Source of the DNA: Malacoraja senta
Taxonomy: Eukaryota
NCBI GenBank assembly: GCA_038087875.1
Contig: CM075977.1
Location: forward strand, 124,558,001-124,622,000
Direction of reading: 5' to 3'
DNA length: 64,000 nucleotides
Below, piece after piece: positions 1 through 64,000 of the stretch (the stretch's first letter is position 1; each line of letters opens with the position of its first letter). A program made the position numbers and the translations under genes. The notes below the pieces were generated by a model, which did not search any database, was not told the DNA's origin, and worked only from the letters and a program-made list of their open reading frames with translations.

Positions 1-79
1 GGGGTAATGATCGCCAAGACTCAGAGCAGCATAATTTGGAGTCCTTTTTAATAGTGTGTTGAAACTTAGTAGCACTACT

Positions 80-650
80 AATATAATGTACATTACTACC
101 AATTTACAAGTTTGCTGATGACAGCACCGTAGTGGGCTGGGTCTTAAATAATGACAAGATGCAGTACAGGAAGGAGATGGAGGGTTTAGATGCTAACATG
201 GTGTCAAGACACACTCTCAATATCAGCAAGACAAAGCTAGTTTATTGACTTCAGAAAGTGAGATGGAGTACATGGCCCAATTAGCATCACCGATGTCGAA
301 GTAGAAATGATAAAGAACTTCAAGTTCCTTGGTGTGCATATCACCATTAATTTGTCCTGAATCAACCACGTTAAGGCTACGGCATAAAAATGCTCACCAA
401 TGTCTTCACTGTCTCAGGAAACTGGGGAAGCTCAGCATATCTCCATGCCGTACCAAATTATATACCATGGAAAGCGTACTATTGGATTGCATTGCAGCAT
501 GCTCTTGGAACAGCTCTTCCCAAGAATGCAAGAAACTGCAGAGAGTTGTGGATGTAGCCCAGTCCATCGCAGAGACCAGACTCCCCATCATCAACTCCGT
601 GTACACATTGCGCTACCTCAGGAAAGCCGTCAGTACAATCAAGATGTGTG
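80..650 (+). mobile_element. Old Rex1/Babar LINE RT 3' fragment
   Basis: aagtttgctgatgacagc (KFADDS); AHQCLHCLRKL; ESVLLDCIAA. Confidence 0.75.
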
Positions 651-794
651 TACATCTGTGTACAGGAGTTGAAGAGGGATAGTGTTCAGAGCTTCTCAGC
701 ACCAGGAGAATTTTTCAAAATATGCGTTTAGTGGACAGTCGAGACGGCAAAATCTTTTTCAAGAAATCATGTAAATTGTGTCAAAAATAAACAC

Positions 795-920
795 AACACG
801 CTGGAGTAACTCAGCGGGTCAGGCAGCATCTCGGAAGAAAAAGGATTGGTGATGTTTTGGATCTGGACCATTTAGAGGGATATAATGAAAGAACCTGACC
901 CAAAATGTCACCTATCCTAC
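795..920. mobile_element. Degenerate inverted pair of Penelope tails
   Basis: ctggagtaactcagcgggtcaggcagcatc followed by gacccaaaatgtcacctatcc. Confidence 0.55.
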
Positions 921-1751
921 ACCATCTGCACAGGAGAAACTAAACTACTTTTTTTCCCCCAAATAGTTTGACACCCCTGCTTTAAACTAATGCCCTCTAG
1001 TGCTTGAATCAAATATCCCTGGAAAAAGACTCTGCATTCACCTTATATATTCTCCTCATGGTTTTTACTCACCTCTAAAACACTGCAGATTTTGGTTCCA
1101 TGAATGTCAAATGTACTGCAGTTTGCCATTTTAAATAGTGTGCTTAAGAGTCTAAGACAAATTGCTCGTTCTTTATGGAAAACCCGCCGACAGAAAACTT
1201 CTCATTGGTGAGTGTGGAGATCTGGAAGCCTTGGGCGAATTGAATTGTACGTGACTTTATTTATTTATTTAAAAAAATTGAGCATGAGAAATTTGTGATC
1301 AGCGTGAGAGCGTGAGAATTTCATGAAATGTGTGTCTCACACTCAATGCGTGAGAGTTGGCAGCCCTGCCTTATTCTTGAAAGAAAATAAACCTTTTCTC
1401 GGGTTCTTCAATTCACAGCCCGTTTCATGATCTCAACACATTGCATAGAATTTTGAGAAATGTCATTCAATCAGGATTTAAGTGCCTGTCTTCCCGAAGG
1501 TATGGGCTCATCCTTTTCATAAACCAAAGAATGTCTTGATTGTTTTTAATCATGAAAAAACTTGATTTCATGTACCATTCAGATAGATGTCTTTCATTAA
1601 AGATGACAAGCTGAGAGGTGTTGGAAATCAGGGTGCAAACATCTGAAAATCACAATGGGTGAAATCTGCAGTTTCTTAATTGCAAAGGTATCACATTTTC
1701 GATGTGGAAAGAGATCATTTAGCCCCTTCAACCTGTCCTCCATTCAATGAT

Positions 1752-1890
1752 CTTCTTCTTGCGTATGGCGTGCACAGCCTAAAGTTGTAGGACAACTTGT
1801 TCTATTTGATCTTATTTGATTGTGCACACCGGGTTGATTGCATTCGTTGAAACAGGGTGGACCACGTGAAGGTTGCAATCTCCCACCCCC
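1752..1890 (-). mobile_element. Short retroposon with (AAG)n tail and TSD
   Basis: cttcttctt tail; flanking direct repeats attcaatgat / attaaatgat. Confidence 0.65.
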
Positions 1891-2314
1891 ATTAAATGAT
1901 GATACAGCGCCACTCTCTTCCAGTCATCTGGTGTACTGGGACAGACCATCACATCATATCCATTCACCCATTGAGATCTCTTCTTGTGCTTCCTCCTCAC
2001 CCTTGCTCTTCCCCTTCTGCCATTCTTAAAAGGCTGCTGAAGCAAAAGGGCTACTGCAAACAGCAGTAGTTGTATTTTTACTAACATCCTCCAAACTAGT
2101 TCTTTCCATGCTTGCATGGTTCAGAATGATTTGCCAGAGACCATCCTCGAGTAAAATGTACATGGTCGAAGCCAGTCTTCAACATAGTCGAAGGAGGTCA
2201 AAGGGGGTCTTCTTCATAGTCGAGGAGGGAGGTCTTCAACATAGTCACATAATCGTGGAAGGTCATTTTTAAGTCGCTTAAGGTCGCCAGAGGTCTCCAA
2301 AGTGGGACAGGCCC

Positions 2315-4950
2315 TTTAGTCTTACATCAGTAATGGGGAAGATGCTTGAGTCGATTGTTAAAGATGTTATAGCAGCGCATTTGGCAAGCAGTGACAGGAC
2401 CGGTCAAAGTCAGCAAGGATTTATGAAGGGGAAATCATGCTTGACTAATCTGGAATTTTTTGAGTATGTAACAAGTCGAATGGATAAAACCCCTGTCTCA
2501 TGGTGCGAGCTGACCCACGAGGTACCCCGAGCTTAAAACAAATTTAACTCGTGGTAATCACGTACGATTAACGTAGCGGGAACGTCGGAACTCGTGGACG
2601 CAACTTAGCGACTCTTGGCGCTAATGGCAGGTACCCATGACACTTGTTAACTCTTGGAAAAATTCAAACATGTTTAAACTTTTCCACGAGTAAAACGTAC
2701 TCTTGAGGTTAAAATTTGAAACATTTAAACACGTTGTAAGAACGTAGTGGCCCGTGCGTTTACCTTAGTGACTCGTGAGTCTACCGTGGGAACTCTTTAA
2801 CTCAGCGGGCAGGCAGCATCTCTGGAGACAAGGAATGGGTGATGGGATGACATTTCCAAATTGGGGGGGGGGGTGGGAGGAGAGAGGGGGGGGTGGAGGA
2901 GAGAGGGTGGAGAGTGGAGGGAGAGGAGGGGAGACAGATGGGGGTGCCTGTCACTGAAACAGGCAGGTGGGATTTAACATCCACCTTGTGTGTGTGTGTG
3001 TCTCTCTCTCTCTCACACAGGCTGAGAGACTCTGCCTCTGTGAGTGTACGTCTCTTTCTCCCCCTCCCACACACAGTAAGACTGAGGTAAGTCCATCTGT
3101 GTCTCCCACATACACAGTAAACTCTGCTTTGTGTGTGTATATATACGTCTCCCCCCATTTCTCTTTGTCCCCCCCCCCACCTCTCTCTCCCCCCACACAC
3201 AATAAGACCGATGTATTCTGCTTAGTGTCTCTTCCCTCCCACACACAGATAGACCGAGGTCCTGTGCGCTCTTTCTCTCTCCCCCACAGTCACGCCAAAG
3301 TACACCACACTGCCTCTGTGCCTCTCTCTCTCTCGCCCCCTCTCTCCTTCATAGTCAGAGGTCCACACTGTCTCTGTGTCTCTCTCCCCCCTACACACAC
3401 AGACTGAGGTACACACTGCCCGTTGCGTGTGTGTGTCTGCCTCTGTCTCTCTCTCCCACACACAGTTAAAGGTACTCCACGCTGCCTGTGTGTGTGTGTG
3501 TCTCTCTCTCTGTCCCACCCCCCACACCCACACACAGTCAGTCAGTCAGAGGAACTCCACACTGTGTGTGTGTGTGTGCGCCTCTGTCTCTCCCTATCAC
3601 AGTCAGAGTGAGGTACTCCCCCCCCGCAGTCTCTCCGCGGGCTCTCCCCGGGCAGGGCGCATCTGCCTCAGGCTGCCCAGGCAGTCAGACACGATTCCAG
3701 TGGCGGGCTCCATGCACAGCTCCTGCCAGCTGGCTGGGAGCGGCGACGGAGGACAGGGGGAAGTTGGCCACCAGCGGGGCAGTCTCAGCTCTCCATGCAG
3801 TCCGAGTCTCGCTGGATCCTCGTAATCCTCTGCCTCTGTCAAATGGGTGAGTTTAACCTGACCCTCCAACCTCCAACCTCCCTCCACCTCAACTCACGCC
3901 TGGGCACCAAAGCAGCTCAGGAGGCGAACCCTGAGCTCCGTCTCCCAACAATCTGATGTGCGCATCCGTCCACATTCAAAGATTTCATCTCCAGTCTCCC
4001 CGCAGTGTGTAGACCTGGCAGTAAATTCAATTAAAATATAGCAAACCTCCGCCTGCTGGTCTAACTACGTGATGTGTGTTTCAAACAAATCATCAGTATA
4101 ACTGCTCTGGCACTGGACGGTGCACATTTTCCCTTTGTAGGTCACATCAATAGATGCGGCCTTCTAAGCCGCAGGATGGATATGTTGCTTATTAAAACAG
4201 ACCTTCATTGAAGGTTGGCTCAAGAGTAACTCGGGAAAGGAACTTGTTAACTCGGGAGACGAACTTGGAACATTGCAGAAATGACAGTTAACGGCACACT
4301 TGAGTCATATCCGTGGGAACTCGGTTTAACTCTTGATCATACACTTGGAATCTCGTGCACAACCACGAGTCTTTCACTCGGGGTACCTCGTGGGTCAACT
4401 CGCACCGTGAGACAGGGCTTTAAGGGAGAGCCAGTGGATGTGGTGTATCTGGACTTTCAAAAAAGCCTTTGACAAGGTCACACAAGAGATTAGTGTGCAA
4501 AATTAGAGCACATGGTATTGGGGGTAGGGTATTGGCATGGATAGAGAACTGGTTGGCAGACAGGAAGCAAAGAGCAGGAATTAATGGGTCCTTTTCAGAA
4601 TGGCAAGCAGTGACTAGTGGGGTGCACAAGGCTCGGTGCTGGGACCCCGGTTATTTACAATATATATTAATGATTTACACGAGGGAATTAAACGTGACAT
4701 CTCCAAGTTTGCAGATTACACAAAGCTGGGTGGCAGTGTGAGCTGCGATGAGGATGATGGGTGACTTGGATCAGTTAGGTGAGTGGGCAGATGCATGGCA
4801 GATGCAGTATAATGTGGATAAATGTGAGGTTATTCACTTTGGTGGCAAGAACAGGAAGGCAGATTATTATCTGAATGGTGTCAGATCAGGAAAAGTGGAG
4901 GTGCAACGAGACCTGGCTTGTGCATCAGTTAATGAAAATAGGCATGCAGG
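2315..4950 (+). mobile_element. CR1 RT fragment interrupted by the Harbinger-type element (2488-4420); continues at 8099-8710 after a Rex insertion
   Basis: QGFMKGKSCLTNL...MDK / GEPVDVVYLDFQK continuity across the insertion. Confidence 0.85.
2488..4420. mobile_element. Non-autonomous PIF/Harbinger-type DNA transposon
   Basis: ~45-bp TIRs (aacccctgtctcatggtgcgagctgacccacgaggtacccc / ggggtacctcgtgggtcaactcgcaccgtgagacagggctt); TAA target duplication at 2485-2487 and 4421-4423. Confidence 0.85.
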
Positions 4951-6270
4951 CATCCCTAGGCGTGTCCTCAGGGCCTGAGCTGCACAGATGACAGATGTCT
5001 GGACTGACATCTTCAACCTGTCACTTGCCCATACAGCTGTCCCCGACGTGCCTCAAAACAACCTCCATCGTGCCGGTGCCAAAACACTCCACTGCAGCGA
5101 TTCAACGACTTCCGCCCAGTTGCACTTACCCCCATCATCACTAAGTGCTTCGAGAGGCTGGTCCTGGCCCAGCTCAAAAGCTGCTTACCTCCCACACTGG
5201 ACCCCCACCAGTTCACCTACCGCCAGAACAGGAGTACGGAGGATACCATCTCCACGGCACTTCACTCCGCCCTCTCCCACCTTGACAACAGAGATACCTA
5301 CATGAGAATGCTGTTCATCGACTTCAGCTCAGCATTCAACACCATCATCCCCTCCAAAATGATCACCAAACTCAACGACCTGGGCATCAACCCCTCCCTC
5401 TGCAACTGGATATTGGACTTTCTAACCAACAGACCCCAGTCTGTTAGGTTAGACAACCACACCTCAACCCTCACCCTGAACATTGGTGTTCCACAGGGCT
5501 GTGTGCTGAGCCCTCTCCTCTACTCCCTCTTCACCTACAACTGCACACCTGTATATGGTTCCAACGCCATTATCAAGTTTGCAGCTGACACAACGGTGAT
5601 TGGCCTCATCAGCGACAACGATGAGTAAGCCTACAGGGAGGAGGTCCAGCTCATAGCAGCGTGGTGCGCCGACAACAACCTGGCCCTTAACACCAAGAAG
5701 ACCAAGGAGCTCATTGTGGACTACAGAAAGACTAAAGATGGCACACACAACCCCATCCATATCAACGGGACGGAGGTGGAGCGTGTTGCCAGCTTCAAGT
5801 TTCTGGGTGTCAACATCTCTGAAGACCTTTCTTGGACCCACAATACCTCAACTCGGATCAAGAAGGCTCACCAGCATCTCTTCTTCCTGAGACTAAAAGA
5901 AGGTCCATCTGTCTCCTCAGATTCTGGTGAACTTCTACCGCTGCACCAATGAGAGCATCCTTACCAACTGCATCACAGTATGGTATGGCAACTGCTCTGT
6001 CTCTGACCGGAAAGCACTGCAGAGGGTGGTGAAAACTACCCGACTCATCACCGGTTCCTCACTCCCCTCCATTGAGGTTGTCCAGAGCAAGCGATGTCTG
6101 CGAGGGGCACGCAGCATTGTCAAGGACTGCTCTCACCCCAACCACACACTGTTTACCCTCCCCCCATCTGGGATGCGCTACAGATCTCTCCGTTCCCGGA
6201 CCAGCAGGTTCAGGAACAGCTTCTTCCCTGCGGCTGTCACCCTACTTAACTCTGCACCTTGGCGATTGCC
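4951..6270 (+). mobile_element. Rex1/Babar-clade LINE RT (degenerate); 3' end resumes at ~7770-8098
   Basis: [37 protein letters not shown]; aataaa plus (aatct)n tail at 8076-8098. Confidence 0.85.
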
Positions 6271-6379
6271 AGCCACCACCCCCCCCCCCCCGGACACTCC
6301 TTCCCCCAGTGACTGATCTCCCCCCCCCTGAACATTGCACTACTGTTACTATGTATGTATGTGTGTGTGTGTATATATA

Positions 6380-7768
6380 TCTATATTACTAAAAGTTTGA
6401 TCTTGACCGCTTTTGGCTCGCCGAGAAAAAAACGCCGCCACCTACGGCTGTCATTTTTGGCCACCTCGCTCGGAGCCCCTCTCCGCGTTCCGGGACCAGA
6501 GGATTCTTCCCATCGATGAAACATCAAAGAGATATTAATGTTTATTAAAAAATTGCCATTCTCTCTGCTGCCCCTGCTGGAGGGAGGGGGAGAGACTATA
6601 AAACCAGGAAGTGGTGTGCCTCACTCCGTCTCTGCAAGATGGAGGAAGTGAGAGGTTCATGTCTCTCTGAGCTCTGAATAACACTGAACACATGTCTACT
6701 CAGCAGTGAGTGCCCTTAATGTGGTTTGAAAATGAAAATATGGTTGGTTTGAAGTGAAAAGGCACTGCCTGCAAATGGTTGTTTGGGGGGGTTGGGTTGA
6801 AGTGAAAAGGCACTGCCTGCAAATGGTTGTTTGTCTAAACTTGACAATTTCCTGTTTGCACTATATTGATTTTAGATAAAACGCTACCACTTACGGCTGT
6901 GATTTTTGGCCATCTTACTCAGTTTCCCTCTGCTCATCAGGTGCAGAGGATTCTTCCCATCAAAGAAAAACAAGTGTTATTAGTGTTTAAAAAATGTTTA
7001 GAATCTCTCTCCTGTCAATCACGTCATGAAGGCCACACCTTTTCCGGTGGGAGGGGGAGGAATTATAAAACCCGGAGGTGTGGGTGTGGCTCAGTCTCTG
7101 CATGATGGGGGAGGGAGAGGTCACGACTCTGTCTGAGCTGTGAATCAACTGAACACACTGAATGTCTACTGAACTGTGAGTGTGGTGTTTTGTGTGGTTT
7201 TATGGTGGTTTCACCCTGCTTGAAATAGTATGAAACTGCATTTGAATGTGGTGGCCTTGCACGAAATGGTATGAAACTGCATTTGAATGTGGTGTCGTTG
7301 CACCCTGCATGAAATGGTATGAAACTGCATTTGAATTTGGTGGCCTTGCACCCTCCTTGAAATGGTATGAAACTGCACTTGAATTTGGTGGCCTTGCACC
7401 CTGCTTGAAGTGGTATGAAACTGCACAAATTCTGTGGCCTTGCACCCTGCTCGAAGAGATAAGAAACTGCACTTGAATTTGGTGGCCTTGCACCCTGCTT
7501 GAATTGGTAGGAAAATGGATTTGAATTTGGTGGCCTTGCACTCTGTTTGAAATGGAATTTCAAGGAATAGCCGTCAGTCAACTGCCAGCCCACCAGCCGT
7601 GAGTGAGCTGCCAGCACATCAGGCTTGGGGGACTGAGCTGCCACCCCAAGAATCCATTTGGCCCACAATCCATACTAGCCCTCTGGAGAACAGTAGTCCC
7701 TGCAGCCAACAACACCCACACCAGTGCTCCAGAAAGCTCCCCCCCCCCCGGCCACCAATATTGGAATA
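6380..7768 (+). mobile_element. Probable non-autonomous Helitron, 3'-truncated
   Basis: Begins A|TCTATATTACTAAAAG (Helitron-type 5' TC). Internal ~300-bp duplication (6430-6730 versus 6880-7190) and minisatellite. No TSD; no 3' hairpin/CTAG seen. Confidence 0.55.
7212..7556. repeat. ~48-bp minisatellite, about 7 copies
   Basis: Unit caccctgcttgaaatggtatgaaactgcatttgaatttggtggccttg. Confidence 0.9.
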
Positions 7769-8098
7769 TATTCTACCTCTGTTTATACTGTATATATCCA
7801 TCCACAACGTACTTAATGCTTACTGCACTAATACTTCTGTCTACGCTGCGCATATCCCACCCAGTGTAACCATACTACAATGTCCCACTGTACATATATT
7901 TCCCCACCTATAGTGTACCCTTATCCATAGACTACTGTATATATCCTACTCTTACTGCCTATGCTGCTCTACTGCACTTTCTTAGATATTATTCCACCAC
8001 ATGCACTGTTTTTGCACTTCTGGTTAGATGCTAACTGCATTTCGTTGTCTCTGTACTTGTACTCAGCACAATGACAATAAAGTTGAATCTAATCTAAT

Positions 8099-8710
8099 CA
8101 GGCAGTGAAGAAAGCTAATGGCATGTTGGCCTTCATTGCGAGAGGATTTGAGTTTAGGAGCAAGGCGGTCCCTACTGCAGTTCTACAGGGCCCTGGTGAG
8201 ACCGCACCTGGAGTATTGTGTGCAATTTTGGTCTCCTAATTTGAGGAAGGTCTGACCTATGATGAAAGAATGGGTCGACTGGGCTTATAGTCACTGGAAT
8301 TTAGAAGGATGAGAGGGGATTTTATAGTAGAAATATATAACATTCTTAAAGGATCGGACAGGCTAGATGCAGGAAAAATGGTCCCGATGTTGGGGGAGTC
8401 CAGAACCAGGGCTCACAGTTTAAGAATAAGGGGTAGGCCATTTAGGACCGAGATGAGGAAAAACTTCTTCACCCAGAGAGTTGTGAATCTGTGGAATTCT
8501 CTGCCACAGAAGGCAGTGGAGCCCAATTCACTGGATGTTTTCAAGAGAGAGTTAGATTTAGCTCAGGGCTAAAAGAATCAAGGGATATGGGGAAAAAGCA
8601 GGAATGGGATACTGATTTTGGATGATCAGCCATGATCATATTGAATGGCGGTGCTGGCTCGAAGGGCTGAATGGCCTACACCTGCACCTATTTTTCCTGT
8701 TTCTATGTTT
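8099..8710 (+). mobile_element. CR1 3' portion
   Basis: KNFFTQRVVNLWNSLPQ and CR1 3'UTR. Confidence 0.88.
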
Positions 8711-8779
8711 TTAATATACCAGTCTAGCTTCACCAAAATCCCAAGTGTATTGGATTGAGTTCAAGTTCATAAAGTTGTT

Positions 8780-9630
8780 TAGCATAGAAACGGGCTCTTC
8801 AACCTACCACATCTATGCTGATCATCATGCCTAACTATATTAATTCCACTTGCCTGGATTAATTCCATATCCATACGCCTTCCTCATTCAGGTACCCGTC
8901 TAGAAGCTTGTTAAATGTTGTTACTGTTCCGGCCTCTCCCACATCCTCTGCAAGTGTATTGCAGACACCAACTAATCTTTGAAAAATGTACCTCTGATCA
9001 CCTGTAAATCTCCTCCTTCTCATCTTAAACCTACAGCTTCTAGTTTGACATGCTTTAACACAGGAAATATATTTATTTACTCCATTTATTCCTCCCACAA
9101 TTTTATAAATTGCTAAGATCAAGCCTCAGCCTCCTTCATTCCATAAAAATGTCCCAGCTTCCCCTTATAGCTAAAGCCCTCCAATCCATTCTTGTGAATC
9201 TCTATTACATCATCTCTAGCTTAATCTCATTTGCTTCCATGTAATGAACAGAACCACATAGAATACTCCATCTGTGGCCTAATCGACAAATTAAACAACA
9301 GTACCATACTGTCCCAACTACCTACACTCAATTTCTCAACTAATTAAGGCAAACATTCCATATGCCTTCTTGAACCTTCTGCTGCCTGTGTCACCACTTT
9401 TGAGGAACTATGTATTTGTACCCCGAAGTCTCTCTGTTGAACAACAGTTCCTTAGGTCCTATCATTCACCATTTATGTCCTTTCCCAGTTTAACCTCCCA
9501 GAGTGCATCACTTTACACTTGTCCGAGTTAAGTTCCATCTGCCATTCCTTTGCCGACTTTCCTGTTGTAATCTTCTTCACTGTCCGTTACGTAACCGATT
9601 TTGGTGTCACCTGCATTGTCATCCAAATCA
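8780..9630 (-). mobile_element. Old CR1 fragment
   Basis: Degenerate CR1 RT C-terminus (FQRLVGVCNTLAEDVGEAGT). Confidence 0.7.
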
Positions 9631-10199
9631 ATAATAAGCAGTTATGACAGTTTTGTACTGCTATACAAGCACAAATGATCAAAAGACATCATTTGCGAGA
9701 GAAAACCTGCTCTCCTTACCCAATTCAGAACTCAAACACTGAGCTACATGAAGGTGGTTTGACTCTGAACTGTTATCTTTGGTGTTTAATTCAAAGCAAC
9801 GCAAAAATAAATTTTGTTCTTTCCTTTCAACACCCAAATCCCAACAATATATGAGAAAAACACATTGAAAGCGTTATCCTATCAATCAAAAACTCAGTTT
9901 TGAATGACACTTATTTTAATATAAAGCATTTTCATTGGACTGTAACTCTTCTGACATAAAGAAATGACACATATTGCCCAAAATATCTACACAATTTCCA
10001 CTATCATACAAATCCTCCTGGCACTAGCTGCGTTTTTAGTAAACACAGTAACAGTAATATAATTAGGTTTATGTTAAGGACTGATAAACCTTTTCAAAGC
10101 ATTTTAACCTATTTATAACAGAAAACATTCTCAAAAACCTAAAACGAACACCAACAATTTGTTTGTGATTTTTAAATACTTGATTTTCCATAAGAAAGC

Positions 10200-11175
10200 T
10201 TTATAACTACTTTATTGTTATTTTGGAGATAATTAAATTCTAACATTGTACAGTTACTTTGGAAAAAACAATGAAATGTTAATAAATTAATTATTTTATT
10301 TCTAAGTTATCAAGAGAACTTCCCTGCATGCAACTCTGATCAGAAATGTAACTATAATTATACTATGCTATATTCAAGCTGGGTATCAAACGTTATTATT
10401 GTAGTGGTCTTGCATGCAACATGTGGAAGGGAATTATTTCAAAAGACTCAATATAAAATTCTATCAAATATTGAATGTTGCTAATGACCAAGTCCAAAAA
10501 TGCATTATGTTCTAATTATAAATGATGTGATTATTTCTTTCCTGAATTTCAAATTTGCAATAACATTCAATTTGAAGAGTATGGCAGTGCTTACAGTTAT
10601 AATGATGCACTTTATTGGAGGAAACAAAACTCAATGCTGTTGTGATATCAGATGACATCATCATTTATAATCACTGTGCTGGTCACATTGTAAGAAAATA
10701 AACAACTTTATCCCATGGAACTAAGACAACTTCCTTACGCTCCATCGCCCTATGTAAAGTCAGTGCGTTAAACAAGACAAAAAACGTTAGAATTAAATTA
10801 AAAACTAAACCTTGATACATTTGTGCCCAAAAGCTCTCTGCAAATGATTATTAGCATCACAATTCATGATTTTTTTCAAAATAAAATGCTTATTTAGAAT
10901 TTCATTTAAACAAAGAAACAAAGCAATTACATCATAAATCTACCCCAGCAAAATATTTACAAAAGGTCTACTTTTCTGTCACAAAAGTACAACCATTAAT
11001 TGAAGTTTTTACATATAATTATAATGCAGAATTAAACACCTCACCAGTAGTATGACAGTTTTGTCAGCCTTTAACAAAATAAGCCTACAAACAAAATCAC
11101 AAAGATATGTTTCATACTTTCTGCTCCTATTAAAATAGTGCAGTTTCTTTTACATTCACTGGGAAGAATCTGGCT
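10200..11175 (-). other. PJA2: Probable PJA2 3' UTR with candidate polyadenylation signals
   Basis: AT-rich, repeat-free sequence after the stop codon. AATAAA on the minus strand at 10611-10616, 10295-10300 and 10211-10216. True end unknown. Confidence 0.5.
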
Positions 11176-11304
11176 TCATCGGATTGTTGGACTATCACGC
11201 GAAGGAGGGGTTCCTGGTTCTGACAAAAATGTAGTAGCAGCGGCAGTAGCAGATTCCGGAAGTGTTGATGTGAGATTGTGACGACAAACAGGGCATGTCC
11301 CAGA
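11176..11304 (-). CDS. PJA2: PJA2 last coding exon (end of RING-H2 and stop)
   Basis: Acceptor tttcag; SGTCPVCRHNLTSTLPESATAAATTFLSEPGTPPSRDSPTIR*; TGA at 11178-11176. Confidence 0.93.
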   Translation of the reverse strand, partial: SGTCPVCRHNLTSTLPESATAAATTFLSEPGTPPSRDSPTIR

Positions 11305-12734
11305 CTGAAAAAAAGTAATGACAGTAAAGCTAATGCAATTCCATATACTCTACTCCTCTATCCACTCAGTTTCTTGTAAGGATTATTGATTAAGGAACAT
11401 TTAAGTTAGTAGTAAAAAAAGACAAGTCTTTCGAAATGTAAAATTCTGTCATTTGAAGAGCAGTGGGGTTAAGAATTCAGAACTTTCTGCAGCAGATATT
11501 AATATGCATGTACTGTAAACTGAAACAATCTAGCAAACTGAATGGAGAAAAACACTTTACCAATGATGATTTGTTTGCTGGCCTTGTATCTGGCAAGTAA
11601 GCAAATTTCATTTTTGGGCTTTGAACACAAATCCACAGATTTTCAAAACTAAGATATTTTCCATCAATGAGATGATTAAAAATGTTTGTGGATTATCCAA
11701 AAGTGTTGGGATGTATACGATTGTGGGCAAATGTAGAAAAATAGGTCTGTTTTCTTGAAAGGTGAAAGAGAAATCAAACGTTGCAATTCCAGACAACTTA
11801 TGAACTAGAATTATAATGAACCAGAATGAACTATATTATAAATATTCAACATGATATCTGCACCAAAAATGATTTTAAAAAAATACATTCCTTTAATAAT
11901 TATTTTGAAGATTTTAAAATCATTATTCATAAAACACAGTCTGTCCCATGATTATACCGGAAGGTTCCTTCTCAAATAAACTTTCAGTCAATTCTCCCTT
12001 GTTAGGGACATGTACCCCTTCTTCCATGCATGTTTGAACTTATGTCAGTCTTACTATACCACTAATTACCCTATTTTCTTGCGAAAATAAAACTACAGTT
12101 AGCTTTTTGGTACATCAACAGAAAATGCTGGAACATCAACAGGTTAGACAGTACCAATTTCAGGTCTTCAGCATTCTTAACATTTGTTAATGTTCAATTC
12201 ATCCCCCTCCAAAGATACCCTCCAGTGAGGCACAATCATGCACAAATGAAAAGATTTTTTTTAAAGCATGTTAATGAAATGTTGCAGTTGTATAAAACAT
12301 TGGTTGGGCAAAATTTGGAATAAGGTGCACATTTCTGGTTGTGGTATTAGAGAACAGACATGGATGCTTTGGAGAGGATGCAAGAGGTTCATCTGGACGT
12401 TGACTGGATTAGAGAGCAGATTTAAGGTGAGAGTGGGAAAGTCTAAAGAAGATTTGCAAGACACGTTTTTGTTCACACTGAGAGTAGTAGGTGCCTCCAG
12501 CGGCCTGCCAGGGGATGCTGTGAAGGCAGTTATGACAGCAACCTATGAGATATTTAGACAGGTACATGAACAGGCAGGGGCTGGAATAATATGGACCATG
12601 TGCTGGCAGATGAGATCAGTTTAAATGTGCATTATGGTTGACACAAACATTGCCCATTGTGCCAAGAACCCGTTCCAGTGTTTATTCGCTCTATGTTCTA
12701 TATTAAAGCTTTCTGAAAGGTTGGAGAAACATAC

Positions 12735-12850
12735 CTTCTGTAACCAGAGTGTCACACATGGTCTATGAAACAGATGGTGACACGGTAATTCTGTTACCAA
12801 ATCTTCTTTCACATATTCACTGCAACAGATAGCACAGGTTTGCTCCAGGC
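12735..12850 (-). CDS. PJA2: PJA2 RING-H2 exon (116 nt)
   Basis: [38 protein letters not shown]. Acceptor ctctag, donor AAG|GTATGT. Confidence 0.95.
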
Positions 12851-13417
12851 CTAGAGGTCAAAAGTAAAACATCCATACATGAGAACACAGATCCAAGACA
12901 GCAGAACTGAAGAAAGGCTCTACATGAAGTAACTAACATAGGACAAATGTGTTAGCAAGAATATTCTGAAATTCATTTTCAGAAGATACAAATACAGGCG
13001 ATTTATGCATACAACTGCAATTTGGCATTTATAACTCAATTATAAAATCCCACCCATTTTAGCAAGTAATAAATTATCATACATTTTCAGTAAAAATCAA
13101 CCGAATCAGGATCTGTAGGTCCTTGTGACCGTTTATTGCTTTTGGATTTGCTACTAGTTATCTGTAAATAATATTAGATTCATCCAATGGCAATTCAACA
13201 GCATTTCCATTCCCTGCAGCCTCCACCAATGTACAAGAATAGGCATACTGCAGTATCTCAAGTATAATGCAAAGCACACGTTTTTCAGATACTGCCGTTG
13301 CAACCAAAACACACAAAAGTAGTCAAAGCATTAAAGTTTAGTTTTGTTTATTGTCACGCGTACCGAGGTACAGTGAAAAGTTTTTGTTGAGTGTTAACCA
13401 GTCAGCAGAAAGATAAT

Positions 13418-27299: not shown

Positions 27300-27790
27300 C
27301 ATCAGTCACATCTTCACCCCACCCATTTTTGCAAGTACCATTCTATCCGTGACTCCCAACTTCGCTTGTCCCTACCCAGCCACCCCATCCATCCCTGACA
27401 CTTTCTCCTACAACCGTAGGAGGTGGAACACTTGTCCTTGTAGCTCCCCCTTCCCCTCCATCATCCAGGGACCCAAACAACCCTAACCAGGCCAGACAAA
27501 GAGTCAAATAAAACCTCCTCCATTCTTGTCTCTTCCCCTCCACCACCACATCACCCAGTTGCATTCACCTCCCCCATCTGGTCCCATCTGCCCATCATTT
27601 CATCATCTGGTTCCAACTATCGCCTGCCAGCAACTGTCTCACACATCCATCTCACCTCTTTATATTGCTATCTCTCCTCTGCATTCTCAGGATTGATGGA
27701 GGGCCTCGACATAAAAGGTTGACTGTTCCTTTAACTCCACAAATTCTGCCTGACCACTGAGCAGTTAGTTTTTAGGTCCAGCTTCTAGTA
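27300..27790 (+). mobile_element. Older degenerate Penelope fragment
   Basis: Resembles 26470-26620 (catccagggacccaaaca); degenerate tail at 27690-27765. Confidence 0.55.
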
Positions 27791-28599
27791 CTCGCAGTCT
27801 CTCTGATAACCTCCTATTAGGTGGTTCAAAGATACTCTCCTATTAGGATACACCTAACAAATTCTTCCCCATCTAAGACATTACCCCATGTAAGTCCTGG
27901 TCAATATTGGGGAAGTTAAAGTAGCCCTTGACAACCCTCTTATTTTTTCATCTTTCCGTAATGTCGTTACATATCTGTTTCACTATCTCCCACTGGCTAC
28001 AGGGGAGTCTGTAGTACAATCCACATTGATTGATTGTGCCCTTCTTATTTTTGTGCTCTACCCACATTGCCTCAGCGGATAAATCCTCCATTGTGTCCTC
28101 TGAGTGCCACCATGACATTCACCTCAATTAGAAGAATTCTCCTCCACCTCTTTTATCTCCCTCTCAAACACATTTATATCAAAACTCTGAAACATTGACC
28201 TGTCAGTTGTGTTCCTCTCACAACCAAGTCTTGTTAATGACCACAACGCCTAGGCACTGATCCAGGCTCTAAGTTCATTTGTTCTATGCACTATACTCAT
28301 TGCATTGAAGTAAACACACTTCAGCCCATCAGTTTTACCATACTTCTCCCTGGCTGTCTTTCCAAGATATATGGATAGGAAAGGTTGAGGGCGATGGGTG
28401 GCATGCAACCTAATGGAACTAGCCCAATATGCCAACTTGGTCAGCATATTCAGGGTGGGCCGAATGGCCTGTTTCCATGCTGTACACTCCAGGAGCTTAA
28501 CGATGTGATGTCAGATTATATGTGAACCTGAGAAAATCTTCACATACATAAACCTGCTGCATAAGATACCAATAAAAATATTTTTTTTAAATCACCAAC

Positions 28600-28800
28600 C
28601 TCCATTCCATATCCAAGTCTTCACTTACGCTGGAATCATCTTCAAAATTGTTACTATCATTCAGAATTAAAAGTCCTGAATGCCCAAGATGACCTAGTCC
28701 TTCAGTCTCATCAGTGCTGCTGCTGCTGCTACTAGTGCTATCGCTTTCTTCATTAAATGCCACCCAGGGAATCTCTCCTTCCTCCAAACAGGTTGGTTCT
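28600..28800 (-). CDS. PJA2: PJA2 exon (201 nt; 204 nt with the upstream NAGNAG acceptor)
   Basis: EPTCLEEGEIPW...NNFEDDSSVSEDLDMEW. Acceptor tttcagcag, donor AG|GTTGGT. Confidence 0.92.
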
Positions 28801-29129
28801 CTGCTGAAATAAAATAAAGTTTAAGAACATAAACAGAAAGAGGAGGCCTTAAAAAGGATAGAACAGTGCCGCACAGGAACAGATCCTTCAGCCTAATATT
28901 AACAGGAATTTCCTTAGTGCCAGATGTATTTAGAACATAAAACATAGAACAGTACACTGTTAATACAAAATTCTCCAAATTCACCAGCATGATAGATCAA
29001 TGTAGTCACACAAGTATGGAGTTATCTTAAATTAATACTTCCCATCTGCATTTAACTTGGAGTAGATCATGGAAACTAAGGATTTACGATAAATTTATAG
29101 CAATGTCTTGGAATATATCTGCATTACCA

Positions 29130-30300
29130 AACAGGAGGTGCGAGTGGTCTTTAAGCATGTTAAGATGGATAAATTTCCAGAACTTGATCAAATATATCTT
29201 GAAACTTTAGGAAGCTGGGGGATGAAATACTGGGGCCCTGGCAAAGATATCTGCATCATCTTTTGTCACAAGTGAGGTACCAGAAGACTGGAGGATGTCT
29301 AATGTTGTGCCTTTATTTTGCGACTGCATGGTTAAGCCAGGGAACTATACGCTGGTAAGCCCGACATCAGCTTTGGGAATGTTATAGGTGCAGATTCTGA
29401 GGGAAATGATCTTCTAGGACTGAATAAGGATAGTAAGCAGGAGAAACCATCACTCACCAATTTGCTTTGGGACTTTTTGAAGAGGCGACAATGAGGATTG
29501 ACGAGGGAAGGTAGTAGAGGTTGGCTACATGGACGTGAGCAACGCCTTTTATAAGGTCCCGCACAGTTGTCTAATACGGAAGGCAAGATCACTTGGCATC
29601 CAGGGTATGGTGACAAATTGGTTACAAAATTGGAGTGATAGTAGGAATCAGAGGGTGGTAGTGGAGGGTTGCTATTCAGATTGGAGGCCTGTGACCAGTG
29701 GTGTGCCACTGGGTTCGGTGTTGGGTCCACCGCTGTTTGACACCTCTATTAACAATTTGGATGAGGATGTAGATAAAATGATTACAAAGTTTGCAGATGG
29801 CACTAAAATTGGTGGTCTTGGACAGTGAAGGTTATCCAAGATTACAACAGGAACAAGATGAAATGGTGAAGTTAGCCAAGAATGGCAGATAGAATTTAAT
29901 TCTGATGAGAGCAAGGTGTTGCACTTTGCTAAGTTAAACTAGGGCAGGATTTACACAGTACATGGAAGGGCCCTGGAGAATGTTGTAGAACAGAGACACC
30001 TAGGGGGTACAGGTACATAGCTCTCTGAAAATGGCAACATAGACAAGGCAGGAAGGCGGCACTTAAAATGCGTTTTGTTTTTAATTGGTCAGAACATTGG
30101 GTACATGGATTGGGTCCTCATGTTACAACTATACAAATTGTTGATGAGACTACACTTGGAATATTGTGTGGCTTTCTGGTCACCCATACAGGAAGGATGT
30201 CATTAAGCTGGGAAGGATGCAGAAAAGATTTATGAGATTCATGAGATTGTAACCGTGCATGGAAGGTGTGAATTACAAGGAGAGACTGGATAGGCTGGAC
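29130..30300 (+). mobile_element. Old CR1 RT fragment
   Basis: MDVSNAFYKVPH, GVPLGSVLGP, KFADGTK. Confidence 0.8.
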
Positions 30301-30552
30301 TTCCTCCTCGATAACAATCAACACAGGAGCACCTCAAGGCCGTGTACTCAGTCCCCTGTTCTACTTCCTCTGCACCCATGTGCAGCTCAAATGCCATAGT
30401 TAAATTCGCCTATTATACCACTGCTGTTGGACGAATAACAATGTATCAGAGTACAGGAGTGAGATTGAAAGTGAGAGTGAGAACAAACTTGCTCAGCAAG
30501 ACAAAGAAAATTATTGACTTCAGGAGGGTAAAGCCAGGGATCCACGAGCCAG

Positions 30553-32880
30553 GGATCTTTATAAAAGCTGGGGATTTCAACCAGGCAAGACTAAAGACTG
30601 TCCTCCCTAAATTCTATCAACATGTGCAATGCCCCACAAGAGGTAAAAACATACTGGACCATGTTTATAGCAACATCAAACATGGGTACAAAGCACCGCC
30701 TCTCCCCCATCTGGGCCAATCTGACCACATCTCTCTATTTTTAACTCCAGCACATAGACCACTCATCAATACGGTCAAACCAGCTGCTAGGGACATTCGA
30801 GTGTGGCCTGAGGGAGCTTCTGGGCAATTACAGGACTGCTTTAACCGAACCGACTGGGACTTGTTTGAGGAAGAGGACATTGACACCTACACCTCCACTG
30901 TGCTTTTTACATAAAAAGCTGTGTAGACAATGTCACTAACACTAAACGTATCCGTATCCCTCCCAACAACAAACCACGGATGACCAAAGGCGTCAGACTC
31001 CTTTTAAAAGCCCGCAATATGGCTTTTTGGGCCAGCAACACCGAGCTGTATAGTGTGGCCAGGTCCGACCTGAAGAGGGGCATCAGGAACGCCAAAGCAG
31101 CCTATAAGAGAAGATCGAGAGACACTTCAACAACTCAGACTCCCGTCGCGTATGGCAAGGTAGACGGCACATCACAAACTACAAAAACGATACCAACTCA
31201 TCCACCAACAACAGTGCCTCGCTGGCAGAACAGCTCAACCACTTCTTTGGCCGCCATGAGAGGAGAGAGACGGTCATGCCCACTACTCCAGCTCCAACAG
31301 CTAGTCACTCATCATACGTCTGTGTGACGCTGATGTCACACACACACTCCGGAATGTTAACATACGGAAGGCAGCCGGTCCGGATGGAGTCCCAGGATGG
31401 GTTCTCAGAGACTGTGCTGTTGAGTTAACTGACGTATTTACAAATATTTTCAATCAATCCCTGGCACAATGCATGGTCCCACATGTCTAAAAACATCGGA
31501 AATAGTGCCAGTTCCGAAGCAGACATCCATAACCTGCCTCAACAACTACAGGCCGGTTGCACTAACACCAATAATTATGAAGTGCCTGGAAAGATTGGTC
31601 CTGAGCACATCAAGGCTGCTCTCCCATCAACCCTGGATTCACACCAATATGCGTACAGAGCCAACAGATCAACAGACGATGCCATTGCCCTCCATACTGT
31701 ACTGCTCCACCTAGAACAACGGGGAGCATACGCACGACTGGTATTTGTGGATTACAGCTCTGCATTCAACACAATTGTCGTACCTAGTAGACTGGTCTCC
31801 AAGCTGTCCGACCTAGGCTTCAAACACATCTGCCTATGGATTAAAGACTTCCTTACGGACCGGCCGCAGTCAGTCAGGATGGGACCCCACCACTCCCCCA
31901 CTCTGACACTCAACACAGGAGCTCCACAAGACTGTGTGCTAAGCCCCCTCCTCTGCTCCCTCTATTGCTATGACTACATACCGACCCACAGCACGAACAC
32001 CATCATAAAATTTGCAGACGACACGACACTGGGGGCGATGAGTCAGCTTACAGGGAGGAGGTACAGAGGTTAATAGGCTGGTGCTCAGAGAACAACTTAG
32101 CACTCAATATAAAAAAAAAAGAGCTCATCATTGACCAGGAAGAAGCAGGGTGACCATTCTCCACTGCACATAAATGGAGAAAGAGTGGACAGAGTCTCCA
32201 GACTCAGGTTCCTGGGCAACCACGCTCAGCAGATCTCGGGTGGTCAACTAATACGCACTCCATGGTAAAGAAGGCACAACAACGGCTTTACTTCCTAAGA
32301 TCACTCAGGAAAGTCAACTTGCCACAACAGCTGCTAGTGTCATTCTACCGTTGCACCACAGAGAGTGTCCTGACACATGGCATCCTGGTATGGTATGGCA
32401 ACAGTTCTGCGGCTGACAAGAAGGCTCTGCAGAGAGTCATCAATACAGCTCAGAAGATCACCAACACACACCTGCCTGCCCGGGAAGAGATCTATAGCTT
32501 TCGTTGCCTGCGGATGGCATCACGCATACTAAAGGTCTTGCCTCATCCCACACATAACTTGTTTGTCCTTCTGCCCTCAGGAAAGCGTTACAGGTCCATC
32601 AAATCACACACCACAAGATTAACGAACAGTTTCCACCCCAAGGCCATCACCACTCTGAACTCTGCACTGAACACACAGCCCCCATAGCCAATATTTTGTA
32701 CTGCCACAACACTATACTGTGAAATATTGCGCATTATGACTTGCCATTTTCTTGCCGTTCTCGTTATTCGTTATTATTTATCTGATATGTTGGAGCTCCG
32801 CTCGGGCAGTGCGCCTGAAATTTCGTTGTATGTATTTACAATGACAATAAAGTGTATTATTATTATTACTATTATTAATA
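30553..32880 (+). mobile_element. Rex1/Babar LINE (APE plus RT, frameshifted) nested in an older Rex fragment (30300-30552 and 32881-33500)
   Basis: AGDFNQA, HLGQSDH, FVDYSSAFNT, GAPQDCVLSP, KFADDTT; (att)n tail at 32855-32880. Confidence 0.88.
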
Positions 32881-34244
32881 TTACCTGGCTTTATCAAATG
32901 GTACAGTAGAGGAAAGAGTCAACAACTTCAAGATCTTGGGTGTGCATATCTCTGAAGGTCTGTTCTGGGCCCAGTACATTGATGCAATCACAAAGAAAGC
33001 TCATCATGCCTCTTCTCCCTCAAGGGAGTGAGGAGACTCGGTACGTCTCCAAATTCTCCAGTGAACCTCTACAAGTATACTGTAGAGAGCATACTGACTG
33101 GTTGCATCATGCCCTTCGTCAGCAATTCAAACCTGCCAGGAATGAAAGACTACAGAGAGTGGTGGTGGAGAGTGGTAGACATTGCTCACTCAATCACAGG
33201 TCATGACCTGTGCTGAAAATCATGATCTCTAGGTTCAAGAACAGCTTCTTGCCAGCGACCATCAGGTTTTTGAACATTACAACACTAATCTGAGCAACTC
33301 TGAACTTATGTTCTGTGTCTTTGGTAGCACTACAGACTTCGGATTTTGCACTATTATTATGGTTACCTAGTATTATGGTTATTAATTCATGTTACTTTTG
33401 ATTGTTGTACACCATCGCTATGTTATTGCATTTACGGACAAGTTTAGCTGCAGCAAGAAATTTCTTAATTCTATTCTTGGTACCTAGGACAATTAAACAC
33501 TCGAGTTTTTTTTCACACTAGTTTTCATCTTTCACCCTAATAGTCTCCATATCCAACACATTATTCGACATTTCCATCACCTCCAATATAAACTCATCAC
33601 CAGTACCCATTCCCATCCCAAGTGACTAGTACGGAGCGCATTATGTGATTGGACGGGACACCCTTAGCGACAGCGGCTGATTGGACGGCAAAACAAAAAT
33701 CGGAATTCCGAATTAAATCGGAAGAATATCATGCCTGCTCCTCTCCTGCCAGTCAGCGCCATGCAGATTGGTCTCTTTTCCAGTCACACCACAGGACGGT
33801 CTGCCCCTTCCTGCGCCATCGCGTCTTTACTGGAGCCGAGGATGGCCGGCGGAGGTCTGCAAACAGACACGATTTTCGGAGGGACTGGAAGTGGCCCAGT
33901 GCGGGAGATGTTTGCAAATGGAAAGCGGAGAATCTGATCCCAGCGCCCACTGTGAGTCCCAAACGCACCGCCATCACAACGCCCCACAGCTCCAGCCCCT
34001 TCCCCTCTGATCCCCCTCGCTGGCTCCTGCCCCCCTCCCTCGCGATACCTCCCTCTCCCCGATGGCTCTTCCCCCATATTTTATCCAAGCTCTCCCCCCC
34101 ACCTCCCACCCGCCAGCACGGCCGTAGCTGCTGGTACTTCCGGACCAAGCCGAGGATCTGCGCCTACGGCTAATGCTACTCCGGGGCACGCAAGAAGGGA
34201 GAGGAGCACAGCCGTATGGAGCGCGTGACATCATTTGAAGTTGG

Positions 34245-34418
34245 ACACAAAGCTGGAGTAACTCAGCAGGACCGGCAGCATCTCTGGAGAGAAGGAATGG
34301 GTGACGTTTCATGTCGAGACTCTTCTTCAGTCTGAAAAGAAGGGTCTTGACCCGAAACGTCATCCATTGCTTCTCTCCAGAGATGCCGCCAGTCCCGCTG
34401 AGTTACTCCTGCATTTTG
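34245..34418. repeat. Head-to-head palindrome of two Penelope hammerhead tails
   Basis: ~85-bp arms centred on ttcag-t-ctgaa (34326-34336); a hammerhead-like core on each strand. Confidence 0.8.
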
Positions 34419-34496
34419 GATCTATCTTTAATTTTCTTGGCCCCACTCTGGGAGTAGAAGTGGGGGCGGTGAGACGTTGCGTCGCGCCAGGGTGTT

Positions 34497-35220
34497 GGGC
34501 CTGTCCCACTTTGGCCATCAGTTCCGCGACAGGCCGTTGGCGCGCGAAGATTTCCTTTGCTACAAAAATTTCGGAGCCCCGCGCGATGAATTGAATTGAA
34601 TTGAATTAGACTTTATTAATTTCCTTATTCAGGGGAAATTCAGATGTCCTTGCAGCACACTAATAAAATACAACATAGTATTAAAAAGAAGTTCAACACC
34701 AAAACATCCCCCCACAGTGCTTCCCACTGTGGGGGAAGGCACAAAGTCCAGTCCCCATCCTCTTGTCCACCCAGAGTCGGGCCCACTGAGGCCTCCACAG
34801 TCGCCGCCACGGCGCCCGATGTTCTCACCGGGTGATGGTACTCCGGCATCGGGAAAACCCCCAGCGGCTTGGGGTGCCAGGAACGACCACCTTCCCACCG
34901 AAGACCGCGGCTTCCAAGTCAACAGACCGCGCCGGACGGAGCTCCACACACTGGCAATCTCAGCAAGAGATCCCAGGCTCCGGGATGTACCGTTCAGCGT
35001 CGCAGCTGGCCGCTCCACAGAACCGCTGCTCCACGATGTTCTCATCGGCGGTCCCAGCATACTGGAGTTCCAGCGCGGCGACCCAGGAAAGGAATCGCCC
35101 GCTCCACGACAGCGCACAACTCCATACCCCTCCGCGTTTCTCACTGGGACCGGCCCCGCGCGGCCACACAATGCCCGTGCGTAATTTGCGTGCCAAGGAC
35201 ACGTAAGTGGGACAGGCCCT
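34497..35220. mobile_element. Harbinger-type MITE interrupted by a minus-strand LINE 3' end
   Basis: TIRs gggcctgtcccactt / aagtgggacaggccc followed by TTA; same right TIR at 2300-2317; (gaatt)n tail at 34588-34607. Confidence 0.6.
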
Positions 35221-35300
35221 TTAGTCTAGTAAGTATTAACTTTCATTTCTGAAAAGGTAGAATTGAATAGCAGAAAAGATAAGATAACTGTTTTACATAC

Positions 35301-35486
35301 CCTACAGTAAAGCAATGCTTCAAGGCTTCTTCATCCAAGCTGCTACTAATGCTGTTTGGTTCAGTTGGCTGTTCTTCAACTCCTGATAAGGTTTCCCAGC
35401 TTTCATCACTAGAGTGCATTTTTTCTAAGACAAAATCAGAGGTCCATATTGCTGACCACTCCTCACCACTGCTTAAAGAGCTGCTT
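35301..35486 (-). CDS. PJA2: PJA2 exon (186 nt)
   Basis: SSSLSSGEEWSAIW...HSSDESWETLSG, matching the praja SSDESWETL motif. Acceptor aaag|A, donor GG|GTATGT. Confidence 0.9.
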
Positions 35487-35815
35487 CTTTCGGATGCATA
35501 TGCAGAGAGGGGACAGAGACAAAGTAGTAAATTAGTGCCATGAAATACGTGCCAAATATATATTGTTCATTTTTAATTTTGTGCATAACAAAAGCTTGTA
35601 TCTTGCACTATGTTTTTAAAACAAGTAACTTTTTTTTGTATTTTCAAATGACAAAATCACAATTATAAATCCATTCGATAAACAATAGTACAAAAATTAG
35701 GCATCACCGTCTGGAAGATACAGGAATCAAGCCCAGCAAATGTATTAATGATCAAATGCAGTTATAAATCTGCTAACATTTCTTCAGCAAAGCATTGATT
35801 CAAATGTTTTTTTAC

Positions 35816-36875
35816 CTCTCTTCCCCAATATTGCAACCATTTTCAAATTCATCCCAGAAGCTGTTTTCTGCTATGGTATTACCAGGATTTTCTTGTTGGT
35901 TGGTAGCCTGTTCCTTATTAATGCCAGTAGTTCCTTTGACATTAGATTCAGAATCGATTTTTGAATCGTTATGGATTTTATCCATGCAATTCCACAAGGC
36001 AAAATTTGATCCACAACATTCAATGTTACCCGTCATTTCCTTCATACAATGGCCATAACGCTCATCAGGCGAGTGCAGATCCCTTTTGGAATGAGTGTCA
36101 GGTCTCTCCTTTCTAACTTTTGGCCTTACTACCATTTCCGAGGAGCTTGGTTGATCTGTCATGCAACAGAATATATTTCCTTCAGTTTGAACACTCAATG
36201 AGCTCTTATCACGATTCCTTTCTCTTCTCTCTTTAATTTCCTCCATCTTGACATAGCCATTAATTTCTTGCACATTTTCTGATGTTGGTGAAGTGTTCTG
36301 ATGCTCTTTCAATTCACTTTGATGTGCTTTAACGGCATTGTCCACATTGGACAAAGTATCCATTGCCACAGAACATGGCGGCTCAATCTGCTGGTTGCTA
36401 CCATCATGGATTACAGCTGAGAGGTAGGACTGCAGCCCATTAAGATAATCAACACCTTTTTCTAACTCTGAAAGCATTGTGTCCAATCTTTTCTGAAGTT
36501 TTCCTTCTTTTTGTAAGGACAAATGAGTAGCTGAATCCTCATCCTCTCCTTCACTGCTTTCTGGTTCATATGAATCCATCTTTACAAGACCAATGCCAGC
36601 CTGACTTCTGGAGGTAGTCTCAAAAAAATTACTAGGAATCGACCACTTGGGGGTTTCTGTATTTTGGATATCTAAATAATTGCCTAATGGTTCTTTAGGA
36701 TTAGGTAAAACAAATTCATTGGACTCGCATTGAAAAAGTCTTTGATTCAGAGGTGATGACAAAAATCTATTCTCCTTTTGAGGCTCAAAATCCACATCTC
36801 TTTTGGGATCCATAGTTTGGTCATATCCAGTGCATTGTGAAAGCAACTCATTTGTTGATAAGATTCCACTGGCAG
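35816..36875 (-). CDS. PJA2: PJA2 large internal exon (1060 nt)
   Basis: 344-aa ORF with MDSYEPESSEGEDE, MVVRPKVRK and NSFWDEFE praja-like motifs. Acceptor ttcatag|CT, donor AG|GTAAAA; phase 1 to phase 2. Confidence 0.9.
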
Positions 36876-37497
36876 CTATGAAGAAGGGAGGAAAAAAAAC
36901 TTAAATCTCATGTACTTTGAAATAGACCTCAAAAAATACAATCTCCATTACATGCTGAGGCAACTTGATTTGTTTTAAATGAATGCTAAAATAATCAGAG
37001 AACATATTTTTATCAGTTAAAATGCAATACTGTACAAATATTAAATAACCTTTGCCCTATATCTCTGGAACGGAACACTGAATTTTCAGGTTTAGGGTTA
37101 ACTTAAATTTTACACGATAGATGCCACACCACAAAGATAATAGTTCTGGGTGTACAAATTCACACCGAAAGTCCAATAGATGGTACACCAGCATGCCACT
37201 TTCCACTGTGCCTCATCATGTATGTTTTTGTGGCCTGCAAGTTGCCATTCCTAGCCATGCCCATTTCTGTACCAATGGTCCAATGTGGTGTGTACAAAAA
37301 TGTTACTTGTCATCTACCCTATTTGTCTAGGATCATTCCAAAATTAGTTTTTGTAGTTTCAAATCAGTTCCGAGCAGCCATGATCCAAACACAATATAGT
37401 TTGTCAATTCGGGAACTGAATTAAATAAAAAGTGCCTTATACACTGCTGTTCAGATATCTCTTGACCCAAATGTTGTTCCTTGTGTTGACTATTTCC

Positions 37498-37785
37498 TTT
37501 CTTTTAAAATCTTTTTATTTTTTTCAAAAACAAAAACAAAACAAAAATAAAATGATAAACATAACAATGATATTGATGCATAGGGATCAGGATTACATTA
37601 ATAACAGGTATAACCTAAATACGAGTCCAGTGTCAAAATACACATTGAGTATAGACCTCCCAGTCTCTATGTAAATATAGTTAAGTGTTTAAAAGATAAC
37701 TTGTATATATAAAAACAAAAAGATAAAAAGAAAAAAAAAGAGAAAAAAGAGAAAAACAAAACCCCCTAAACTAAACTAGTTTAGG
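37498..37785 (-). mobile_element. L1/Tx1-like 3' end insertion with 15-bp TSD
   Basis: gtgttgactatttcc at 37483-37497 and 37786-37800; T-rich tail with AATAAA on the minus strand. Confidence 0.75.
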
Positions 37786-38859
37786 GTGTTGACTATTTCC
37801 AAGCATTTTCTTTTGAATACTGAGAGTTTTGCCACTCATGGTAAAATCAGGCTTTTAAAAATTTGAATTTGATGCTATAATACATTTCGGGACATAGCAG
37901 AGATGACTTTATCTGATTATGCCTGGGAGTACTTCATTTATACACTACGTACTTGACATGGAAAGAAGGCACAGAGAAAATTACTATGAATGGTCAAGTA
38001 TTCACATGGTTTCAGAGACTTGAAAATGCTAACAAACAAGATAGATTTGGAGGAACAAAATTGAGCATATTTGGAATTTCAAAAGATTTGCTTAGATGCC
38101 TTACAAATGGCAAAAATATAAAATAAGGGGTGATATGATACAGGAGTAATATTTCATCTTGAATGGAGCAGGAAAATCTATGAATAAACACATTTTCAGA
38201 TTGCATTTTGTTGCTAATATGGTATCACAAAGAGCACCAATAGGTCCCTCAGCTGAATGCAATTGATAGTAAAACTTGAAAAATCCTCACAACTTCGTTG
38301 GTGTTAGTTTGCAGTTCTGGCCGATGAACGGCTGGATATTACTCCTATTTCTATCCCAACATAATTTTAATTCATCTTTGTTTTCGTTTTTAAGTAGTCG
38401 TATAAATAAGTACTAATAGTAGTATAATTAAATTTCCAATGAACCTGGGCAAGGTTAAAGGGGTCATAGAAACCAGGGCCCTTGTAAGCTGGATGCTTAC
38501 ACATTAAAAGTTTGAATACTTGATCCAAAAGTAATACGGCCAACCTTCTACATACAACATTCCTGTAGACTGTGCAGGTTTACAAATTGCACCACTTTTA
38601 CCAATTACTCTCACATTCAAAACCATTCGACCCCCAACCCATTGAAGATTGCTTAGAAACCAGAAATCCATAATGTTTAAGGATGTAGATGGTAATGAAC
38701 TTTCACTTGGCTTTGATGAAATGTTAAATTTTAGAGTACTCAAGTGACACTAATTATTTCAAATACGCAACTATATTTCTCATAACTATTAAATCTGAAT
38801 TATATGATTAAAAAAGTTTAATATTACTGAATGTTGTTATAAATCTTTTGAAGAATTAT

Positions 38860-39380
38860 AGAACATAAAACAGTACAGCACAGGAAAGGGGCCCTTCGGT
38901 CCACAATGTTTGTTAGAACTGATTTTATCTGCCTGCACATGATCCATATCCCTCTATTCCGTGCACCTTTGTGCCTATCTAAATGCCTTTTAAAAGCCAC
39001 CATATTTGCCTCCACCACCACCCTTGGCAATGCATTCCTGGCCCCAATCGCCCTCTGTGTAAAAAAAACTTGTTCCACACATCTCCATTAAACTTTCCCC
39101 CTCTTACCGTTGGTGTTGGACATTTCCACCCTGGAGAAAAGGTACTGACGGTTTACCCTATCGATGCCTCTCATAGTTTTATACACTTCTATCAAGTCTC
39201 CTCAACCTCCGATGCTCCAGTGAAAACAATCAGTCTATCCAACCTCTCCCTGTAGCTGAAAGCCTCTAATCGCATTCTTGTAAACCTCCTCTGCACCCTC
39301 TCCAAAGCTTCTACATCTCTCCTGTAATGAGGCAACCAGAATAGCACACAACACTAAAACACGGTCTAACCAAAGTCCTA
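38860..39380 (-). mobile_element. CR1 3' fragment
   Basis: FFTQRAIGARNALPRVVVEA. Confidence 0.75.
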
Positions 39381-42300
39381 TAGATCTTATCCATTGAATT
39401 AAGCTTTATACATTTATGTGATAAGCTTTTTTAGCCAACTTCCTTATTCTACTAAATTCACCAATGGTGGTGGACTCATCTGCAGCACTGATACCAATGT
39501 CCAAATGAACTCTTAGCTTTAAAAAGCAGGAAGGATCTGGATAAAATTAAGTGATGGATTAGCAAGAAAGATAAACAGAAGAGATTCTTTTCACACATTA
39601 ACCCACTGGGATGATGTTGGGTGACCTAACAACTGTTAATTAGCACAGTCAAGGGAACTGGTAACTACTCCTACATCAACTAAAATGAAAAGTAATAAAT
39701 ATAATTGATAGACACTAACAAAAAAGTGAGAACTTAAATGTTATCTGCTCAAGTATCAGCTTGCTATTAATGATGTCGGACACCAGGGCAAGTCCTAAAT
39801 ATTGATAACCTCATGGTTCAGAATGCGAGGAATAAGGTTTCCAGGCATCCATGGATTTCACATTTAATATCCATAACAGCGCACTCTCAAAATGCAGCCG
39901 CTAAGGATTTTTAACTGTAAACAGTGGATGTTTATGTAATTTTTTTATGTGGTTACATGTTTTGTTGCTTTTTCGGTATGACGGTATGGCAAATAAAAAT
40001 TTTCATATGATTTACATACTTGTTTCTTTTTCATACCTGGCTAATAAAATCAATTGCAATTATAATTATATCAGACCTTAATTACACTACAAATCTCTAT
40101 TCTGAAAGTATTCAATACATGGTATAAGTATAAGTACTAAAGAATTAGTTAATGAATATCAGAACCGTAGATAAACAAATTAGAATTTTTAATAAATGTT
40201 TGCTCTCTCCACCACCAAACAAAAATTAACTTGAATTTTGCTAAAATGGTGAATTGACAGCATTCATTGCTGAACACTAGCTAATGATTTTATTTTTGTG
40301 ACATCAGAAGTTAGCTGCAAGGAAACTTCAGATTTCAACAATAGTTATGTCAAGTCAGCCGAGCAGAAAGCAAGCTTGGTCGCAAAACCACTCGTTTTTC
40401 AAACACCTGACAAATGTTTTGAAGACCAAAATGAAGATTGGGCCATGCACAAGATTACATTAGAAGCTAAAATAATCACACAAACATTTGAATTAAAAAC
40501 AATATTTTAAATAGCAGGGAAATCTGAAATAATTCTGAAGTAATAATGCATTTGAATAATTGTTTTTTGCAAGGGCTGGAGAGTTAATAATTAAAGCTTA
40601 AGTAAAACATTATGAACTGAGTACCTATATATTATTTCTTTAAACAGTGAAAATAGCTCAAACTTTGGCAAAATCACCGATTTTGGATTACTGCCATTGT
40701 GGCTGCAACACATTGCACCTAGGTGAAATTTCTTCATTTCCATATTTCGATGAGAATATTGTACTTTAAAAGTTGCTGTCAGATTTCCTTCATTAGAACA
40801 TTGGGCATCAATTCTCACCTCAAATTGTCAACCTTTTTTTCCCCCATTAGTTTTCTTTTAACTCAAGCAAGTGAAGTTAGGATCTGGTAGTGTGTAAAAT
40901 TCAAATAAAAACCACAGGGGGAAATCCTGAGATGAGAATGTTGCCCCTCATGAGCAGTCAAATAAATTAGATCAACATTCTTTGCCGTTTAAGGGTATGT
41001 GGCTAATTTTATTCAGACATATATGATCCTTAGGAGACAAGATAGAAATGACTCCACCAGTGGGAGAAACTCAAACAAAAGTACATAGTTACAAAATTAG
41101 GGAGCTCCCATGTATAAATAAGACGCATAGGTATTTCTTCTTGCAGAACGGTGGATCTCTGGAACTCTATATCCAAGAGTGTTGTGGAGGTTAGAACATT
41201 GGAGGTATTTAGAGAAAATACAGATTTATTTATCTAACAGCAGGGAATTGAGGGCTACGGGGAATTGGCACAGAAGAGGGAATAATGCCAGAGGCATATC
41301 TGCCGTGATCAATTTAAATGATGGGACAGACTTGGAGTCATGAGGTCCACTTGCATTTATTTTTTTATGTTTTCATGAAGTTGATAATTATGTTCCTTAC
41401 CCCATTCCTACACTTTGACAATTGTAGTATACCCATTAATCATAGGCCTTGTCACATCACCCCTCCTGCCTGAAACATATCAGGGCGATTTATACCAAAT
41501 TTGCCCAGCAACTTAAAACACAAATGAGATGGCTTACATATTAAATATATTTTGCTTATACTACAGGAGCCAAATTAATCCAAAGTTGTATAAATCAATT
41601 ACTCCTCTGAAAAAGATTAGGACATTACTGAAGCAATTAAAGGGTATACCACAATTACCAAAGCGCAGGAAGCATACTTAATTATGTAGCAGATCTCCCT
41701 CAAAATCGTTGAAGACCTATTAAGGCAGCATAAACCTGTAAAGTACAATATCCATCACTTGCATTGAGGCAATGCTCATGAAGGTTAAGGTGTTGCCTTG
41801 GAGGAGTGCATTGGCTATTAAACATTTTTTTTTTAGTCTTTTGGAGAATTTGTCAAATTCATGGAAACTTCACTGAATATTAAAACTCTTTTAAAATATC
41901 CTGACAACTTTATGGAGAAAAAAAATTAGACAAAAACATTGTTTATTCATTTCACTACAATCACAAGAAAATTGGAGGCTACCTTTGTTGCAAGGTAGTT
42001 ACTACCTATGAAATTTCTCTTTCGCAAGGAAGAGTGAGTTGGAAAGGAAAGGGAACAAATATGCAAAAAAATCAGTGCCTTGTTATTTAAAAATAAATTT
42101 AGCTTCAATTATTTTCTTCAGGGAATAGAAAAGAAAAATCACATTTGCCAAAACTGTCTCCTAAACAATTGCTTATCAATCTCATGAAAAAATGAATCAG
42201 CGATATAAATCAAACACTAAATGGCAGAAAATCTATTTTGATGACTTTTCTATCTAATTTGAGCAAAATAATATTCTAAATGAACGTTGAAATTAACACT

Positions 42301-42598
42301 ATAACGGAAATGGCTACTAAAAGTTACTGATTTGACATGCTTGCAAAAGGCAATACCAAAAATGGCAAATCATTTTTCTTTCAAAATAAATTATCCTATT
42401 TGAATCAATGACTCAGAAATGTTGCTTTGTATACATGCATCATTATAAGATATGGCAGATAGAATTAAGCTTTAAATCTAATGGCTATACATCTAAACAT
42501 TTGTGCCTTATTCTTTCACAAACTGTTGAAAGCTGAAATCTACTTAAACCTTCATAGACAGCACGTATTATATTTGAAACACAACAACACACATAAAC

Positions 42599-42791
42599 CA
42601 TTATCTTTTGAAACAGTGTTTAGCTCCATTCCTTCCCATTGCTGTTCACTTTCTTTTAAATGTTTCCATGGCTTGGCAATAGAGGGTCGAAAGCTAACAT
42701 AAGCATGCCTTCTCCCATATCTTCTCCCAGTGACAGTCTGATAACCTCCTGCTGGTCTCGGCCAGGCTGCTTTTCCAGATTCTTGACCCAT
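42599..42791 (-). CDS. PJA2: Praja-2 E3 ubiquitin ligase, first recognisable coding exon (exon 42599-42793; ATG at 42791)
   Basis: Translates MGQESGKAAWPRPAGGYQTVTGRRYGRRHAYVSFRP, the conserved praja N-terminal motif. Acceptor tttgtag at 42794-42795; donor G|GTTTAT after 42599 (phase 1, matches next exon). An upstream short coding exon may exist. Confidence 0.9.
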
Positions 42792-43671
42792 CACTACAAA
42801 CAAAAATAAAACAATTAGTCCATACTACTCATTCAAAATTATATAACATTTCAGTCTCTTTCCTTTGTGACAAAACAACAATGTCTTGCTCAGATGTCCT
42901 GCAAATTAATAAAGGAAGACACACAATGGGCGTATTTTATATTACAGAAATAAGAGAAGTAAAGGCAACATCTACGTCACAGCCTTTGAGGCAAGTAAGT
43001 TGATCCTTACAGAATTCACAAATAACAACCCAACATTTTGAGATACAGAATAAAATATGCTCTCACTGAATTTATGTGGAATAAAAGTAAATAAATAAAC
43101 ATCTATTTTATTTCAATTTGTGTTTATGGATACACATGAATATTGATGCACAGGTTGACATAGTTTAGGGTTACTTGGGGGGGGGGGGTGGAGGAGGAAA
43201 AAAAAATCACAATGTGGACTAGGCTGTGGGCCGAGGTGCTTTTTCGTTTAAGTTCGTGACCAAATCACGTAACTACCTGAATTTTTACCATATTGTGTAA
43301 AAATATTATAGAAATCATGCCTGAAACTCGTCAAGAACAAAACTCGTACATATTTTTAAAATATGAAAAAACCCTCCAATTTTCCAAGTAGCAATTGTGC
43401 AATCAATGCTCGTTTGACATTGTGTTGGACGGCAATTGACCAATCACGCGCTTTGTTTCATGGTAGCTAGGCAGCGAGCACTCTGGGATCATGGCTGCCT
43501 CCTATTTACATCAAAACAATAGCAAGGTTTCGAAGGAATAAAGGTAATGCTAACCTTGCTGATAATTTTGTTTTACAATTGATTTATCTTTATAAAGTTA
43601 TGATGTGAATAGTTAAATAAAAATGATAAATAAAAATGTAGATCTAGGGTTAGGATTAGGGTCAGACAGAA

Positions 43672-44100
43672 GTCGGTCAGTCGGGCTGTCGGTAGGCCGG
43701 TGGATGCTGTGAAGGGTCGGTCGGGGTGTCGGGCCGCCGGTGAGTGCTGTGAAGGATCGGTTGGGCTGTCAGCCTGCCGGTGAGTGCTATGATGGATCGG
43801 TCAGGCTGTCAGGCCGCCGGTGAGAGCTGTGATGGATCGGTCAGGCTGTCAGGCCGCCGGTGAGTGCTGTGATGGATCGGTCGGGCTGTCAGCACGCCGT
43901 TGTTGCTGCGAAGGATCGGTCGGGCTTCCGGTGAGTGCTGCGAAGGATCGGTCGGGGTGTCGGACGCCGGTGAGTGCTGCAAGAGGTCGGTCGGGCTGTC
44001 GGGCTGCCAGTGAGTGCTGCGAAGGATCGGTTGGGCTGTCGGGCCACTGATGGATGCTGCGAGGGGTCAGTCGGGCTGTCGAACGGCCAGTGTTGCAGCG
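43672..44100. repeat. ~40-bp GC-rich minisatellite, about 10 copies
   Basis: Unit similar to gaaggatcggtcgggctgtcgggccgccggtgagtgctgt. Confidence 0.9.
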
Positions 44101-44469
44101 AATGAGCGGGCGGACTGACGGAGCCGGTGCTCGGGGGGGTGCGGAAGGCAGCCCGGGTGGTGTGCTCCCCACCATCATCACCATGATGATCTAGAAGGGC
44201 ATGCTGGCCAAGTTGGACGCGCTGAGCGGCCACACGTACGGAGCCCGCAGCCAGTCCCAAAGCGGCTCCAGCTATGGGCAGTTCTGGAAGGGGGGGCGAG
44301 TTAGGCTTAGGGTTAGGCACTTTCCTCTCAGTGGAAGATGCCTTAGCCTTCCCCCAGCCTGGCACTACCCCAGCCCCACTACTGCTGTGACCCCCACTGC
44401 AAACTGGCAGTCAATGGGGTTCAGTAAACAGGGGAATCCACAGGAACTGCCCTGTTATAATATATGGCA

Positions 44470-45047
44470 TAATAAAGTCAAAAAGGCAGAACAGAGGATG
44501 TACTTCCTGCGGCAGCTGAGGATGCACAATCTGCCACAGGCAATGATGGTCCAATTCTATATGGTCATTGTAGAGTCTGTCATCACCTTCTCCATCATGG
44601 TCTGGTTTGGCTCAGCCACCAAGCACGACATCCAGTGGCTGCAGCAAATCTTCCGATCAGCTGAGAAGGTTATTGGCTGCAACCTTCCCTCCATTGACGA
44701 ACTGTACACAGCAAGGGCCAGGAAGCGAGCGGGTAAGATCATCTCTGACCCCTCTCACCCTGACCACAAACTCTTTGAATCACTTCCCACTGGAAGGAGA
44801 CTCCGACTGTCAAAACATAAAAACTGCATTTTTCCACGAGTAGTAGCTCTACTCAATAACCAAAAATCTGTAGCCTCCTTTGGCTCTGGTATTTTATTTA
44901 ATTCACATGTTTAATCAATAATGTTTTATTATTAATGTTTTATGTATCATTCCTAACTGTCACTGTATGTCATGTTACTTGCAGGTGGAGCACCAAGGCA
45001 GATTCCTTGTGTGTGAATACTTGGCCAATAAACGTATTCATTCATTC
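44470..45047 (+). mobile_element. Rex1/Babar 3' fragment
   Basis: KKAEQRMYFLRQL...ESVITFSIMVWFG; (attc)n tail. Confidence 0.85.
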
Positions 45048-45517
45048 ATATATGGTTTGGACAGACAGCAGCACGGAATTAGGCTTCCCATGGAGTAATA
45101 TGAGCATTGAACACGAGATGGAGCTTAATTTTTCGATCTCATTTTCTAATTAGCTTAATTAATTAATGTGCAACTTTTGGCACTGACGAGTTATGACTTC
45201 CTTCTCAATAATATTTTATCTAAATCTGTGCCAAATTGCAAGTAGATCCCAGAGATGGGTCACGAAAGTCAAATTCTAGACACATTTTCAATGCTCGGCC
45301 CACAGCCTAGACTGTTTTTAAGGAATACAACTCCGCATCCCCCATAATTGAGGGGCATCTGTATGTACAAATTTGGAACAGAATAAAGAAAGAATTTTTG
45401 CTTTTACAAGGAGATTAAGTGCAACAAACAAAAGGCCAAATGTAATGTGAGGCTTTTAGAAAAAAAAGTAACAGCAAGTTTACCACATTTTCATTACGAA
45501 TGTATGACCTTCCCAGG

Positions 45518-45659
45518 TGTAATGTATTCATGCATATTCATGTATATGTTAATGAGTGGGTGTTCAATATAAGCAGGGAATGTTGGGTAATAAATCTCTC
45601 TCGTGATCCAGGCAACCAGCGTGTAAGTTGTTATTCATTCTGCCGTTCGGAATATAACA
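45518..45659 (+). repeat. 5' LTR of the Gypsy element
   Basis: tgtaatgtattcatgc...ggaatataaca, repeated at 50424. Confidence 0.9.
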
Positions 45660-47620
45660 AAATTAGCGACGAGGATGGGATAGAGTTTGTGAACTCATCC
45701 TTTAAATACAGTGCAGGACTGTTTTGCAACACGCAGTATTGTTTAACATTTTAAACAGTAAAAACGGAGTTGTGTCGCAGTTGTTTGCGAGCTGGACACG
45801 ATAGGCCGCAGATCCTTCTATGCAGGGGACTGTAGTTTTAAACAGCAGCTGGACAAATCGTCAAGAGTTTGTCAAGCTATCTCTATGTTGTGTCTACGTG
45901 ACAAGATTCCGTCCTTGGGATTGTATAAGATTTTTTTAAATTGAGTTCCTCGAGCTGAATAGCCTTTGTACAGCTAAGTTCTAGGTGAATTGTTACACCA
46001 GAACAGACAGGAAATTGGGGTTTTTGAACGGACTTTAAAAAAACCCAAATAGAACGGCACGATGGCAGCGTCCACGGGCTACATCGGAATCCTTGGCACT
46101 TTTGACAAGAGTAGAGAGCCGTTCCTATATGGAGAGAGCGAACATGTTTTTCACGGCAAACAACATAATGGAGATTAGTGGTGAAGGAGAGATAGTAATT
46201 GAAACAAATAAGGTCATTTGCGAACGCATGAAAGCGATTCTGCTCACGAAGATCAGTCCTGAAGTGTATGGCACACTCGTGATTCTCCTTGCACCCATAA
46301 AGGCAAAAGATGTGCCATTCAATGACATTATGAAGAAGTTGGAGGAGCATTTCAACCCAAAGCCTCTGGAAATAGCATAAAGATATAAATTTGGCACTAG
46401 AAACCAGAAGCAGAATGAGACAATCAATGAGTACATGGTTGCCTTGAAAAACTTAAGTTTACACTGTAACTTTGGAACCTTTCTCAGACGCGCACTACAC
46501 GACAGATTTGTTTGTGTTCTAGTGGATGAACGAATTCAGTCCAAACTCAAGAACACTCCAGATCTTACATTCGAGAAAGCATGCAAGATTGCTACCACAA
46601 TGGAGATGGCATCAAGGAATGCACGCGAGCTTCGTCCACCACGGACTGCAGTGGCCGTTTAGTCACAAGGCAGTGCCTATGGCCAAACCAAGAGGCGCTA
46701 AAGCAAAACCAAAGTACGGCGGGGAGCCGAATTCAGCCAGTTGTTATCATTGCAACGGTAATCACTCATCCTAATTTTGTCAGTTCAAAATGGCCAAGTG
46801 CTATAACTGCCAGAAGAAAGGCCATATTGCCTCAGCATGTCAGGCCAAGCTTAAAACAGGAAACCAACAATCTGCGGGCATCAAGTGACAACACCAGAGA
46901 GGAGTTCACAACTTGGAGGTGAACCCAGATGGAAATGAACTTGGGTTGTACACCATTTATGCAACCAACATCGGTAAGCCTTCAACCAGCCAAGGCAAGG
47001 ACTTTCGAACTAAACTGTTGATTAATGAATAGTTAATTGATATGTGTATTGACACGGCAGCAGATTGTTCAGTCATGAGCAAAGACCTGTATGAAACAAA
47101 GTTCCTACAGATATCATTGTTTGAGAGTAAGGTCAAACTGAGAACCTACTCAGACGAAGTTTTGGAGACATGTGGACAAATGAACTGTAAAGTTCAGCAT
47201 AATGGTCAGTCAGTAAAACTGCCCATCATAGTGGCCAGCTACAGAAATAAACCAACCCTCCTTGGAAAGAATTGGCTGAGTAGAATAGAATTAGACTGGA
47301 AGAACATTTTCAGCATCAATTTGTCCAAATCACGTCTTGAAAACTTCATAAGCAAACATGCAAACATTTTTGCTGATAGTTACATGGGAATAACAGGGTA
47401 CTCTGCACACATTCGACTTAAGCAAGATGTGAGACCTGTGTATTGTCGATCAAGGCCTGTACCATATGCACTAAATCAACAAGTTGAGGAAGAACTCGAA
47501 AAGTCAGAGCGGAATGGAGTACTCGTGACGACAGACCAGAGTAACTGGGCAACGCCAATTGTGGCCGTACCCAAGGCCGACAAAAGTGTTCGACTATGTG
47601 GTAACTACAAAGTCACAATC

Positions 47621-47774
47621 AAGAGCTCTAGGGGTTAGTGGAATCAAGGGATATGGGGAGAAGGCAGGCACGGGTTATTGATTGGGGACGATCAGCCATA
47701 ATCACAATGAATGGCGGTGCTGGCTCGAAGGGCCGATTGGCCTCCTCCTGCACCTATTTTCTATGTTTCTATGT
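47621..47774 (+). mobile_element. CR1 3' end nested in the Gypsy RT region
   Basis: CR1 3'UTR with ttctatgt tail interrupts the ...YKVTI/NQA... sequence. Confidence 0.85.
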
Positions 47775-50423
47775 AACCAAGCCGTTGATGACGAACAATA
47801 TCCGTTACCAACCTTGCAGAACTTAGCGGAGCAAGAGTCTTCACTAAACTGGATTTGTCTCATGCTTACGCCTAACTCAATGTCGACAAGGAAAGTCAAC
47901 GATACTTGACTATCAACACACATAAGGGCTTGTATTCATATACAAAGCTGCCCTATGGTGTGAAATCCTCCTCGAAAATTTTCCAGTCTGTCATGGACAA
48001 AATGTTACAAGGCATTCCGCACTGTGAGTACAACAAGGATGACCTACTGATATTCACAGAGGGCATGGTAGAACATCTGGAAATCCTTGAGCAAGTTCTT
48101 ACACGACTGAACTGCCACAATGTCAAACTGCGACAAAGTAAATGTACATTTGCGCAGTCAGAGGTGGTCTACCTTGAACTCAAAGTAGACGCCAACAGAC
48201 TTCACCCTGTGGAGGCGAAAGTTGAAGCAATAGTGAATGCTCCAAAACCAAACAATGTGTCAGAGCTACGATCATTCCTTGAGATGGTGCAGTTCTATGC
48301 ACGATTCCTTCCAGATTTAGCAACTGTGCTAAAGCCACTACATCATCTGCTACAAAAAGATGTGAAATGGGTGTGGGGAAAAGAACGTGCATATGACATC
48401 TGCAAGGTAAACGTGACAAGTGACAAACTCCTTGTTCACTACGATACAACAAGCGAGACGAAACTTGCTTGTGATGCTTCAAGTTATGGTGTAGGTGCAG
48501 TGATCTCCCACGTAATGAATGACGGACAGGAAAAGCCTATTGCTTTTGCATCCCGCACCCTATCACCGAGTGAATGTAATTATGCACAGATTGAAAAGGA
48601 AGCATTCAGCATCGTGTTCGGAATCAAGAAATTCCATCAGTCTCTTCTCGGCAGACCATTCACCCTAGTGACTGATCACAAGCCACTACTAGTGATGGCT
48701 TGGTCCCAAGTCAGCTATACCGTCCATGGCGGCATCAAGGATGCAGCGCTGGGCAATTTTGCTGTCCCAATATGACTACAAGGTGGAGTACAGAAGCTCC
48801 AAGTGCAACACAGTTGCAGATGCGTTGTCTCGGTTGCCCCATGAGAACTGACGTAGGAAGTGAGAACTCAATCTACATACTGCAAATTGTAGATGAAGAC
48901 TTTCCAGTGACTGCAACAGAAATTGCAGCAGAAACAGAGAAAGTCACTGTGCTGAAGTGGGTCTATGAACGGACATTGAATGGTTGGACTGAAATCGATA
49001 GTGGATTGAACTCAGTTCTGAACTCAGAGCTGAAGCCTTTCCATAATCAACGTCATGAATTATCATGTGAGCAGGGATGCATTAAGTAGGGTTACAGAGT
49101 GGTTGTACCAATCTTTGAGTAACAAAATTATGAATGAACTTCATGCCGAACATCCTTGCAGAGTAAGCATGAAGTCAATTGCCAGAAGTTTTGTGTATTG
49201 GCCTGGTATTGACAGTGACATCGAGTCACTGGTGAGCAAATGTAGTGTCTGCCAAAATTGCCGGAGTAAACCACCAAAATCACCACTGCAACCCTGGTCA
49301 TGGCCAAGTAGACCTTTTCAGAGAGTCCATGTCGATTTTTGCAAAAAGGGTAATGATCACTTTCTGGTACTAGTAGATAGTCATTTCAAATGGATTGAGG
49401 TTAAGCATATGGGATCAAGTACCATATACGAGTTGAGATCCATTTTTGCATGCTATGGTTTACCAGAAGAAAGTTTTTCTGATAACGGGCCTCAGTTTCG
49501 TTCAGAACGGTTCAAAAAGTTAATACACCGGAATGGTGTAAAGCACACACTTGTTCCCCCATACCATCCAGCCTCCAACGGGGTGGCGGAAAGGTCTGCT
49601 AGAGTTGTCAAAGATGCTTTCAAGAAACAGGTTTTGCAGGGTAGTTCACAGCTCAGCATGAAGCATTGTTTGGCTAGTTTCTTGCTGAAGTACAGAACCA
49701 CACAACACACAACGGGTTACTCACCTGCAGAACTGTTGATGAAGAGGCTAAGAATACGCCTGTCTAGTTCAACCCAATTTGGCCTTGAGAATTGAACAAA
49801 AACAGTTGTCAAAAACACCATTTTGACTCCCACAAAAAGGAGAGGTACTTCAAGCCAGATGAGCAGGTTCGTGTTCTCAGTCCTCCCAACAAGTCCAGTT
49901 GAGACAAATGGCATGTTGGGAAAATAGTGGAAGTGTGTGGAGCAAAAAAATACTTAGTTGAAGTTGGAGATAACATCAAAAGTGTGTCTGTTGATCAAAT
50001 GATTCCAGCCAAAGATGAACCAAAAACTGAGCATGAAATCCTAATCCCCGAGTTTTTATCTGAAAGTGAGTTGGAAGAGACCACCATGATTGAAACACAA
50101 AGTTCAGTTAGTTCAGACAAAGAAACAGATTCCTCTGGTCAAAGTCAGGGTACTAAATCAGAGCCAAACAAACCAACAGTTGAGTCAACACCTAAACCTG
50201 TTACACCTGTTACTGTTAGATGATCAGGCAGGATCCGTAAACCAGCAGTCAGATTAGGTTTATAAATTAAGTAACTCACTGTATAAGTAAAATGAAAATG
50301 TGTAATTATGTAAAATAAATCATTAAGATTTCATTTAAGATTTCATAAATACTGGTTTAAATCAAGTATCACAACAAAATTGTAACTGAGTACTTAGATT
50401 TAATACTAAAAAAAGGAGAGCAG

Positions 50424-50558
50424 TGTAATGTATTCATGCATATTCATGTATATGTTAATGAGTTGGTGTTGTTTGCAAGCAGGGTAATAAATCTCTCTCT
50501 CATGATCCAGGCAACCAGCGTGTCAGTTGTTATTCATTCTGCCATCCGGAGTATAACA
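50424..50558 (+). repeat. 3' LTR of the Gypsy element
   Basis: Follows the PPT; tgtaatgtattcatgc...ggagtataaca. Confidence 0.9.
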
Positions 50559-51914
50559 CTAGGGCTTCACTTTATCGTCTCAAACAAAGAAAGTGATTTA
50601 TATTTAAATAATAGGTTATGTCATATGATCTCTTAATGTGCTATTAGTCACTTAAAATGTAAAATACAGAGCCATGGTGATAATTTTCGACTTCCCATCT
50701 GGGTTGCAGACTGGCTGACTGAATTACCCAATTAGATTGACACCTGAATGTCCATTTCAACAAATATTATCCAATGTCATTCTGATGGCCTCTACAAACA
50801 CAATAAAAGCAATCTGGATGAATCAGGCACGAACAAACATCATAAATCTATGCCAATTCTAACTAAAATGTTCATGTATTTAATGTTGACACCGTTCTAA
50901 CTCTGTTGACAGATTCGTAACTTCACATTTGAAACCAATAAGCCCGTGTTAAATAACACAGGTGGCATTTGCAATACAAAAAAATGGCATCATATCTGCA
51001 CCTAGAGTTTAATTTTGAAGAAGAGGTGATGGTAAAACAAAAAAAGTTGAAGGAAACAAAAGCTTGAGTTAGATATACATTAATCTGCGATGTACGCAGA
51101 TCAAATTGTTTTTCAGTGTATTTAGAATTCACTGGCTGGACCTCAAATTCTAAGAAGTTAACTTTAGAAAGGAGGTACTCAGCTTGCAGAAGGTGCAGGG
51201 AAGACTTATCAGAATTATGTCAGGACAAAATAATTCAGCTATCTTGAGAAATTGGGTCGAGTGAGGTAATTCTCATCAGAGATACATTTCATGAGGTGCT
51301 TTAAAGCAAAGTAGCAAAAGGACCCAAGTGAGCACTTTTGTTTGGGATATTGACAAGCAATGACGAGAATCCAAATGCACTGCCTGAAAAGGTAGGACTA
51401 AAACCGAGGCAATGGCAGGAATAGATAATTTGGTTCCTCACAATATGATGTAATGCACTGTACTGTTAACCAAGCTGCACTTGCGTGTTCTAACCTCTTA
51501 AATCTTAATTATTTTTACATGCATAAATTTAAATTAAGCAGCTTTCAAAACGCATATAAAAATTGGAGGACTTTTGGGAAAGGCAAGGATATGACTAAAT
51601 CGACAGTTCTTAAAATGGTTGCACAGAACTAGGCTTCTTTCAGTGCCTCAAGTCATCACATGTAATTTTTTTGCATCAGGTCTTTTTGATTCCTTCCATC
51701 TGAAGTATGAGTACATACTCAATTACCAGTTTTTACAAATCATAAAGTCAACAAATTATTTTCCTCAGCTTTGTTCCCTGGTGTTAACATAAGAAACGGA
51801 AGCAGTAGGCCGTTCACTTCTCTGTGTCTGTTCTATCATTTAATAAGATAAGATTTTACTAGATTTTACTTCAGCCCCAGTAAATAGGTTTCCATTAAAT
51901 TATCTCTCATTTAT

Positions 51915-52797
51915 TGCAAAGAGTAGGAGTGAACGGGTCCTTTTCAGAATGGCAGGCAGTGGCGAGTGGCATGCCGCACGGCTCGGTGTTGGGTCCGCAA
52001 CTGTTTACCATATATATTAATGATTTGCAAGAGGGAATTAGGAGCAACACTAGCAAGTTTGCGGATGACACAAAGCTGGGTGCCAGTGTGAACTGTGAAG
52101 AGGATGTTAGGAGGTTGCAGGGTGACCTGGACAGGTTGAGTGAGTGGGCAGATGCGTGGCGGATGCAGTATAATATAGATAAATGTGAGGTTATCCACTT
52201 TGGCGGCAAAAACAAGGGGGCAGATTATTATCTCAATGGGGTTAGGTTAGGTAAGGGGTAGGTGCAGCGAGACCTGGGTGTCCTTGTACACCAGTCACTG
52301 AATGTTGGCGTGCAGGTACAGCAGGCAGTAAAGAAAGCTAATGGAATGTTGGCCTTCATAACAAGAGGATTTCAGTATAGGAGTAAAGAGGTTCTGCAGT
52401 TGTATAGGGCTCTGGTGAGACCACATCTGGAGTATTGTGTACAGTTTTGGTCTCCAAATTTAGGGAAGGACATCCTTGTTGTTGAGGCAGTGCAGCGTAG
52501 GTTCACGAGATTGATCCCTGGGATGGCGGGACTGTCATATGAGGAAAGATTGAAAAGACTAGGCTTGTATTCACTGGAGTTTAGAAGGATGAGGGGGCAG
52601 TGGATGCCAAATCACTGGATGGATTTAAGAGAGAGTTAGATAGAGCTCTCGGGGCTAGTGGAATCAAGGGATATGGGGAGAAGGCAGGCACGGGTTATTG
52701 ATTGGGGACGATCAGCCATGATCACAATGAATGGCGGTGCTGGCTCGAAGGGCCGAATGGCCTCCTCCTGCACCTATTTTCTATGTTTCTATCTATG
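51915..52797 (+). mobile_element. CR1 RT 3' part with internal deletion
   Basis: GMPHGSVLGP, KFADDTK; 3'UTR tail. Confidence 0.9.
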
Positions 52798-53704
52798 TTT
52801 CATTCTCCCAAACTCAAGAGTACCAACTAGGTCTGCTTAATTATTCCTAACATCGAGAAAACAACATTCCAAGAATCAATTTGGTGATTAAATAAGAAAC
52901 TGTGGATGCTGGGTCTTACAGAAGACACAAATTGCTGGAGTAACTCAGCGGGTCAGGCAGCAATTTGGTAAACCATGGTCATACTCCCTCTATCACATGT
53001 CTACTCATCCTAAGATTGGGGGAACCAGGAATAAACCATAGTTTGGACAACTGGAGTTTAATTCACAAAGGAAAATATAGTGGCATAATAAAAGGATTCC
53101 GAAACCTGTGCTAGACTTGAAGAGCTCACTGCCAAGTAACTTCTATTGTTGTTTTATATTGTTTTACCAGAATGTTGCCCGAAATAGAGAGCTGTAGTAA
53201 AAAGGAAAGGTTAGATAGTCTGTATTTATCCTCACCAAACATAGGAGACTGTCGGGTGACCAAAGAGGTTTATAAAATTATGAATGGCGTAGATAGGACA
53301 TACCCTGGGCAGGGGAGTTTAGAACTGGAGGGCACAGGTTTAAAGTGAGAGGGGATATTGAAAGGAGATCTGAGGAACAATTTTTTTCCCCCACACAAAG
53401 GATGATGGCTATCTGGAATGAGTGGAGGTGGTAAAACCAGATAACTGGTGTTAGTTTACTGTCACACGTTCCAAAATATAGTGAAAACCTTTGATTTGCG
53501 TGCCATCCAGGCACATATCATACATGCGTGCATTTATACCATTCATGAGTACAGCAGGAGGTGCAAAAGAGAAAATAAACAGCGCTGAAATCAACTACTG
53601 AGAAAGTGCAGATAAAAATATCTTCAAGTGCCGCAACAAGGTAGAATGCAAGATCAGGAATACATCCTGAGCAAATGACAGTTGGGGTCTGTTGCAGGTG
53701 TGGG

Positions 53705-54140
53705 TGAGTGCAACCAAGCTCAGGCTCGGCAATCGTTTCACTAAACACCTCCACTCAGTCCGTCTTAACCTACCTGATCTCCTGGTGGCTCAGCACTTCA
53801 ACCCCCTCCCATTCCCAATCTGACCTTTCTGTCCTGGACCTCCTCCATTGTCAGAGTGAGGCCCAGCCCAAATTAGAGGAACAGCACCTCATATTTCGCT
53901 TGGGTAGTTTACACCCCAGCGGTATGAACATTGACTTCTTTAACTTCAGATAGCCCTTGCTTTCTCTCTCCCTCCCCAGTTCTCCCAGTCTTACTGTCTC
54001 CGCCTACATTGTATCTTTGGCCCACCCCCTCCCCTGATATCAGTCTGAAGAAGGGTCTCGACCCAAAACATCACCCATTTCGTTTTCTCCAGAGATGCTG
54101 CCTCACCCGCTGAGTTACTCCAGCATTTCGTGTCTACCTC
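53705..54140 (+). mobile_element. Penelope GIY-YIG 3' fragment plus tail
   Basis: HSQSDLSVLDLLHCQSEAQPKLEEQHLIFRLGSLHPSGMNIDF; CTGAAGA at 54045-54051. Confidence 0.85.
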
Positions 54141-56039
54141 TGAGCAAATGACAGGTCCATTCAAGTGTCTGAAAACATCAAGAAAGTAGCTTTTCTTGAA
54201 TCTTGAAACGCATTCTTTCAAGCGTTTGTACATTCTGCCTGATGGCAAAGGGGAGGAGAAAGTGATTCAAGTAGCCCTTGATTATATTGGATGCTTTCCA
54301 GAGATAGCGTAAAGTGTAAATGAAGTTGATGGGGGGGGGGAGGAAGATTGGTTTGCATGATGGACTGGGCTATATGGTAAGTAATATTTAGATTATTAAA
54401 TGTTTAGACTTTAAATAAAATTCGACTACATGCTAATACAAGTTTCTTATTGCAGAAAAATGCATAACAAATAGAAATTTCAACTGAAATATTCGAACAT
54501 ACACTTCATCTGATATTTCATGTAGTTTTAAAATACTGCATTAATTATTCAATGCTGGAAGTGATTGTCTAACTCCCACCACTAACCCCAACTTGTTTTG
54601 AAATACCTCATCAACCCCTCTGTAATTCGCTCATTTCACTTACCTCTCTCTCCCTTAATCGTCACCTAATGCACTGCCTCTGTTTTTTAAAATCACTAAC
54701 AGCAACATGCAAGAGGTGGAGGTCAAGAGAGATATAGATCAGCTGAGACAGTTTAACAGATTAAGAGAAGTTGCACATCAATGCTGGAATAGTGGAAATC
54801 AGAGCAGCTGTCAGCAAGCATTTTTGATGCAAGGTGTTAATAACTGAACAGATAGCTAACTACAGCAATTTGAAGACACCTCATCATATCTGATTCACAT
54901 CTCTACCTTTCTGGGATTTTACACAAACAAGTCACAAGGTACATAAAGAGGAAGTGTTCCTCAGAGACTTAGCTGCTTCATATATTCAAGATAGTTATCC
55001 TTCTCTAAGGAAATGGAGCAATTTCGGGCAAGTGCAAAAAAGTCATTTTTGTAATCTTATTGAATGGTGGACCAAGCAAATGGCTCATGGCTGCTTCAAT
55101 TCTTATTTCACAGTTTGCTTCTCAGGGTGATCTGTTGCACAGTATAATTTGGCCATTAAACATGTTCAATCTCTGCCTGTAAAAAGCGAGGACCACAGCA
55201 AAGACAGCAGGAGCAGCAAGATAAAAACCATATCACATCAACCGCAAGGTGCTAAAGCAAGAGGATGACGACAAAGAGTCACCTCGCCCACACTGTCAGC
55301 ATCAGGAGTCTCGTGCCAGGCTTCCAACAATAAATCACCTTTCTGGATATGACGAGCAGATCACCTTGGCTGCTGTGCACTTTTGAATGCTCTTTGTTAA
55401 CCTCTTGATAGTGCTGTGGTTGTGACTGTAGTGTTGGGGACAGGTATTTTCCCCAAAGGATGAATTTTGTGGGGTGTGTGACAGCTGTGATTTGCCAAAA
55501 ATAAATAAGTTCTGCAATTACACAACAATTTCCTAGGAAAACAATGTCAGGAACATTTTCCTGTCCATAATATCCATTCTCACTCATTATCAAAGTACAT
55601 GCATTTGCAGGAGCATTTAAGCCTTTACATTATTTTGATAAAGATCTCCAATAGGTGTACCAAATCATTCAGTGTCCCATAACAATGCAGCCGTACTGCA
55701 ACTATTCATTCAGCTTTCAGTCTCACCAAGACTTTTCAATGACGATAAGACTTAATATTCTCATCATAGTGAAAACATGGACAAATTTGTTTTTCAGCAT
55801 TATCAATTGACTGCCTCTAATTTTTACAATAAACACCTGCTCCTTCTTGGATTCATCTCATCAGGTTCAATTACCATTATAACAAGCACTTCTTCCCAAT
55901 TACAAACCTTACAAGTGTTCAAACAGTCCACTTGTGAACACTCAAATTCGCTAATGGCTATAACAGTCAGAATACTAGAATATTTTAAGGATATGCAGTG
56001 AGGTCAGAATAGCACATACCCGTTTTTTTTAAATTAAAT

Positions 56040-56335
56040 AGGACAGCACAGAAGCACATCTAGCTCAAAGTACTGCCTCAAAGGATCAGAAATTTGAGTT
56101 CAATCCTGACCTTAGCTGCTGTCTGAGTAAAGTTAACACATTATCCCTGTGACTGTGTGGGTATCCTCTGTGTGTTCTGATTTTCCATTGACATCCAAAG
56201 ACATGTGGTTTGGTAAGTTTAATTGGTCACTATTAAGTTGCCCCCAAATGTATAGGTGAGTAATAGAATCTTATGTGATGAGAATGTGGAGAAAATTTTA
56301 AAAATGGGATAAAAGTAGGATTAGTGTAAATATAG
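56040..56335 (+). mobile_element. Degenerate tRNA-derived SINE
   Basis: B-box-like gagttcaatcct; ccctgtgactgtgtgggt and catccaaagacatgtg core. Confidence 0.65.
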
Positions 56336-56942
56336 ATTCAGTGGGTTGGAGGCCTATAAGCGAGTCTGGTATTCCGAAAACGCAAGGAATCATGAGATTT
56401 GTCAAAGGTCACTCGCAATAATCACCACAGGCAACCGTGCTGCTACATGCACACAGACCCGCGCACCATCCGTAGCCAGGATCCAACCCGGGCCTCCGGC
56501 GCCGCTGAACTGCCACTGGACCTTCCCCCCTCCTCCGAGCGCCCCATCCCTGTCCGAGGGGACCGCCGGGTTAACCAACAGCACTGGACTGATGGGACAC
56601 CGGCCCGGAGCAGTGGAGCTAGTGCTTCTTTTCCACGCTGGCTGCAAGCCCGAGCCGCCACCTCAACGGGCCGGTCCCCCGCCAGTCCAGGGCCGCCGGT
56701 CAACCCGGCTGGACAGGCAGAGTCGAGCCAGAGCCTCCCCTCCGGCTGCAACCCTGGGCTGCCACTGTAACGGGCCAACCCGGACAGGGAGGGGGACGGC
56801 CCAGCAGCAACTCAACAGTGTCTGCAGCACCGGAGACCCGGGCCCGATCCCGACTACGGACGAAACACAGGTCTGCACTCACGCAGCAGCACAGCCGCCA
56901 AGAATGTTTATCGCGAGTGACCCATGACCTGAAGAACCCAGA

Positions 56943-57035
56943 CTGAAGAAGGGTTTCGGCCTGAAACGTTGCCCATTTCTTTCGCTGCATAGATGCTGCT
57001 GCACCCGCTGAGTTTCTCCAGCATTTTTGTGTACC
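56943..57035 (+). ncRNA. Penelope-derived tail with hammerhead-like motif
   Basis: CTGAAGA-A-GGGT-TTCG-GCCT-GAAA-CGTT followed by the conserved gatgctgctgcacccgctgagtttctccagca tail. Confidence 0.55.
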
Positions 57036-57114
57036 TGGTGTGGCTCCTTAATGTTGCTCGCTCCCATTTTAAGGTAATGCCTCCTATATATCCCTTTGAA
57101 GGTGGGGAAATTCT

Positions 57115-57380
57115 GTGACGGACTGGGTGCTCACTACCACTTTTTGTAACCTTCATTCCTGGCCATTAGAGTTGCCAAACCAGACTGTGATGCAACCAGT
57201 CAATATGCTCTCTACCGTACATATGCAGAGGTTTGAGAGTATCTATCGGCATACCAAACCTCCTCAATCTTCTAAGGAAGTAGAGGCGTTGATGGACTTT
57301 CGTTATGATTGCATCAATGTGTTGGGCCCAAGATATGCATGCCCTGGAACTAGAAGGTGTTTGCTCTCTCCACCAGCAAC
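57115..57380 (-). mobile_element. Rex1/Babar 3' fragment
   Basis: WAQHIDAIITKVHQRLYFLRRLRRFG. Confidence 0.75.
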
Positions 57381-57546
57381 CCAACGAGGAAGATAGATTT
57401 GTGATTTCTTCAGGAACTCAAACCATCCTCCCCCCTTCCCTCCGACACAGACACGGAGCGATCGCCAGCCCCCCCCCCCCCCCCCCATTTTTTGTTTGTT
57501 AAATATCTATTTCTTTGGGCGTTTAAAAAAAAAAATTCCGCCTTAC

Positions 57547-57638
57547 CATTTCTGTACTTTTTCGATAGCTGCCATGATCCGTTTGATGTCATTCTTCACT
57601 CTGCTCCTGGTCTCGGCCCGCACCGATCTTCCGGACAT
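57547..57638 (-). pseudogene. BCL7A: Captured BCL7A first coding exon, copy 1, with splice donor
   Basis: [30 protein letters not shown] plus TG|GTAAGG (92 coding nt). Matches the BCL7 N-terminal domain; KR(V/I)MAA favours BCL7A over BCL7B/C, which have KKVMA. Confidence 0.88.
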
Positions 57639-57878
57639 GCTGTGTGTGTATTTGTTTGGCGGACTCTGAGGGGAGAAGCGCCGGCACCAAGAGCGAGCGA
57701 ACGCGCGGACAGACGGACGAAAGCAAAGATCATAGAGCGGAATAGGTGACATTTCGGGTCGAGACCTTTCTTTGGACTGAGTCAGGGGAAAGAGGAACAA
57801 GAGATATAGACGGTACTAAGGACAAATAAATGGAAGATATGCCTATATCTCCCGTTTCCCTTTCTCTTGACTGTCAGT

Positions 57879-58143
<265 letters not shown>

Positions 58144-58544
58144 TGATCTGCTGATTTAAACCAGCATCTGCAGTTCCTCCCTATACAAGGTATGTGCTGT
58201 TTTCGTCTGTATTAGTGTGAGTCCAGTCAGATTTGGCTTCCAGTCAGATTAACAATCACGCAAGTTTCCATACACACACTTACTTCAGCAAATAGCGACC
58301 AAGGCAGTGCTGACAGTGATGGGGGAAATTGATGAGGGTTTACTGCATTTAAAAAGAAAATTAAAAAAACATTTAAAACATTTAAAAACACACAAACTGT
58401 TCCCCCGCAACGCTCATTACACTGCGAGAGGCATAACTGAGATCGGGTCAGGTTTACTGAAATGGTGGAAGTTATGCTCCGGTGCGTACTACACGTCAGT
58501 CCATTGGATTTCGCAGGAGTGGACCATCTTGCTCCACTCTATGA

Positions 58545-59203
58545 TAGAAACATAGAAAATAGGTGCAGGAGGAGGCCATTCGGCCCTTTGAGCCAGCACA
58601 GCCATTCATTGTGATGATGGCTGATCGTCCCCAATCAATAACCCGTGCCTGCCTTCTCCCCATATCCCTTGATTCCACTAGCCCCTAGAGCTCTGTCTAA
58701 CTCTCTCTTAAATCCATCCAGTGACTTGGCCTCCACTGCCCTTTGTGGCAGGGAATTCCACAAATTCACAACTCTCTGGGTGAAAAGGTTTCTTCTCACC
58801 CGAGTCTTAAATGGCTTCCCCTTTATTCTAAGACTGTGGCCCCTGGTTCTGGACTCGCCCAACGTTGGGAACATTTTTCCTGCATCTAGCTTGTCCAGTC
58901 CTTTTATAATTTTATATGTTTCTATAAGATCCCCCTCATCCTTCTAAACTGCAGTGAATACAAGCCTAGTCTTTTCAATCTTTCCTCATATTTTCTCATA
59001 TGACAGTCCCGCCATCCCAGGATCAATCTCGTGAACCTACGCTGCACTACCTCAATCACAAGGATGTCCTTCCTCAAATTAGGAGACCAAAACTGTACAC
59101 AATACTCCAGATGTGGTCTCACCAGAGCCCTATACAACTGCAGAAGAACCCCTTTACTCCTATACTGAAATCCTCTTGTTATGAAGGCCAACATTCCATT
59201 AGC
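58545..59203 (-). mobile_element. CR1 3' fragment
   Basis: AFITRGFQYRSK...[13 protein letters not shown]; 3'UTR. Confidence 0.9.
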
Positions 59204-59204
59204 A

Positions 59205-60420
59205 TCTACCCATGATCTTTGGTCATGGGTATAAAGTCAGTAGGGCCGGGAACTGAGCACACAGCCCTGAAGCGCTCCTGTACTGTTGGTTATTGAGGAA
59301 GTGTTGTTGGTAATTCGCACAGATTGTAGTCTGTTGAGAAGGAAGTTAAGGATCCAGTTGCATAGGGTTGTGGGACCCAGATAACAAGTTTGTAGAGAAT
59401 GATGGTGTTTAATGCTGAGTTGATATGCACCACAACCAACTTCACAATGAAGTTCACCACCACCAACATTAATGCCACTGGTTGGTAGTTATTGAGGCAT
59501 GTTACCGGTATTATCGATGTATTTTGAAATAGGTGGGAACCCAAGACCTTAGTAACAAGAGACTGAAGATATACTCCTCCACATATTTCCTTATGAAGTC
59601 TGTACCAATCGTGGGTTATTTGTTCAGGTCCGTTGCAGTGTCCGAGTATACTGACCAAGCAATTTAGATATGGCTTAGAGATACATCATTGAAATATTCC
59701 ATTGGCCCAGCAAGTCCATGCCAACCATCAATCAACCATTCAGACTAGTTTGCTGTTACCGCACTTTACACTCCACTCCCTACATATTAGGGATAATTTT
59801 ACATAGGCCAATTAACCTACAAACCTGTACATTTTTCCGAAATGGAACACCCGGAGGAAACACGCACAGTAACAGGCTGAACATGCAAACTCCATCAACA
59901 CCCAGGGATGTTCAATTGGTAAGTTGTTTCTCTGCCTCCCCTGACCGGTTCTGTGCACTCATTGTTGGAACTGCACTTTGCATTCATGCCCTATACAGGA
60001 AGAAGTAACAGTCAGGTGGTCTGATTATCCAAAGTGAGAACGACGGATGGAGCAACACGTATCTTTGATGGTAGAATACCAGCGGTCAAGGCTGTGATTA
60101 TCTGGTGCTGTAGGACACTTACTAATGGTAGTTAAGAAGTGACTTCTTCCAGCTGGCCTTGTTGAAGTCAATAGTGACGATGGGAAAGACATCAGCGTAC
60201 GCCGTCTTGTTTGTTGATCACAGTATTCTACTCCTCAAGTGCTAGATAACCGTCTACTATGGGCAGGATGTTGTCTGCGTTCATGATGATGGAGGTGAAT
60301 ACTTTCGGGAGTTAGAAGGAATGGCATTTAACTGCCAGATGTTCCAAATGCGGAGAGGAGGAGTTGGTTAAAACTGCTTCTTCTGTGCAGCATGAAAGTT
60401 TACCATGAGGCAGACTCCTC
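59205..60420 (-). mobile_element. Old Rex1/Babar fragments with an embedded SINE (~59730-59910)
   Basis: TCLNNYQPVALM; degenerate APE and RT motifs. Confidence 0.55.
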
Positions 60421-60464
60421 TGTCCTCCCCTTTCCCTGATGCTTCCGGTTCGGTCAATGTCATT

Positions 60465-61250
60465 AAGTCATAAGGAATAGTAGAATTAGGCCATTCGGCC
60501 CATCAAGTCTCATGCCATTCAATCATGGCTAATTTATCTCTCCTAACCCCATTCTCCTGCCTTCTCCACATAACCTCTGACACCTGTACTAATCTAGAAT
60601 CTATCTAATCTCTGCCTTAAAAATATCCACTGACAGTCCTCTGCAGCCTTCTGTGGCAAAGAATTCCACAGATTCACCACCCTCTGACTTAACAAATGTC
60701 TCCTCATCACCTTCCTAAAAGGTCCTTGAATTCTGAGGCTATGACCTCTAGTTCTAGACTCGCCTACTAATGGAAACATCCTCTCCACATCCACTCTACC
60801 CAAGCCTTTCACTATTCTGTATGTTTCAATGAGGTCCCTCTTCATTCTTCTAAACTCCAGCGAGTACAGACCCAGTGCCGACAAACGTTCATCATAGATT
60901 AACCTATTCATTCCTGGGATCATTCTTGTAAACCTCCTCTGGGCCCTCTCCAGAGCCAGCACATCCTTCCTCAGATATGGCGCCCAAAATTCCTCACAAT
61001 ATTCCAAATGCGGCCTTACCAGCGCCTTATAGAGCCTCAACATTATATCCCTGTTTTGGTACACAAGCCCTCTTGAAATAAATGCTAACACTGAGTTTGC
61101 TTTCTTTACTATCGATTTGACTTGCAGATTAACTTTTTGGGGAATCCTGCGCCAACACTCCCAAGTCCCTTTGCACCTCCAATTTCTGTATTCTCACCCC
61201 ATTTAGAAAATAGTCTATGCCTTTATTCCTACTACCAAAATGCATACTCC
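60465..61250 (-). mobile_element. CR1 3' fragment; resumes at ~62290-62340
   Basis: 165-aa RT C-terminal ORF ([16 protein letters not shown]). Confidence 0.88.
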
Positions 61251-61396
61251 AGTGTTAAAATAATTGGGCTACAAAAAGTCATGTCATAATTTCTCCAAAC
61301 CTCATGGTCTCATTTGTAACCACAGTGATATCGGTACAATTACAAACCCAGAATCCCACTTCAATTGGCAGAATCAGACCCTATAAAATAAATGAC

Positions 61397-62287
61397 ATGC
61401 AATGAGGAGGATGCTATGAGAATGCAGGGTGACTGGGACAGGATGGGGGAGTGGGCAGATGCATGGCAGATGAAGTTTAATGCGGATAAATGTGAGGTTA
61501 TCCACTTTGGTAGCAAAAACAGGAAGGCTGATTACTATCTAAATGGCGTCAAGTTGGGAAAAGGGGAAGTACAACGGGATCTGGGGGTCCTTGTACATCA
61601 GTCTACGAAAGTAAGCATGCAGGTACAGCAGGCAGTGAAGAAAGCGAATGGTATGTTGGCCTTTATAACAAGAGAAATCGAATATAGGAGCAAAGAAGTC
61701 CTTCTGCAGTTGTACAGAGCCCTAGTGGTACCACACCTGGAGTATTGTGTGCAGTTTTGGTCCCCTAATTTGAGAAAGGACATTGTTGCTATTGAGGGAG
61801 TGCAGCGTAGGTTTACAAGGTTAATTCCCGGGATGGCGGGACTGTCATATGCTGAGAGAATGGAGCAGCTGGGCTTGTACACTCTGGAGTTTAGAAGGAT
61901 GAGAGGGTATCTCATTGAAATATAAGATTGTTAAGGGCTTGGACATGCTAGAGGCAGGAAACATGTTCCCGATGTTGGGGGAGACCAGAACCAGGGGCTA
62001 CAGTTTAAGAATAAGGAGTAAGGCATTTAGAACGGAGACGAGGAAACACTTTTTCTCACAGAGAGTGGTGAGTCTGTGGAATTCTCTGCCTCAGAGGGCA
62101 GTGGAGACAGGTTCTCTGGATGCTTTCAAGAGAGAGCTAGATAGGGCTCTTAAAAATAGCAGAGTCAGGGGATATGGGGAGAAGGCAGGAACGGGGTACT
62201 GATTGGGGATGATCAGCCATGATTACATTGAATGGCGCTTCTGGCTCGAAGGGCCGAATGGCCTACTCCTGCACCTATTGTCTATTG
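61397..62287 (+). mobile_element. Younger CR1 3' part inserted into the previous CR1
   Basis: 177-aa and 95-aa RT ORFs; ctattgtctattg tail. Confidence 0.9.
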
Positions 62288-64000
62288 TCCACACTTTGTT
62301 ACACTATATTCCATCTGCCACCTCTGCCTATCCTCACAACCTGTCCGTTCTTCTGCAGAATCAATGCTTTTTCTTCACTAATGTGATGAATGAAGAAACC
62401 CGTTGGCTGGAGAGCTGGGGGTGAGCTATGTCTCAGTGTTAAAATAATTGGGCTACAAAAAGGTCATAATTTCTCCATACCTCATGGTCTCATCTGTAAC
62501 CACAGTGATATCTGTACAATTACAAACCCAGAATCCCACTTCAATTGGCAGAATCAGACCGTATAAAATAAATGACCTGAAATGATGTGTTCCAAACAAA
62601 GGACTATCTCTATTCTTCCGAATTCTTTCCCAATGAGTTTTGAATGTAAAGTCATTTCTCAAATTGCAAGACATTAAGAATGGTCAGAAATTTTGTGGTT
62701 TGGCATTCTGTAGTGAAATCATAAAATTGAGATCATCCTCATTTTCAAAAACATCTCATATCATTGACTACTGGATCTGCCTCGAGGATCAGGTTGTCAT
62801 AGAGTCACTGCAGATTTTCTGCACAAGCTCTGCAATATGTCACAACGGTACGCCTATATACCCTTTGCATTAGTTTACTGTTATTGTTAAAAGAAAATAT
62901 CAGGCTGATAGGGAATCCCAACAACTGCTGGCCCAACAATTCGCTGTTATCACACTCCAGAGTAGACTGGATAACCCCATTCGTCCTTGTGACATGGCAT
63001 CCCAGATTCACATATACAATTAGGCTTATTTGTCCTCTACTTTAAATGGAGGTGCATCACCCAAGAATGCAACTTCATTTTTTTGCAGCACATGATGGCA
63101 GACTAAAAATTGAGTCATCTTCAGTTTGGTAGTGCAGTTCGCTTATGAAAAACATGAACAGAATCTAATTAGCTAAATTCAATGGAATCAATCAGCATGC
63201 GTTGCACAAATGGACCAACAGGTTTAAATTGAACAAAACTAACCAGTAAAATCTACTCACCGCCAGCTGTGTTTTGATTGCACTGGTTTTTTCCAGTTAA
63301 GCTTGGAATCCCTACAATGTTGCTTCCTCAGTGTCTGATGCTTGGCTTTATTCTTGGTTTAGATGCAATTGTTCTCTCAAAATAGCTTTGAAGAGTTTAT
63401 GCCCTTGATGGGCCAGCTTCAGACTAAGAGATAGCATCTGAGATCTTTGAGTTTCAGTGCCTTGGCAAGAGCAGTACTTGACAACTGGAGGATGCAGAAG
63501 GGATCTTGTAATCTGAAAGGGCAGGTTCCCCCCCCCCCCCCCAGTTTCTGCACTGCTAACAACACTTTATGGTACCAGATAACTTGTTGATAGTCTTTAA
63601 ACTATCCAGAACACACCCAAGGCTGATCAATTGAACCAGGCTGTTCTCCATGATAGCAGCACTAACACTTGCAAAGATGCAAGCTTCAGTACCAGGAATC
63701 TGTCTGCACATGGTTAGCAGAACTCAAAAGGACTGAGACAGTTCCCTAATAGAACCTGCTCTCATCCAGGGTATTTCCTTGGCATTGGCATTGTCTGGCA
63801 TCGAAGAGGAAACCACTTTCACAGTGCAAGTAAGGTTCTCCTAGCTCTCCATAGCTTCAGAGGGAACATCGACACGGATTCCTCCATGTTCCTATTCATC
63901 TCATAGAACCAAACTGACAGAACAGACACTGCTCCAAACATTTTAGAATGCCTACCAAAGAGTTTTCCTCCTAAATGCCTCATCATGGATCTCATGCAAC

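What the first reader, a model, noticed from the sequence alone, without database searches (positions are those of the whole stretch)
57385..57638. Captured BCL7A piece is unspliced, so it is not a processed pseudogene
The minus-strand copy ends AAA TG|GTAAGG after 92 coding nt, splitting the Trp codon where I recall vertebrate BCL7A intron 1 lies. About 160 nt of T-run, G-run and CpG-containing sequence follows, probably BCL7A intron 1. Capture therefore came from pre-mRNA, read-through RNA or DNA. This copy is on the same strand as PJA2 and has an ATG and a strong donor, so it could be exonised. Its phase 2 end does not match the phase 1 start of the 42793 exon, so splicing would create an out-of-frame upstream ORF rather than a fusion protein.
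Basis: partly seen in the sequence, partly recalled or inferred. Interest (0 to 1): 0.7.

Follow-up and report, generated by a model that had tools for sequence, protein, structure and literature searches.

The report
Unspliced BCL7A exon-1 copy in Penelope hairpin
A decaying copy of the first exon of the chromatin gene BCL7A, still carrying its splice-donor signal, sits in a jumping-gene hairpin 15 kb upstream of the PJA2 coding start in a cartilaginous fish; it is not a spliced retrocopy, which fits a transposon class known to carry unspliced host genes, and nothing shows that it is used.

Summary
On the minus strand, ATG 57638 opens 30 codons plus TG, ending at 57547, and GTAAGG follows. 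That is 92 coding nt, the same boundary as human BCL7A (c.92+1). The peptide passes Pfam BCL_N. No later BCL7 exon lies anywhere in the 64 kb, so this is not a spliced retrocopy.

The copy is not a lone capture. It is the longer arm of a ~550-bp head-to-head palindrome. The twin at 58018-58100 (+) stops at codon 28. The palindrome is built on a hammerhead-bearing Penelope-like repeat tail. Penelope-like elements are already known to form such inverted structures and to move intron-containing host genes.

- whether 57345-57546 really is BCL7A intron 1;
- how the fragment was captured;
- whether any transcript splices 57547 to 42793.

The frame arithmetic is right. Splicing would give an out-of-frame upstream ORF that overlaps the PJA2 start codon.

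Earlier unchecked notes of this scan report the same BCL7A palindrome on other DNA of this genome ("dozens of places"). My verdict is an ordinary transposon-borne gene fragment of low interest.

The parts
57547..57638 (-). BCL7A-like exon 1 copy: ATG plus 30 codons plus TG, 92 nt, ending in phase 2. It differs from the canonical peptide at 4 positions (A14V, D16N, V21I, R29Q).
57541..57546 (-). GTAAGG, the 5' splice-site motif directly after coding nt 92. It reads TGG TAA in frame.
   Evidence: Boundary position compared with human BCL7A c.92+1. Many public genomic ORFs of BCL7 genes likewise end at ...KW.
57345..57540 (-). Intron-like stretch with a T11 run, a G20 run and CpGs. It is unique within the window. 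Its origin as BCL7A intron 1 is inferred, not shown.
57100..57342 (-). Decayed C-terminal fragment of a reverse-transcriptase-type retroelement ORF (..QRLYFLRRLRRFG..ESILTGCITVWFGNS..). This is where the unique stretch ends.
57639..57737 (-). About 100 nt upstream of the ATG that both arms share. It is CpG-rich and is the presumed BCL7A 5'UTR.
57738..57780 (-). 5' part of the hammerhead-bearing Penelope-like tail, with a mutated core, joined to the 5'UTR-like stretch.
57781..57873 (.). Centre of the palindrome. It is itself partly self-complementary, so the real loop is about 30 nt.
57874..57916 (+). 5' part of the Penelope-like tail in the right arm, carrying the CTGAAGA...GAAA core.
57917..58017 (+). 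5'UTR-like stretch of the right arm.
58018..58100 (+). Second, inverted BCL7A exon 1 copy. It is truncated in codon 28 and matches the canonical peptide at 27 of 28 residues.
58101..58187 (+). 3' part of the Penelope-like tail. It re-enters the repeat 23 nt upstream of the point where the left junction left it, so a 23-nt stretch is duplicated around the cargo.
42599..42793 (-). PJA2 first coding exon. The acceptor AG lies before 42793 and M1 is at 42791-42789. The 3' end given here is approximate.

Best explanation
The minus-strand piece is a non-functional, transposon-borne copy of the 5' end of BCL7A: about 100 nt of 5'UTR, all of exon 1, the splice donor and probably the first 100-200 nt of intron 1. 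It is the longer arm of a ~550-bp head-to-head palindrome framed by the hammerhead-bearing tail of a Penelope-like retroelement (PLE). Because the donor is retained and no exon 2 follows, the template was unspliced. It could have been a nascent, read-through or antisense RNA, or DNA. This fits the PLE class, which unlike LINEs is known to keep introns and to form inverted 5'-truncated twins by self-priming. The shorter right arm left BCL7A at codon 28 and rejoined the PLE tail with a 23-nt overlap, which is the mark of a polymerase switching templates. What is shown here: the exon boundary, the donor, the absence of exon 2, the palindrome and the PLE-type flanks. What is inferred: that the downstream stretch is intron 1, that a PLE enzyme made the copy, and that the copy arrived at this site ready-made. 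The copy is decaying: the two arms differ at 4 replacement codons against 1 silent codon. It most likely has no role in PJA2.
For: Exon 1 copy and donor. Same boundary as human BCL7A (c.92+1G>C, PMC11068911; donor hotspot of intron 1, PMC11521604). At least 17 public ORFs called on genomic DNA of BCL7 genes end at ...KW. No other BCL7 exon in 64 kb. Palindrome arms 57556-57780 and 57874-58100 are 91% alike, and the RNA fold gives -475 kcal/mol, z -48. In an alignment with cargo-free copies of the same repeat, the cargo interrupts a continuous repeat unit with a 23-nt duplication. A cargo-free palindrome of the same repeat lies at 34246-34418. The repeat consensus carries CUGANGA, an extra base, a G-C-closed helix II, GAAA and a palindromic ACGU, which are the features listed for PLE minimal hammerheads (PMC4209133). 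PLEs form head-to-head inverted copies and move intron-containing host genes (PMC3846280; PMC8557442). The stretch after the donor matches no other repeat in the window.
Against: I could not compare the stretch after the donor with BCL7A intron 1, so only six bases (GTAAGG) are demonstrably intron-like. Rfam finds no hammerhead here, either at gathering score or at E up to 10, and the cores in both arms are mutated. I linked no PLE reverse transcriptase or GIY-YIG ORF to the repeat in this window. No target-site duplication was found around the unit. The left arm has no PLE 3' end, so its outer boundary is undefined. Dispersal of the unit in the genome rests on unchecked notes of other agents.
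Confidence: 0.6

Rival explanations
1. DNA-level origin. A piece of the BCL7A promoter, exon 1 and intron 1 region, already lying next to a Penelope-like tail, was copied as DNA. The route could be fold-back or replication template switching, or passage inside a cut-and-paste transposon. No reverse transcription of BCL7A RNA was involved.
For: A retained donor and intron-like sequence are what a DNA copy would give. There is no poly(A) and no target-site duplication. Palindromes with short overlaps at their junctions also arise by replication template switching.
Against: The upstream homology between the arms stops only about 100 nt before the ATG, at a junction inside the PLE tail. That looks like the 5' end of an RNA, not a random DNA breakpoint. 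The same head-to-head layout occurs without cargo for this repeat and is typical of PLE insertions.
Confidence: 0.2
2. The copy ends at the exon boundary for another reason, for example because it was copied from the free exon 1 splicing intermediate. On this view GTAAGG and what follows are unrelated target DNA that resembles a donor by chance.
For: Only six bases after the boundary can be called donor-like. The rest is unverified.
Against: A chance GTAAG directly at the breakpoint is expected about once in 1000 (4^-5). The in-frame TGG TAA ending matches the ...KW end seen in many public genomic BCL7 ORFs.
Confidence: 0.04
3. The piece is used. Transcription starting in the hairpin or upstream splices 57547 to 42793, giving PJA2 an alternative first exon whose 63-codon upstream ORF overlaps and dampens the PJA2 start codon.
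For: Same strand as PJA2. The ATG has A at -3. The donor matches the consensus at -1 and +1 to +5. There is a strong acceptor at 42793. PLE terminal repeats can hold promoters. CpG observed/expected is 1.19 over 57501-58000.
Against: The piece is 14.75 kb from the acceptor. If both arms are transcribed, 83 of the 92 exon bases and the ATG are locked in a ~270-bp stem, and the donor lies 9 nt outside it. The coding sequence is decaying neutrally. Other copies elsewhere (unchecked notes) argue for a passive passenger.
Confidence: 0.05
4. It is the true first exon of a BCL7 paralogue whose other exons lie outside the window.
For: An intact ATG, ORF and donor at the right place.
Against: All of PJA2 follows on the same strand downstream, and no BCL7 exon 2 lies in 57 kb downstream. 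There are four replacements at conserved residues, and a mirrored, truncated twin lies 380 nt upstream.
Confidence: 0.02

Closest known systems
Penelope-mediated mobilisation of intron-containing host genes (Adineta vaga NRPS and LRR genes; Arkhipova, Yushenova and Rodriguez 2013, PMC3846280)
   Same: Host gene sequence that keeps its intron signals, framed by Penelope terminal repeats. There is a head-to-head inverted repeat with a palindromic junction, and it is explained by self-priming and template jumps.
   Different: Here only a 5' fragment is carried (5'UTR, exon 1 and the start of an intron), not a whole gene. The host is a cartilaginous fish. The frame is a short hammerhead-bearing tail and not full pLTRs. 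No target-site duplication or empty site was found, and intron identity is unverified.
LINE-1 chimeric retrocopies made by template switching (U6/L1 and mRNA/L1 chimeras; reviewed in PMC5470649; bioRxiv 10.1101/2025.02.02.635956)
   Same: The 5' part of a cellular RNA, running up to its 5' end, is fused to the 3' part of a retroelement. The junctions are internal to the element.
   Different: Those chimeras normally derive from mature or spliced RNAs, have poly(A) and target-site duplications, and do not form palindromes. Here the donor is retained and the structure is a hairpin.
Gene-fragment capture by DNA transposons (Pack-MULEs, Helitrons)
   Same: Exon-plus-intron fragments with intact splice signals are dispersed as transposon cargo and can be exonised into host transcripts.
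   Different: The flanks here are retroelement tail sequences, not terminal inverted repeats or Helitron ends.
Classical processed pseudogene
   Same: A dead partial copy of a host gene at an unrelated locus.
   Different: No intron loss, no poly(A), and only a 5' fragment. The defining features were tested and not met.

Membership tests
Processed (spliced, LINE-type) pseudogene | Exon-exon junctions, meaning the intron is removed and exon 2 follows exon 1 | tested here: not met
   Similarity stops at W31, GTAAGG follows, and no exon 2 lies anywhere in the window.
Processed (spliced, LINE-type) pseudogene | 3' poly(A) tract and flanking target-site duplication | tested here: not met
   There is no A-run after the copy. 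No direct repeat of 10 nt or more flanks the unit.
BCL7 family N-terminal region (identity of the cargo) | Match to Pfam BCL_N above the curated cut-off | tested here: met
   41.1 and 45.8 bits against a cut-off of 25. Solved BCL7A chains match residues 1-30.
BCL7A as opposed to BCL7B or BCL7C | Paralogue-diagnostic residues | tested here: inconclusive
   Both copies have K19-R20 as in BCL7A, whereas BCL7B has K-K. With only 31 residues this rests on one diagnostic position.
Penelope-like-element-borne host fragment | Flanked by a PLE terminal repeat or tail carrying a minimal hammerhead core | tested here: met
   The repeat consensus has CUGANGA, an extra base, helix II, GAAA and ACGU, as described in PMC4209133. 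Caveats: Rfam models give no hit and the cores in both arms are mutated.
Penelope-like-element-borne host fragment | The repeat belongs to an element that encodes a PLE reverse transcriptase with a GIY-YIG nuclease | not tested
   No such ORF was linked to the repeat in this window. The assignment rests on the motif, the architecture and unchecked notes.
Penelope-like-element-borne host fragment | Head-to-head inverted, 5'-truncated twin with a palindromic junction | tested here: met
   A cargo-free example of the same repeat lies at 34246-34418. Literature.
Penelope-like-element-borne host fragment | Retained intron sequence homologous to the parental gene | not testable with these tools
Only the donor hexamer is shown.
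Penelope-like-element-borne host fragment | Short target-site duplication or an empty site | tested here: not met
   None was found. The outer end of the left arm is undefined.
Exonised alternative first exon of PJA2 | Reads joining 57547 to 42793 | not testable with these tools
Exonised alternative first exon of PJA2 | In-frame with the PJA2 ORF (fusion protein) | tested here: not met
   92 + 2 nt lie before the PJA2 ATG, which is not a multiple of three. The carried-over frame stops after 32 codons.

The most novel reading that the evidence does not exclude
The BCL7A 5'UTR, ATG, exon 1 and donor module, spread by a Penelope-like element, acts as a portable first exon. At PJA2, and possibly at other host genes that hold copies, it starts or joins transcripts and installs an overlapping upstream ORF or a long double-stranded RNA stem that tunes expression of the host gene.
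Probability: 0.04. Interest if true: 0.6.

Novelty: new member of a known kind. Interest (0 to 1): 0.22.

Why it matters
The piece shows that a dead gene copy lacking exon-exon junctions can still be retroelement-borne. This applies where Penelope-like elements are abundant, as they appear to be in this cartilaginous fish. The same caveat was raised for rotifers: intron presence does not prove DNA-level duplication. Retrocopy counts based on intron loss may therefore miss such copies in these genomes. For PJA2 itself nothing suggests a consequence. A dispersed ATG-plus-donor module is a plausible source of chimeric 5' exons, but that remains untested.

Tried and rejected

2. Parental locus.

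3. A search of 1.84 billion representatives with the 30-residue peptide gave 91 BCL7-family hits. None had an upstream or downstream sequence matching the window copies (best z 2.7). No sister copy or skate parent was recovered that way.

4. Rfam found no hammerhead, at gathering score or at E up to 10. The weak miRNA-like hits only reflect the palindrome centre.

5. I looked for a PJA2 promoter between 42.8 and 64 kb by CpG content. The CpG-rich block at 43680-44129 is a 40-nt-period minisatellite, and the block at 56440-56925 looks like a small inverted-repeat transposon. The PJA2 5' exon was not located, so I cannot say whether the hairpin is intronic or upstream of the gene.

6. The ESM Atlas gave nothing for the PJA2 exon. 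A RING regex found no single-exon RING because the RING is split over two exons.

7. I did not build or search the joined BCL7A-PJA2 spliced model. Only the second exon was translated, by reference, in the carried-over frame.

Full report
**What is there.** On the minus strand an ATG at 57638 opens 30 codons followed by TG, ending at 57547. GTAAGG lies at 57546-57541. The peptide passes Pfam BCL_N at 41 bits against a cut-off of 25. It aligns to residues 1-30 of solved BCL7A chains. Local tblastn with public BCL7 proteins matches aa 1-31 and ends exactly at W31. Arg20, which is Lys in BCL7B, points to BCL7A, but this rests on a single diagnostic residue.

**Is the boundary the real intron 1 position?** A clinical report lists the variant "BCL7A c.92+1G>C" (PMC11068911). 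[quoted passage not shown] Human exon 1 therefore also ends after coding nt 92. Independently, at least 17 representative ORFs called on genomic DNA of BCL7A, BCL7B and BCL7C genes from many animals end at ...KW. That ending is what a TG|GTRAG donor produces. The window copy reads TGG TAA in the same way.

**Not a processed pseudogene.** The sequence after W31 is not exon 2. No other BCL7 exon occurs anywhere in the 64 kb. There is no poly(A) tract and no target-site duplication. A chance GTAAG exactly at the breakpoint would be expected about once in 1000.

**The intron claim.** The ~200 nt after the donor (57540-57345) hold a T11 run, a G20 run and about 8 CpGs. Apart from the G-run they match nothing else in the window at DNA or translated level. 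From about 57342 downward a decayed retroelement ORF fragment begins. This is consistent with a co-captured intron but does not prove it.

**Context changes the picture.**
- The copy is one arm of a palindrome. A second copy on the plus strand (ATG 58018) matches the canonical peptide at 27 of 28 residues and breaks off in codon 28 at 58100.
- The arms, 57556-57780 and 57874-58100, are 91% alike.
- The minus-strand RNA would fold into a ~270-bp stem of -475 kcal/mol, z -48.
- Going outward from the centre, each arm holds the 5' part of a short repeat, then about 100 nt of CpG-rich 5'UTR-like sequence, then the exon.
- Aligned with cargo-free copies of the same repeat (54045, 56943, 27024, 34330), the right arm looks like a continuous repeat unit interrupted by the BCL7A cargo. 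A 23-nt piece of the repeat is duplicated at the two junctions, as expected from two template switches.
- The repeat consensus carries CUGANGA, an extra base, a G-C-closed helix II, GAAA and a palindromic ACGU before the cleavage C. These are the features listed for the minimal hammerheads of Penelope-like elements (PMC4209133). Rfam's hammerhead models do not score it, and both arm copies are mutated.
- A cargo-free head-to-head palindrome of the same repeat lies at 34246-34418.

**Comparison with what is known.** Penelope-like elements are described as forming inverted 5'-truncated twins with palindromic junctions. [quoted passage not shown] An unspliced host fragment inside such a hairpin is therefore a known kind of event, here seen in a cartilaginous fish and limited to a 5' fragment. 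The long arm cannot derive from the short one, because it holds codons 29-31 and the donor. The short arm is therefore the secondary copy.

Unchecked notes of this scan (s1-140609, s1-200014, s1-200065) report the same BCL7A palindrome at other loci of this genome. If that is right, this copy arrived ready-made and the capture did not happen at PJA2. I could not verify this here.

**Host gene and the exonisation idea.** The large exon 36876-35815 is 71% identical to shark Praja-2. All later exons map on the minus strand. Public PJA2 proteins start at M1 = 42791, 2 nt after the acceptor at 42793. The two bases before the ATG are 5'UTR, so the exon has no true coding phase. I did not build the joined model. 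Translating the PJA2 exon by reference, in the frame carried over from a phase-2 end, gives a stop after 32 codons.

Nothing shows that such splicing happens. Three points argue against use:
- the piece is 14.75 kb from the acceptor;
- the ATG and 83 of the 92 exon bases sit in the stem if both arms are transcribed, with the donor 9 nt outside it;
- the coding sequence is decaying neutrally, with the arms differing at 4 replacement codons against 1 silent codon.

I could not locate the PJA2 5' exon. Whether the hairpin is intronic or upstream of the gene is therefore open.

**Verdict.** "Not a processed pseudogene" is supported. Intron identity, capture route and exonisation are untested. The best explanation is a decaying Penelope-type hairpin carrying an unspliced BCL7A 5' fragment (confidence 0.6). 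It is ordinary for this element class and of low interest.

Noticed in passing
window 57639-57737 and 57917-58017: The 5'UTR-like part of the two arms differs at only 3 of about 100 positions and keeps about 16 CpGs in both arms. The adjacent exon has 6 differences in 83 nt and the repeat parts differ more. CpG observed/expected over 57501-58000 is 1.19. Possible causes are arm-to-arm gene conversion, hypomethylation or constraint; none was tested.
   Followed up: partly
window 34246-34418: A cargo-free head-to-head palindrome of the same hammerhead-bearing repeat: 82-nt arms, 85% alike, 9-nt spacer. It shows that the hairpin layout is generic for this repeat.
   Followed up: partly
window 43680-44129: A CpG-rich minisatellite with a period of about 40 nt and about 10 copies, 0.9 kb upstream of the PJA2 start exon. 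It mimics a CpG island in composition profiles.
   Followed up: partly
window 56404-56925: A GC-rich ~520-bp block (65% GC) bounded by short terminal inverted repeats (GGTCACTCGC.ATAA type, seen by eye), with internal inverted repeats. It looks like a small non-autonomous DNA transposon inserted next to a Penelope-like tail copy at 56938-57045.
   Followed up: no
window 13510-16116 (-): A nearly full-length non-LTR retrotransposon ORF, with an endonuclease (Exo_endo_phos_2) followed by a reverse transcriptase (RVT_1), lying inside a PJA2 intron.
   Followed up: partly
window 47042-49795 (+): The pol region of an LTR retrotransposon (aspartyl protease, RT, RNase H, integrase) in several broken ORFs.
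   Followed up: partly
window 58125-58187 (+): The Penelope-like tail after the right arm appears to have an internal deletion between two CCAGCAT motifs, when compared with other copies in the window.
   Followed up: no
window about 21150-22500: Long masked or N stretches interleaved with a CT-rich simple repeat.
   Followed up: no
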